From NCBI GenBank assembly GCA_013416795.1, contig RQSC01000014.1:486768-550767 (forward strand): DNA of 64,000 nt. Reading direction: 5' to 3'. How positions within the stretch are numbered: the stretch's first letter is position 1; every line of letters begins with the position of its first letter. This DNA comes from Prasinococcaceae sp. CCMP 1430. Taxonomy: Eukaryota; Plantae; Prasinodermophyta. The position numbers and the translations under genes were made by a program. The notes beneath the pieces are model-generated. The model was not told the DNA's origin. It searched no databases and worked only from the letters and a program-made list of their open reading frames with translations. Of the stretch, positions 1-64,000 are shown piece after piece.

Positions 1-186
1 GCGCCATGCAGCGCCCCCGGCGTCCAGGGCCTGGCGCCCGCAGTGGCCGCGCGGGTGTGCGCCGCGCTGCGCGCGCGCGGCGTCGCCGGGGGCAGCGACG
101 CGCCCGACGACATCGTGGCGGCTGCCAGGGAGGTGCTGCGCGAGGAGGCCGCGGCCCAGGCCGCAGCGCCAGCCGCGACGGCGTAG
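1..186 (+). CDS. C-terminal end of an unidentified gene running in from the left edge
   Basis: Frame 1 is open from base 1 to TAG at 184-186 (...APDDIVAAAREVLREEAAAQAAAPAATA*), with GCC/GCG-rich codons; an AT-richer 3'-UTR-like patch (tgtacagtaacaaa) follows at about 217-230. Confidence 0.45.
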   Translation, partial: APCSAPGVQGLAPAVAARVCAALRARGVAGGSDAPDDIVAAAREVLREEAAAQAAAPAATA

Positions 187-494
187 CAGAGCGGTGTGCG
201 GGCTGTGTTTCGTGTCTGTACAGTAACAAAGTGTGTGTACACAGGGAGGCGCGAGCGCCGCCGCCGCCGCGCCACAGCAGAGCCTCAGCGCGCCGCTGGG
301 GCCGACCGCTTGTCTCGGGCGCGTTCCTCGCGCGCGGCCGTGAGGCCAAGAGCCTGGGGGCAGGAACTCTCGGAGAGGCCCGGCGCGTGGCGATGGGCGC
401 GCCGTCCGGTGCGCCGCGCAGCGCGCGCCTGGGGCGGCGCGGACGCTCACATGCGCACACACACGTGCACACACACATGCACACGCAAACATAG

Positions 495-746
495 GCCGCC
501 CAGGCCGTGTGCCTGTTCGCGTACACCGCCGGCCCCGGCTGCGAGGTGCACCTGTTCGAGGGCGTGACGGAGGGCACCATCGTGCCCGCTCGCGGCCCGA
601 CCACCTTCGGCTGGGACCCCATCTTCCTGCCCGACGGCCACGAGCAGACGTACGCGGAGATGAGCAAGGAGGACAAGAACGCCATCTCGCACAGGTACAG
701 GGCGTTGCAGAAGCTCAGCGCCTTCTTCGGCGCGGGGCAGCAGTGA
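495..746 (+). CDS. ITPA: Inosine triphosphate pyrophosphatase (Ham1 family), last exon only
   Basis: AQAVCLFAY...[49 protein letters not shown] carries the FGWDPIF and SHR signatures; acceptor ATAG at 491-494 (or CAG at 501-503); N-terminal half not found. Confidence 0.92.
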
Positions 747-1053
747 CGGCCGCGGCAGGCGACGAAGCGGCGACGGCGAAAACCGCCGCCGCGTGCGCGC
801 GCAAGCGCGCCGTGTGAGCGGCCCTCCGCCGCACGCCACGCGCGCTCTGGCAGCTCGGGCTCTGAGCGCAACCGAGACACGATCAAACATCGTACGGTGT
901 ACGTCGCGCCATCCGCGCGCGCCAGCGCGCTACTATAGTACTCCAACAGAGTTCGCCCCGGGGCGCCTCGCCCGCTGGCTCCCTCCAGGGGTTGTGCCTC
1001 CTCTCGATGAACATCTCTCAGCTCGCCGCGTGCGCGCCGTGCGCACGCACTGC

Positions 1054-3050
1054 TCAGCGCGCCTTGCTCAGCTCCAACGCCCCTGGGGTCTGCTCGGCGC
1101 CCATGGCCTCGTACATCCGATTCTGCTCGCGGCGTCGGCGGCGCACATACATCACGCCGCCAGCGATCGCGGCCACCACCGCGAGCGCAATCAGGGCCAC
1201 CGCCAGGCCCGATCCGCCCCAGCCGTCGCTGCTCGAGTCTTGCGGCGGCGACGGCTGCGAGGACGGCGTAGGCGGCGCAGCCGCTACGCCAGGCGGCGGC
1301 GGGCTCGGCGGCGAGTCAACGTGGTAGGCCATGATCAAGTAGCTCATCACGTTCTGGTGCGTGCCTCCTTCGATGGCGATTCTGGTGTCGTTTTGGCCGA
1401 CGAAATACCAGCCGTCGACGCGCAGCTTGTCGCCCTTCCTGACCAGGAGCGGCTCGGCGCGGCCGCCGCTGGCGGTGTCAGCGCCGGGGCCAATGCACTC
1501 CGACATCTCGACGAGGTATCCGAGCTCGTTTCCCGCTTCGCCTGCCACAGTCCCGTAGCGCGGCCAGCTTGCGCACTGCACCTCCCCGTTGAGGCGGAGC
1601 GTGACGTTGATCGCGCCGATGTGCTGGTGACCATAGGCATGGACAATGTGTCCATCAAAGTCGGCGTCGATTTCGACGCTGGCCACGTGCTCCGGCGCGG
1701 TGTTGTTCTCCTGGACGCTGTAGAAAGTCTCGCAGTCCGGCGCCGTTAGCACGCCTATCTCGACGGCCTGAACCTCTTCCGGGCACACCGTGTAGTTGAC
1801 CTCGTAGCGCAAGAAGTACTCGATCTCGTCAGGCACACTCTCGGTGGACTCAGGTGTGGTGGGACAACCGCAGGTGTTCTCGTAGCAGTACGCGGAGTCG
1901 CCGCAGCATTGGAAGAGACCGTCAGTGTCGCTGGTGCAATCTGAGCCCTTCGAGTCAAACCCCGGAGTATAGTGGCACTCGATGCACTCCTTGATCGCCC
2001 GCGGCGTGTCGGCCGACGCAGCAGTTGCGTTGGCATCCTCCGCAAGGGGCGCCAACCCCTGCGTTCGCAGGAGGTGGACGTTGGCCATGAAGTAGCGGCC
2101 TGCTGGAATGACGTAGCCGTATCCTTCGGGCAGGCGAACGGAGGAGTGCCGCGACTCGGCACCGATGCCAAACGTGAACGTGGGATCGTGACCGTGGTGA
2201 TGAAATGACTTGCACAGTGCATTTTCGTAGTCCTGGTACATTGCTACCCAGTGGTGATCGTAGCACTCGCTGAGCGGCGCAGGCACAAGGTCTTCGTACG
2301 CCGGCGGCTCCTCGGTCTGCGTCGCGTCCAGCGGCCGGCGGCCGATGTCGCCCGAAAATCCCGTGAGTGCGATGGCCGCCCCGGCGGCGGCGCCCGCCGC
2401 GCCACCGGGATCGCCTGGCATTGCGATTGGGGTGTCCTGCATGTTTGTGGCGGGGGCAGTAGTAGTAGAGGGAGCAAGCGAGCAAGAGGGATCAGCAGTA
2501 GTGGACATAGACGCTGCCGCACGGTGCTCGCGCACGCGCCATCCCGCCTGCCGCCTCACGGCCTCGGGCTATCGTGAGGACGTTTTCGTGCGCTTGCGCG
2601 TGCGTCGCGCTGATGTGCGAAAAGTGTGCCGCGGCCTATAGAGAACGTCGGGCGTCCACAGTCACCGGCCGTCATCGCCATCATGACTCATGAGGCTGTC
2701 TGCTACACTCCCCCCCCCCCCCCCCCCGTGCGCGCCATCCGTCCGCGCCACCTTTTGCTCGCGCACCTTCGGGTTGGTGAACACGAACTCGCCCGGCCGC
2801 AGCACCTGCGCAGGCGCGACAGCAGGCCGTCCGTCAGTCTGCCATCCAGGAGCAGGCGCCAACGATGGGATCGGGGCCCCTCGCGCGCGCTCGAGAGCAC
2901 ACGCACCATGCCTTTGGACACGTAGCGTGCCGTGCGCACGGCGCAGGCGCCCGACGGTTGCGCTTCCGGGGGCGCCTCGGCGCCCGCCGCCATCAGCGGG
3001 GCGACGCGCACAAACAGCGCCGCCGCCGCGGCGAGCGCGCGCATGGGCAT
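1054..3050 (-). CDS. SURNod19 (stress up-regulated Nod19) family protein with signal peptide and C-terminal TM helix; 3 exons 3050-2907, 2805-2767, 2436-1054
   Basis: Motifs PLSECYDHHW, FGIGAESR, ANVHLLRTQG, CIEC, YGHQHIGA, EAGNELGYLVEMSEC match recalled plant Nod19 motifs; both introns are GTGCG...CAG and phase 0; hydrophobic LAVALIALAVVAAIAGGVMYV followed by RRRRR. Confidence 0.85.
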
Positions 3051-3516
3051 GCGCAAACGGTGGCAGCTGAGCCTCCTCGTTGAATGGTGCCCTCTCTCTC
3101 ACGCGCTAGGCCCCCCGGCGCACCGCACGCGCGCTGTGTGTGCCACCGCCGCTGCCCCCTGCGATGCCGACCTGCGCGACCGCTGGCTGTCACCGCTCTC
3201 TTTGCTCGGCAGTCGGCACGCGCTCGACACACGCGCCGCTGAGTTCTTTGGCGCGCTCTCGCTTTCGATTTGCGCGGCGCCGGCGGGAAAGGTTGGGTCG
3301 CGACGCTCCCCCCCACGGCCGCCACACCCAAGGCCGCAGGCGCCCGCGCTGGCGACGGGGCCGGGTGCGTCTGGAGGGGCAGCCGAGCGTGGGACCGCGT
3401 CGCAGAGCCCCAGCTCCGCACGCGCGCCCGCCTAACCCACCCCACCCGAACCCCAGCGACCGCCGCGTAGGCGGGGGGGCGCCGTCCGCGCCTGCCCGCG
3501 CGCGCCGGAGCCCGCC

Positions 3517-5035
3517 ATGTCGGGCTTCAACCCGGTCGCCAACGCCGCCAAGGTGCAGCGCCTCAACGAGAAGCGCGACAAGGAGCTCAAGGAGCTGAAT
3601 CGCAAGCGCGAGGAGGCCGCCGCGCGCTCCGCCGGCGCCGGCCTCAAGTCCTTCGGCGCCGCGCGCGTCACGCTCGACGCCGCCGTCGCCGCCCAGACCG
3701 TGGGCCTCGTGAGCCGCGACGACTTCCTGGCGACACGCAAGCGCCTCGAGGCCGAGTCAGAGGCGGAGGCGGCCGCCAAGGCGGAGGCCCTGAGGGCCGG
3801 CGCGGCAGCGAAGCAGGCGGCGGAGAAGAAGGCCCTCGCAGAGAAGCGCCGGAAAGAGAGGAGCGCGCTCTCCTTCTATGATGAGGACGACGACAGCGAC
3901 GGGAGCGACGACGAGAGCGACGGCAGGTGCGATGACGCAGAGCGCGCGGATCGGCGACTGGACGCGCGCGCGCGCGCGGGTGGGTCGATGCGCGCGCCTC
4001 AAGGGATATACCCACGTGCGCGAGCCATGCCGCCGCGCGCTGCTCGTCCGGCGCCGCGCGCGGCGCCGCGCGCTCCTCCCCCTCCCGGCGCTGACGGCGG
4101 CGCGCCGATCTCCCCGAGCGCGGCCGGGCGTGCGGTGTCGCTCCCGCTCCGCGCGCGCGCGGTCCGCGTCGACCCTCGCGTTGCCGCGCCCATCCGCAGC
4201 GAGGACGCCCCTGCCCCGCCCAAACGTGCCCGCAAGATCGGCAAGGACCCCGGCGCCTCGACCGACTTCCTGCCCGATCGCGACCGCGAGGCCGAGGCGG
4301 CCGCGGCGCGAGAGGCGCTCGCTGCGGACTGGCGCGCGCGCGAAGACGAGCTCAAGCAGAACGACATCTCCATCACCTACTCGTTTTGGGACGGCCGAGG
4401 CCATCGCCGCAACATCAGCGTCAAGCGCGGGGCCACCGTGGGCGACTTCCTGGACGCCGTGCGCAGGCAGCTCGCGTCGGAGGGCTTCAGGGAGATGAAG
4501 GTGCGTGGGTGTGGCCACGGAGGGAAATTGGGCAGGGAGGGCGGCAGGAGATGGTGACGCGAGCGAGCACCGCGCACGCGCACCACCCAGCTGGCGCACC
4601 ACGGAGCTCTCTCTCTCTCTCTACCTACCTCTACCTCTAGCTCTCTCTGGTCGTCCTCGGTCGGGACGCTGGCGCGCCGCCGGCCCTGCCGCTGACTCGC
4701 CGGATGTCCACGGCCCTCTTTCTCGCGCCCCGCCCTGTCCCACCCTGTCTTGCCTCGCCCCGCGTCCTCTCGCCTGGCGTTGTGCCTCCCTCGTTCGGCC
4801 TCGGCGGCCGACGCGCGTGCGCGGCACAGCGCGCCACCACCGCCGACCTGATGTATGTGAAGGAGGATCTGATCCTGCCGCAGGGCGTGACGTTCCACCA
4901 CCTCATTTCAACCAAGGCGCGCGGCAAGTCGGGGCCGCTCTTCCACTTCGACGTCCACGACGACATTCGCCTCAGGGGCGACGCCACCAAGGAGAAGGAC
5001 GAGTCGCACGCCGGAAAGGTCTGCGAGAGGCACTG
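3517..5035 (+). CDS. XCT: FAM50/XAP5 (XCT) nuclear protein; exons 3517-3926, 4200-4500, 4830-5035; last exon lost in the gap at 5209
   Basis: [72 protein letters not shown] are FAM50 motifs; GTGCG donors with compatible phases. Confidence 0.92.
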
Positions 5036-5209
5036 GTGCGTCGTACACGCGCGTCCGCGAGGTTTCGGGTGGGCGGGTTGATGCTCGGGGAGCAATGCGC
5101 ATGCCTTGCGCGGCGCGACCGGACTCGCGCGGGAGGACGCTGTGGGTGGCTGACATCGCCGCCATGGTAGTGCTTGTGCGTCCTGGAAGCCGTGTCGTCA
5201 TGTGGGTCN

Positions 5210-6322
5210 CCTCAAACACCGTCAGATTGTTTTGAGGCGTGCGCAGCAACGCGACGAGCGCGCGCTCCACGCGCGCGCGCGCGGCTGCAAGTGCAGGAGC
5301 AAGGTCCTCGTCGCCGCCGCCGCTACCACCGCCGCTCCCAGTGGTATTGCTCACCACATGGGCATGCGCGAAGAGGTCCAGCGGGTCGTACCCGGAGCGG
5401 GAGGTCACCTCACCTCGCCGGGCCTTGTATTCCTGATGCAGCGAGTATCGGCTCATGCCGCTGCAGTGCGCGTCGGTCACCGGCAGACCGCACTTCGGTT
5501 TGATCTCGAAGCACAGAGCACGCGCGCATGCGTCTGCGTGAGCGGTCGCGTGCGCGCCATGATCTGCCTGCGCTGACGCCCGCGCGCTTTCCAAGCCTCT
5601 CCGCCATGCCGCCGCAAGCGCGAGAGCCGCCGACGAGGTGTGGTCGCGCTCGAGCAGCGCGTGCGGCTCGAGCTCCACACCTGCAGGGCCGCCCATGGGC
5701 GCGCTCGCCTTTGCGTGCGTTGCCGGCGCCAGGCCGTCCCTACGCGCCTGTGCGAGCGCGCGCCCGAGCGCGTGCCTGAGGTGTGTGGGCATCTCGAGCG
5801 GCGCAGCATCACAGGGGGTGGCGCTTTGCGGAACGCCACGAGCGGCGAGCCGCGGGCCAGCGACGAGTGCGGCGTACGCACGCGCGCGGTGCGCCCACGA
5901 GCGCGCGCAGGTAATGTCGCTGCCATATCGAGCCCACGCGGCGCGCTCCGACGGCGCCAGTGTGTCTGAGAGCGTGGGGCGCGCGTGTGCCAACGTGCGA
6001 GCGCAGGTGCGAATGCGAGAGAAAGAGGGAGAGCGCGAGTGCGCCGTCGCGTGCGTGTGCGAGAGAGCACGTGCGCGTCAGCAGATGCATTGATGGCAAC
6101 CTTTGCGAGGACACGCGCGCGCGCCAGCGAGCGAGCGGGCAGGGCAAACGCACCGCCTCCTGCGCTACCCCCGACTGCCTTGCGCGCACGCAGCACCATG
6201 CCGGCGAGCGCCGCGTCGGCGCCCGCGTAGGCGAACACCGCGTGCGCACCGCCCTCGTTGCGGTAGCGCCAGTCGGCCGCGGCGCTCGCGGCTGCCGCTG
6301 CCGCCGCATCCCCCACTCCCAC
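5210..6322 (-). CDS. IPK1: Inositol-pentakisphosphate 2-kinase; intron 6153-5966; 3' end truncated at the N (5209), start codon unresolved
   Basis: DWRYRNEGGAHAVFAY, LCFEIKPKCG, SRYSLHQ, YDPLDLF, LLRTPQNNLTVF follow the IPK1 motif order; the phase-1 GTGCGT...CAG intron joins the two ORFs. Confidence 0.88.
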
Positions 6323-6904
6323 CCCTTCATAACGCCCCCGCCGCGCGCTGTCCCCGACCGTCGCGGAGGCTCACACCCTCCGCAGCAGTCGCGCAATCCG
6401 AATCAGATTCGGATTTGGCCCCAGTCGCGTCGCCGGATGATAACGAGCAGGATCGGATCGGATCGGATCGGGCCGACGCTCGCGCGAGCGCGTGGCCTCG
6501 CCCGCCCGTTCCAGCGTCGGAAACGGCGGCGCGGGCGACAGCGCGCGCCGCGCGAGGCGGGGCTCGGACCGGAGCCTCGGACGCCGCGGGGGTCACAGAC
6601 AGAGGGGTGAGCATGGCCCCATTGGTGGGGGATGGTTGGGAGAAGCCCGGGCGGGGGGCCGTCAAGTGTGGATGGCGTATAGATAGGGGAGGGTGTCAGA
6701 AATGGTGTCTACTACCCGCTCTCTCTCTCTCTCTACTAGAGAGAGAGCCTAGCTAGCTACGGTAGCTATAGAGAGACACCTCTCTACCGCGGCGGCCTCA
6801 GCCAGAGCGGCACCACGCGGCCCTTTCCAGCGAGCGAAAGCGAGCGAGCGAGCCGGAGCGCTTGTCTTTGTGGTCGGACGCGTCGCGGTGCGCGGCCTGG
6901 CGCT

Positions 6905-7435
6905 CTACGGCGGCGTCTCGGCCGCTCCCGGCGTCGCGTAGCGCTCGCCCAGCCGGTCGTGCTGCGGCCACTGCACCGCCTCGCGGATCTGCTGGAGGCT
7001 GGGCTGGGCCTGGGCGGGCACGTTGTCGGCCTCCACTGCGTCGAGCGCCAGCTCCATCCCCGCCATGGCGCCGCCCATGACGCTGAGCGGGTAGGCGACC
7101 ACGGCGAAGCCCAGCTCCGCGAGGCGCGAGCGCGGCAGCAGCGGCGTCTTGCCGCCGCCCTCGAGGTTGTTGGCCATCTTGGGCACGTGCGGCGCCTGCT
7201 CGCAGAGCGCCATCATCTCCGCCTCGCTCTCGAGCGCGTCCACAAAGAGCACGTCGGCACCCGCCTCGGCAAACGCCCGCACGCGCGCCAGCGCCTCGTC
7301 GATGCCCTCGGCCTGGCGCGCGTCGGTGCGCGCCACCACGCAGATTGCGTCGGAGGGCCCGCCCGCGCCGGCCGCGCCCAGCTCGGCGGCGATGGCGTCG
7401 CGGGCGTCGAAGATCGCGCGCTCGGCCGTGCGATC
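6905..7435 (-). CDS. PEP mutase / isocitrate lyase superfamily enzyme (2-methylisocitrate lyase or oxaloacetate acetylhydrolase-like), C-terminal half
   Basis: VVARTDA...EALARVRAFAEAGADVLFVDAL...KMANNLEGGGKTP...LAELGFAVVAYP; the N-terminal half with the D.D.GYG and KKCGH loop is missing beyond the N at 7436. Confidence 0.88.
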   Translation of the reverse strand, partial: DRTAERAIFDARDAIAAELGAAGAGGPSDAICVVARTDARQAEGIDEALARVRAFAEAGADVLFVDALESEAEMMALCEQAPHVPKMANNLEGGGKTPLLPRSRLAELGFAVVAYPLSVMGGAMAGMELALDAVEADNVPAQAQPSLQQIREAVQWPQHDRLGERYATPGAAETPP

Positions 7436-7436
7436 N

Positions 7437-7687
7437 GTGCGGTCGGCCCACGCGAAGCACAGATCGTTGGCGCGCTGCAGCACGTGGCGCCAGTCGATGC
7501 CCTCCTCAAAGGCTGCCCTCCCCTGCACCTCGTCGTACACGCCGCGCGCGGCCAGCCCCTCGTGCGCGACGCGCTCGTAGCGCTCCTCCTCGAGCGACTC
7601 GCATGCGCCGAACACGAGCGCGGCGCGCATGTCATCGTCGCCCTCCCAGCAGTGCTCGTAGCGCGGCGCGTGGAACGCCGCCTCCAT
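7437..7687 (-). CDS. N-terminal fragment of an unidentified protein, truncated at the N (7436)
   Basis: ATG at 7687; MEAAFHAPRYEHCWEGDDDMRAALVFG...IDWRHVLQRANDLCFAWADR has globular composition and strong C/G third-position bias. Confidence 0.5.
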
Positions 7688-8326
7688 CTCGCGCGGCGCG
7701 GAGCGGCGCGAGGCGCGAGGCGAGGCGACGCAGCCGTCAACCCAACGCCCCGCGGCGCCGCGGCGAGGCGCGCCATCGCGCCCCCTCCCCCGCTCCCTCG
7801 CAGCTGCCGGCGGGCGCTCTGGCGCCGGGCGCGCACAGCCCACGCCAGCACGCGCAGGGCGTGAGCGCCCCCAGCAGTCGGGCGTGTGTGGATGGGGTTT
7901 GGGTTGGGGCTTTCGATTTTTGGGTATTGGCTCGGATGTCCGTGAGCGGAAATAGAGCATGGCATCGCAATACTGTACCATGATGGTACCGCCTCCTGGT
8001 GCGTGCGTGTACTGCGCGCGCGCGCGCCGAAGCGCCTGCACTTCTTGAAGTGCAGAGCACGTACTTCCACCGCAGCCCATCTCCGTCGCGACCCTCTACT
8101 CTCTAACTAGAACTACTAGCCAGAGGCCCCTAATGGCAAAGCCAAAGCTCACATTTATGCATTAGATCGCACTACGTGGACCGTCCGGGCGCCATAGGCC
8201 ATTCTGGGCCGACGGGATGCCTAATCGCTTGTGTTACGCACTGGCGTGCGCGGACGCGCCGGCCCGGGCCGCGTCCGAGCGCGTCCGAGTCCGCGCCATC
8301 CGAGGCGTGCGCCACGGTGCGCCGCG

Positions 8327-10063
8327 TCATACGTTCGCTTCACGAGGACGCCGCGGAGGCAGCCCGCGCCTCCTGCGCAGCCGCGTCTCCGCGCCCTCGT
8401 AACTGACGCCTCCGTGTGCCTCGCCGACGTCGCCGTCGGACTCAGGCGCGGCGGCGCCCATAGCCGGTCCTCGGTCAGAGACCTTGCTCTTCAACCTCCC
8501 GCGAGCGTCTCGCACCGCGCCCCGCGCGGCGGGCGCCTCGCTCGGGTGCAGCTCGTGCACCCACTCTTCCGTCCTCCGCCGCGCCCGTCGCTGGGGTTCC
8601 TCCTCTTCCGACTCGACGTCATCGTCGGACCTGATGTCGGCGTCCATGGTGCCCTTGAGGAGCCGCGCGATCATGCGCACGATGAGGCCGAACCAGAAGA
8701 TGTGAATGGGAACGAGCGCGCACATCACGCCAATGCCCGCGATCTCCAGCCACGTGCGCTGCGTGTGGACCATGTACACGCCCGCGCCGCCGATCTCGGT
8801 GGCATACGTGCGCAGCGCGTTGGCGATGAGGGACGGGTAGTAGAGCAGGCGCGAGGTGAAGAACACGAGCACGAAGACGCCAAAGAGCGTCGACGCGAGG
8901 GGCTCCACGGCGGAGTACTTGAGGAGCTTGGCCACGTGCAGCGGCGGGTCCGACAGGTTGTGCGCGAGCCACAGGGGGGGGGCGAGCCTCCAGTGGCCCG
9001 TCGTGCACACGGCGACGACCAGGCCGAGGGCGACCACGTGGTGCACGATCATCTCCTTCCAGTCGCTCTTGCTCTCCCCCGGGCGCGTCACGCGCGTCCA
9101 CGCCACGTGCACGATCTGGGCGGCGTACCAGGCGCCCTCGAGCAGCACGATGAACACCAGGGCGGGCGGAGCCGAGGCGACCACCATCGTTTCGCTCGCC
9201 TCCTGCCCTCCGGTGCCCGGCCCCGTCGGCACCTCGACCGTGGCAAATTCGTGCGGGGCGTACATGAAGAGCGAGTCGCGCCCCTCGGACCACGGCACGG
9301 TGACGAAGTCGAAGCACCAGCCCCAGAGGCCGTCGCGCGAGAGCATCGCCAGCGTCAAGGCGATGTTGGACGAATAGTACAGGGCCTCGATGGCGGCCTT
9401 TGCCCACTTGCGCTTGGCGGCGGCGGGTACGTACGTGCGCGTGCCGAGCCGGTTGGTCTTCCTCGGCAGCACGCACGCGCCCGCGAACGCCCCCAGCGCC
9501 CTCCGCAGCACCGCGAGCGCGAGCGACATGGCGAGCGCGTAAAGCACCTGCGCGCCCAGCAGGCCGTCGTCCTCCACCTCCTTGCAGCCGAGCAGGCTGT
9601 CATTCACGTATTCGCTCGCGAGCGCGAGGCAGGTCACGTAGCTCCAGCTGCGGCGCATCGAGAGCCCGCCGCTGGCACCGTCGCCCCCATCGCCGGACTC
9701 AGCCCGAGCAAGCTTGGGGGTGTTGTACTCCTGGGCGCACCCCTCTGGCGTCGCCTTGCCGGCGAGCGTCGACGCCACGAACGCGCCGTGGCCCGCACCG
9801 CCGGGGTGCGGGCAGGCGGCGGCCGCCCCTCCACGGCCTCCAGCATCGGACGGCGCAGGCTTCGAATCCGACGCCGAGGAGGCCGAGCATCCATCGGGAC
9901 TCGCGCCCGCTGCTCCCCGCGCTCCGAAGTGCTCGGCTGCAGCCCTCACAGAGCTGCCGAGCATCGCGAGCGGCATGTACGCCCCCGGCGGAGTGGGCAC
10001 GCCCGGCGCCGCCGCGAGGCCCGTCGCGAAGGCCGCGGCGGCGATGCAGGCGCCCTTGCGCGC
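8327..10063 (-). CDS. TLC-domain (LAG1/ceramide-synthase-like) membrane protein; 5' end interrupted by the N run; possible first exon 10541-10485
   Basis: KWAKAAIEALYYS, KSDWKEMIVHHVVALGL, HNLSDPPLHVAKLLKY, FFTSRLLYYP, IHIFWFGLIVRM, DIRSDDD acidic tail. Confidence 0.85.
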   Translation of the reverse strand, partial: ARKGACIAAAAFATGLAAAPGVPTPPGAYMPLAMLGSSVRAAAEHFGARGAAGASPDGCSASSASDSKPAPSDAGGRGGAAAACPHPGGAGHGAFVASTLAGKATPEGCAQEYNTPKLARAESGDGGDGASGGLSMRRSWSYVTCLALASEYVNDSLLGCKEVEDDGLLGAQVLYALAMSLALAVLRRALGAFAGACVLPRKTNRLGTRTYVPAAAKRKWAKAAIEALYYSSNIALTLAMLSRDGLWGWCFDFVTVPWSEGRDSLFMYAPHEFATVEVPTGPGTGGQEASETMVVASAPPALVFIVLLEGAWYAAQIVHVAWTRVTRPGESKSDWKEMIVHHVVALGLVVAVCTTGHWRLAPPLWLAHNLSDPPLHVAKLLKYSAVEPLASTLFGVFVLVFFTSRLLYYPSLIANALRTYATEIGGAGVYMVHTQRTWLEIAGIGVMCALVPIHIFWFGLIVRMIARLLKGTMDADIRSDDDVESEEEEPQRRARRRTEEWVHELHPSEAPAARGAVRDARGRLKSKVSDRGPAMGAAAPESDGDVGEAHGGVSYEGAETRLRRRRGLPPRRPREANV

Positions 10064-10267
10064 NNNNNNNNNNNNNNNNNNNNNNNNNNNNNNNNNNNNN
10101 NNNNNNNNNNNNNNNNNNNNNNNNNNNNNNNNNNNNNNNNNNNNNNNNNNNNNNNNNNNNNNNNNNNNNNNNNNNNNNNNNNNNNNNNNNNNNNNNNNNN
10201 NNNNNNNNNNNNNNNNNNNNNNNNNNNNNNNNNNNNNNNNNNNNNNNNNNNNNNNNNNNNNNNNNNN
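10064..10267. other. Assembly gap (N run)
   Basis: 204 consecutive N. Confidence 1.
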
Positions 10268-10768
10268 CGCGACGACGCCCCACGCCGCCCCGCCACCCCC
10301 CCCAGGCTTTGCTCCACTCCTCGCTTGGCGGCCGCGCGCGCGCGTGGCGCGGCAGCGCCGACCTCCGCGCCACGCCGTCGCAGTGGCAATAATGGCACGC
10401 GGCGCTAACCCGCGCGGCGCGCCAACAGCCCGGCAGCAACACCAAAAGCGACAGACAGCAACAGCCTGCGCCCACACCACGTACCCGTCCGGCCCACAGA
10501 CAGGAGCAAAAAGAGGTCTCTTCTTCCTCTGGAACATCCATCACAGTAACGAGCGTCTGAACCCTTTCCCTGCTCACGCCGGAGGAAAGCCTGAAAAAAA
10601 ATGCAGCGTTCAGGGTGAGGGTGAGGGTTCAGGGTTTTGAAACGGGCTCGTTTTCGTTGCCGGCAATTGCATTGCCCCGGCCGGCGGTCTGACGCGTGGC
10701 GCACCGCCGCGCACCGGCGATCCGGCCGCGAGAGAATTTGGGCCCTCGATCCGTCGCCGGCCCTGCAG

Positions 10769-11599
10769 CGCGCGCGCAGCGGAGCCGCCGGCGCAGCGCC
10801 TCGCGCCGCCGAGGACGTGCGCTGGGCGGAGCCGGAGCCCAAGCCCGCTCCGCCGGGCGCGGGCGGCGCGGGCAAGAAGGTGGTGGTGCTCGGAGGGACG
10901 GGCTTCGTCGGGAGCCGCGTCGTCGGCGCGCTCAAGGAGTCGGGCGCCACCGTCGTCTCCGTGTCCAAGAGCGGCGGCGGCGGCAAGGGCGCGGCGGGGG
11001 TCGAGTACGTCGCGGCCGATCTGTCGCGCGCGGGCGACGAGGCCGTCGCCGCGGCGATGGAGGGCGCCGACGCCGTCGTGAGCTGCATCGGCGTCATCGG
11101 CGGGTCCAACGCCGAGATGGAGGAGGGCAACGGCGCGCTCAACGAGAACGCCGCCGCGGCCGCCAAGGCCGCCGGCGTGCAGCGCTTCGTGTACGTGTCG
11201 GTCGCGGGCATCGTGTCCAGGACGGTCACCGCGCTGCCGGGCGGCCTGCTCAAGGGCTACTTCGACGGCAAGGCGAGGGCGGAGGCCGCGGTCGAGGCCG
11301 CCGTGCCGGAGCCCGTCATGGTCTGCCCGAGCTTCATTTATGGCGGGGAGGACTTCGAGATCGCGCCGCCGCGCGTCCCGGCGGGCTACGGCGGCGCCAT
11401 CGAGAAACTGCTCGGCTCGGCGCCCATCAAGTCGCTCGCCGGCGTGATGCCGGGCCCCATCGCGCTGACGCTCGCGCCCCCGGTGAGCGCCGAGAGCGTC
11501 GGCAAGGCGTGCGCGGCCGCCGCGCTCGGGCAGGTCGCCGGCACCAAGTTCGACGGCACGGGTCCCATCAACGCCGCGGCCGCCAGCTTCGCGCCCTGA
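10769..11599 (+). CDS. Atypical SDR / NAD(P)-binding Rossmann protein (NAD_binding_10-like), probably plastid-targeted; first exon unresolved
   Basis: KKVVVLGGTGFVGSRVV (GxxGxxG), ADAVVSCIG, RFVYVS, GYFDGKARAEAAV, PSFIYGG; CTGAC branch at about 10690 and CAG acceptor at 10766-10768. Confidence 0.85.
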   Translation, partial: RARSGAAGAAPRAAEDVRWAEPEPKPAPPGAGGAGKKVVVLGGTGFVGSRVVGALKESGATVVSVSKSGGGGKGAAGVEYVAADLSRAGDEAVAAAMEGADAVVSCIGVIGGSNAEMEEGNGALNENAAAAAKAAGVQRFVYVSVAGIVSRTVTALPGGLLKGYFDGKARAEAAVEAAVPEPVMVCPSFIYGGEDFEIAPPRVPAGYGGAIEKLLGSAPIKSLAGVMPGPIALTLAPPVSAESVGKACAAAALGQVAGTKFDGTGPINAAAASFAP

Positions 11600-11782
11600 G
11601 CGCCGGGCTCGCACTCTAGCACTAGCTCGCCGCCTGCCGCAGCGCCCCCCCCATCTAAAGTGGCGTTCGCCAGTTGCGGCCGCGCGCCGCCCCGGCGCGG
11701 GCCGAGCTGGGACGGGGAGACCATTACGCATTCGCTTCGAGCGCGGCCTGCCTCTCTGCCTCCCCTCCCACCGCGAGCTACC

Positions 11783-13084
11783 TCAGGACATGGCGTTGTC
11801 CTCGCCGCTGAGTGCCTTGTCGTCCTCCGCGACGCGCTCGGGCGTGTGGTCCTCGTCGACGCCGTCGCCCGGTGCGTAGGCCCCCGGGTCGACGACAGCC
11901 TCCTTCCTCGGCCTGGTCGTCGACCCGCGCGCCTCCGCGCGCTCCTGAATGGCCAGCTGGGCGAGCCTCGCTTCGTGCAAGCTTTCCCGCTCGAGCTCGC
12001 GCTCCTGCGCCTCGGCCATCCTGTCGAGCCGCTTCCGAAAGGCGAGCCACACGTCGTCGGGGTGTTGGCCGTACTTCCTGATGAACTCGTCGGTGTCCAT
12101 TTTCTTGATTGCGCGCAGCTTCCACAGGAGGCGCTTGATCCCCACCTTGCGCCACCATTGCTGGATGGCGTGCGCGGATCTGTCCTTGATCGTCTCCGCG
12201 CGGCAGATCTCGCGCGTCCGCTTGGAGTGGTCGTGAATCCACTGGCGCTCCACCTCCATCTCTCGGCTCTGCTTGCGTTGCGCCTCCGTGGCCGCCTTCC
12301 GCTTGCTCTCCGCCTTTTCCTTCATCCACTTCTCGAAGGTCAGCGCGCCGCGCACCTTCGCGACGGAGCGCCTCCACGCCCGTTCTCCGGTCGACATCGA
12401 GCGGTAAAGGGGCGGCCCGGGTTCGCCGGTCGTGCCAAGCTCGGTCCCAGGCGCCGCCTCCTCGTCGTCGATGGCAGCGCGAGGGCCGGCGCTCTGCACG
12501 GCGGTCGCGTGAACGGCGCTCGCGGCATCGGAGGGGGAGGTGCCGGCCCTCCCGAGGTCTCCATTCATGGCATCCTCGCGGGGCGGCGGCGGCGGCGTGG
12601 CGACGCGGGGCAGGGAGGCGCTGCCGTCCGCGGACCGGCGCGCCCCGTCGGCTGCCTTGCTCGCGCGGTCGGACCCCACGTCATCCTCGCGCCCGACCGC
12701 CGTCGGCGCCGCCTTCGCTTGGCGGACGTTTGCGGCGTCGTTCTGTGCTAGCGCCGAGCGGTCGTAGCGCTTGGGCCCGGTCCGCACCGGCGGTCGCGCG
12801 TCCAGCTGGCTCCCGCGCGACCTCGGGCTGCGCTGCCCGCCTCGGCGGTGGACCGGGACGGCGGCCACGGCCCGGTCGTCCCATTCCGGCCGCGAGGCGC
12901 GCGCGCGCTGCCCGTCTGATTTGGTGACGGGTTGCAGGGGCGCGGTGTAGGGGCTGCGCGCGGGGCTGCGCCCCTGCGCCCGGCGCTTTGGGCCATCTTG
13001 CGCACCGGACTGACCGGGCGGCGCAGCGTGGCGCAACGAGCGCCCTTCGCTCGGCGTGGCGGGCGAGCGCGGGGTCACGGCCAT
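11783..13084 (-). CDS. Hypothetical protein with disordered N-terminus, IQ-like motif and coiled coil
   Basis: SAHAIQQWWRKVGIKR is IQ-like; helical E/K/R-rich segments; first in-frame ATG at 13084 (the ORF-track start at 13438 is a TTG). Confidence 0.6.
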   Translation of the reverse strand: MAVTPRSPATPSEGRSLRHAAPPGQSGAQDGPKRRAQGRSPARSPYTAPLQPVTKSDGQRARASRPEWDDRAVAAVPVHRRGGQRSPRSRGSQLDARPPVRTGPKRYDRSALAQNDAANVRQAKAAPTAVGREDDVGSDRASKAADGARRSADGSASLPRVATPPPPPREDAMNGDLGRAGTSPSDAASAVHATAVQSAGPRAAIDDEEAAPGTELGTTGEPGPPLYRSMSTGERAWRRSVAKVRGALTFEKWMKEKAESKRKAATEAQRKQSREMEVERQWIHDHSKRTREICRAETIKDRSAHAIQQWWRKVGIKRLLWKLRAIKKMDTDEFIRKYGQHPDDVWLAFRKRLDRMAEAQERELERESLHEARLAQLAIQERAEARGSTTRPRKEAVVDPGAYAPGDGVDEDHTPERVAEDDKALSGEDNAMS

Positions 13085-14163
13085 CGCGCCACCCCCGCTT
13101 TCGGCTGTCGTTTTCGTCGAGCCGCGCGTGCTCGACCGCCCCCTGCCACCCCAGCGCGCACCCGTCCGGCCCCGCGGCCCCGGCCGCAGGCGCTGCCTCT
13201 CGTCTGCGCCCCGCTTGAGCGCGCCCTCTTGTGCTCGCCCGCACCCGCGTGCGCGCACGTGCCTGCGCGCGTGTGCATCGCGCAGGCGCGTGGCTCCGCT
13301 CGACGCGCGCGACTGTGCTGAGCTGCTACCCACCGCCTCCGTGCCCCCGTGCCTCCCCCCCACCCCCTTCGTGTCGTGCCCCCTCGCCGTGGCCCCCACC
13401 ACGGGTGGCTCCTTCTCCTGCGCCGGCGTGTTCCCCAACCGACCGTACGCGGATGGTCGCTGCCGCGGGCCCCTGACTGTTAACTACCCCAACCGACCGT
13501 GGAGAGGCGTGGGAGGAGGAGTTCCCCCCTTCCCCCCCCCCGCGCCCCACAGCCAACCAACCCAGCAGCCCGTCAGCCCGCCAGTCATCTGCCCAGTCGG
13601 CCTGCGCCGGCGCGCCTGCTCCCGCGCGCGCGCGCGCGTGCGGGAGCCCCGACGCGGACCCGTCCCCGTGCTCCCCCCCTCGCGCTTTTTTGTTTTTGTT
13701 TTGGTTTTTTGGGTTCGCGGTGCGGCGTTGCGTTGCGTCCGCTGGCAGGCCGCGCCGCGCGCCGGATGCGGATGCGGGCGCGTTGCCTCGCGCGCTCCAC
13801 GGGGCACGGTGGGCCGGGCCGGGTCGGACCGGGCCGGGCCGGGCCGGGCCGGCGGCACGGGACGCCGCGCGCTGGCGTGGGAGGGCTTGGCGGCGGAGAG
13901 GGCGAGGTGGCACAACACACGTCAACGGGGGAGCGAGGGAGGGAGCGAGGGAGTCAGGAGGGGGGAGGGTCGCACTCGGAGTGCTGCGCCCGCGCGTCGT
14001 GCGCGCCACGCGCGCCCAGCGCGGCGTCCTGTGAGCGCCGGCGCTCTCGCATCGCCTTACCCCTCGCCTTTTCCGTCGCCTGTCCCCCCCCTCGTCTCGC
14101 CCCTTCCCCGCCGTCACCCGCCCGCCCTAGGCCGCCTGGCGCACGCGTCAAGGGGCAGCAGCT

Positions 14164-15411
14164 ATGACAGACTCGCCGCCTTACGAGGCGCCTGCGGCTG
14201 CCCCCGCTGCGGAGGCCTCCTCGGCGGATGCCGCGCCCGCCGAAGCCGCACCCACCGGTGACAGCACCCCCGTACCGAACGGCGATGGTGACACGCCTGC
14301 GGATGGCGCCACCGTCGAAGGCACCGAGGGCGTCGCGCCCGTCGAGAGCGGCGAGGGAGCTGCTGCAGCCGAGGGCGCTGAGGGAACCGATGCACAGGGT
14401 GCAGCGACCGGTGCTGGCGCCGACGGCGCCGAGGGGATTGCTGAGGGCGCCGCGGAGGGCGCCGCGTTGGGCGAAGGGGAGGCCGGCGCGGAGGCCGCCG
14501 CAGGCGACGCCGCGGAGGGCGCCGCGGAGGGCGCCCACGAGGGTAGCGAGGGCGCCGGGGAGAGCGCCGAGGCCGGCGATGCAGCTGCTGAGGAGGGGGT
14601 GGCCCCTTCGACCATGCTGGATACGATGTACCTATTGCGGCATGGCGAGAGCGCGTACGAGGCCGCCGTCGCCGGCGGCGATCGCGACGCCGCCGACGCC
14701 GCTGCGGGGACGATTGACGCACGTCTGAGCGCCGAGGGAAAGAAAGCCGCGGCGGATCTCAGGGAGGAGCTGCTGAAGGCAGGGAGCATGTTTGACTTGG
14801 CGTACGTCGCCCCGCTGTCGGCGTCCCTCGAGTTCACTGACCTGGCCCTGCGTGGCCTCGTGGGCCGCTACGTGCTCGAACCCGCGCTCACTGACGCTTC
14901 CGCCGGCGGCACCGCCGCGGAGGACGTGGGCGCGTCGCACCGCGGACGGCCCTTCCGGCTCTTCAAGCGTGACTTCGAGGACCTGGCGTGCGGGGTGGCC
15001 ACTGACGCAAGCCTGCTCGTGGAGGAGGAGGGAGAGCCAGACGGTCCGTCCGAGGAGGGAGAGCCCGAAAGTCCGTCCGCCACGCCGATCCCGGCTGACC
15101 AGGAGAGCGATGAGGGTGGATACGACCTCCCAGCTAGCCCCGCCCTGCCTCCGCGCGCGACGTGGATCCCGGCGGAGCAGGAGAGCGGCGAGGGTGGATA
15201 CGGCCTTCCAGAAAGCACTCCCCCGCTTCCGCGCCGCGCCGACGACCTGCTGGCGTCCGTGCGCAAATTGGATTGCAACTCGCGCGTGGTGGTGGTCGCT
15301 CAGGAGAGCGTCGTGAAGGCACTCATGGACGCGGCGGCGGTGGCGAGTGGCGAGGGCTCGGAGCCCGCACCCGACCTCAAATCCGCCGAGCTCAGGGAGG
15401 TCAAAATCTGA
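14164..15411 (+). CDS. Histidine phosphatase (PGM-like) fold protein with long acidic Ala/Glu/Gly N-terminus
   Basis: MYLLRHGES (RHG motif), DARLSAEG, FDLAYVAPL, terminal VVVVAQESVVKAL strand-helix; ATG at 14164. Confidence 0.75.
   Translation: MTDSPPYEAPAAAPAAEASSADAAPAEAAPTGDSTPVPNGDGDTPADGATVEGTEGVAPVESGEGAAAAEGAEGTDAQGAATGAGADGAEGIAEGAAEGAALGEGEAGAEAAAGDAAEGAAEGAHEGSEGAGESAEAGDAAAEEGVAPSTMLDTMYLLRHGESAYEAAVAGGDRDAADAAAGTIDARLSAEGKKAAADLREELLKAGSMFDLAYVAPLSASLEFTDLALRGLVGRYVLEPALTDASAGGTAAEDVGASHRGRPFRLFKRDFEDLACGVATDASLLVEEEGEPDGPSEEGEPESPSATPIPADQESDEGGYDLPASPALPPRATWIPAEQESGEGGYGLPESTPPLPRRADDLLASVRKLDCNSRVVVVAQESVVKALMDAAAVASGEGSEPAPDLKSAELREVKI
15087..15215 (+). repeat. Imperfect intragenic duplication with a 78-bp (26-aa) period
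   Basis: IPADQESDEGGYDLPASPALPPRA versus IPAEQESGEGGYGLPESTPPLPRRA; gatcccggc at 15087 and 15165. Confidence 0.85.
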
Positions 15412-15687
15412 AAGACGTGATCGCCTCCGGCGACGAGGGGATACAGTACACGTATAACATACATTTGGACTCAGGCGCGCTTGAAGAAGGCCGCCACGCT
15501 CGGCTGTTTGGAACTGCCACCGGTGCCGCTGCCGCGGCGCGCGCGCGCGCGCTGGGGGGTGGCACCGTGCGGTGCGGAGGCCCCGCCACTCCGAGTGCGC
15601 TTTTGCCCCCGCTGCATCTTCAGCACTCACACATGCGCGCATGCGGGTGTCAGCTCGCGACTTGATTGACGCCCCCCACCCTCCCGG

Positions 15688-15722
15688 GATGGGTGGGTGG
15701 GTGGGTGGGTGGGCGGGTGGGT
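15688..15722 (+). repeat. (GGGT)n tract, potential G-quadruplex
   Basis: gggatgggtgggtgggtgggtgggtgggcgggtggg directly after the POLI stop, between convergent genes. Confidence 0.85.
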
Positions 15723-17750
15723 TCAGCAGCGCGAATGAGCACCGCCACGCTCGCTCGCCGCTCGCACCTGCTGCTGTTGCTCAATCTGGCGCATCAGCAG
15801 ACGCTGCTCAGCCGCATCAATGGCGCCGAGATCGACCGCACAATCGCCGTCGCCTCCGACGCGAGCCTTGTCACCGCGCGCTCCCGCGGCGGCGCCGGCG
15901 TCAGCAACCGCTCGTGGCGAGCTCGATTGCGCGAGCACTCTCTGTGGAAGGGCTGCGCGTTCCAGCGCGGGGCGAACCGGCCCGCCGCCCTGACGCGCGA
16001 TGCGCGCCTCTCTCTTGCTGTGCAGAGGAGGCGCGGGGCCCTCACCGTGGGCAAGCAGCGTCCCGCTCGCATCCCTGTCGGCTCTGGCGGAGCCGTCATG
16101 CGCACCGACACCAGCACCTTCACCGCGCGCCGGCGGGTCGGCCGTGCTCCTCGTCGCTCCGAGCATGTCAACGACCGTCGTGGCCTTCGTGCTGCCTGCC
16201 TCTGTAAAACTGCCCACGCCGACGTTCAGTAGCGTCAGGTTCCATCCACCTTCAGCACCCAGCTCACGCCGAAGGACGTTCGCGACGAGCGCCGCCGCCG
16301 CGTCCACGGCAGCTGGCGTCGCAGCGGTCTCGGCGCCGCCTGCAGCCGTCGCGGCGTCCAGCGCCGACAGCACTGCTCGCGGCAGCGCCTCAGTACGCGA
16401 GGATCGCCCTCGCGGGCGCTCGGAGCTCGTCCACACTCGCCACTTTGCTACGAGTCGCTGAGGGCGTCGTGCATACCTCAGCGCGTCCTCGGCGGCGCGC
16501 ACCAGCAGGTCCGGCAGCAGCGCACGCACGACTCCCTCCGCTGCCGCGTGCGTACGGCACTCTCTGAACGAGTCCTCGACGGTGATGGCTCGCGGCGGCC
16601 CGCGCTGCTCCACTCGAGTCTCATCTCGGCCCTGTGCCGCGGCCACGAGTGCCGCCGCTTGCGTGCGCAGCGCCTCAGCGCGCGCGTCACCAACGCCGCC
16701 AGCATCGGTCCGCTTGGAAGCAGCGGCGGAGAGCAGCGCGGCGTGGACTCTACCCTCGCCAGCTGCGACCATCTGCGCGGCGGTGATAATGCCCACGGCG
16801 CGCAGCGCCTCATTGGTCGCGTGGCCAACGCCGCGCAGCGCCCGGACGGGCAAGGGCGCGACGAATGCCGAGGCCTCGGAGGCCATCAGCGTGGTCTGGG
16901 CGTCAGGTTTGTGCAGCCCCGCTGAGAGCTTTGCCAGCAAGGGGTTGTGGGCGATGCCCGCCGCCACCGTCAGCCCCGTTTGCTCCCGTACCGCCGCACG
17001 CACCTCGCGCGCCACCGCGCTGGCCGCGCATAGCAGCCTGTGCGGGTACGGCAGCGCGGCCCACTGGCGCGAGTCATATTGCACGCCGCACGGCGCGCTG
17101 TCACTCGCACGCAGGTCCATCACGCGGTGGCGATTCTCGGCGGCCGTGCCCTCGGACGCGAGGTGCAGGAAGCCGGATAGTGCGAAGCGAGGCTCGTCGC
17201 GCCCCTCATGCGCGTCCGCGCATTCCGCGCCGCCGCCGCCCGCGCCGCCGCCGCCGCCTCTGACCGCGCCCTCCCACTCCCTGAGCCGCTCAGTCGCCAG
17301 ACTCGTTACGTCGACGGTGACCTCGTCCAGGCCCACGCTCGAGTACGTCCCGAATCCACCAACTGCCGCACGCACGCGGTCCGCCGCCTCCCTGTACGGA
17401 GTGAGGTCGCTCCCGTCGACCAACGCGAGCGCGCCCCCGCACAGACGACGCGCCTCATCTACGGCCATGAGCTTGCCGACGCCCAGCGCGCGCGCTTCGT
17501 AGTTCGCCGTGACGACGAGGTACTTTTGGACGACTCCCAGAGGGCGGCCCCGCAGCGCGGGGTTGTTCACCGCCTCCACCTGCGCGTACCTGCGAGCGCG
17601 AGGAAACGCAGCCAGCGCTGGCGCGCGTGAGCGCGCGGCAAGCCAGGAGCAGGGCGGCGCGGCCACGCCGCGAGCAACAACGCACATGCAGTCGACATCT
17701 ATGTGAACGATGGCGCGCTCGACGTCCGCGCGCGCCGCAGGCACCGCCAT
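15723..17750 (-). CDS. POLI: Y-family DNA polymerase, iota-like; in-frame 96-bp intron 17685-17590
   Basis: After splicing: IVHIDVDCMYAQVE; PLGVVQKYLVVTANYEAR, DLTPYREA, GLDE, LAKLSAGLHKPDAQTTL match recalled Pol iota motifs rather than eta or kappa. Confidence 0.82.
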   Translation of the reverse strand: MAVPAARADVERAIVHIDVDCMCVVARGVAAPPCSWLAARSRAPALAAFPRARRYAQVEAVNNPALRGRPLGVVQKYLVVTANYEARALGVGKLMAVDEARRLCGGALALVDGSDLTPYREAADRVRAAVGGFGTYSSVGLDEVTVDVTSLATERLREWEGAVRGGGGGAGGGGAECADAHEGRDEPRFALSGFLHLASEGTAAENRHRVMDLRASDSAPCGVQYDSRQWAALPYPHRLLCAASAVAREVRAAVREQTGLTVAAGIAHNPLLAKLSAGLHKPDAQTTLMASEASAFVAPLPVRALRGVGHATNEALRAVGIITAAQMVAAGEGRVHAALLSAAASKRTDAGGVGDARAEALRTQAAALVAAAQGRDETRVEQRGPPRAITVEDSFRECRTHAAAEGVVRALLPDLLVRAAEDALRYARRPQRLVAKWRVWTSSERPRGRSSRTEALPRAVLSALDAATAAGGAETAATPAAVDAAAALVANVLRRELGAEGGWNLTLLNVGVGSFTEAGSTKATTVVDMLGATRSTADPPARGEGAGVGAHDGSARADRDASGTLLAHGEGPAPPLHSKREARIARQGGGPVRPALERAALPQRVLAQSSSPRAVADAGAAAGARGDKARVGGDGDCAVDLGAIDAAEQRLLMRQIEQQQQVRAASERGGAHSRC

Positions 17751-17869
17751 CGACCCTGCCTGGCTGTCCGGTCGAGCCCGTCACGCGGCGCCCGCTGGCC
17801 TCCGCGACGGCCCCGAGGCGGCTCGCGGTGGTGGGGTGACTGCGCGCGGCGAGCCGCGCACATACGCAG

Positions 17870-20133
17870 GGCCTGCCAGCCTCGTCCCTTGCCGGGCGTG
17901 CTTCCAGACGGGCAAGGACGTAGCACTCCCGCCGCTTGATACGCCGCCGGCGTTGTTGCCTAACGATGGCGGCTACACACGACAGGAACTGCTGCTCTGG
18001 TCTCCGTACACTCCAGAACAGCAGCGGCCGACAGGCTGGGAGGAGGCGGGGGGTAGTCGAGGTCCAGCCCGCGACACGCGTCTGTTCTACGCAGGCGTCA
18101 TGAGGGGCACGCAAATATGCGATGCGGACGAGGGAGGCGCAGGTGGCAGCGCGGACGGAAACGCGGTCGCGACGGGCGCCGCACACGTGTGGAATCGTCT
18201 CCGCACGATGCCGGGGGCGCGCGTGCTCAATTACCTGGACTGCCAGGAGGCGCGCGAGCACGAGCAGGCAGCGTGCTGCGCCAAGTTGCTGCGAACCTAC
18301 CGCGAGGGTGAGATGGCGCGCGCAGGCATCGGCGACAGCCGCAGCGGCGGAGCCACGGGGCCAGTCGCAGTCGGCGGCATTGCGGCCCTGCGAGCGGCGG
18401 GATCGGCCACTGTCGGCAGCTGCAGGCGGCCGGTGCGCGCAAACATGGCGAAGGAGATGCGGCGAGCGGTCTTCTGCGTTGTGCCTCGCACAACCTTCGG
18501 GGGCGACGAGGCAACACTGCTGCACGCAGCACTGTTTGGGTGCCTCCCCGTATTCGTGGGCGGGGGTCGCGCTGGCAGGCGCGTTGAACCCCCGCTCTCC
18601 GGTCCCGGGGGAATCACGTGGGAAGAGTTTTCTTTGAGCGCGGCACTCGACGAGGTGGAGCACCTGCCAGGGCGCTTGGCTGCACTCGACAGCTCCGACG
18701 TGGAGCGCATGCAAGCAGCAATGGCGAAAGCACGCGTCTGGGAGAAGCTTCTGTACAGTAGCCTGTATCGGGAGCCGTTAATGAGCGCGACGCGCAGCGG
18801 CCACACGCCGCGCGGCACCGAAGCCATCGGCGATCGCATCTCCGCCGCGGCCGTGTTCGATAACGACGCCGTCGGCGTGCTTCTTCAGGTGCTTGGCGAG
18901 CGCGCAAAGCGCAAGTTTGAACGGTGGCCGTCCGCCGAGCATGCAGCCAGCCGGGACGGTGGTGCACCGAGCGGGCGCTCCGAAGGGCCGTCGCCCTCGC
19001 TGGCTTCTCCCCCGCTGGTGCCTGTGCCGCCCTCGGCGTGCAAGGAGCAGCCACCGCAAGAGCCTCCGCCCGGGTCAGTCATCACCGCTCCGAGCGAATG
19101 CGTCCGAGTCTTCTTTTATCACGTCGAGAAGACGGGTGGCACGACGGTCCGCAATATGTTCCGCCGACTGGGGGTGTGGGACGATGTTGTCTATTGGGGT
19201 TCCAACACCATGAACACAGCCGACGTACACGAGGACGTGCCATGCACGAGGGCCTCCACGGAAGGCGGGACGGTTTACAAGCTGGCCAAGGGCGAGCGCC
19301 GGTGTTCGCTGGCGCGGCTGCTGACGGACATCGAGAAAGACCCATCAGCGCATCCGCGCGTATTCGTCGAGTTGCACCCGCCGCAGCCCATGCGAGCAGA
19401 CGACAAGTTCCTGTCGCGCATCGCAGCGCTGCGCGACCGCGAGAGGCGAAGCGGGTCCGCGTGCAAGACGGTGCTCCTGACGATAGTGCGCGAGCCACGG
19501 GCGTTCTACGTGTCGTACTACCACCACTTCGTGCAGCAGTATCAAGCTCCAGGCGCGAGGCACGAGCTGGCCTACGGCAGCGCCTTCCACGAGTGGGCAA
19601 TACCAAACCTGCAGACGCTGACTCTGCTGCATGACCCAAATGTAGGCTTCCCGTCGCGGGCAAAGGCATACAAGGTGGACGAGTCGACGGGCGAACGCAC
19701 AACGCCACTGTACCTCGCGCGGCAGGCGGCCAACTCGTCCTTGGTCTCCGATCGCACTATGCTCACTGCTCTGAACGAGGGCTTGGAACTGTTTGACATT
19801 GTTGGGACGACGGAGCAATTCGATGCCACGATGCTGCTGCTCTCCGATGCGACGGGGCTCAGGCATGTGGCATACAAGAGGGCCAACAGCAGAAAGGAGA
19901 CGGTCCAGAGGGATCACAGCGAGATCGCACCGGCCGTGAATTTTTCGGGCCTCGCGGGTCCGGGGAACGAGGCGCTGGCACCGTCGCCCGACGAGGCGCG
20001 CGCGCTCGTCGACCGCATATCGCCCTTCGACCAAGAGATGTACGCGCGCTGGAGTGGCGCGTTCGCGGAGCGCATCGCAGCCCTCGGGCCCACCTTCGAG
20101 GAGCGCCTGCGTGCGTTCGTCAACAGGGCGTAG
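17870..20133 (+). CDS. Exostosin (GT47) C-terminal half fused to a sulfotransferase domain; 5' exons not found
   Basis: CFQTGKDVALPP, RLFYAG, MRRAVFCVVP...LFGCLPVFV, ITWEEFS (GT47); FFYHVEKTGGTT (5'-PAPS loop), TIVREPRAFYVSYY (3'-PAPS), FDIVGTTEQFD, DQEMY (sulfotransferase). Confidence 0.78.
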
Positions 20134-20180
20134 TGCGCGCGACAATACGATGGCAGCATTATTTTTTGTGTGCGAAGCGT

Positions 20181-20767
20181 TCACGCCGCCCCTCCTCCGC
20201 TTAACCACCTCCTCCAGCCGCCGGCCCCTTCGCGCCTTGACTGAGCCAGCGAGGCCTGCTCAAGCCGCTGGCGAAGTTGCGCGAGCTCTTCGTCCATGGC
20301 CTTGACTTCGGCCTCGAGCTCTACGAGCCGGACCCCATCTTTTCGGTCCTCGGCCAACAGGTCGTTGAGAACCTCCTCGCGCCGCGAAAGCTCGATCTGC
20401 AGCGCCTCGCGCTCCTTCTCTAGGCGCAGCGCCTCAGCACGCCACCACTCGGGCTGCTCACGCGCGGGCAAGAGCAGCGCGCGCGTGCGCATCGTCAGCG
20501 ACACGGCACGCGCGCACGACAGCGCGAGAGGCACGCGTTCGCGAGTGGCAGCTTGGCAGCACGCACCGTTCGTGGTCCCGGCGCGGGCTCCCCTGGCACC
20601 GTCGGGTCGTCGGGAACGCGCGCCATGCTCTCAGCGCCAGGCGGCGCGTCTGTAGCCCCTCCTGGCCCGCCCGCCCGAGCGCCGGCGTTGCCCGCGATAG
20701 ACTCGCTTCCAGGCTCTGGCATGCACGCCGCGAGCGGATTCCATTTCACGGGACGCCTCGTCCCCAT
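20181..20767 (-). CDS. Small coiled-coil protein; intron 20566-20454; start at 20767 or 20722
   Basis: Heptad-rich WWRAEALRLEKEREALQIELSRREEVL...GWRRWLSGG; the phase-0 GTGCGT...CAG intron joins two ORFs. Confidence 0.6.
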
Positions 20768-21437
20768 GGCAACAGGCAGCACCACTACAGCCCCGCGAAA
20801 GCGGCAGGCACACAGTCCTGCTCAAGCCGTCGACACGCGGGCGCACGCCCCCCCCTCTCCCCCCCGCGCCGCGTGCCGCGCGCGCGCGGCATGTGGCGCC
20901 CCCTCCCCCGCCTCGAGCGTGCGACGAGCGCGCGCTCATTGTTGGAAAACGACGCTCGCCACGAAAATGAGTGCTTATTCCGCAAATGTGGTCTTATCAC
21001 ATATCAATATGAGTCTCGGAACGACATCCTCCAAATTTACTCGCCGCGTTTTTTTTTGGGGCAGCGCGGCCGCGGCTGTTGACGCAATGGCATCATTTTT
21101 ACATCAAATTGTGTACAGGGAGGGGGGGAGGGGGAGGCTCGCGAGTCCGCCTACAACGCGCGCCTCGCAACCCCCTGGGCTGCTCGGCAACGCTCCAGCG
21201 CGCCTCGACGCGGCGCGCCGGCCGCGAACGTAGCGCCGCGGCGCTCACATGCGCGCCCTAGGCCTCTGCACGGTCGCCTGGATCATGCCATGCGNCGCCA
21301 GGGCGCGCGCCGGCGCGCGCCGCCCGCCGGGGCCTGTGCGCCAGTCCTTTCACTCGAGCGCGCCTCGGAGCCGCGCAGCAGTGGCTGACACACGCGCGCC
21401 GCACCCGCCGCCGTGACCTTTTTCCCGCGCGCTGCAG

Positions 21438-21881
21438 GCGGACGCCGCTGCCGCCGAGGCCCCGCGCAAGCGCCAGTTCAAGAAGTTCACGTACCGTGGC
21501 ATCGACCTCGACAACCTGCTCGACATGCAGACCGACGAGCTCGTCGAGCTGATGTGCTCGCGCCAGCGCCGCCGCTTCCAGCGCGGCCTCAAGCGCAAGC
21601 CGTACGCGCTCATCAAGCGCCTGCGCAAGGCGAAGAAGGAGGCGACCCCCGGTGAGAAGCCCGAGGCGGTGCGCACGCACCTTCGCGGCATGATCGTGGT
21701 GCCCGAGATGATTGGCAGCGTGGTGGGCGTGTACAACGGCAAGTCGTTCAACCAGGTCGAGATCAAGGCCGAGATGATCGGCCACTACCTGGGCGAGTTC
21801 TCGATCACGTACAAGCCCACGCTGCACGGCCGCCCCGGTATCGGCGCGACCCACTCGTCCCGCTTCATCCCGCTGCGCTAA
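21438..21881 (+). CDS. RPS15: 40S ribosomal protein S15 (uS19); ATG exon probably lost at the N (21295)
   Basis: [17 protein letters not shown]...[67 protein letters not shown]; CAG acceptor at 21435-21437. Confidence 0.97.
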
Positions 21882-21985
21882 TTTACTTCCCCGGGGCGAG
21901 ATGGCGAGCGCGCGTGGCGACGCGCGCGCGGGCCGTCGCGCCCAAACCCTGCCAGCTGCGCGCGGATCGGAGACACACACACATC

Positions 21986-21990
21986 TGTAA
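21986..21990 (+). terminator. TGTAA poly(A) signal of RPS15; exact copies also after TM9SF (26429), KDM5 (39401) and, on the minus strand, after CCDC103 (54690, 54702) and the sulfotransferase (60722)
   Basis: Exact UGUAA about 20-110 nt downstream of stop codons in AT-richer patches; UGUAA is the established chlorophyte near-upstream element. Confidence 0.6.
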
Positions 21991-22278
21991 GCGCACGGGA
22001 GGCAGACCTTACACGACGCTCGCAGCGGCGCGCGCGATGTCGGTGCGCCGCGCGCGCGCGCATGCGCTGTGGCGCCGGACGCGTAGCGAGTTGGCGGAGT
22101 TGCGGCGCGGTGGTGGTTGATGCCCGAAGTCTACAACAAGCAATATTACTCCTCCCGCTGGCGCGCGCTGATGGCCGCACCATCTCGACGCCACGGACGC
22201 GCGCCTGCGTTACGTGCACCGCGGGCAGCGCCGGCATCTCCCACCGCACGGCGGGGCATACTTGTATTGTCACTGTAC

Positions 22279-22280
<2 letters not shown>

Positions 22281-22320
<40 letters not shown>
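22281..22320. repeat. (GT)20 microsatellite
   Basis: Perfect dinucleotide run between the convergent RPS15 and UBC 3' ends. Confidence 0.98.
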
Positions 22321-22323
<3 letters not shown>

Positions 22324-22529
22324 TGCGTGCGTGTGTGTGGGGAGGGAGAGATCAAGCACGTACTTGCAACGCGGACGGACACCGGCCCACTGTCGGTGCC
22401 GACGTAAGGAGTTCGCTGGCCTTGTAGGCGCAGCGTGCCGGAGCGTGCGGGCGCTGGCTTTCTTCCGTGCGTCGACCCACGCGTGCCGAGCTCCCCGCCA
22501 TCGCGGCGGCACCATTGCCAGCCGGGCGC

Positions 22530-23104
22530 TCAGCACTCGATGCTCTTCTGCGCGCAGCGCCTGATGCGCTTGTGGTACGCCGATTTGTCGTGCGTGAAGA
22601 GCTGCGCCGCCTCGGGGTTCGCCGGCGAGTTTGGGTTGGGGTCGCACAGCAGCGACTGGATGGACGAGAGGATGGTGCAGATGTTGTGGCACGGGCTCCA
22701 CTGGTCCTGGATGATGTCCAAGCACAGCGTGCCATCTGAGTACACGTTCGGATGGAACACTGTACGCAAGGCGGGCGGGCGGGCGGGCGGGCGGCGGCGG
22801 TGCAAGCATGCACGCGGTGTTCAGGGTCGGCTGGCGTCAGCGGCCGGCGCACAGCGTGCCAAGCGCGGGACGCCTCCCCCTTCCCCCGGGCCACCCGTAC
22901 GAGCGGAGCGGTATCGCAGCCGCGCGCGCGGTGGCGTGGCGCCGTGCGCGCCGGGGCGGCGGGCGCGGCACGCACCCTCCGACGTGAAGCGCACGCGCGG
23001 CGGTTTTTCGGGGTAGTTCTCGCCGAACGTGACGCGCAGCGAGAACACGCCGCCCTCCCAGGGCGTCTCGTCGGGACCGAAGATGGTCGCCGACCAGACG
23101 AACA
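22530..23104 (-). CDS. Rad6-like ubiquitin-conjugating enzyme E2; exons 23104-22976 and 22759-22530; first exon lost at the N (23273)
   Basis: FVWSATIFGPDETPWEGGVF...YPEKPPRVRF..VFHPNVYSDGTLCLDIIQDQWSP...IQSLLCDPNPNSPANPEAA; HPN motif and catalytic Cys intact. Confidence 0.93.
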
Positions 23105-23273
23105 CTGCGCGCCGCGGCGGAGATCGGGCGCGTGGCGTGCGGGGGCGCGCGCGCGTTGGGCGCGGCCGGCGGGTCAGCTCTCTGAAGCGTCGGGCGGGTG
23201 CGGTGGGTGCGCGGCAGCGCGGCGATCTCGAGGCCCTCGACACGCGCGGCGGGGCACCCCGCGCCGCGTTGGN

Positions 23274-24438
23274 GTACGGCGACGGCAACGAGGGCGTCAT
23301 CAGCATCGACACGACGGCGCAGCGGCTGGGCGTCGAGCGTCGGCGCATCTACGACATCGTCAACGTGCTCGAGTCGCTGCGGATCGTACAGCGGCAGGCG
23401 AAGAATCGCTACGAGTGGAACGGGCTGGCCAAGATGCGCTCGCACCTCGCCGACCTCAGGCGGCAGGGCAAGGAGGAGTTCGGCGCCGCGCTCGCGAAGC
23501 ACGGGCTCGGGCTGAGCAGTCCGGCGGCCGACCAGGAGAACCGCGAAGTGGTGAGCGCGACTCCTGTGCCGCCGGAGCTGGAGAACGGCCAGGCGCAGGG
23601 AGGGGAGCGCCAGGCGCTGGGTGGGTCGGAGGACGTCGCTGCGGACTCGGACGCGGAGGGAGCGCCCGAAGGGGCGAGCGGGAGCCGCTCCGGCCGCCGG
23701 AAGAGCGCCGGTAGCGACGCCCGCCGCGAGAAGAGCCTGGGCCTGCTGAGCACTAAGTTCATCATGCTCTTCCTGGCGTGCGGGGATGACCCAGTCAGCC
23801 TGGACACCTCCGCCAGCGTCCTCCTCGGGGGCACGCCCAGCGCGAACGACCTGAAGACCAAGGTGCGCCGACTCTACGACATCGCCAACATCCTCGTGAG
23901 CCTGCGCCTGATTCAGAAGGTGACCAGCGACGACTGCCGCAAGCCTTCGTTCCAGTGGCTGCGCACGGAGGAGACCATCGAGCCGGCGAACGCGAAGGAC
24001 GACCTGTGCAAATTTCTCGGGGTGCGCTGCCCGGATGCGGAGGTTGCCATGAACACCCCCGCGCCACGCCGCGGCACGACCAAGGTCGGGTCCGCCAGGG
24101 CTGACGGTGGCGCGACGGGCAGCGCCGGACGCCGCCGTCCTCGCGCGGGGGCGTCCGATGCGCAGGGAGGCAAGCGCAAAGCGGTGGGCACGCCCGCCGC
24201 CGGCGGCCCGAAGCGCCAGCGCAAGCGCGCAACGCTGTCGACGCTCGCGGGCCCCAACGGCGCCGCGCAGGTGGCTGCTGAGACGAGCAAGCCGACGAAG
24301 AAGGCGAAGCAGGAAGCCTCGGCAACAGACGCGTTTGCGGCGGCTGCGGCTGCGCCGGCGAGTGCGGCGTTCCACCTGCCCGGCATGGTGCCAGGTTCGA
24401 TGCCCATGCTGCCAGGAATGCCCGGCACGCGCGCGCGC
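23274..24438 (+). CDS. DEL: Atypical E2F (DEL / E2F7-8 type) with two winged-helix DNA-binding domains; 5' end lost at the N, 3' end unresolved
   Basis: LGVERRRIYDIVNVLESL..YEWNG and RREKSLGLLSTKFIMLFL...KVRRLYDIANILVSLRLI...FQW: a duplicated RRxYD motif. Confidence 0.9.
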
Positions 24439-24673
24439 GTGCGCGCGCGCGTGTGCAGGGAGCATCCCGCGGGGCGAGCGGCAAAGCAAGCCCCCCGAGC
24501 GGCGCCGAGCGCCGAGGACGCGCGAACGGGACGCCGGAGGGGTGTGGGTGGGTGGGGGGGGGGGAGTTCAGGAGGGGGGGCGCTCCCCGCGAGATGCTGG
24601 GATCCGCGGCGACGGGCGTGGAGCTGACCCCCAATGCGTGCGTGCGCTGCCGCCGCCGCCGCGCCCGGAGCAG

Positions 24674-26347
24674 GTCGGAGACAGCGTCCCGCTGTGGGCG
24701 TCGCGCGTGGGGCCCTTCAACAACCCCAGCGAGACCTATGAGTACTACCGCATGCCCTTCTGCCGCCCGCCCAAGGTGGAGACGCGCCTGCTGACCCTCG
24801 GCGAGGTGCTCGAGTCGCACCGCCTCGTCAACACGCTCTTCGACCTCTCGTTCCGCACGGACCGCGACTTCGACACGCTGTGCAAGAAGGAGCTCACGGA
24901 CGCCGAGGTGAAGAAGTTCAAGGACGCGATCGACTCGGACTACTACTTCCAAATGTTCTACGACGATCTGCCCCTGTGGGGCTTCATCGGCAAGGCGGAG
25001 GAGGGCGTCGCGGGCACGGCGCACAAGCTGTTCACGCACTTCCACTTCGACATCGCGTACAACGGGGACCGCGTGATCGAGATTAACGTGAGCACCGACC
25101 CCGCGCGCACCGTGGACATCACCGCGGGCGCCGCACCCGAGGTGGAGTTCAGCTACAGCGTCAAGTGGAAGGAAAGCAGCATCGCGTACGGCGACCGCAT
25201 GCAGAAGTACACGCGCTACTCCTTCCTGCCGCAGCACCTGGAGATCCACTGGTTCTCCATCATCAACAGCTGCGTGACGGTGCTGCTGCTCACGGGGTTC
25301 CTGGCGACCGTGCTCATGCGCATCCTGAAGAACGACTTCCTCAAGTACAGCCGCGAGCTGGAGGACGGCGCCGAGGAGATGGAGGAGACCGGCTGGAAGT
25401 ACGTGCACGGCGACGTGTTCCGCTTCCCCAAGGGGCTGTCCCTGTTCGCGTCCATCTACGGCACGGGCACGCAGCTCTTCCTGGTGACGCTCGTCGTCTT
25501 CGCGCTGTGCCTGGCGGGCACCTTCTACCCGTACAACCGCGGCCAGCTCTTCACGGCCGTCATCGTGGCGTACGCGCTCACCGGCTCCGTCGCGGGCTAC
25601 TGCTCGGCGAGCCTGTACAAGCAGATGGGCGGCAACGCCTGGGTGCGCAACCTGCTGGTGACCGCGAGCATATTCTCGCTGCCGCTGCTGCTGTGCTTCT
25701 CGTGCCTCAACACGGTGGCCATCACGTACGGATCGAGCGCCGCGCTGCCCTTTGGCACCATCGTCATCCTCATGGTCATCTGGGTGCTCGTGGCGTTCCC
25801 GCTGACGGTGCTCGGCGGCATCGCCGGCAAGAACCGCGCGGCTGACTTCCAGGCGCCGTGCCGCACCACCAAATACCCGCGCGAGATCCCGCCGCTGCCG
25901 TGGTACCGCGCCACCCTGCCGCAGATGCTGTGCGCGGGCTTCCTGCCCTTCTCCGCGGTGTACATCGAGCTGTACTACGTGTTCGCCACCGTGTGGGGCC
26001 ATAAGCTGTACACCATCTACAGCGTGCTCTTCATCGTCTTCGTGCTGCTGCTCATCACCACGGCCTTCATCACCATCGCGCTGACCTACTTCCAGCTGGC
26101 GGTGGAGGATCACCGCTGGTGGTGGCGCTCGGTGCTGTGCGGCGGCTCCACGGGGCTGTGCATCTTCGTGTACTGCTTTTACTACTACTACGCGCGCTCG
26201 GATATGAGCGGCCTCATGCAGACCTCATTCTTCTTCGGATACATGGGCGTCGTGTGCTACGCCTTCTTCCTCATGCTCGGCTCCATCGGCTTCCGCGCCA
26301 GCCTCTACTTCGTGAGGTATATCTACTCGCGCGTGAAGAGCGACTGA
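24674..26347 (+). CDS. Transmembrane 9 superfamily (EMP70/nonaspanin) protein; signal-peptide exon not found
   Basis: VGPFNNPSETYEYY.MPFC, YFQMFYDDLPLWGF, LEIHWFSIINS, ETGWKYVHGDVFR, nine hydrophobic helices, C-terminal YIYSRVKSD (KxD/E-type tail). Confidence 0.95.
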   Translation, partial: VGDSVPLWASRVGPFNNPSETYEYYRMPFCRPPKVETRLLTLGEVLESHRLVNTLFDLSFRTDRDFDTLCKKELTDAEVKKFKDAIDSDYYFQMFYDDLPLWGFIGKAEEGVAGTAHKLFTHFHFDIAYNGDRVIEINVSTDPARTVDITAGAAPEVEFSYSVKWKESSIAYGDRMQKYTRYSFLPQHLEIHWFSIINSCVTVLLLTGFLATVLMRILKNDFLKYSRELEDGAEEMEETGWKYVHGDVFRFPKGLSLFASIYGTGTQLFLVTLVVFALCLAGTFYPYNRGQLFTAVIVAYALTGSVAGYCSASLYKQMGGNAWVRNLLVTASIFSLPLLLCFSCLNTVAITYGSSAALPFGTIVILMVIWVLVAFPLTVLGGIAGKNRAADFQAPCRTTKYPREIPPLPWYRATLPQMLCAGFLPFSAVYIELYYVFATVWGHKLYTIYSVLFIVFVLLLITTAFITIALTYFQLAVEDHRWWWRSVLCGGSTGLCIFVYCFYYYYARSDMSGLMQTSFFFGYMGVVCYAFFLMLGSIGFRASLYFVRYIYSRVKSD

Positions 26348-26690
26348 GCCCGTCCCGCCGCCGCGGCCGCGAGCCCGCGTCGGGGGCGCGCGCAGCCGCG
26401 CGTGCGCGTGCCGTGCGTGGCACGCGCGTGTAAATTTAGCGTTCGGTACGCAAGCAGCCGCCGGCGGGCAAGCAGCTGCGCCCGGCCGCGCGCCTGCTGG
26501 TGCCTCTGCCGGACGAGGCTAGCGCGCGAGAGAGAGAGAAAGAGAGAGAGAGCTCCACTAAACGCCCAATGCCATTCACATCCCTCCCCCTCCTCCTCCC
26601 CTGGAGGCAGTCTTAGAAAAAAAAGGATGAGTTACGTTGCGTTGGCGCGAAGAAAGTAGTGGCAGTAGGTACTCCTCCGGCGTGCCCTGT

Positions 26691-27756
26691 CTAGGCCATC
26701 GACGGGGGTGGGAGCGAGCCGCCCGGCCCGCCCGGCCCGCCCGGCCCACCCGGCGCGCGCGGCGTGGGCGTCAGCAGCTCCGCGGCCTCGAGCTCTACGT
26801 AAGCCTCCGAGTCGCGCAGGAAGGAGCCGAACGCAACCGCCTCGAGGATGACGCGGCGCTGGTCGGAGAAGGTGAAGGTCATGGCCTGCACCTCCTCGTT
26901 GGCGATGGCCTCCTGCATGCGCTCCATCATGGCCTCGGGCGAGTCAAAATCGCCTCCCTCCATGACCTCCTGCATCTCGGTCTGCAGTTCCTGGACGCTC
27001 CCGAAGAGGGAGGCCGTGTACTCCTGCAGCAGGTTGACGCCTTCGATGCTCACCATCTGCGCGGTCTCCACGAGCGTCTGGCGGTCGAAGCCCTCGACGT
27101 ACTCGGCGAGCGAGGGCGCGCCGTCGGCCGACTCCGCCTGGCTCTGCGCGTCGGCGCCGCCCTCCGCGGCCGCGGCGCCGCCATCCTCCTTCGTGGCGCC
27201 GACGTCGGGATCGTCCGTGCTGTCTGCGGACTTCCGGAAGAGCTCCTCAAGCATGGCCACGGTAGCGTCGGTGCTCTTCTTGAAGGTGCCGAATTGCTTC
27301 TCCATCTGGAAGCGCTTGTCCACGCGCCGCAGGAAGTAGCCGAACATGACGCTCGCCGCGTAGACCTGCGCGGCCTGCAGCTTGGAGATGCGCACGGCGG
27401 TGGTCTGCATCCCATACTCCGACTGCGGCATGTTGGGGCCCAGGATGCCCATCAGGTGCGTGCGCACCATGTCGAGCGCCTCGGTCGAGTGCACGCCCTG
27501 GGTGAGCGCCGAGAGCGAGCCGCCCTCCAGGCCCGGCGCGAGCTCGAGCTGCGCGCGCGTGAGCAGCGGCGAGCCCAGCGTGTCGAACTTGTACAGCACG
27601 CTCTGGTAGAGCACGTCCGACACCGCGCGCGACCGCTCCGCGCGCTTGACGTCCGCCATGCGCCGGTAGAGCGACAGGCTCTCTCCGGCGGCCGCGCCGG
27701 CGGCCTCGCCGGCGTCGCCCGCGCCCGCGGCGGCCTGGCCGTCCTCGTCGGCGGCA
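26691..27756 (-). CDS. DUF760 / UV-B-induced At3g17800-like plastid protein; N-terminus lost at the N (27757)
   Basis: SDVLYQSVLYKF, VHSTEALDMVRTHL, ISKLQAAQVYAASVMFGYFLRRVDKRFQMEK, LAEYVEGFD, RRVILEAVAFGSFLRDSE. Confidence 0.88.
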
Positions 27757-27987
27757 NACACAGCCACGCCGCACCGCGCGCCGCGCGTCGGCGCGCGCCC
27801 GCGGGGCTTCCTCTTCTAGAAGGCGCGCGCGCGTGGCGGCCCGGCCGGCGGCGAACCGCGAAATCCGCGGGCCGCGAAACCCGTCCGCATCGAGCGACAG
27901 CCCGACGGGCCGGCGAAACCGCGGATGGAGGGCGCGAACCGCGGCGACGCGCGAATCTCTCGCAGAGCGACAAGAGAGATTTGGATT

Positions 27988-28022
27988 TGCTCGTTTTTAT
28001 TTTTATTTTTTATTTTTTATTT
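27988..28022. promoter_or_regulatory. Poly(dA:dT)-like tract in GC-rich intergenic DNA
   Basis: tttttatttttattttttattttttattt; a similar T-tract lies at 13686-13710; regulatory role is inferred only. Confidence 0.4.
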
Positions 28023-28404
28023 CGTGCGCGACGGAGACTGACAGCGACAGCGTGCGAGCGAGCGCCGAGCGCGGCGCCGACAGGCGCTCCGCGGCGGGCG
28101 AGGCGCCGGCGGCGGCCGCAGTCTTTGGCAACGCGCGGGTGGCGGCCGTGGCCGCAATCGGTGGATGAGGCCTGCCCCAACGAGCGCTCAGGGTCCGCCG
28201 GAGCGCGCGACCGCGGGCGCGGGCGCGAGCGCGAAGAGAGAAATGCTATGCACCGCGCGTCACAGAGCCGAGCTCTGGGGGCTCGCTCTTTTACGCGGCG
28301 GCGCGCAGGCGCGCGCGCACGGTGGCCTGCTGCTGCACCCCACGCCGTCGGCTGTCGCAGGAGGGCCCGCCCCAGCGCGTCGCTGCGCCGGACCAGCCAC
28401 GCGC

Positions 28405-29732
28405 TCATCGCCGCTTTCGCAGGTCGTCTGTGGACGTGCCGCGCGCGTCCGAGTGGTTGACGTGCTCCCAGCCGTCGTCGCGGGAGGGCTCAGGCCCCCC
28501 GGCGAAGCCGTCGGCAGTGCGTGCGCCGCCGCCCGCTCCTGCGCTGCCGCCAGCGCCTGCATTCCCGCGACCACGACGCGCGCCGCTGCCGCCGCCACCC
28601 GCCGTGCCGCCGCCGAAGTTGCGGCTCGCACGAGGGGGCGCGCGCTTCACGAGCAGGCCGGCGCCGTTCGATCGCGTGGGGCGCCCTCCGAGTCAGCGCG
28701 AGAGAGCGAGGGAGGAAAGGCGAGGGGAGCGACTCGAGCCGGAGAAGCGACACGGGAGCACGCGCGCACTCGCACCTGTCTGGGAGGAAGCCCCGCGAGC
28801 TCGGGCGCGAGGCGTACGATGCCATTTCCGACGACGATACCGCACACATGGTTTAAAAGTGAACTCTGTGGATGCAGGAAATGGACCAAGCCCAGCTCGA
28901 GCCACGCGGCCCACTTGCTCTCCACGCTGAAGAAGAAGAAGCCCTCGCGGCGCGTGCCGGCGACCTTGCCTGCCACGACCTTGAGCGCGAAAATGACGCC
29001 CGTGTAGCCCATGCAGCACTCGTCCCAGTAGATGCCTTCGAAGAGCCCGAGCGTTGCCAGCGTGCCCGCAGCGGCCACGTAGAGCGTCTGCGTGGCCACG
29101 CAGCACAGGAAGAGCAACGCGCCGAATCGCTTCGTCCCGAGCGCGAGCTCCAGGTTGAAGCCCTTCTGGCACAGAGACACGGTTTCATAGTACAGGTGAT
29201 AGACGCCGCGCGTGGCCAGCAGCGGCAGCAGCAGCCTCGCGGGCCACGGCGAGCCGCCGCCGCCGCCGCCGCCTTCGACGCCGTAGCCGTACCCAAAAAA
29301 GTCCGCCGGGTTGAGGCACATCGAGGACACCCAGCCAAGGCCAAAGCCGTCGCTCGCGCGCCGCCCGAGGAGCAGCTCGCCGAGGAGGTCAGTGAGGCCG
29401 TCGCCGCCAACGTGCAGCAGCACGGGCGGCACGAGCAGACACAGGCTCGCGACGGGCTTGAAAGGCAGGCGGTTGAGCGCCTCGAACACGCGCATCAGCA
29501 GCATGAGCTGCAGGGGCAGGGCGGCGAGGAAAACACAGTGGCCAGCGAGCGCTCGTCAGCTGCGCGACCGCGCGAGGGCGCGCACTGTGCGCTCCCTCGC
29601 TCGCTCCCTCGCTCGCCGGCTCGCTCGCTCGCTCGCTCGCTCGCAACGCACGAGCATGAAGTTGTCGTTCCCGCGGCCGTACATGCCGCGGCCGCGGCCG
29701 TACCCGTAGCGCTGCCGCCCGCCGAACATCAT
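28405..29732 (-). CDS. Rhomboid-like protein (RBL14/RHBDD1 type); exons 29732-29652, 29507-28776, 28644-28405
   Basis: HLYYE.VSL..KGFNLE, CCMGYTGVIFALKV, WAAWLEL, SLLNHVCGI, C-terminal RNFGGGT and STDDLRKRR; both introns are phase 0 with GTGCG donors. Confidence 0.85.
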
Positions 29733-30005
29733 GGCGGCAGGCCACTGGGGCGTGCGGGTGGCGTCCCCCCCCCCCCCCCGGTCTTGGGCGCTGGCGCCGC
29801 GCGCGCGCGCGTGTGCCGCGCCCGAGCGGAGGTGGCGTCGGCACGCGCGAGTCGGCGCGCGCGCTCTTTTTTGCGCCCCTCCAGGGGGGAATGCGGCCCT
29901 CATCACACAGCATTGCGCGCGCTCTGCGATTGCCGATTGCATATTACGCCGTGTCGCATACTGTACATGCCGCGCACGCCGGGCGCGCGCCGCGCAGAGG
30001 CCTTG

Positions 30006-30683
30006 TCACGCGCCCTCGAAGAGCCGCGGGAGCTTGTCGAAGAAGGCGTCCACCCACCCGAGCGCGCCGCTGCCGTCGGCGACGCCGCAGCTCGCTGCGC
30101 GGTCCCCCCCGCGCGGGGCGTCCGCGAGCACCCACGCGCCGCCGCCGCCGCGCTCGCTCGGGAGGCGCGTGCGGCACAGCGGGCAGTCGCCGCCGCCGCT
30201 TGTGTTGCGCCAGCGATGGTAGCACGAGGCGCAGAAAGCGTGGCCGCACGGCGCAACGAGCTCCAGGCTGCCGTCCATGCAGATGCAGCACACGTCCTCT
30301 TCCTCTTCCTCTTCCTCCTCCTCGGATGCCGCGCCGCTGTCGTCCCCGTCGCCTGCGTGGCCATCGTCGCCGCGTGTTTCTGCGCCCTCGGCGCGCCGCC
30401 GCGCGCCGCCGCGCGCGTGCGCGAGGGCGCCGAGCTCCGCCTCGGTCTGCGCGAGCACGGGCAGAACGAACTCGTACAGCTGGCGCAGCGATGCGCGCCG
30501 CGGCCGCACGCATTCGGCGGCGGAGACCAGCACGAAACCGTCGGCGCCCGCGTNTCGCACGCGGCGCGCCTCGCGGTGCGCCGCCGCGCGCACCTCCGGC
30601 ACCGCCCACTGCGCGTACCGGTAGGCGCGCGGCAGCCCGTACGCCAGCCCGTACACGACCAGGTACACCGCCAGCTCGGCCAT
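30006..30683 (-). CDS. C3HC4 RING-finger E3 ligase (RNF141/AIRP2-like); single N at 30554
   Basis: CCICMD...PCGHAFCASC...W...DCPLCR after an acidic run; RRASLRQLYEFVLPVL resembles the AIRP2 helix. Confidence 0.8.
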   Translation of the reverse strand: MAELAVYLVVYGLAYGLPRAYRYAQWAVPEVRAAAHREARRVRXAGADGFVLVSAAECVRPRRASLRQLYEFVLPVLAQTEAELGALAHARGGARRRAEGAETRGDDGHAGDGDDSGAASEEEEEEEEEDVCCICMDGSLELVAPCGHAFCASCYHRWRNTSGGGDCPLCRTRLPSERGGGGAWVLADAPRGGDRAASCGVADGSGALGWVDAFFDKLPRLFEGA

Positions 30684-31739
30684 CTGCTCGCCCCCTCGGG
30701 CGCGCGCGCCAACGCCGGGGCTCACACTCCTCCTCCCCTCCTGGCGGGGCGGGGATGCCCCCCCCGCTGCTGGCAGGCGGGCCCTCCCGCGCGCACTGTG
30801 GCGCGCCGCCGGCGCTGCCGCTCGCTCGCGCCCGCCCACTTCTCGGCAAAAAAGAAAAAGCGCCTCACTCGATGCGATGATACCAGGCACAGCACGTCTC
30901 TCGAGCTCTCGAGCGCACGTGCGCGTGCAACACTGATATTGGTATCACGATGACCATCGTCACATCTCGTGCGTGCGCACCACTCAGTCAGACATCAGAG
31001 GAGTCTGCCAGCCAGCCAGCGATGTGCGCTGTCCGTCACCAGGCTGTTGCCGTTGGTGTTTGGTGTGTTGGTGTTGGTAGGTGGGTGTTGCTCTTGGTGT
31101 TGGTGTTGCCGTTGGCGTTGGTGTTGCGCGCGGGGCGGGATCGGATCCAGCCATGCGAGAGGCCGTGCGGCTGTCCCTGTGCCTGCCCGCCGTCATCCAG
31201 TCAGTCAGCCGCCATCCATCCGGCCAGCGGCGGGGGGCGTTGCCCCAACCTTCTGTCTGTCCCTCCATCAACAGCACATCAGACTCCTGCACAGCCATGA
31301 GTCGGAGTATTCAACACCGCCCAACCAACCAACCAACGCACCAACGTCCCATCGATCGATCGAAGGCGGCTTTTCACCCACCCGCCGTTCGACGGCCGTC
31401 GCGGCGTGCGCAGCGTCGAAGACCCACAGACCGACAGAACCAACCGGCGAACCGGTGCACGCATGCACGCACGTGCACCAGCACCTGCCTGCCTGCGTGC
31501 CTGACGTGTTCTCGGGTGTACGACCCGGTCTGCGTAGTGTTGTGTTTCGGTGTCGCCCCGGCTCTGACTCAGCACCTCGCGATCCCCGAGGATCTGATCC
31601 AATGGTCGCCGACGGGGCGCGCGCCGGCCGGCCCGGCGGGGCGCCGCGCGGCGAAATCGGGAAGCGCGATTTCGGGGGCTGCAGCTCCTTCCGCGGCGGC
31701 GACGCGGTGCTCCGCGGCCGGGCGGCGCGGCGCCGCGCG

Positions 31740-34700
31740 ATGGCCGCGCGGCGCAAGTTCGACCGGGGGGGCCTACGGCAGCACATGCTGTGCGGCGTGG
31801 GCGATGTGCCCGTGTTCGAGCCCTCCGAGGAGGAGTTCGCCGCGGGACCGTACGCGTACCTCGCCACGATCCGCGAGGAGGGGGCGCGATACGGGCTGTG
31901 CCGCGTGCGGCCGCCGAAGAGCTTCCGCGTGCCGCTCGCGCTGTCGATGAAGACGCTGCGCTTCGACACGCGCTCGCAGCCCGTCAACGAGCTCATGAAG
32001 CGCGAGGCGTACGTGCAAACCGAGGAGGAGTTCATGAAGGAGTACGAGGCGTTCCTGGAAGAGAAAGGCGTCGCCCGCTGGCGGCGGCCGCCCGCGTACG
32101 ACGGCGAGGAGCTCGACCTGCGCCAGCTCTTCGCAGAGGTGAGGCGCAGGGGCGGCTTCCGCTCGGTCGGCCGGCGCCGCATGTGGCGCGAGGTCGTGCG
32201 CGCGATGGGCGTCGGCGACGAGCGCGACAACGCCCCCACCGTATTCCGGGCGCTCTACGAGAAACACCTGCTCGCCTATGAGCAGCACTGCGCTCCGGGT
32301 GGTGCCACGGCGGACGAGACCGCGGTGGCCAGCGGAGGCGCGCCGCCGGCGGGGCCGTCGGCTGACGGTGGGGTGGCCGGCGCGGCGGCGGCAGGCGGCG
32401 GGGGCGTACCCTCGGTCCAGCCTTCCCCGGCCAAGAGCGCCGGGGGCAAAGCGCCGGCGCACACGCACGCGAGGCGCGTGGTTGCGGAGGCTGCAGCTGC
32501 GGCAAACGCGCGTGGGGGGGCGAGCGTCACGGGGGCACGCGGCCAGGCGGATGCAGTATCGGGCGCCGCCGTCCTTCGACAGGGGAGCAGCGCGCGAGGC
32601 CCCGGCTGCTCCGACGCCAACGCCAGGGACATCGTCGCAAGCAGCGGCCTCCGCGGCGGCACAGGTGCGGGGAGCACCGCTCGCGCGGTGGGGGCGGCCA
32701 GGCGCGCTTCTGATTCCGCCAGCGATGGCGACGTCGACAGCGGGAGCGAAATACAGGCGGGCGCCGACGATGGCGGCGCGCGAGCCGGCGCCGTTGACTG
32801 CGGCGCCGATGCCGCCTCCGGGGTGGACTCCGATAGCGATTCCGAGGTTGGCCGCGTCGTGTGCGAACACTGCAATTGCGGAGGCCACGAAGACTGCATG
32901 CTGCTGTGCGATGGCTGCAATACCGGCTATCACATGTATTGCCTGAGCCCCCCGCTGGAGCGCGTGCCTGACGGCGAGTGGCACTGCCCGCGCTGCGCTG
33001 AGAAGCGCGCAGAGGCGTGGGGCTTCGAAGATGGCGGGGAGTACACCGCCACGGAGCTGCAAGAGAGCAACCGGGCCTTCATGTCGCGCTATTTCGGATC
33101 GGACTCGCGCGCGCGGTCGCTGAGCGTCCACGAGATCGAGGCGGAGTTCTGGCGGTGCGTGGAATCTCCCGACCATACCGTGCGGGTTCTGTACGGAGCA
33201 GACCTAGACACCCACGTGGTCGGCTCTGGGTTTCCCGTCGCTGAGGAAGTGCGCAAGCGCTTCAAGTCTGAGGACATGCCGCCGCCTCCGCCGCACCTGC
33301 GCGCACCCGGCACCCGCGGTGGCGCGCCCAGCCCCGCCACAGCTGCCTGCGCCTCGAGCGCCTGGAACCTCAACAACATTCCATTCGACACGCAGAGCAT
33401 GCTCAACTTCATCGAGCAGCGCGTCCAGGGCATCATGGTGCCGTGGCTGTACTTGGGCATGTGCTTCAGCAGCTTCGCGTGGCACACCGAAGACCACCAC
33501 CTGTACAGCATCAACTACAACCATGTCGGCGCGCCGAAGGTGTGGTATACGGTGCCGGCCTCGTCCAGGGAGGGGTTGGAGAGGGTCATGCGCGACGTGC
33601 TTCCCGACATGTTCGACGCCCACCCGGACCTACTGTTTCAGCTCACGACTTTGGTTAACCCGGCGCAGCTGGAGGCTGCGGGCGTCCCCGTGTATCGCTG
33701 CGTCCAGCACGCGGGTGAGTTCGTCTTTGCCTTCCCCGGCGCCTACCACGGCGGCTTCAATGCGGGCTTCAACGTCGCCGAGGCCGTCAATTTTGGTGCG
33801 GCCGACTGGATTCCTTCGGGCGTCCAGGCCACGGCACGCATAGCCAAGTTTCACCGCCCGGGCCTTTTCTGCCAAGAGGAAGTCGCAGCTCGCGCAGCAC
33901 AGCGTCAGGCTGCCTTTCACAGGCGGTATCTCTCGCGTCCTGGGCGCAAAAAACGGGTGACGCCCACGCTTTTCCCGCGCGAGGCCGCCGAGACCGTCGC
34001 ACGCGAGCTGCTGCGCGTGCATAGGCAGGAGAGCGAAGCACGCAGAGACGTCCTCCAAGCAGGATGCGCGCCCGAGCCGCGGAACGCTGCGGCGCGAGAG
34101 AACGCGAGTATCAACGGCGCGGCCAAAAGGGGCAGTGCACGACGGCGCGGCCGCGTGCTCGCGCCGACTGCGGGCGGCGCCGCCGCCGGTGACGGCGACG
34201 AGCACGAGTGCATTGTGTGCAGACGGTTTGTCTTCGCGTCGGCGGTTGGCTGCAGCTGTTGCCCGGGACGCGCTGCTTGCCCCATGCACGCCGACAAGCT
34301 GTGTGACTGTGCGCCTGGCAAGCGCGCGCTCATTAGCGGCGGGGCGGCCCACCTGCGCGCCCTTCGCGAGAACGCCAGCACGCTTGCTGATGCCATGCAC
34401 GACGAAAGTGGGGAAGCGAGCGCCGAGCTACAGTCCCATCTGCGTGCGCTGAGCGAGTTTGAGTCGACTCGAAACGGTGCTGAACGATGGCTCGAAGAGG
34501 CGCAAGCGTTGCTCGACTCGCGTCCGGGCGCAGGTGCACGTCCAAGGGACCCACGGCGGCTCGTTGGGCTCACTGACAGCCTCGCGGAGCGCATGGACAC
34601 GCATATTGTTGCCTGTGGCGCGCTGCTCTGTGCGGGTTTCGAGCCACGCGATGACGAGTGCTCGGAAGACGGCTCCGGCGGAGAGACAAGTGATGGCGAC

Positions 34701-37700
34701 GAGAGCTGCTCCATTCAGCTTGGTGATGAAGTGCGTGCGCGGTATGCGCAGCTCTGCAAGGCTGCTGCATGGCGCAAGGAGGCGGTCGCATTCATGCTGC
34801 CGCACACGCGGACGCAGGGCAGTGCAGCGTCGCAGACCCGCAGAACGCGCTCTGTTGTCGCCGGCGGCGATGGGATGGAAAAGCTGGCAAGGAAAGTCAG
34901 GACAGCTGCTGCCGACCATGCATGCAGTGGCACTTGCCCCGGTCGAGATTGTGCCGATGGCTCGACGAGTGCGGCTGGTGGGACGCGGGAGGGGTACGTT
35001 GCTGTACGCAACGGTTTTGCGCCCGGAGATCGCGTCGGTGAAGTGCCAACTGTCGAGCGGGTGCAGCGCCTGATCGCCGATGGTGATCTGGGTGGGCCAG
35101 GCGAGGTGTTTGGCCACTCAATGCTCAAGATGCTGAGGGATATGCATGCTGCTGAGGTCGAGCTCGACACCATTGTTTGTCAGGTCATGTCGGCTGCCGA
35201 GAGCTCCGGCTCACTCGATGAGACGAGCAGCTCGCCGCTCGCCTCACACATCGGGCCCGGGGACAAGCCGATAGATGCGCTCTCAACTCTTGCGGCGCGC
35301 GTTGGCGCCTCGCGCGTGCGTCTGAAGTCGGGCTCGGCATTCATGCGCGCTGTCAGCGCATTGCTCGATTGGGAACGCGAGGTGCGTATCCTCAGCACGT
35401 CATGCAATGACCAAACAGCAGCCAGAGACCTGAACGCGCTACCGACATTCAGCGCTGCGCAAGATCTGGCAGAGCGATACTCGAAGCTACTCTTCAGGGG
35501 TGCTGTGCACGACCTGCATGCGACCTTCAAAAGCACCGTGCTCGATCCGGCCGCGTCGTGGATATCAAAGGCCACGCGAATGGTCGCTTGGCGCCTGGGG
35601 ACCGCGAGTGCGAACGAAATGCTCTCTGTTGCGCAGGAGCGCAAACTTCCCGTAGCGGGCAGTGCTTTAGCGCGCATCGCGGAGTGCGCGGAGGCTACCG
35701 CTGCATTCGTGAAAGAGCCCGTCGTAGCAGCTGCAGCGCGTGCGGCAGCGAAGCCCTTGCGGAGGGGGACCACGCGCGGTACTGTGCCTCAGCGCATGGA
35801 TGCGTCATCAGTGGCTGTGCGAGCGGCGAAGGCCATGGCCGCCACGTCTCGGGACGGGCGCGACGAACATGGAGCGGCCGCGCGTGCGCGTTCACTGTTG
35901 TCAGGCATAGCAAGCGATTCGGCTGTGTTTGCTTTTGAGGCCGAGGTGGCCGCTGCCGGCATGCGTTTCATCGAATGGCGTGAGGCGGTAGAACGTGCAC
36001 ACGATGCGGAGGATGGTAGCGATGCAGCCGTGCTGACGGCCTTGTTGGCCTCGGCCTCCCTGTGCGGGGCGACGGGCTGCCCCGAGCACGGCGAGCTCGT
36101 GGAGCTGCTTGCCGAGAGCCGCAGTTGGGATGCACGCGCGGCGGATCTTTTGGAGGGAGGCTGTGCCGCCGAGGATGCCCACGCTCTACTGCGGGAATGC
36201 AACGATTGGCAATTTGCGCCAGCGATGGTTGGTGTGGTGAACGCCGAACTCGCGCGCTGCAAGGCATGGTCTGAGCGCGCAGCGCTCGCGCTTCGCACGC
36301 GCGCGCCCTTGCGAGCGTCGACAGTCTCCACCGCTATTCCCGACATGCCTGCAGTGGCCGCGCTCATCCAAGAGGCATGCGCACTCCCCATGCGACCGCG
36401 CGAGGCCGATGCGCTGCGCGAGAAGTACGCTCTGGCACGTGCGTGGGAGTGCGAATGTGCGGATGAGCTCACCGAGTGCGGTGCAATTGACGAGGCGCGC
36501 GCTGAACGCATCCGGGATATTATTGCACGCGGCGAGGCGTTCGCTCTTGTGTTGCCCGTGCTGAGTGCAATGAAGGCCTTTCTGCGAGCTTCCGAGTGGA
36601 ACGCGCGCGCAGCTCTGCTTTGGTGCGGAGGTGCGAGGCGAAATCGCGCCGGACTGCCGACTGTTGCTCAGCTTGCGGGGCTCAAGCGTTCTGCAGAGGC
36701 CATTGCTACGCTCGCCGATGCGGGCGCCGTGGCGGTGCCTGACAGCCGTCGTGGTGAAGAGCTCCGCGTCTGCGCCGCATTGCACGCTCGCGTGGTGGAG
36801 CAGTCGCGTTTGGCTTCAGAATGGGACAGGCGCGCTAGGGAGATCCTCGAGGACGATGGCCTTCGCGATGGGAAACGCTCGGGCGTCAGCGGGCGTCGAG
36901 GCGGCACGCACCCCGTAGCCGACGCGCAGCGCTTCATTGAGAGCGCTGCGGCAATCGAGGTCAAGCTTGAGTACTTGGAGGCTCTCGAACATGAGCTCGT
37001 CCAGTATCACCTGCGGGTTGCTCGTGTGCAAAGTCTGCTTGCCGATCTTGGCATTGACTTCGAAGCGGAGGTACCCGATATCGAAGAAGAGGCGTCTGAT
37101 GCGAGTCTGAGCTCCGGAGAGGACGAGACGAGCAAAGAAGGCGGAGGCAAGCGCAAGGCGCAAGGTCAACTTTGTCCGCGGCGGAAGCGCGCGCGCGCCC
37201 CACCGCGCTCTCTGCTCCCAGGCGAGTCGGACGAAGGGGTGCTGGCCGGCACGAGGCTGTTGTTGCGCGAGGGCCCGCCTGTCGAGGAATCGGAGCGCTT
37301 CGAGTACGGTGATATTGAATCTGTGCTTGATGAGGACGATGCGTCACCCATTCCCCTCGACGCGCGCACTCGTGGCGCTCTCGCTCGAGCAATCGAGCCG
37401 GCGGATGAGTGGTCCGAGGCGGCTTCGAGGGCGATATGCGCAGACCCCGCCAATGAGCTTGGCGACGTGCTTGAGTACCTATCCGACCGTGTAGCAAATG
37501 CGCAGGCGCGTCTCGAGCAGGCCGCGGCTGGCGACTATCTAGAGGACAGGGAGGCCGCCCTGGGCATCGACGGGGGCGATAAGAGGCGCGGCCGCAAGCG
37601 TCACTTGCGGCGCGAAGTTCGCTTTTGCCTATGCGGGGTCAACGAAAAGGAGGACGATGGCGGTGTGGACATGGTGTGCTGTGACATGTGTGACCAGTGG

Positions 37701-39062
37701 GTGCACGTCGACTGCGTCGGCCTCACCAAGCAGGAAGTCACGGCAATGGACGCGTTCATCTGTCCAGTGTGCGCTCAAGGCCGCGAGCCGCTCGGTCGGA
37801 AGTCGAAGCGCAACGAGGTGCGGGGTACAATCGCGCACGACTCGTTCTGCGTATCGAATCGCCCGACGCTAAGCGACCTGAGGGTGCTCGCCGCGGCCTC
37901 GCGGCGCTTGATCGTTAAGCCTGCCCTCGAGGAGCAGCTGCTGTCCACAATCAAGAGCCTGGAGCGTTTCGATGTGGCCGCACACGGATTTATGGACATG
38001 CTCACCGACCACGATACCCCCACGCCGGCGCCGCGGGCGTGCGTGGCGTACGCGGCGATCTCGATGGAGGTGCCGCTGCGCTCCGCCGCGGCCGTCGTTG
38101 CCTCGGCGGCGCTCGATACGCTCACCAAGAGCGCCAACAAGCTCCTCGAGGCCGAGCTGAAGCCCTCTCTGAAGTCGGTCTCGCGGTTCATTCGGCGCGT
38201 GGAAGCACTCGACCTCCCCGAACGGGTCAAGGATTCGGGCGCGCTAGGCGAGCTCGCCCGCTACGAGCGCGAGGGAACCGCGTGGGCGCGCGAGGCGCGT
38301 GCCGCGTTGGAAGACCTCACCATGCCTCTTTCCGTCGTGCGACGCATCATTTCCGCGGCAGACGATCTCTTCGTGGGGGTCACGAAGGAGGTGGCGCAGC
38401 TCGAAGACCGCTGTGTGCTGCATTGCGTGTGCCGCAAGCCTTACGATGGTTCGTCATGCATGATATTGTGCGACGTGTGTGACACGTGGTTCCACTACGA
38501 GTGCGTCGGCCTGAAGGCGCCGGCCCCGGGAGAGAAGGCCACGCATCCCAGCAGGTGGGCGTGCCCGAGTTGCCTCGGCGAGTCGCAGGTGTTGCTACCC
38601 GCAGGGCAGGATGCCGCACCCAAAGAGGTCAAGCCTACACTTTCGACGCCAGCAGCCGCATCCACGCTGGAGGACGCTGGGGATGCCGGCGCGGCGCACA
38701 AGCGGGCCCTGGATGCGCCTGCTGATGGCGCACGAGTCGCACCCGCGTCGCATCCCGCGCAGCAATGCCCTCGCGCGGCGGCGGCAGAAGCCAGCAGGGC
38801 ATCGACGCTTCCATCTGCTGCTCCACTGAGCGTGTCGGTCGAAATGCACCCGACCGCAGTTGCGCAGGCGCATGCTGAGCAAGTCGCCAGGGCCGCTCGC
38901 GAGCAACAGCTGTTGATAGAGGCTCACGCAGCACAGCTGCAAGCCGCCCAAATACAGAGCGCACAGTTTGCTGCCCGCGCTCAACAATTTGGCATCGTTG
39001 ACACGCAGGGGCAAGTGGCGCACCAACAATTGCTTCTGTTACAGCAGCAGCAGCAGCAGCAC

Positions 39063-39096
<34 letters not shown>

Positions 39097-39359
39097 TGCA
39101 TCAGCAATTGCAGGTGCATATGCAGCGTCAGCAGCAGCAGATGCTCGCGGCGCAGGCCGGCGTGTGCATGACCGCACCAAATCTTACCCCCGCGCAGACG
39201 CACGTGTCGACGAGCGCGTTGCCGCAAATGCAGGTGCCAGGTGCCCAATACCTCATGCCGATGGGCAGGGCGGAGGCAGCCATGGCTACTACGCAGCTCT
39301 CGGGCGTCGCGACGTCAGCAGCGCTGCCCCTCACGTGGCCGCAGTATCTACCGCCTTAG
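31740..39359 (+). CDS. KDM5: KDM5/JARID1-type JmjC histone H3K4 demethylase (JmjN, ARID, PHD, JmjC, C5HC2, PLU-1-like repeats, 2 further PHD, polyQ); apparently one exon
   Basis: VPVFEPSEEEF...YGLCRVRPP; LDLRQLFAEVRRRGG; CEHC...MLLCDGCNTGYHMYCLSPPL; FAWHTEDHHLYSINY and AYHGGFN (HxE...H intact); FCLC...MVCCDMCDQWVHVDCV; LHCVCRKPYD...MILCDVCDTWFHYECV; likely ATG at 31740. Confidence 0.95.
39042..39141 (+). repeat. CAG-rich polyglutamine tract
   Basis: QQQQQQHQQQQQQQQQQQMHQQLQVHMQRQQQQ encoded by CAG runs. Confidence 0.95.
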
Positions 39360-39466
39360 CCGTGGCATGCCTTCGAGCTGGAGCCATCGCGCCATGGGCA
39401 TGTAACATAGATATACAGTAGCATATATGTACAACAGTTGCGAACGTCGCTCGTAGCTGGCGCGCG

Positions 39467-40731
39467 TCATTCCGAGTCGGGGAGCTGGGGCATTGCACGC
39501 GAAGGGCGGCCGTACCCGGCCCGCTGGCTCTCTTCGACGCCAGCCATCGTGGCGATCGCCTCCTCAGTGGTGCGCAGTGGGCGCCGCAAAGGTGACATCG
39601 GCGCCGAGATCCCTGCGGCAGCGATGTGCCCTGGCGACCTGCTTCCCCACGCCTCCCCCCCGATCGAACGCTGCGCGCTGCGTGCAGCAATCCACTGCGC
39701 GCGCTTGAAGGCCGGGTCCTCGCTGCCTCTCACCGCTCTGAGCCGATCCGCCTCGACCTTGACGCGGACCTCGCGAGCGGTGGCGAGGTTGTGCTCCCGC
39801 TCCTCCGCGGCGCGCGCGCGCGCCTCCACCTCGCGCGCATGCGCGCCACGCATCGCGCGGATGTGCTCGCCTGCGGCTCGCGCCTCGCTGAACATGTCAC
39901 TGACGCGCTGTCCCGGGTCGGGCACGAACACCGAGCCGCCGTACTCGTCTGCACGCAGCCCGAACGCGGGGGCGTATCTCGAGCCTCTCGCCATCTTCTC
40001 GCGCGCCTCGCGCGGCTTGAATTCGTACGAGCCCACCCGCCCCGAGTAGGCAGTCCGCATGGGCGTATCGGCGGCCTCCCGCGCTTGACACTCTAGTATG
40101 CGCCGGATCTTGTCGGGCGTGAGGCCCTCGGTGCGCTGGCGGCGGGCGCCGCGCGCTCGCGCGACAGCTGCAGCCTCCGCCGCGGCGCGCTCGGAGGCGG
40201 CCGCCTCTGCATGTAGGCGCTCCGCCGCTGCGCGCGCGTCGTGTGCCGTCGCCGCGGCGCGCGCTCGCAATGCGGGTCGTCGCCGCCGCCGCCAGCGGGG
40301 CTTCTGGCGGCCGTCGACGGCGCCGTCGCCGCGCCGGCGGTGTCCCGACGGCGCCGGGTGATGCGCCCGCCCGTGGGTGCTCCCGGCGCGCCGTCGTCCT
40401 CTGCAAACGAAAGGAACGCGTCCGCATTGACTTGCGCGTGGCCCCACGCGCGATGCACGATGGGCGGCGGCCGCTCGCCGCGGCGGCGGCGGCGGCGACG
40501 ACGACGACGACGACGGCCTTCCTTGCGAGAGGACGTGCCGGGTGGCCCCTCCGCGGGCTCGCCCTCAGCGCTCGATCCGTCGGAGTCGCCTCCCGAGTCC
40601 GAGTAGTCGCCTCCCGAGTCCGAGCCGGAGCGCGCGCCCGCGTCATCGCCACCTCCGTCGCCGCCCCCGTCGCTCCCGCCGCCGCAGCACCTGGTGCAGG
40701 GGCGGAAGCACCTGCCGAGCATTGCGCCCAT
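39467..40731 (-). CDS. Hypothetical protein; N-terminal and C-terminal coding segments lie in different frames
   Basis: ATG at 40731, [18 protein letters not shown] plus an acidic Ser/Gly/Asp tract; helical [18 protein letters not shown]...[16 protein letters not shown] in another frame; junction (intron or indel) not resolved. Confidence 0.5.
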
Positions 40732-40959
40732 CTCCGCGGCGGAGGGGAACGAGACGGGGGGCGACCGGGCGGCGGCCGGGCCGACGCGTGCGCCCTACCG
40801 CATACCTGCTCCCCTTCCCCCTACCTCCCCTCGCCGTCCTCCGCTGCGTCGCCTGGCGCACGCCCCGCTCGCACGCACGCCGCGGCTGTGGCGCGCCCGC
40901 GCCCGTTCCCCCCTGCGCGCGCGCGGGGCCCGAGCGCGAGCGCGCGCGACCGGCGTCCT

Positions 40960-41151
40960 ATGGAGAGCCACCAGCCCGTGTCGTTCGCGAGCGGGGCGGG
41001 GTACGGCGCGTCGGGCACGCCCTACATTTGCGGCGACTGCGGCGCCGAGAACAAGATCAAGCAGGGAGACGTCATCCAGTGCCGCGAGTGCGGCTACCGC
41101 ATCCTCTACAAGAAGCGCACCACCAAGATCGTGCAGTACGAGGCGCGCTAG
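40960..41151 (+). CDS. RPB12: RNA polymerase I/II/III common subunit RPABC4
   Basis: [40 protein letters not shown] zinc ribbon. Confidence 0.96.
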
Positions 41152-41397
41152 GCGGGGCGCGGAGCGCGCCGCGGGGCGACGGCTAGGGCGCGCGGGCGGC
41201 GGGGACAGGGGTAGCCGGTAGCAAGTGGGGGAAGGGGGGGGCGGGGGAAAAAGAGGGTGCTTGGGAGGCCGGCGTCGGCTCAGGCGGCGACGCGCGCAGA
41301 GGAGGAGAGCGCCGTAGCCGCCGAGGCGCGCGGGCCACCAGCGGGTCGAGATCATGCGCGTGGCGGCGGGCGGGGCGGCGGCGAGCGGTACACGTAC

Positions 41398-42378
41398 ATG
41401 GGCCACGACGTCGGCGCCGAGCGCGGCTCGATGATCAACAGACAGGGCCTGAGGCTGGCGACGTACACGTGGCGGTGCCGCCGGGGGCCGCCGCGCGGCG
41501 TGGTGGTGGCCGCGCACGGCCTCGACGTGCACGCCAAGTTCGACATGCTCAAGGCCAGCGAGCCGGGCAAGCCGCACGTGACCAACACAGGCGTCGCCGG
41601 CGCGCTCTCCGGCGCGCACGGCCCCGCCGCCGAGCGGCCCGACTTCGCGTGCTGCGACGTGATCGGATTGGATCACCAGTCGTACGGCGAGTCGGAGGGC
41701 GCGCTCGGGCCGAAGTACCGCTCCTTCTTCTGGAGCTTCCAGGACCTCGTGGAGGACTTCGCGCAGCTCATCACTCAAATCCGCGCGGAGCCGCGCTACG
41801 AGGGCCTGCCGGTGTTCCTCAAGGGCAGCTCGCTGGGAGGCGGTGTCTGCCTGGCCATCGCGGCGACGCGACCCGATCTCCTCGACGGCTTCGTGCTGGT
41901 GGCGCCGCTCATCACGCTGGATCGCGTCAAGTCGCAGTCGTGGAACCCCTACCTTCGACCGCTGGCGGGGCTCATCAGTCGCATCTACCCCACGCTGCCT
42001 GCGGGAACGAAGAGCCCCAACCCCAACAGAACGCAGTACGAGGAGTTCGAGGTGGACGAGCAGACGCACAAGGGAATGGTGCGCGCGCGCGTGGCCACCG
42101 AGGTGCTCAACTACACCGACGCCGTGGTGGAGCTGCTGCCGCGCGTCACCGCGCCCTTCCTCGTCCTGCACTCGCCCGGCGACAACATGACCGAGTTCGC
42201 CGGCTCGCAAATGCTCATGGAACTCGCGGCCACGCCCGCCGAGCTCAAGCGGCTGGATGCCATCGACGGGTGGCACGCTGTCCTGCACGAGAAGGACGGC
42301 CACAAACACATTGCCACCATTGCTGAGTGGGTGGCGGAGCGCGTCGCCGCGCACGAGGCCAAAGGCGCTCAGCAATAG
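41398..42378 (+). CDS. Alpha/beta hydrolase, monoacylglycerol lipase / lysophospholipase (Hydrolase_4) family
   Basis: VVVAAHGL, LDHQSYGESEG, GSSLGG nucleophile elbow, VLHSPGDNMT (Asp), GWHAVLHE (His): triad intact. Confidence 0.9.
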   Translation: MGHDVGAERGSMINRQGLRLATYTWRCRRGPPRGVVVAAHGLDVHAKFDMLKASEPGKPHVTNTGVAGALSGAHGPAAERPDFACCDVIGLDHQSYGESEGALGPKYRSFFWSFQDLVEDFAQLITQIRAEPRYEGLPVFLKGSSLGGGVCLAIAATRPDLLDGFVLVAPLITLDRVKSQSWNPYLRPLAGLISRIYPTLPAGTKSPNPNRTQYEEFEVDEQTHKGMVRARVATEVLNYTDAVVELLPRVTAPFLVLHSPGDNMTEFAGSQMLMELAATPAELKRLDAIDGWHAVLHEKDGHKHIATIAEWVAERVAAHEAKGAQQ

Positions 42379-42602
42379 CTCGAGCCAGCGATAGCTCGAG
42401 CTCCTGCGCGTCGATTCGAGCGCGCGCGGATCAGCGGCGCACCCTGCGGCGGTGGGAGCAGCGGCGCCGACAGCAGCTACTCGTAAATCAGTTGCTCGAG
42501 CACGAGGTCGCTCCTCTGCGCATTTTTACGTTTCGTGTCGCGGGGTGCGGCTGCTGCCCCCCCCCCCCCCCCCCCCCCTTCCTGCGCCTGCGAGGTGGCT
42601 CG

Positions 42603-45600
42603 TCAGTCGGCGACGCCGAACGCTGAGAGCACCGCCTCGAATGCCGCGCTGGCACGCGCCATCGCCAGCATGCGCTCGCGGAGGTCCTTCTTGCGCTGGG
42701 GTTTCTCTGCGGCGAGTTTTTCCTTCCCGATCGTCGCGGCCGCTGCAACCTGCTCCATTGGCGTCATGGTTTCGAAGCGCGGCTTGCGCGGACGGCCCGG
42801 CCCGCGCCTCCTGGGCTCCCCGGCGGCGCCACCACCTTCGCCCGCGGCGATGATGTCGGCCTTCGTCGCGTACTGCGCTGCGTGCACGCCGGTGAGTGCC
42901 ATCACCTTGGACACCGGGACCAACCCGCACAGCTGCTGCTGTGGCATGTCTTCCCTGCGCTGGCGCTTGCCGCCGCGCCCGTTGGCGTCTGCGGCGCGCG
43001 CGCGCCCCCCAGCGCGCTCACGCTTGCGCTGTGCCTGTGCCTCCATGTACGCCTCCTCCTCCTCAGGCCGCACGATGTCCCACACCTCCTCGTCGGCGCT
43101 GTGCGATCGCACGCACTGCACGGCGCGGACGACAGAGCATCGCGCCGCGGACACGTCGATCTCGCGCGCTTGCCCCTCCGGCACCACCTGCCAGCGCGGG
43201 CGCCCCAGGCGCTCCTTAGCCGTGCGTGCCTCGCGATCCGTGAAGACGCCCACGTCGTGCACCGGCAGCAGATGCACCCACTGCATGTCGGGGATGTAGT
43301 GGTAGACGAAGTAGTACTTGTGCGCGTAGCACGGCGGGAGGCCCTCCACCTCGACAACCTTGTTGTACAAGTTGGTCGCGCGCTTCCCACGCACCAGACG
43401 GCCGTTCTGACCACGCACCGCGAGTTTGGCAGCGGGGGACGAGTGCGTGATGCCCTCGTTGTCGCGCTCTGCCATCCGCGCCGTCGCGGCGGCCACCTCG
43501 TTGGGCTTGCACGCCACGGGCTCCGGATGTGCCTTGACGTGCTTGGCCGTCAATTCGTCGAGCACGTCCTGCCGCACCTTTCCGTCGGCGTCCAGCCCAT
43601 CGGCGCCACGCAGCGCCATGGCTGGGCGCGCCGCCCGCACGAGGCGTTTACGAAGAGCCGCGAGCGCTGGCGTTACCTGCGCAGTGCCCTTCGCTGGCGT
43701 CTTCTTTCGCGATCCAGACCTGGTGGTCTTCCTCTTGGACGTTCCCGGCGTGGCCGCTGCCGAGGCGAGCGTCTCGTCCGCAGCCTGTTGGCGTGCCTGC
43801 TGGTCCGAATCCTGCTGCTGCTGCTGCTGCTCCTTGCCGCCGCCCGCCGAGCCGAACATGTGGTCGTCCTCAGCCAGCTCGTCGGCGTGCTCGACGCGCG
43901 AGTCGCGCACTGCGGCCGCAGCGTCGTCGGCGTCCTCATATATGCCGAGGTAATAGTTGTGCCCCTCGGCGGTTGAGTGTTTCGCGGCGAAGCGACGCCC
44001 GCGAGGCACCACGCCGTCGCCCGGGGCACTTGCCACGCATGCGTCGCGAGACGCAACGCCGCTCTCAGCCGCAAGCTGCTCATCGCTCGGTTTGGCCAGG
44101 CGCATCACCATCATGATTGAGGGAAACTGATCCTCTACCAGCTGGTCGGGGAACGTCCAGTGGCAATAGCCGAGCACGTCAGGATCCCTGTACGCTTCAG
44201 CGACGTACGCCGGGTGGTCCATGATCGGCGCCTTGACGCCGCTGTGCGCGGGCTCATCCTGATCGGGCGGCGTGCCGGTCGTGTTGTCGCTGTCATCCTC
44301 ACGCGTGCCGCGGCGCACAAACTGCGGCAGCGCTTTCTGCCACCGCGCCAGGATGGCCTTGCCCTGCTCGAGCATGAGCGCTGCTGACTGGTGATACACG
44401 CTGTCTTCAGGATTGTATTCCATGGCATTCTTGCAAATCGTGGCGAAGTCGGCCTCGAATTGGCCGAAGGACTCGTACCGGCCCGTCTGCACAAACGCCA
44501 GCATGTCGAGGAAGGCCAGCGGGCGCTTGATGCGCTTCGCGTAGTCCCAGAGCTCGTCGGTGTCCACGGGCGACTGGAAGACGCCGTGCTCGTCGAGCGC
44601 GCGCAGCTGCTTGAGGCAGTCGCGAAGCGACTTGTGAAGCCAGTACATGCGCGGCGCCCAGATCGCGCCCGAGGACTCGCGCACCACCTTGAGGCGGGCG
44701 GGCGGCTTGATGGTCGGTTTGGCCGTGCTCGGGTGCGCACGGACGGCCACACCCGGAATGTGCACCACATCCTCGCCGGCAGTTTCCTTGCGCGCTTCAA
44801 TCTCGGCCACGGGTCTGTAGCAGGCCATGCCGCCGCAGCGGCGGAATCCCATGGACTCGTAGAACGGCACCGACGAGTCCGTGGCCTGCAGGCAGACGTA
44901 CTCGTACTCGCTCTCGGCCGCCAGCTCGTCGAGCGTCGCCTGCAGCACCGCGCGCCCACAGCCAAGGCCGCCGAGCAGCGAAATCTCCGCCACCTTGCGC
45001 CAGATGACGCCCTCCTCGTCAGGGTCGCCGAAGCGGGGCGTCTGTTCCAGCTCGGCAGCCAACACGCCGCTGGCATCGCACTTGCGGTGGCGCCAGTCGT
45101 CGCGCGTGATGCCGCTGAGCGCGCAGGCGCTGTCCCAACGGAACCACGGCTGCCAGGTCGTGAACGTCGTCACCGTCACGAAGCCCTGCAGCCAACCCTG
45201 CGCCCGCGTTCTGACCGCGTAACCGAACATCGGGTCGTCGGTGTCGATGCGGTCGAGGATGAACTCCAGCAGCAACGGCTTGGCCTCCTGCCCACCGGCC
45301 GACCGCTTTCTGTCCGAGTCCTCCGCATCGGCCTGCCTCTTCTCGTCCTCGAGGTCCTTGAGGCGCAGCTTCGCGTCGAGGGCGTCCTGCGTGTACACGT
45401 CATCGCCGGTGTCGCTCTTTTGCGTGCCCGCAACGACGATCGCCTCCTGCTCCTCGACCGCTGCGCGCCAGATCTGCTCGCGCGCGCGCTTCGCCGCACG
45501 TTCGGCGTCGCGCTCCTTGCGTTGCCGCCGCCACGCTGCCTCGTTGCACAGCTGCAGTATCTCGGCGAGCATGGCCTTCCACTCGCTGCGCTCGGTGACG

Positions 45601-45812
45601 CGTACGGCCACCGAGCCCTCCAGCGGCGCCTCGCCTCCACGCGCGCTCCCCCTGGCGGCGGGTACGAGCTCGAAATCGTACGGCGCGTCCGCGACGCGCC
45701 CGCACAGCCGCCTGCGCGAGCTCAGCTCGAGGTCGCGCTGCGTTAGCTCGAGCGCCCCCTCGTCGGCCGCCCCGCCTCCGTCGGCGGGCTGCGCGTCCTT
45801 GTCGGCACCCAT
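42603..45812 (-). CDS. Multidomain chromatin protein: GNAT acetyltransferase-like domain, bromodomain, uncharacterised beta-rich C-terminal domain, AT-hook
   Basis: EISLLGGLGCGRAVL...YVCLQATDSSVPFYESMGFRR (GNAT motifs A/B); FQSPVD...DYAKRIKRPL...FATICKNAMEYNPEDSVYH (bromodomain with YN); RRRGPGRPRK (AT-hook); ATG at 45812. Confidence 0.8.
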   Translation of the reverse strand: MGADKDAQPADGGGAADEGALELTQRDLELSSRRRLCGRVADAPYDFELVPAARGSARGGEAPLEGSVAVRVTERSEWKAMLAEILQLCNEAAWRRQRKERDAERAAKRAREQIWRAAVEEQEAIVVAGTQKSDTGDDVYTQDALDAKLRLKDLEDEKRQADAEDSDRKRSAGGQEAKPLLLEFILDRIDTDDPMFGYAVRTRAQGWLQGFVTVTTFTTWQPWFRWDSACALSGITRDDWRHRKCDASGVLAAELEQTPRFGDPDEEGVIWRKVAEISLLGGLGCGRAVLQATLDELAAESEYEYVCLQATDSSVPFYESMGFRRCGGMACYRPVAEIEARKETAGEDVVHIPGVAVRAHPSTAKPTIKPPARLKVVRESSGAIWAPRMYWLHKSLRDCLKQLRALDEHGVFQSPVDTDELWDYAKRIKRPLAFLDMLAFVQTGRYESFGQFEADFATICKNAMEYNPEDSVYHQSAALMLEQGKAILARWQKALPQFVRRGTREDDSDNTTGTPPDQDEPAHSGVKAPIMDHPAYVAEAYRDPDVLGYCHWTFPDQLVEDQFPSIMMVMRLAKPSDEQLAAESGVASRDACVASAPGDGVVPRGRRFAAKHSTAEGHNYYLGIYEDADDAAAAVRDSRVEHADELAEDDHMFGSAGGGKEQQQQQQDSDQQARQQAADETLASAAATPGTSKRKTTRSGSRKKTPAKGTAQVTPALAALRKRLVRAARPAMALRGADGLDADGKVRQDVLDELTAKHVKAHPEPVACKPNEVAAATARMAERDNEGITHSSPAAKLAVRGQNGRLVRGKRATNLYNKVVEVEGLPPCYAHKYYFVYHYIPDMQWVHLLPVHDVGVFTDREARTAKERLGRPRWQVVPEGQAREIDVSAARCSVVRAVQCVRSHSADEEVWDIVRPEEEEAYMEAQAQRKRERAGGRARAADANGRGGKRQRREDMPQQQLCGLVPVSKVMALTGVHAAQYATKADIIAAGEGGGAAGEPRRRGPGRPRKPRFETMTPMEQVAAAATIGKEKLAAEKPQRKKDLRERMLAMARASAAFEAVLSAFGVAD

Positions 45813-46040
45813 GATCGCAGCAGCAGCAGCAGCACCGGCAGTGGCAGGACGAGGAGAAGGACGTGCAGGAGCAGGAGCAGGCCCCTAATGCCCTGTCACG
45901 CGGCCGCTCGCCCACCGCCGCCGCTTCCGCCGACTGCGAACGCCGTCGCACACAGGCTCGCCCGCGTGGGCCTGCGCCCTCCCTCCCTCTGGCCCGCGCG
46001 CGCGCCCTTCGCTTCGCGGCGCGCGCGCTCGCCGCCGCGG

Positions 46041-46456
46041 NNNNNNNNNNNNNNNNNNNNNNNNNNNNNNNNNNNNNNNNNNNNNNNNNNNNNNNNNNNN
46101 NNNNNNNNNNNNNNNNNNNNNNNNNNNNNNNNNNNNNNNNNNNNNNNNNNNNNNNNNNNNNNNNNNNNNNNNNNNNNNNNNNNNNNNNNNNNNNNNNNNN
46201 NNNNNNNNNNNNNNNNNNNNNNNNNNNNNNNNNNNNNNNNNNNNNNNNNNNNNNNNNNNNNNNNNNNNNNNNNNNNNNNNNNNNNNNNNNNNNNNNNNNN
46301 NNNNNNNNNNNNNNNNNNNNNNNNNNNNNNNNNNNNNNNNNNNNNNNNNNNNNNNNNNNNNNNNNNNNNNNNNNNNNNNNNNNNNNNNNNNNNNNNNNNN
46401 NNNNNNNNNNNNNNNNNNNNNNNNNNNNNNNNNNNNNNNNNNNNNNNNNNNNNNNN
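46041..46456. other. Assembly gap (N run)
   Basis: 416 consecutive N between divergent genes. Confidence 1.
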
Positions 46457-46667
46457 GCGCGAACCCGGGTGTGGCGCGGGGCTCGCGGCGCCCAGACCGC
46501 GCCGGGGCGCGCGCATCCCCCCCCCCCACACACACACACACCCCCACCACGCCTGCCTCCTTGCCGGGCCCACACCGCGCTCGCCCAGCGGGGCGGGTGG
46601 GTGGGGTGGGGTGGAGTGGGGGGGGTGTAGAGGTGCTGGGGTGAGTGCTGGGAGGGAGGGGGAGGCG

Positions 46668-49304
46668 ATGCGGCGGCGGGGGACGCCGCCCGCCCGCGCT
46701 CTCCTCGCGCGGCTTCGGGCGTTCGCCCTGGCCTCGGCGCTCACGCTGGCGCTCGCGCGGTGCGCCGGGGGGCTCTCGCTGCCGACGGTGCTGCCGAGCC
46801 GCAGCGGCGTCACGCCCGTGCTCTTCAAGGCCGAGCGCGGCGCGCCAGGCGCGAACGTCGAGGGCGTGTCCGGCGGAGCGAGCGGGGGGGGCGGAGCGGG
46901 GGACGGGGCGCGAGCTCGACGAGGCGGCGAAGGGGCGGGCGATGCGGTCGACCTGGGGCCAGTTGCGTTCGCAGGCAGGGGGGCGCGCTCGGTGCTGGCC
47001 TACGGCCACGCGGCAATCACGCGCAGGTGGGGTGCAGGCGCGGGCGGAGTGGACGGGGCGGGCGCAGCGCCGGCTCGCGAGCGCGTCCTCGTAGCGTGGA
47101 TGTGTGGGGAGGGATACATTCCCCGCTGCGATGCGCGTTGGCGCCGCGCCGCGCGAAGCGCGCTCGCCGACGACGCGGCGGTGCTCGGTACGCTCGCCGA
47201 CCAATTCGCGCTGGAAACGCTGTTTATCGCGGGGGCGCCGCCGCCAGGCGCGGCGGCGCGAGCTGCGCTCGCCGCGGAGCGCGATGCGCACGGCGACGTG
47301 CTCACAGTGTCGGCTCCCGTGGCCGGCGCCGGCGTGGACCGCCCCGCTGCCCGTGTCGCCTCGCTCGTCACGTACATCACACGCTTCTGGCCCGCGCGGC
47401 ACGCATTCGTCGTCAAGGCCGACTGCGGCGTGCTCGTCCGGCCGGCGCCCCTGCTCAAGGCGGCCCGTGACGCGGCGCGCGCGGCTGGCAGTGGCGCGCG
47501 CTTGCTAGCAGCGAAATGCATGGAGCCCGTGCGTCGTGGCTCCGACGTGGTGCTCGCGGACAGCGCGTGCTATGCGGCGCTGGGCGCGCAGGCGTACATG
47601 CCCGGCAAAGAGGCCCGCGGCACGAGCAGGGGCAAGACAAAGCGCGTCGCCGCGTCGCCGAAGCGCGACTCGTGGGCTGTTTCGCTGCTCAGTTCGTCAG
47701 CGCCCCCGGCAGTCGAGGAGGTGATTGCGGCGGCGGCGGCGAACGGCACAGGCCGGAAGGCTCGATTCGCCGGCGTCGACCCCTCGGCGTACATGCTCGG
47801 CTCCGAACTCGTTCGCGTGCTCGCGGAGGCCGTCGCCCCGCGGCACGTCGGCACCTCCGAGGTGGCTTCGACGCCCCTCCCAGAGGTTCTCGCGCGCAGC
47901 GAGGCAGCGCTCCTCGCGCATGTGCTGCCCGATGCCGTGAGTCCGCGCGCTATGTTGCGCGGATGCGCGGGACCGCGCTGCATGCCCGAGCAGACGCAGT
48001 GGTGCTCCGCCAGCGACGGCTCCGCGGACAGCCTGGCATTCGTGAGCGAGCTGGGTGCGCATGCCCTCGATGGGGTGGCGCGTGCCGTGCGCTCGCTGGG
48101 CAAACTGTGCTTTCAAGAGTGCTACGCGGCGGCCAATGAGCTCGCGCGCGGCGCGCAGGCGGTGCGCGCGCTGCTCGCAAGCCGGACGCCCATTCTTCCA
48201 GGCACAGCGTCCGCTATCATGCCGGCCGCAGGCGGACCCAATGAGGCTGATGATGGCGGTGCGCTCTCGGTGGCAGCGGCCGTGGCCGCCGCGTGTGGAC
48301 CCATTCGTGCTCCAGGTGAGGGTGTGTCAGAGCTGGCGCTGAATGCGGCGAGCGCTTCCGCGGAAGGGAGTGGACGCGACATCCCCGCGCTGCTCATTTC
48401 GCTCGACGGCGAACGCTCATCTGGCGCGGAGGCACGCCTGCTCGCACGCCACGGAAAAGTGTTGCGTGTACCGGCTTTGGACGCGCGCGATGCTGCGGCG
48501 GCGGAGCTGGACGCCGCGGCTGCAGGTGCCTCGGCGCTCGTGTCGCTCGGTGTGAACAGCGCTGGCGAAGTTGGTTGCACCGTGAGCCACCTGCGCGCGG
48601 CAGCAATGGTCGTGGCTCTTGATCTTCCTGTCGCCCTGGTCGCGGAAGATGATGCGAGCTTTGAGCTCATCGATGGGAGCTTTGGAGGTGCCGTCGTACC
48701 CGATCTCGCCGAGCTGCCGGCAGATTTTGCCGTGCTGCAGCTTCTCGTCCACGCCTCGTGCGCGGAGCTAGTCGCTCTCCACTCCGCGTGGCTCGAAGCC
48801 GGCAGGCCGAATGCCATGGAGCACGCGCGCGACTCCCACCACAGCACGGGTGCCTACCTGCTTTCGCAGCGAGGCGCACGAGACATTGTGTCAAGGTTCA
48901 CGCGTGGCGGCGAGGAAACCGTGCGCGCACTGATGGAGTGGGGGCGGGAGGGGGGCGTTAGCGCCCACGAGAGCGGGCTCAGTGTATCGGGCGACGCCCG
49001 CGCGTTGGCGCGGCTCTCCCGCACTGTTGTCGAGCTTCCGTATGACCTGGCGCTCGGGAGGTGCGCCTCGTGCGGCGGCTGCGCGACCGCCGATCGCTGT
49101 GTTGTATACTCGGCCGAGCACCATACCGGGGGCGTGTATGTGGCAACACCGCCTCGTATGGTAGACACGCTCGCTGTTGGCGACAGCGGCTCAATCCATG
49201 CCAAGAATAAGGCGTATCATCTCGCGAGCAGGGATTTCGTGCTCGCGTGGGCGAGCGCCGCTATGCAGTGTGATGCACTCGAAGCTGCCGCGGGGACGAC
49301 CTAG
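46668..49304 (+). CDS. Type II membrane glycosyltransferase with GT31-like and GT25-like domains
   Basis: Basic N-terminus plus hydrophobic anchor (MRRRG...AFALASALTLALA); LAAERDAHGDVL, FVVKAD (GT31-like); LLISLD...LRVPALD...GEVGCTVSHL...ALVAEDDASF...GAYLLSQRGA (GT25). Confidence 0.72.
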   Translation: MRRRGTPPARALLARLRAFALASALTLALARCAGGLSLPTVLPSRSGVTPVLFKAERGAPGANVEGVSGGASGGGGAGDGARARRGGEGAGDAVDLGPVAFAGRGARSVLAYGHAAITRRWGAGAGGVDGAGAAPARERVLVAWMCGEGYIPRCDARWRRAARSALADDAAVLGTLADQFALETLFIAGAPPPGAAARAALAAERDAHGDVLTVSAPVAGAGVDRPAARVASLVTYITRFWPARHAFVVKADCGVLVRPAPLLKAARDAARAAGSGARLLAAKCMEPVRRGSDVVLADSACYAALGAQAYMPGKEARGTSRGKTKRVAASPKRDSWAVSLLSSSAPPAVEEVIAAAAANGTGRKARFAGVDPSAYMLGSELVRVLAEAVAPRHVGTSEVASTPLPEVLARSEAALLAHVLPDAVSPRAMLRGCAGPRCMPEQTQWCSASDGSADSLAFVSELGAHALDGVARAVRSLGKLCFQECYAAANELARGAQAVRALLASRTPILPGTASAIMPAAGGPNEADDGGALSVAAAVAAACGPIRAPGEGVSELALNAASASAEGSGRDIPALLISLDGERSSGAEARLLARHGKVLRVPALDARDAAAAELDAAAAGASALVSLGVNSAGEVGCTVSHLRAAAMVVALDLPVALVAEDDASFELIDGSFGGAVVPDLAELPADFAVLQLLVHASCAELVALHSAWLEAGRPNAMEHARDSHHSTGAYLLSQRGARDIVSRFTRGGEETVRALMEWGREGGVSAHESGLSVSGDARALARLSRTVVELPYDLALGRCASCGGCATADRCVVYSAEHHTGGVYVATPPRMVDTLAVGDSGSIHAKNKAYHLASRDFVLAWASAAMQCDALEAAAGTT

Positions 49305-49357
49305 AGACGGCGGCGCGACCACCATGCGCCAATGCCACATTAATACAACAAGGTACT

Positions 49358-52300
49358 CTACACTTTTGCCCCGGCGTGCTGCGCCTCGGCAATGTGCGCC
49401 GTGGTTGCTGCCGCCGAGAGTCGCGTGGCCACGCTGAGCAGCCTTGGCAGCAGAGCGGTGAGCTGCCTGCCACGTTTGACGCCATTCTCATTTTCTGCTA
49501 GGACCACGGAGGCGGCAGCCTCCACGGCCGCAACTGCCTTCTCAAGCTCCTCTGTCGCGCCGAGCGATGTGGTGACGGTCGTCGTGCACATCCGCGCAGG
49601 GCCCGACGGAGGGGCCTTCGAAGCGCGTCCAGGCACGGGCGGCAGCTGATCTTGTGCCATCTTTGCACGCTTTTGGCGTTTCCCCTGGCGTTCCCTCGAA
49701 CCCTCAGGGGCGAGAGCGGCTGCAAGCATCGCTGAGCCGCGCTTGGCCCCAGGCGCGCGCGCGACCACCCGCTTGGATGCCGCAGGTGCCTGGGCTTGCT
49801 GCGGCGTCGGCGCTTCCATGTCCTCATCTAAACGCGCAAGGGCCTCGGCCTTGGTGCCTTCTGCGGCGGGTCTGGAGCTCCGAGGTGCTAGATCCACGCT
49901 GCAGCACGCGCCTTCATTGGCTTCCCGTTGCGGCTCCTCGTTCTCGGCGTCCAGCGGCGCACCCAAGTCAGCCATTGCAGCGAGCGTCGGCTCCATGCAC
50001 ATGGACGAGGGGCCGACGCTCGAGGGGGCACACGCACTGGAGTCTCTTGTGGGGTTGTCGTTGGGAGCGCGTGCCGAGTCAAGAATAGAGCGAGGAACGG
50101 AGACAGCGACAGGAGCTTCCGCGGGAGCTGTTTCGTCGGGGTTCGCGCCCGCTGGCACCAATGCTACGGCCGCTGCCACCTCGGGCACTGCCGCTGCGGG
50201 CGCTGCCATGTCGGGCACCACCACCGCGGGGGTGGCAACCACAGGTGGCAACACCTGGGCAGCCACCTCAGCAGCGGTTTCGGGCGCCTTAGCGGCACCG
50301 CCCGCGTGCGCGACTGCCTGCGGCACTGCAGCGGAGCCCGAACCCGCCCCAGCCTGCGATGGCGTGCTATTCGGCACCTGCTGCGTTGCAAAGACGTCGC
50401 TACTCGAGATGATGGGGGCCTGTGCGCACGTATTCTTCTCTGCACTTGAGCCAATGCGGGGAGTGCCGTCCTCCTGGGCCGTGCCAGCGCCGGCAATTGG
50501 CCTCGTGGGAGCGATCGTCGCATTTCTGGCCGTTGGCTCGTGCCCATCCAGGTCCACCGCGGCGTCCCAACGGCCGGCGGCTCTGTCGGCGCCGTCATCG
50601 CCGGCGCACGCGTCTGCATCAGCACGGGCGTCGATAACCCCCGCAACCGCCTCCTCTTCGTGCGCGCCGTCCTTGTGGCTCCCGTTCAGCTCTGGCAATG
50701 GAGTCGCGTCTGTCGCGTCGGTCCCAGGCTCGGTGCTGCCCATCGTGTCGGCATCAAGAAAACCAACTCGCTCGCCAGCGCCGCCGGTGAATGCCAAACG
50801 CCGGGGCTTCGAAGGCACCGGTGTTCGGTGAGGGTTGGCGTCGGCGCGCTCCGGCGCTGGCGCCATCCACGGCGACCTGGGGCCCCCATCTACCGTGGTG
50901 CGCCCGAGTCCCAAAGGGCGCGCCGGGCTCACAGGCGCCCCAATGCCGCCAACGAGAGAACGCAGCTCCTTGGACAAGCCTTGAGCCCGATCCAGCGCCA
51001 ACTTGCAGAACGCACGCACGGGCTGGGGTGCAATCTCCTGTACGGCATGCGCCCGCAGCAGAGGCGCCACCTGGGCAACAAACTCGCACATCCCTTCCGA
51101 CGTCTGCTGATGCAGTTGCGAGACGCTTTCGAACAACGCAATGACGGCCTGCTCGAGTGCGGCCACGATCTTGGCTTGCAGGTTGCACGAGAGGTTGATC
51201 CAATGTGTCAACCCACGCGCCACCTCACCAGCCACCAAGTTGAGCGAACGCTCGGTGCGGCAGTTGCGAACCAGGTATTTGCTGGCGACGAGCAGAGAGG
51301 GCACGGCCATTGGCACGGACCTCGAATCGGCTGCAAGGAGCGGCGCCGCAGAAGCGTCGAGCAGCTCCGATACGACGCGAGCGATGTGAAAGCGCGAGCT
51401 GTGTGCGACATTGTGCTGTGGCGGGTTCGCGTCCACGCCTTTGCCATCCCTCCGGGAATGGCCTCGTGGGCCGCGCAGCGGGCTCTGGTTCAGCGGCGTC
51501 GTGGGGCCGTCGTCGAGATCGGGCGTGGTGGCCAGGCGCGCAACAGCATCGGCGAGCGCATTGAGGACGCCATCCCCTCTCCATGCCAACGCCAGCGTCT
51601 CAATGTTTCCGTCGATGCCCTCGCAAGCGAGCGTAGCCTCGGCAGAGACACGCGAAAGCCGCTCACACAGCGCAGCACGCGCAGTGTGCAGCAACGGCGC
51701 AGGAATCACGCCAGTGGCGCGAACAGTGGCGACAGCCATCTCGAGCCAAGTTGCCATCAGACTCTCGCCTCTGTCGCCTGCCAAGGTCTCCGGCTTCTTT
51801 CTGTACACCGCGTGCTCAAACGGCCACGACAAGACGTCCACAAGGCCGGGGAAGAGCGTGGCGTGCGCCTCGTCATGACTGCCAAGGCGCGCAGCGGCGA
51901 GGTCGTCGGCCGTGCTCTCTAACTCGGCCCCAACGCGCTGGGCCAAGGCTATCCACGCCGGGATGCACACGCTGACATCCGCTGCTTCGGTGAGCCCGAC
52001 ACACAGCGCGCTCAGCTGGCGCTCGCGAAAGGTGCCTTCGCTGAAGCGTGCCCGTACCGAGGAGAACGCCTCAACGCACACGTCTTTGTGGTCGCTGTGA
52101 CCCTGACGCACCCACCAGCGCGGACTCGGCGCCCGAACTTCGGCGCTCCAGAGGGCCATCAGTGTCTCCAGTATAGGCCGCGCCTCCTCGCAGTCGCCGT
52201 GCGTCGTGCGCGCCATTACATCTAGCGCACCGCGAGCGAGCGCTGGCTCGAGACCAAGTAGAAGCTCGCTCACGAGGTAGGGCCCACCGGCTGCTGCACC

Positions 52301-53898
52301 CGAGCGCGTTGCTGTGGCCAGGAGAGCGTCAACGGCGGGCAGTGTCATGTCCGCGTGTGTGCCACCCGCGCCGATGAGAGCCTTGCCCACGCACTTGCAA
52401 AGGAGCTGCCAGCACTGCGCTGCGGCGACCTGAAGAGAATCAGCGTCCGCTCTGGGTGCGGCGAGGCAGTGCTGGAAGGCGGCATCCAGCACGCGAGCAA
52501 GCGTTTCCACGCGCTCCAGCATGTGTTGTTCCCAGTCTTGCTCGGCACCTTCGTGCAGCTCGCCTGGATGCTGCGTGCTGTCGTGGCGCGCTGGGCTCCG
52601 ATCCATAGAGGCGACCGTGCCTTCACTGGTGGTGGGAAAACTATTTGGCTCCGTATTCGGCTCGGTATCGAAAAGGTACACGGCCGGCCCGACTGAAGCG
52701 GCGGGGTCACCGCCGCGCGTCCGACCACCATCGATATGTTTGAGCAACGCCAGCAAGCATGCCAAGCCGCGTGAGGCGCCAGCGAGAGCGTCGGCGGTGT
52801 AAGGGCGGGGCGGCGCTTTCCACACGCTGACTTTGAGGACCTTGTCCACGACGCAACCCCAGGCCACGCGCGCGTTGTCGCCGGGGGCGAGCAGCTCACG
52901 AGGCGCCACCGAGCGCACCAGCTCCTCCCACGTGCTCATCGCAGTCTGCGCAACGGCACCATCAGATTCAATGCCATTGATTGCCCGCGGGAGCGGTTGC
53001 GCGCCCAGCTTGAGGTGCTTGAAATGCCGCACGCAGCCCGAGCGGGCGAGCGCTCGGACGAATTCGCGCCATGCGCGCTGCCCCTCAACGCGCTCTGCTG
53101 CGCGCTTGCTCATGAGCACGCCGAGCATCGGCTTGAGCAGTGGATTGAGCAGATCTGGGTTTCGAAGAGTGGACGCGTCGAGCATGCTCACATACATGCG
53201 CCACAGGCGCATTGCACGTGCCACCTCGCCTTGCGCGACCAAGTTCTGCACAGTGGATATCAGCTGCTGCCGGCCTTCTGCCGACTTGACCTGCCGAATC
53301 ACGCCATTGCTGCTACCTGTTCCGTTGCTTCCGGCCGACCCGCCACCAATGGTGACCTCGTCCCTGTGGGAAGTCAGGGCACCCACGCTGGCAGCCGCAC
53401 AGACTGCAGCGGCGAAGGCATCGGCGAGCTGCGGCGGGGCGTCGCTGCCTGCGATGCGAACAGCCTGCTCGGCCCACGCCTCCGCTTGCCTTCCAACGGC
53501 GGCGGGAATGAGCGCGGCGAAGCACACTAGCGCCCGCGCAGCCTCACGGCTGGTCTGTGCGTGCGCCTCGGCGCCGAAGTCGCCTGCGTGGATCACCCAC
53601 GACGCCGCGGCCCCTACCATGAGGTCGGCGGTCCTTTCGGGGAGCTCGGCGGCCGCGTCGCACAGGCACACGCACGCGCCGCCCTCCAAGTGGAAGAGGT
53701 TCTGGGCCTGCAGGCCCGCGAGCGCGAGCGCGGCGGCGTGCGAGTTCTCACCCTTTTCCCCAGCGAGGCTCGCCGCCTCGGCGAGGGCGCCAATGGCGTC
53801 CGCGCATCGCTCTGCAGCACCGTGGCCGGCGAGCTCGTCCGGCGCCGCGCACAGCGCGCTGAGGCGCTTCGCGGCCTCCTCAGCGTCGGCGCCGCTCG
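49358..53898 (-). CDS. RIF1: Rif1-like protein (HEAT-repeat N-terminus, long disordered C-terminus); 5' end unresolved
   Basis: AMRLWRMYVSML...NPDLLNPLLKPM...RVEGQRAWREFVRAL...KHLKLGAQPL...AMSTWEELV resembles the recalled plant Rif1_N pattern; RVGF PP1-docking-like motif; size fits. Confidence 0.65.
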
Positions 53899-54020
53899 CT
53901 GCGCGCGCGCGCACCGCGAGACGGCGAGGATGGGCACGGACGTGACGACGAGCAGCTCGACTCCGCGCACCGCAGCGCGGGCGCGGGCGCGCGCCGAGCG
54001 CAGCGCCAGACGAGGGTCGA

Positions 54021-54021
54021 T

Positions 54022-54056
<35 letters not shown>

Positions 54057-54180
54057 AGGCGTTGAGAGACACTTGAGGCTCGGGCGTCCGGAGCGAGCGA
54101 TGAGCTCGACGGGCGGATGGCCGCGCTCCGGAGCACAGGCGGCGGGGGTGGGGTGGGTGGGTGGGTGGGTGGGTGGGGGC
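54021..54180 (+). repeat. Poly-G run (about 54022-54053) and (GGGT)n tract (about 54144-54179)
   Basis: Directly visible G-tract clusters. Confidence 0.85.
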
Positions 54181-54728
54181 GGCGCCGCGTCTCGCGTGCG
54201 CTGTGGGCCGCCTTCGCGCCTTTTCCCTCCGTCTCTGCGTTTTCGCGCGGGGCGCGCGGCGGGGTCGCCCTCGGGCACATCATCCCAACCAGCGCATGAA
54301 AGATCACCCCAAAGCGGGGCGGGGGTGGGACGCGCGAGTGCGGGGATCCGAGGCTGTTAGGGTCGGATCAATAAAGGGTTTCTGAATCGAGGGTCCACGC
54401 TGGGCAGCTGCCGTTTAGGGCTGCGTTCCCCGTTCCCCTCTGGGCACCGCGCGGCGTGCCGCCGCCGTTCTCGGCGACGCGCGGGCGGGCGAGGGCGAGG
54501 GCGCGCCGGGGCTGGAGGGGGAGGGGGAGGGGGGGGGCGCTCAGAGCACGCCGTGTGGCACACGAACCACACAATTGCAATGCGCATTGCCGCATTGGAA
54601 CGGTTTGGATGCAATTTGACGTGGGGCGTTCTTTGACCGGGCCCTTGCGGCGTGATGCGTGGGTGGATAGCCGTCGATTGATGATTTACAAGTAGAATTA
54701 CAGTCACTTTTTGCGGAACATTTTGATT

Positions 54729-55406
54729 TCAACTCAGATGTTTGTTTTTGGCGTCGGGGTCGGTCACCGGTAGGCGCGCGCGACGGCGGCGGCGGCGGCG
54801 GCGTGCGCGGCGGGTCGCGCGCCCGAGCGCCGCGGCGGCGAGCATGAATCTTCCGCCGCGCGCGGCGCCCGCCAGGGCGCGAAGTGCCGCGCCGCGGTCC
54901 GCGGCGGCAAGCGCGGCATCGGCGATCTCGCCGAGCAGCACCGAGCTCATCTCCACCTTGAAGAGGGACGCCCAGGCGTCCTCGTCGGGAACAGAGGCCG
55001 CGAAGGCGATCCTCGCGTCAGCGTCGCCCTTGCGCGCGCGCCAACCGCGCTCGAACTCGTCCTTGGTTGCCGGGGCGCCCTCCTCCACCTGGCCCAGCGC
55101 CTCCTGCGCCTTGATCGCTATCGCGCCGGCGACCGCGGCGGTGGCGTCCTCGCCCTTGTCCACGCCGAAGGTCCAGGCCGGGGCGTTCTCCTCCGCCTTG
55201 ACCTTGCCTGAGAATCCCCTCAGCGCATCCACCTCCTTGGTGTCCATCGGCGTCAGGTGCGCCGTGGCGACCATGTTCTTGAAGCTGTCATAGTCGGCGA
55301 GCTGGCCCACCGCGCGCTTCTTCGCGTCGTCCTGCTGCGCGCGCAGCTTGTCCTCCGCGAGGAGGTTGGCGAGGCCCGAGCGCTCGAACGGCTTCACGTC
55401 TCCCAT
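54729..55406 (-). CDS. CCDC103: CCDC103 / DNAAF19 axonemal dynein attachment factor
   Basis: LAEDKLRAQQDDAKKRAVGQLADYDSFKNMVATAHLTPMD (dynein-attachment N-terminal motif); PATKDEFERGWR...LFKVEMSS.LLGEI...GRFML (RPAP3_C-like); ATG at 55406. Confidence 0.85.
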   Translation of the reverse strand: MGDVKPFERSGLANLLAEDKLRAQQDDAKKRAVGQLADYDSFKNMVATAHLTPMDTKEVDALRGFSGKVKAEENAPAWTFGVDKGEDATAAVAGAIAIKAQEALGQVEEGAPATKDEFERGWRARKGDADARIAFAASVPDEDAWASLFKVEMSSVLLGEIADAALAAADRGAALRALAGAARGGRFMLAAAALGRATRRARRRRRRRRARLPVTDPDAKNKHLS

Positions 55407-55807
55407 ACCCCCTCCGCCCGCCCCCGTTCCCCGGCGCCGAGCGCCCGCGCGCGCGCCCGGGCGCGCGCGGTGTGCCGTCGCCCGCGCGCGCCCTCGCGCG
55501 GATAAAATGCGGCGCTCCCGCCACGCGGCCGCGCCGCGCCCTCGCGCGACGCGAATGCTCCCCATCAATCCCCATCTGGAATCCCTTCATCTATTTGGAA
55601 TATTGAAGGAATCCAATGGAATCCATGTGTCGCCGCGCGTGACGGAGGGGGCGCTCGCCGTGGGCAATTGGGTGGCCGCGCGGGGTTCCGGAGATGGATT
55701 CGCTTGGATTCCTGAATTGAGCGCGGGTGAGCGCCGTGGAATCGGTTTGAAGGGCGGAGCGGAACCGCCCGGTTTCGCCCCGGGTTCCGCGCGCGCTGCG
55801 GCGGCAG

Positions 55808-58402
55808 CTGCGCGAGCAGATCCGCGTCGACGTCGGGGACAGGGGGAGGGGCTACGAGAGCGGCGAGGGGTTCGGCGATGGTTACGGCGATGAGCTCCTG
55901 AGACGGTATGGATATGGCACGGGGCGGGGGCGCGACTCTCGCCCGTCGTCGCGACCGCCGTCGCGCGCGCAGTCGTTGCGCGGCTCGCCGGCGCGCGACG
56001 CGGGGAGCCGGCAGCTGCGCTCGCACTCGCAGCGCAGCTCTCCGGTGCGCAGCAACTACGGCCGCGACTACGAGGCGTACGAGCGTTCCTCCGCCCGCGA
56101 GAGGCCACGGAGCGGCAGCAGTACGTCGCTCTATGGCAGGGGAGGCACCGCATCCGCTTCGACTTCGCTGCGGGGGTCGCCTGCTGGCTCGCTGTCCGGG
56201 CGGCCTTCCCGGGCCGCTGCGCTGCGGTCGCCTGGACGGCGGCGAAACTCGCCCCCTCCACCGCCGCGACGATTCAACGCGAGCCGCGAGCTGTTCGCTG
56301 AGAGCGGCGTGGGGCGAGCTGGTAGAAGCGCCCGTGGTCCCACACCCAGCTCCAGTCGGCCGGCGTCTTCTCGACAAGGTCGCTCGAAACTTCCGGGGTA
56401 TATGCAGCCGCGCGGACAAAGCCGCTCAGTGAGCCGAGCGGGGACAAGGGCGACGAGTCGCGCCGGCAGCCAGGCGGCCAGCCGCGCCAATAGCAGGCCC
56501 ACCAGTCGACCGACGAGCCGCGCTGGGAGCAGAGCGCCGAGCCGCTCCACGAGCCGCGTTGGGAGTCGTTCAAATAGCCGCGCGCACAGCCCCGAGCCGG
56601 CATTCCGCTCGCTGTACGACACGCCCGCCCACCGCAACCGCTCGATAAGCCCCTCGCACCGAGGGGACAGGCGCCGGGGCTACAGCGCCAGCCGCGAGCG
56701 CCCACCACTGCGAGAGAGCAGCAGCTTCACACTCGGGACGCTACGTGACGTGCGCGCGACGCTCGAGGCAGGCAGGTCCACGCGGGCCAAGGGATCGGCG
56801 CGCAGGCCCAGCGCAAGCGCACGCGGCCTCAGCGGCGGTGCAGCTTCGCACCCGAAGAAGCGCGGCCAGAGCGCGCGTGGCCCAGTGCCGAGCTACATGC
56901 GGCCCCTCGAGAGGGGTGCCCCCTCGCGTCGGAGCAGTCGAGCTCTGGCCTCAGAGCGCTCGGCGCCGTTGTTGCCCAGCTGGAGTGCTGCCCATACCAG
57001 GAGGAGCAGGAGTGTGCTCGACCGAACGCCCTCTCCACCGCGGAGGCCCCCGCTCTCCGAGCGCGGGCGCCAAACAGCGAGCATTTACGCCCAACCTGTC
57101 CTCGCTTCTCGCAGAGGGAAAGCGGCGAGCTCGTCGCGCACGCGGGCTGCCGCAGCGCCGGAGCTCAGACCTCGGGCTGCATCCGCAAGGGGGGGACCGA
57201 GGCGCAGCTTCGACGAGCGCGAGGAAGGGCGCGTGGGCAGGCGCCGCGCGAGCGAGCATGAGTCGCAACTGGGCTCGTTCGTTGACTCGCTGTTGAGCGG
57301 TGGAGGTGCGCACCCCTACGCTGGCGACGACTTTGGCCAGACGCGCGGCCGCGAGGGTGATCGCGGGCGCTCCACCGGGCGAGCGAGCGTGCGCCTGCCA
57401 AGCAATTCCGCTCGGGCGCCGCTGTCATTTGGAGGTGCTGCATTCGCCGGTGCAAGGGCGCCTGTGTCTGCTGCGGCCATTGCAGCGGCAGCACAATCGT
57501 CACGAGCACGCAGGTATGACGCCGGGTACAGCAACGGGTATCCTGCGGCCCCGCAAACTTTCGAGCATGTCTCCGGCGAGCCGCAACCGCCGACGTACTT
57601 CGACCACTCGACGTACGGTGCCCCCTCTTCATCACCATCCTCGCACCGCGGTGTGGTTCCGCCCTCGGCGTATGAGCGGCACGGGCATCAGCCAAACTAT
57701 CATACCCCGCCGTACCAACCGCCTGCGAGTGGTGGGAGCTACAGCGCGAGGAGTGACTCGTACGCCATGCCCCACGACGTCACGCGCAGCGCAATTCATC
57801 GTGGCCGTGCATGGTATGCACCGCCTCCAGGCTACGCGTCGGCGCCAGCATCGCCTACCTACAATCCATCCTCACATGGGTACCATCATGCGCCGTCTCC
57901 TGCGCGTTCTGTTGGCTCGACTCATTCCGCGGGCCACGTGGACGTTCTGAGCTCAGCTAGGGAACACGCGGCGGCGTACGCACGCGCGTCGGTATACGCT
58001 CCCAGACATTCGCCATCCAAGGTTGCTGCTGTGCAGCCACCGCCACCACAGGGTACGTATCGGACAGGGGTTGTCTCAGCGGCTCCACTGGCGAGCATGC
58101 CCAGCTACTATGGATCGCATGGTGCACCGACCAGCTCGCCCGTGGTCCAGCCACCGTCTTCGCTGTATGCAGTGCACAGTGCGCCGGACGTGGGCATGAC
58201 CCCTGGGCCCTCGGCAGCTCAGCGATACCTGGAGCAGTACCGCGCGATGTATGGCAGTGGTGCTGGCGCGACCCTACATGCGACTGCAGCAGCATCTCCA
58301 CCCCCTCCTCCGCAAGGGTATACTGCTAGCGCGGGCAAAGGTGCCGTTGCACAGCAGCGATACAGCAGCACTGCCGCTGGGGCGGCCTTAATCTTCACAT
58401 AG
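55808..58402 (+). CDS. Large intrinsically disordered protein: Ser/Arg-rich N-terminus, Pro/Tyr/Ser/His-rich C-terminus; start unresolved
   Basis: Uninterrupted frame of more than 860 codons; repeated SRxxSR units and LPGYMQP / VPSYMRP motifs; possible CAG acceptor at 55805-55807. Confidence 0.65.
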   Translation: MREQIRVDVGDRGRGYESGEGFGDGYGDELLRRYGYGTGRGRDSRPSSRPPSRAQSLRGSPARDAGSRQLRSHSQRSSPVRSNYGRDYEAYERSSARERPRSGSSTSLYGRGGTASASTSLRGSPAGSLSGRPSRAAALRSPGRRRNSPPPPPRRFNASRELFAESGVGRAGRSARGPTPSSSRPASSRQGRSKLPGYMQPRGQSRSVSRAGTRATSRAGSQAASRANSRPTSRPTSRAGSRAPSRSTSRVGSRSNSRAHSPEPAFRSLYDTPAHRNRSISPSHRGDRRRGYSASRERPPLRESSSFTLGTLRDVRATLEAGRSTRAKGSARRPSASARGLSGGAASHPKKRGQSARGPVPSYMRPLERGAPSRRSSRALASERSAPLLPSWSAAHTRRSRSVLDRTPSPPRRPPLSERGRQTASIYAQPVLASRRGKAASSSRTRAAAAPELRPRAASARGGPRRSFDEREEGRVGRRRASEHESQLGSFVDSLLSGGGAHPYAGDDFGQTRGREGDRGRSTGRASVRLPSNSARAPLSFGGAAFAGARAPVSAAAIAAAAQSSRARRYDAGYSNGYPAAPQTFEHVSGEPQPPTYFDHSTYGAPSSSPSSHRGVVPPSAYERHGHQPNYHTPPYQPPASGGSYSARSDSYAMPHDVTRSAIHRGRAWYAPPPGYASAPASPTYNPSSHGYHHAPSPARSVGSTHSAGHVDVLSSAREHAAAYARASVYAPRHSPSKVAAVQPPPPQGTYRTGVVSAAPLASMPSYYGSHGAPTSSPVVQPPSSLYAVHSAPDVGMTPGPSAAQRYLEQYRAMYGSGAGATLHATAAASPPPPPQGYTASAGKGAVAQQRYSSTAAGAALIFT

Positions 58403-58459
58403 CTAGAACCCCACTGCGAATCTGCGATCGATAATAAGCAAACGTGTTGGACTCGCTAT

Positions 58460-59464
58460 TTACGCCCCAGCAGCGGCGTCCGCGGCCTCGCCGTCGCTTT
58501 CGCTGTCGCTGTCGACGAGGCCGAAGGCTGCGGCCATCTGCATGGCGAGCCGCGCGGCAACGTCCCTCCTTTCGCCGTCGCCCAGGGTGGCAGCGTTGTC
58601 GCGCGCCGCCGCCAGTTGGCCCATTAGCTGCTCGAATCTCTCCACGCCGTCCTCGTCCGCACCGCCAATGACACCCTCGCCGCGAGGCCCTTCGCCCTCG
58701 AGCAGGGCCCCCTCCAGCGCGGCCATCGCCTGCCGTGTGCGTTCCGCAGGCTCGATGTCAGCGCCCTGGTCCCGCGCACCCGTTGTCACTGAGGCACCCG
58801 AGGCGATGTCTGTACCACCGCCTGGTCGGCGCTGCGCATCAACAGGGGCGCCCTTGGGCTTGCGGATCATCGTGCTCCACGCAGTCACGGCAAGCGCGTC
58901 CCGCACGCGCCGCAATCCCTCTCCACACGCCTCCCACAGCGCCGCGTCCCTGCTCGGGTCGTCCGACACGAACACGTGCTCGAAGCCGTTCTCGTAGCAC
59001 CACTCGGCGAGAGGAGCGTCCGTCTCTTGCCCCTCAAGCGCACCGACGCCCACCACGAGCTGCGTGTCAGCGGCCTGCGTGGCTGCGGCCCCGTGAGCAG
59101 CGCGTATGTACGGTCCGATCGTCGCAGAGAGCGCAGCCGTCCCGCTGCCGGCGCCTCCCGCCGCATCGTAGAGAAGGACGAGCGCCTCAGCGGCCTCGTG
59201 CGCGCGGCGCGCTTCATCTCCGAGAACCCCAGCCTCGCCTGAGCTATCGATGACGACTGTGTGCACGTCAACGGCTGCAGTGTAATACTTGGTGTCGACC
59301 ACCACCGCGGCGGCGACGTGCCGTTCATCGGACGTTGGGGCCTTGTCAGAGGCTGCTGCGGGCAGCGCGACGTCGGCGTCGAACGCCGCCCGCAGCACGG
59401 CGGCTGCCCGCGCGCCGCTGGCGTCGGCGAAGACGCCACATACTGCGGCCGCCGCCGCGGGCAT
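58460..59464 (-). CDS. AAGAB: Alpha- and gamma-adaptin-binding protein p34
   Basis: VDTKYYTAAV, AEALVLLYD, EWCYENGFEHV, GLRRVRDALAVTAWS.M, VERFEQLMGQL...RRDVAARLAMQM. Confidence 0.85.
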   Translation of the reverse strand: MPAAAAAVCGVFADASGARAAAVLRAAFDADVALPAAASDKAPTSDERHVAAAVVVDTKYYTAAVDVHTVVIDSSGEAGVLGDEARRAHEAAEALVLLYDAAGGAGSGTAALSATIGPYIRAAHGAAATQAADTQLVVGVGALEGQETDAPLAEWCYENGFEHVFVSDDPSRDAALWEACGEGLRRVRDALAVTAWSTMIRKPKGAPVDAQRRPGGGTDIASGASVTTGARDQGADIEPAERTRQAMAALEGALLEGEGPRGEGVIGGADEDGVERFEQLMGQLAAARDNAATLGDGERRDVAARLAMQMAAAFGLVDSDSESDGEAADAAAGA

Positions 59465-59691
59465 GCTGAAAGAGCGCGATGCGCGCGGCGGTTGCGCGTC
59501 ACGCTGTGGCGCGGGACGGGACGGCGCCCGGCGCGCGCAGTGGCGCACGGCGCACCGGCTCGCCTGATCGCCCAGATTTTTGGGCGCAGGAACTGGAGAC
59601 CGCCAGGGTGTCGCCGACTGCAGGCCCGGGCCGGCGCCACAGTGCGCCGCGCCGCGCGGCGCCCGCGGCCGGGGGCAGCCCGCCCGCAGCC

Positions 59692-60654
59692 ATGGTCGGT
59701 ACTGTCGCAGAGGTAACCTCGCTGACCATCTACCCGGTCAAGTCGTGCGGGGGCGTGGACGTGTCGCCGCTTGCGGAGCGCTGGCCAGTCGACACCGAGG
59801 GGCTGCGCCACGATCGCGAATGGGTCGTCGTCGACGCAGACACGGGGCGCTTCGCTTCGCAGCGCGCGACGCCGCGCATGGCGACAGTCCGCTGCTCGCT
59901 TGATTTGACGGTCGGCGAGCTCGTGCTGTCATCTGCGGCGTGCGGCGGCGCGTTGCGCGTGCCGCTCGCGGCGCCGGCTCAGACCGCGCTCTCGCCGCGG
60001 GACGTGCGCGTGTGGGAGTTCAAAGGACAGGCGCACGATGAAGGCGATCCTGCTGCGGAATGGATGACGCGCGCGCTTGCACAGGATGATGGCGATGGCG
60101 GAGGGGGCAGGGCTTTTCGCCTCGTGCGCTTCGACGCGCGTCTCAGCTCTCGTCCACTGGACGCGGACTTCGTCGGCCCGGATTTTGAAGGCGGCACTCG
60201 CTTCTCAGACGGCTACCCCATGCTCATAGCGTCGCACGAGAGCCTCGGCGCGCTCAACGAGGCCCTCACCGCGAAGGGAGAGACTGCCGTGCCGCTCGAG
60301 CGCTTCCGCGCGAACATCGTCGTGCGAGGCGCCGCCGGTAAAGCGCTCGCGCCGTATGAGGAGGACACGTGGCTCAAATTCCGTTGCGGCGGCATCGACC
60401 TCGCGATGGTGAAGCCGTGTGCGCGGTGCACCATGCCGTCTGTGGACCAACAAACTGGCCACAAGCCGAGCCCGAGTGAGCCTCTTCGCACTTTGACAGA
60501 CACCCGCAAGGGATCCGATCTGGGCTACACCCGCAAGAAGATGAGCGGGGGCGCGTACTTTGGTGCCAACGTTGTGGCCTTGCCTGGTGTGACCTCGGCG
60601 TCACTGGGGGTCGGCGACGCCATCCAGGTGATTGAAGCAGGGGCCTGGGAGTGA
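59692..60654 (+). CDS. MOSC-domain (mARC-like) molybdoprotein
   Basis: LTIYPVKSCGG, DREWVVVD, SQRATPRMA, FSDGYPMLIAS..SL..LN, RFRANIVV, EEDTW, VKPCARCTMPSVDQ. Confidence 0.93.
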   Translation: MVGTVAEVTSLTIYPVKSCGGVDVSPLAERWPVDTEGLRHDREWVVVDADTGRFASQRATPRMATVRCSLDLTVGELVLSSAACGGALRVPLAAPAQTALSPRDVRVWEFKGQAHDEGDPAAEWMTRALAQDDGDGGGGRAFRLVRFDARLSSRPLDADFVGPDFEGGTRFSDGYPMLIASHESLGALNEALTAKGETAVPLERFRANIVVRGAAGKALAPYEEDTWLKFRCGGIDLAMVKPCARCTMPSVDQQTGHKPSPSEPLRTLTDTRKGSDLGYTRKKMSGGAYFGANVVALPGVTSASLGVGDAIQVIEAGAWE

Positions 60655-60744
60655 CATGTATGTACATACAGTACAGTGTAGCATATTGAGAGTAAGGCTT
60701 CTACACCGCCAATTGCTTTACACATTGCTGTACTACTTTTCGTC

Positions 60745-62469
60745 CTAAAGCACGGGTCTGGCGCCGGGCTCGAGCGCCGGCGACACGAGGGGCGGCTCGC
60801 AGAAGTAGCTCGGGTAGAGCTCCTGGCTGATCCACTCGTACAGCATGAGGTCGTACATGTTGTCGGCCTCGAGCACAGCGCGCAGCTCCGGGACCTTCAA
60901 TATCTGCAGCTCAAGGACGCTCTCGTGGTGTCCAGGCGGTAGCATGAAGTCTGGGTGCATGGACGCGCCGGCATTGCCGCCCAGCAGTGCGAACGCCCGC
61001 TTGGCGTCGCACCCGAGGCGCTCGAGTGGAACGATTGCGTTGAAGGATGCCGCGGCCTGTCGCGCTAGCACAAAGTCTTCGTACGTCACCCTCCGATGGA
61101 AGTTGATCCCACATCCAGCTATACCGTAGTTGTTGAGGAGGAGCGGATTGCCTCTCGCTTTCGACAAGTAGCCCATCGGGCAGGAGCAATTCTGCGAGAG
61201 CAGCCGCACGAGATAGTTGTCAATGTAGCAATTCGCGTCAATCCTTCCACCCCCCTTGGTTTTTGCGTGCTGGCCAGCAGCAGTGAGGTCTTTGTCTCGC
61301 ATGCGACTGCATGCCTTGCTCTTGCTCCAGGTGTTGTCCATCCACGAGCGCAGATCTCGCACGGCCGCCTCGAGCTGCTCGTCGCTGACGCGCTCTGGCG
61401 GTCTCGGGCTAATCTTGCCACCCCGTAGGTACTCCCGTATGCCGCCCTTGCCCGTGCAAGGGCGACCCTTGGGGCACGGCCCGCCCAGCGGGGGCGGTTC
61501 GTCCGCGAAGAGCTGCCACAAGCTGTTCAGGCCGTCGAAGACGCTGCTCCAAGACATCTCGCTTTGCCAGCGATGCAGTGGGTGTCGCACGATCGTCACG
61601 AAGCTCGACCGGCGCGCCACCGCCTCGTCATGCATGCACATTACGGGGGCCGCGAGGTACTCCTCGACCATCGTGAGGGCTGAAGTGTTCGCGAGCAGCG
61701 ACTGCGACCGGTTACAGTATGCCTGCCGCTTCAATGGTAGCTCCTCCCGGTCTGTGCGAAAGCCATAATCGTGGCCTCTCGTTGGCACGCCAATGCACCC
61801 CTTCACGAGGTCCCCGCCTGCCTTGCGCTCATGCATCCAATATATGAGTGGCCGCTCGGCCAAGCGATGATTCCCATCGGCAGCATCGGCGGCGCGCACC
61901 GCCGCTGCGCCGGTGGCCTTGTCACGCGCAGCGCTCGGCCATCCGCTCACCTCTGCCGACAGCAGCGCACCTCTGCGGCGCGTAGAGCACTCGTAGCGCC
62001 GAGGCTCGCGCGACACCCCGAGCAAGGCCTCTTCATCGCGACCCCACGAATCGCCTCCGTCCTCCGCTCTCGCGGCCAGGTAGTTGCGTCGAGCATGCAT
62101 GGAGGTGAGGGCGCTTAGCATTGCGGAGCAGTCACCCTCCTCTGGCCACCAGGCGCTTGGTGCATCACTCGCCGCGCTCCTTGTGACGTCATCTGCAGAG
62201 CCTGCCTCCACGTCTACGATTTCTCTCGCGAGACCCTGCGGCCGCAGTGACATGCCAGACTCTTGGGAAGACAGCTTGTCCTCGAGGCGCCCCTCAAGCT
62301 CCCGCAGGACCCCACGCGTAGCGTGCGCGCCGTCTAGAGCCATAACCGGCGGAGACATCAGCACGAGCGCTGCAACCACCGCGAGCAGCGCCTCCACGCG
62401 GAAGCGGCGCCGGGGTGCGGCGGCGGCCGAGCTGGGCGGCGCGGAAGCGCGGCGTCCGGCCGCGCCCAT
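60745..62469 (-). CDS. Golgi-type (type II membrane) sulfotransferase-like protein
   Basis: Hydrophobic anchor ALLAVVAALVLM; YWMHERKAGG (5'-PAPS loop); FVTIVRHPLHRWQSE (3'-PAPS); IDNYLVRLL; N.YDLMLYE. Confidence 0.75.
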   Translation of the reverse strand: MGAAGRRASAPPSSAAAAPRRRFRVEALLAVVAALVLMSPPVMALDGAHATRGVLRELEGRLEDKLSSQESGMSLRPQGLAREIVDVEAGSADDVTRSAASDAPSAWWPEEGDCSAMLSALTSMHARRNYLAARAEDGGDSWGRDEEALLGVSREPRRYECSTRRRGALLSAEVSGWPSAARDKATGAAAVRAADAADGNHRLAERPLIYWMHERKAGGDLVKGCIGVPTRGHDYGFRTDREELPLKRQAYCNRSQSLLANTSALTMVEEYLAAPVMCMHDEAVARRSSFVTIVRHPLHRWQSEMSWSSVFDGLNSLWQLFADEPPPLGGPCPKGRPCTGKGGIREYLRGGKISPRPPERVSDEQLEAAVRDLRSWMDNTWSKSKACSRMRDKDLTAAGQHAKTKGGGRIDANCYIDNYLVRLLSQNCSCPMGYLSKARGNPLLLNNYGIAGCGINFHRRVTYEDFVLARQAAASFNAIVPLERLGCDAKRAFALLGGNAGASMHPDFMLPPGHHESVLELQILKVPELRAVLEADNMYDLMLYEWISQELYPSYFCEPPLVSPALEPGARPVL

Positions 62470-62611
62470 CTCACGTGCACGTCCTGCACACCCCATCATC
62501 CGCGTAAGCGCGGCGCGAGCGCGCTGCATCTGGGAGGCCCTCTATCCTCCCACCCCGCCGCCTCCAGCCTTCCCATACATCCTCGTTACCAGCTAAGCTT
62601 CGCCGAGAGGC

Positions 62612-64000
62612 ATGGACATGGACGCCGCCGATGCGATGCCGGCCGCCGAGGCGCCAGAGGAGGCCCCGCACGGGCGCAGCGACTCGGCAGCGGGCTCGCG
62701 CGGTGGCAAGAAGTGGAAGGCCAAATTCGCACGCGGGCTCGAGGTGAGGGACTCGCCGGTGCCCTGGCGCGCGCGTCTTAGCGGGAGTGGAGGGAAGCCG
62801 TGCCGGTTCTCCTCCCCCACTGCCACCCGCTCCTCCGCCCACACGCGCGCACCCTCCCATCTCCCCTTTGGCGCGCGTGCGCCACCCCGCCCCCATCTGA
62901 CGAGCGAGTTCGCATGGGCGCGCACGCGCACTTCGCACACAGGCCGTCAAGGGCGTGGCGAGCCAAGTTCGGTCTTTCGTCGAGGAGCGGGAGATGCTGC
63001 GCGCGTCGTCGGGCGAGCAGCTGCGCGATCTGCGCAAGCAAGTCGACGGAGCTGACGGCGCAAAGGGCGCGCGGGGTAGCGGCGGCTCGGCGGGCCGCTA
63101 TGCCGACCTCCCCCCAGCGGTAGCTTCGCTCGCGCGCGAGCGCGACGAGCTGCGGGCAGAGGTGGCGCGCCTGGAGGACGAGCTGGCGGTTGCGTCGGCC
63201 AGCGCCTCGCGCGCCGACGCGCAACAGCGACTCATCGTCGAAGGCGCGGAGAGCGCCGCGGCCGATGTGGAGGCTCTCAAGCGTTCGACAGAGGCGGACC
63301 TCGACTCCTTGCGCGAAGAGCTCAAGGAGGCGCGCTCTGACGCCGAGGCTGCCGGGGAACGGTTGAAGGCCTCGAACAGCGCCGCAGGCACCCTCAGGGC
63401 CGAAGCGGAGGACGTGAGGGTGCGTCTAGAGGGGGCCCAGGTCGAGACTGACGGTCTCAGGGCGAGACTGGACGGCCTCAAGTCAGAGCTGGAGGCGTCG
63501 AAACGGGAGGCGGACGAGCTGCGGAGCGAGACTGAAGCCAAACGCACCGAGGCGACGGGCCTGCGAGCCGAGCTGGAAGCGGCGCGCTCCGAGGGCGGCG
63601 CGAACGCCGAAGCTGCGCAGCGTGACCTCGACAGCCTCAGAGCGCAGCTGCAAACGTTGACGGGGGAAGCCGAGGGCCTCAGCGCCAAGCTTGCCGCCTC
63701 CAAAAGTGAGGCGGACGGTCTGAGAGCCGAGGTTGAGCAGCTCAGGGCACAGCTGGCGTCCTCGAACTCACAGTCGGACTTCCTCAAAGAAGAGGCCCAT
63801 GGTCTCCGATCGGAGCTGCAAGCCGCGAAGGAGGAGGTCAAAGGTCTCGGCATGGAACTGCAAGCCTCGAAGGATGCCGAGGACGGCCTGAGGTCGGAGG
63901 TCGCGTCAGCGCGTGAGGAAGGTGCAGCGGCGGTGGCATCGACCGAGGCAGCGGCGCGCGAGGCGGCCGCTCAGGCCGAGGCCAAGCACGACGCGGCGCT
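62612..64000 (+). CDS. Long coiled-coil protein (golgin/myosin-tail-like), runs off the window; intron 62744-62942
   Basis: Exon 1 MDMDAAD...KWKAKFARGLE with GTGAGG donor, CTGAC branch, CAG acceptor, phase 0; exon 2 is open to 64000 with E/L/A/R heptads. Confidence 0.8.

Follow-up and report, generated by a model that had tools for sequence, protein, structure and literature searches.

We describe a gene of a prasinodermophyte, a deep-branching green alga, whose product is probably a nuclear, DNA-tethered protein acetyltransferase of a previously unannotated GNAT family. The gene lies in a 64,000-nucleotide stretch (the window), and its features are given in Table 1. The catalytic GNAT fold is built from three separate pieces (β1-α1, α2 to β6, and β7), with a bromodomain hanging in the β6-β7 loop; in GNATs generally this loop lies alongside the site of the acceptor substrate. 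We expect the protein to be held on DNA by a divergent AP2 domain, perhaps with help from an AT-hook, and predict that a conserved all-β C module packs against the GNAT domain. For this protein we infer catalytic activity, lysine or histone substrates, a nuclear location and read-write feedback.

Table 1. Features of the gene and its product, with positions in the window
Feature	Positions	Strand	Remarks
Whole gene	42603..45812	(-)	One uninterrupted ORF, 1069 aa, coordinates including stop; corresponds to Prasinoderma coloniale PRCOL_00007008
GNAT piece 1 (aa 40-108)	45489..45695	(-)	Conserved N block, YDFELVP motif, β1 (E67-72), start of α1
Charged helical hairpin after α1 (aa 109-167)	45312..45488	(-)	Lineage-specific insert
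GNAT core (aa 168-335)	44808..45311	(-)	α2, β2, β3, β4, P-loop, α3, β5, α4, β6
Loop-out β6-β7 (aa 336-544)	44181..44807	(-)	Bromodomain between two disordered linkers
Bromodomain (aa 382-495)	44328..44669	(-)	BRPF1/BRD1/BRD9 type; Y424, Y466-N467 present
GNAT piece 3 (aa 545-575)	44088..44180	(-)	Y-x-H-W-T-F motif and β7 SIMMVMRL
AP2/ERF-type DNA-binding domain, divergent (aa 598-645)	43878..44021	(-)	β-β-β-α unit
Low-complexity, mostly disordered linker (aa 646-810)	43383..43877	(-)	Poly-Q, Lys/Arg-rich; pLDDT mostly <50
All-β C module, family-specific (aa 811-915)	43068..43382	(-)	Seven strands, pLDDT 88-96
AT-hook-like motif RRRGPGRPRKPR (aa 1001-1012)	42777..42812	(-)	Disordered stretch
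C-terminal helices (aa 1038-1069)	42606..42701	(-)	H1040-1054, H1056-1064; 63% identity to P0002 C-terminus

The ORF is real, with no internal stop along its whole length, and the Prasinoderma coloniale proteome and Tara Oceans scaffolds both contain identical or near-identical proteins. The host lineage is prasinodermophyte and is neither a stramenopile nor a haptophyte. It is scarcely credible that the protein is an artefact of gene model or assembly, such as two genes joined via a long GC-rich ORF. The genome is ~70% GC with long spurious ORFs common in all frames, an N-gap lies immediately upstream (~46000-46500) and the public gene model has a different 5′ end, but dozens of relatives repeat the module order, including complete MMETSP transcripts (Aureoumbra, Chrysoreinhardia), independent Tara scaffolds carry the identical ORF, and high-confidence folding is predicted for all modules.

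As modelled, the protein is a divergent yet genuine GNAT fold whose sequence is split in three. The initial annotation had placed a GNAT-like core at 45270-44830 (aa 181-328), which falls within the conserved core of Table 1, and had proposed a Foldseek search with a model. That search, run against the PDB with the model of a compact relative (P0050:55-355; pLDDT 87.9, pTM 0.86), returned the GNAT fold: there were 203 matches at E ≤ 1e-3, and the best 50 of the 203 were all GNAT-fold. With the same model, VIA found 129 chains at Z of at least 8 (top Z 11.7), covering model residues 42-296. The GNAT identity of the predicted fold is unambiguous in these searches, and the matches were scattered evenly over many GNAT subfamilies. 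The models contain the GNAT elements in the order β1-α1-α2-β2-β3-β4-α3-β5-α4-β6-β7, with a family-specific elaboration in the β3-β4 region and the sequence GGMACY as β6; in the sheet of the GNAT fold, β7 has its place between β5 and β6. The alignment to solved GNATs starts at approximately residue 42-48 in the compact relative model and at residue 66 in the query; piece 1 is kept in most relatives, where it directly adjoins the core. The hairpin after α1 is a 64-aa insert relative to the compact relatives and takes the form of a pair of long helices in the model (H82-129 and H142-171, pLDDT >90). With Pfam Acetyltransf_10 the query scored just under the threshold (22.7 bits versus a cutoff of 23.6, aa 282-327), which is passed by the relatives P0020 (34.3 bits), P0008 (26.5), P0162 (24.2) and P0204 (24.3).

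It had been suggested that the strand YCHWTFPDQ...MMVMRL after the bromodomain completes the GNAT fold, with the bromodomain inserted into it, and both proposals are borne out. The strand forms β7 in the models and is kept in bromodomain-free relatives; W552 (in the Y-x-H-W-T-F motif) and M568 (in β7) are invariant. Solved GNATs align across the query, RimI over positions 66..582 (144/156 residues aligned, VIA Z 10.7) and a bacterial GNAT cluster over 64-575. The insertion point lies between β6 and β7, and the GGMACY strand precedes the bromodomain. In ~12 compact relatives the β7 block directly follows the core and the GNAT is contiguous, and all relatives that have an insert carry it at this one shared loop. 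The bromodomain-insert proteins form a single clade in the tree (support 100/98). In GNATs generally, the β6-β7 region helps to form the acceptor binding site (PMC4964394). The bromodomain is held by two flexible linkers of ~40 residues each, and since these are disordered (pLDDT <50 for 349-360 and 502-527), it is unlikely to be coupled to the active site in a fixed geometry.

The bromodomain itself, first noted at 44640-44380 (aa 391-478), passes the Pfam threshold (54.8 bits versus a cutoff of 21.7, aa 400-478), forms a four-helix bundle and carries both the BC-loop Asn and the ZA-loop Tyr. Its closest relatives in the PDB sequence search are BRPF1 (E 2e-15), BRD1 and BRD9, and it superposes on the BRPF1-H4K12ac complex 4qyd with a VIA Z of 16.7 and an rmsd of 1.4 Å (114 residues aligned). 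The acetyl-lysine-binding YN recognised earlier is Y466-N467, which aligns with the YN of BRPF1, and the ZA-loop Tyr Y424 aligns with the BRPF1 PDY.

GCN5/PCAF likewise combine a catalytic domain of GNAT fold with a bromodomain that binds acetyl-lysine in a single chain, and by analogy the likely logic is that of a writer held by its own product. However, the bromodomain of GCN5 follows a complete HAT domain, whereas that of the query lies in the β6-β7 loop; the query has an AP2 domain and a family-specific C module, both lacking in GCN5/PCAF; and beyond generic GNAT motifs a sequence relationship is undetectable. We consider it very improbable that the protein is no more than a diverged orthologue of GCN5/PCAF (KAT2). 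The query does possess the two kinds of domain, GCN5/PCAF appear at Foldseek ranks 10-15 and ctSAGA Gcn5 reaches a VIA Z of 10.0-11.9, but the bromodomain sits within the fold and not after it, and is nearest to BRPF1/BRD1/BRD9 and not to that of GCN5. Searched against all PDB sequences up to E 10, the family profile returned no GCN5 or PCAF chain, in agreement with the separation from GCN5 that had been proposed. Pfam detected neither Acetyltransf_1 nor PCAF_N in the query, and the family is marked by invariant motifs of its own and includes a compact bromodomain-free form.

The best matches by sequence and by Foldseek were small bacterial and archaeal GNATs (among them PaiA 1tiq, 8osp and PA1377), with a sequence E of 0.0016 for PaiA in the family profile search of all PDB sequences and a Foldseek E of 4e-6. 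They share with the query family the segment of P-loop, α3, β5 and α4, including the FY-x-x-x-GF motif, but they are single-domain proteins of 150-180 residues with small-molecule or unknown substrates, and their identity to the family is 11-16%. The pyrophosphate-binding P-loop before α3 of GNATs reads Q/R-x-x-G-x-G/A (PMC4964394). That of the query, G281-G-L-G284-C-G286, follows this pattern with invariant positions 4 and 6 and an atypical Gly at position 1. The P-loop and the α4 residues F317-Y318-E319 align with the P-loop and FY..GF motif of PaiA. The Tyr of that motif is matched by the invariant Y318; of the GNATs characterised, 62% have a conserved Tyr that serves as general acid (PMC4964394). 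The residue before α4 is Ser in the query versus the usual Asn, which is also the family consensus. E276 lies 5 residues before the P-loop, versus 11 in PCAF (numbering as in PMC4964394), and with this different spacing it is not at the position of the GCN5 general-base Glu, which stands two residues ahead of the β4 bulge.

Some of these features would suit a catalytically dead GNAT-fold scaffold, that is, a pseudoenzyme whose bromodomain, AP2 domain, C module and AT-hook would serve solely for multivalent binding to chromatin and DNA: the first P-loop position is atypical, the query falls under the Pfam threshold, the conserved Asn before α4 is replaced by Ser, and no residue can be assigned as general base. 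We regard this reading as improbable. Across 66 divergent sequences the invariant residues (G284, G286, A310, F317, Y318, E319 and E276) cluster in the cofactor loop and α4, a pattern expected under selection for catalysis, and Hpa2 and AAC(6')-Ib are active despite atypical P-loops (PMC4964394).

An active, chromatin-tethered GNAT could also use another acceptor, for example the histone N-terminal alpha-amino group (as Naa40/NatD does), polyamines or other small amines, or an amino sugar, with the reader and DNA-binding domains serving localisation only. The N-terminal acetyltransferases (NATs) and RimI gave the best superpositions with the compact relative model (Z 10.4-11.7, ~140-160 residues aligned), the highest VIA scores among them being Ard1 11.7, RimI 11.1, Naa60 10.6, Naa10 10.4 and NatD 10.4; glucosamine N-acetyltransferase 5kf1 was also high (Z 10.9). 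Such differences in Z are within ties, however (9.8-11.7 for the best 50 of 129 chains). The α1-α2 and β6-β7 loops, which gate the NAT acceptor site, are both elaborated in the query. The β6-β7 hairpin of Naa50 is part of its substrate site (PMC4964394), and this is the loop elaborated in the query family. In the loop of most relatives are LysM domains, which bind glycans; their presence there fits poorly with a histone-only account.

Identity to the NATs is only 13-17%, and the query family has ~100 extra, family-specific residues (β3-β4 region and long α1). The GNAT segment had been proposed to stand apart from known Naa families; in the profile search against the PDB the best Naa match was Naa50, at E 0.24 over 44 residues, and the profiles place the family in no Naa family. 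NCBIfam returned no match for the query, and membership among the N-terminal acetyltransferases by sequence was rejected. We know of no auxiliary-subunit context for the query family and of no chromatin-reader fusions among NATs. Fusions to bromodomain and YEATS (acyl-lysine) and to chromodomain (methyl-lysine) are a better fit to histone lysine marks, and we consider a different acceptor unlikely, with protein lysine acetylation the preferred reading.

The initial annotation mentioned neither the AP2-like domain nor the conserved C-terminal module. The AP2-like domain is modelled with strands E601-604, E607-613 and E619-625 and helix H628-641 (pLDDT 85-92). A profile of 8 clade members searched against the PDB gave a top five that include WRI1 (6e-8), AtERF1 (7e-4), ERF096 (1.4e-3) and TEM1 (0.078). 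Pfam AP2 did not match the query and gave 14.7 bits for one relative, under the cutoff of 33.3; the AP2 helix of the query is the most divergent in the clade. In the ApiAP2-GCN5 and plant AP2/ERF-HAT systems, an AP2 domain brings an acetyltransferase to specific loci, as is proposed for the query, and PMC13720069 reports a Babesia AP2-GCN5 complex. There the AP2 factor and its HAT are distinct polypeptides that meet in a complex, whereas the query would combine them in one chain. Lys/Arg-rich stretches in the linker that follows may, by their resemblance, be nuclear localisation signals.

The all-β C module is kept in most full-length relatives and co-aligns with the GNAT in ESM Atlas family models. 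Pfam and PDB-sequence searches returned no match for it, and there were weak leads only (PWWP/BAH/Tudor). An AT-hook had been claimed near the C-terminus; the motif RRRGPGRPRKPR is present, but it is weak, and the tail of P0002, the nearest relative, lacks it where the two align. A comparable site arises by chance in ~3% of composition-preserving shuffles. Its RGPGRPRK core recurs in P0036 in the form of tandem hooks, and the tails of other members contain canonical AT-hooks.

Judged by sequence comparison, the GNAT block defines a previously unannotated family. The block DRIDTDDP...TTFTTW...FRWDS, assigned in the initial annotation to stramenopile or haptophyte proteins, proved to be the signature of a family that is present in both and also in cryptophytes, Picozoa and the green alga studied here. 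The range of the family takes in diatoms, bolidophytes, pelagophytes, MAST-4, haptophytes, cryptophytes and Picozoa; searches found no prokaryotic members, and none was found on IMG/VR viral contigs. Members are currently labelled 'Bromo domain-containing', 'HMG box domain-containing', 'LysM domain-containing' or hypothetical. The GNAT scaffold is fused to HMG, LysM, chromo, YEATS, PHD, Myb, bromodomains and AT-hooks, and the bromodomain and YEATS, which are unrelated acyl-lysine readers, were recruited independently. The slot after β7 holds AP2 in the query clade and an HMG box or chromodomain in sister clades. The identical architecture is seen in a prasinodermophyte and in pelagophytes, and in most other members the β6-β7 loop carries pairs of LysM domains; both observations raise evolutionary and mechanistic questions.

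We propose that the AP2 domain would place the enzyme at target loci, where the GNAT domain would take acetyl from acetyl-CoA and pass it to lysines on histone tails nearby or on other proteins of chromatin. On its tether, the bromodomain could then grip acetyl-lysine beside the active site and retain the enzyme, which would favour more acetylation on the same or neighbouring nucleosomes. The chances seem to us evenly balanced for a broader reading, in which the query is the green-algal member of an unrecognised family of chromatin lysine acetyltransferases that is widespread among ecologically dominant marine protists. Its permissive β6-β7 loop would have repeatedly captured domains (bromodomain, paired LysM, or both), its post-β7 slot would take interchangeable AP2, HMG box or chromodomain, the novel all-β module would be an obligate partner, and one chain would act as sequence-specific transcription factor, writer and reader together.

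To our knowledge the histone acetyltransferases described so far fall into just a few families, and most of what is said about chromatin regulation in marine phytoplankton is extrapolated from paradigms set by yeast, animals and plants. If active, the family would be an added, lineage-spanning writer that is now annotated by its accessory domains alone. A reader looped out of the catalytic fold beside the acceptor site is a natural example of domain insertion, and this topology makes writer-reader coupling directly testable. With AP2 or HMG fused in cis, DNA sequence could be linked directly to acetylation, and adaptor complexes would not be needed.

The protein is encoded by one uninterrupted ORF of 1069 codons, a single exon for which no spliced or joined model was necessary, in DNA with a G+C content of ~68–71%. 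Its 90%-identity cluster includes the EukProt entry Prasinoderma_coloniale PRCOL_00007008-RA, which is identical to it from residue 59 through the C-terminus, and the window DNA is therefore that of Prasinoderma coloniale (Viridiplantae, Prasinodermophyta), which is neither a stramenopile nor a haptophyte. On Tara Oceans metagenome scaffolds the ORF recurs flanked by the same genes, and the contigs that encode the exact protein derive from metagenomes and not from transcripts; the rival reading of the gene as an artefact has to be weighed against these matches. An environmental variant with only two differences, G12V and K493R (P0001), is the first row of our alignments and of the whole-protein model.

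Where the window ORF encodes aa 1–55 (45650–45812, minus strand), the public gene model PRCOL_00007008-RA (P0083) starts with ~54 unrelated Arg/Ala-rich residues. It lacks the family-conserved YDFELVP motif, which is present in the uninterrupted ORF, and its annotated 5′ exon is probably mis-modelled. Directly upstream of the gene, an assembly gap separates it from a divergently oriented 1138-codon ORF.

Coordinates of the gene, its neighbours (window positions) and the conserved modules of its product (residues of the 1069-aa protein)
Feature	Position	Strand	Basis or remark
RPABC4 (RNA polymerase subunit), zinc-ribbon exon	41011–41151	+	64.5 bits; downstream neighbour
α/β-hydrolase, Hydrolase_4/S33 type	41257–42378	+	112.6 bits; downstream neighbour, convergent with the gene
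Gene under study	42603–45812	−	uninterrupted ORF
Divergently oriented ORF	45888–49304	+	weak Glyco_transf_25 match in C-terminal part, 26.9 bits
Assembly gap	~46000–46500		run of N
Module N	aa 28–108		pairwise/iterative mapping
Core	aa 168–335		pairwise/iterative mapping
Short block	aa 530–585		pairwise/iterative mapping
C module	aa 808–925		pairwise/iterative mapping

A word-based search with aa 170–580 returned 82 proteins, and a second search using the domain of a compact relative as query returned 96 more. The named sources were cryptophytes (Baffinella, Hanusia), diatoms (Seminavis, Cyclotella, Amphora, Corethron), bolidophytes (Triparma), pelagophytes (Aureoumbra, Chrysoreinhardia), MAST-4, haptophytes (Chrysotila, Chrysochromulina, Prymnesium), Picozoa and an MMETSP entry labelled 'Norri...'. 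Public names refer to accessory domains only or read 'hypothetical', with the exception of a few JGI entries ('predicted GNAT family N-acyltransferase') and a single automatically generated UniRef name ('Histone acetyltransferase'). When the relatives were mapped pairwise and iteratively, four conserved modules emerged whose order is constant, and an alignment of 66 sequences has 18 invariant positions: D192, P194, G197, Q209, G210, T215, E276, L279, G284, G286, A310, F317, Y318, E319, F323, G327, W552 and M568. Invariant E276 was considered as the equivalent of the GCN5 general-base Glu and was ruled out by its spacing from the P-loop (numbering of PMC4964394). A viral origin was likewise rejected, as a scan of IMG/VR with the family patterns found no relative.

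The initial annotation had proposed a GNAT-like core and a bromodomain. The former corresponds to aa 181–328, inside the conserved core, and the latter, at aa 391–478, is recognized by Pfam (Bromodomain, aa 400–478, 54.8 bits vs. a cutoff of 21.7). The acetyl-lysine-binding YN is aligned in place (Y466–N467), as is the ZA-loop Tyr (Y424), and the closest solved relatives of this domain are BRPF1, BRD1 and BRD9 (E 2e-15 to 1e-11). The best Pfam GNAT score was that of Acetyltransf_10 (aa 282–327, 22.7 bits vs. a cutoff of 23.6), and an NCBIfam scan of the protein matched no family. The AT-hook suggested near the C-terminus exists as a site, RRRGPGRPRKPR (aa 1001–1012), but is weak: it lies in a disordered stretch and is absent from P0002, the nearest relative. 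About 3% of shuffles yielded a comparable AT-hook-like site, and other family members have tandem AT-hooks with the RGPGRPRK core in their tails.

We tested membership in the GCN5 and Naa families directly against PDB sequences and folds. When the family profile was run against all PDB sequences, the best match was PaiA (E 0.0016), limited to the P-loop/α3/β5/α4 segment; Naa50 followed at E 0.24, and no GCN5/PCAF chain was found at E ≤ 10. Structural scores hardly varied between GNAT subfamilies (best 50: Z 9.8–11.7, 10–22% identity), and about 100 residues form family-specific elaborations, a long α1 and a β3–β4 region with TTFTTW...FRWDS. By sequence the GNAT segment thus falls into neither GCN5 nor a Naa family, a placement that would have counted against the separate family supposed in the initial annotation, and the rival reading of the protein as a divergent GCN5 has to contend with this.

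It had further been proposed that the strand YCHWTFPDQ...MMVMRL completes the GNAT fold, with the bromodomain inserted into it. In about a dozen relatives (e.g. P0030, P0031, P0040, P0045, P0050, P0055, P0065) the N module, core and short block, which contains this strand, are contiguous and form a domain of about 290 residues. Every insert-bearing relative has its extra residues at one single point, after the post-α4 strand (GGMACY, 327–332 in the window protein) and before the Y-x-H-W-T-F / S-Y-M-M segment. The predicted model of one compact relative (P0050, residues 55–355; pLDDT 87.9, pTM 0.86) has the GNAT element order; Foldseek returned 203 PDB matches at E ≤ 1e-3, with a GNAT fold in all 50 of the matches listed. 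VIA-align found 129 chains at Z ≥ 8 covering model residues 42–296, and the N block therefore corresponds to β1/α1 and the short block to β7.

The model of the whole protein (pLDDT 73.8, pTM 0.72) places β7 at 566–571 (pLDDT about 94); the bromodomain is modelled with confidence and is flanked by disordered linkers (349–360 and 502–527). RimI aligned to this model with 144 of 156 residues spread over positions 66 to 582 (Z 10.7), an ESM Atlas bacterial GNAT cluster aligned over 64–575, and BRPF1 superposed on residues 388–501 (Z 16.7, rmsd 1.4 Å). Alignments and models thus support the proposal that the strand is β7 and that the bromodomain lies within the GNAT fold, with the correction that β6 already precedes the insert. 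According to a review of GNATs, β7 is flanked by β5 and β6, and acceptor binding involves the β6–β7 hairpin together with the C-terminal strands (PMC4964394). When a maximum-likelihood tree was built from the GNAT columns (51 rows of the family alignment A2, with fragments and the hybrids P0011/P0012 left out), all eight bromodomain-insert proteins fell into one clade (100/98), which fits a single putative insertion event.

Residues 598–645 were modelled as β-β-β-α (pLDDT 85–92). Pfam AP2 stayed below threshold for this unit, and the five best PDB matches of a profile built from the eight members of this clade were all AP2/ERF structures (WRI1, 6e-8; AtERF1, 7e-4, and a second AtERF1 entry, 9e-4; ERF096, 1.4e-3; TEM1, 0.078). 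We read it as a predicted divergent AP2-type DNA-binding domain. This slot after β7 holds an HMG box at exactly that position in the majority clade and a chromodomain in some haptophyte-type proteins. The β6–β7 loop, where the window protein has its bromodomain, carries two LysM domains in most family members (including P0024, P0057, P0011, P0065 and most of P0015–P0082) and a bromodomain plus LysM pairs in a Picozoa-containing group. LysM domains normally bind glycans. Further C-terminal additions are a bromodomain, YEATS, PHD, Myb and AT-hooks. The rival reading in which the window protein acts on a different acceptor, an N-terminal α-amine, a small amine or a sugar, must accommodate fusion partners that, in their great majority, read chromatin or bind DNA, two unrelated acyl-lysine readers among them.

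The C module (811–915) is conserved in most full-length relatives and confidently all-β in the model. It had no relative in Pfam or among PDB sequences; with ESM Atlas features, leads to PWWP/BAH/Tudor stayed below threshold, and a second family member gave none for its C module. Whole-model fold searches were dominated by bromodomains or family members. ESM Atlas family models superpose on the protein from the GNAT domain through the C module (61–904, about 290 residues, rmsd 4.4–4.6 Å), which, together with the whole-protein pTM, suggests that in the models the two pack together. One relative (P0071) has two copies, at aa 632–742 and 965–1075, and the C module therefore behaves as an independent, duplicable domain.

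The GNAT[bromodomain]–AP2–C module layout is common to the window protein and the pelagophyte proteins P0007/P0124 (Aureoumbra lagunensis) and P0014 (Chrysoreinhardia), which together form one well-supported clade. Its presence in both Prasinoderma and pelagophytes would be explained by transfer of the gene among marine picoalgae or by an ancient origin followed by losses. No description of the family or of the architecture was found in the searchable literature, and an earlier mention may exist, most likely in the survey by Iyer et al (2008, Int J Parasitol 38:1); the 'novel HAT' families of oomycetes (PMC5112689) are unrelated, being fusions with LCM, fascin/DUF706 and PhzF. We class the GNAT family, its insertional topology and the partner module as new, and the protein itself as of a known kind, a predicted GNAT acetyltransferase with a bromodomain.

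The GNAT fold of the protein comes with two invariant features, a Gly-x-Gly cofactor loop and an α4 Tyr, which are to be set against the rival reading of the protein as a pseudoenzyme. Its bromodomain looks competent and is tethered in a loop bordering the acceptor site, and a predicted AP2-type domain is present. As an active enzyme, the protein would use acetyl-CoA to acetylate lysines of histones or other chromatin proteins at loci selected by the AP2-type domain, and the bromodomain may then bind the acetylated product, leading to retention of the enzyme or to spreading.
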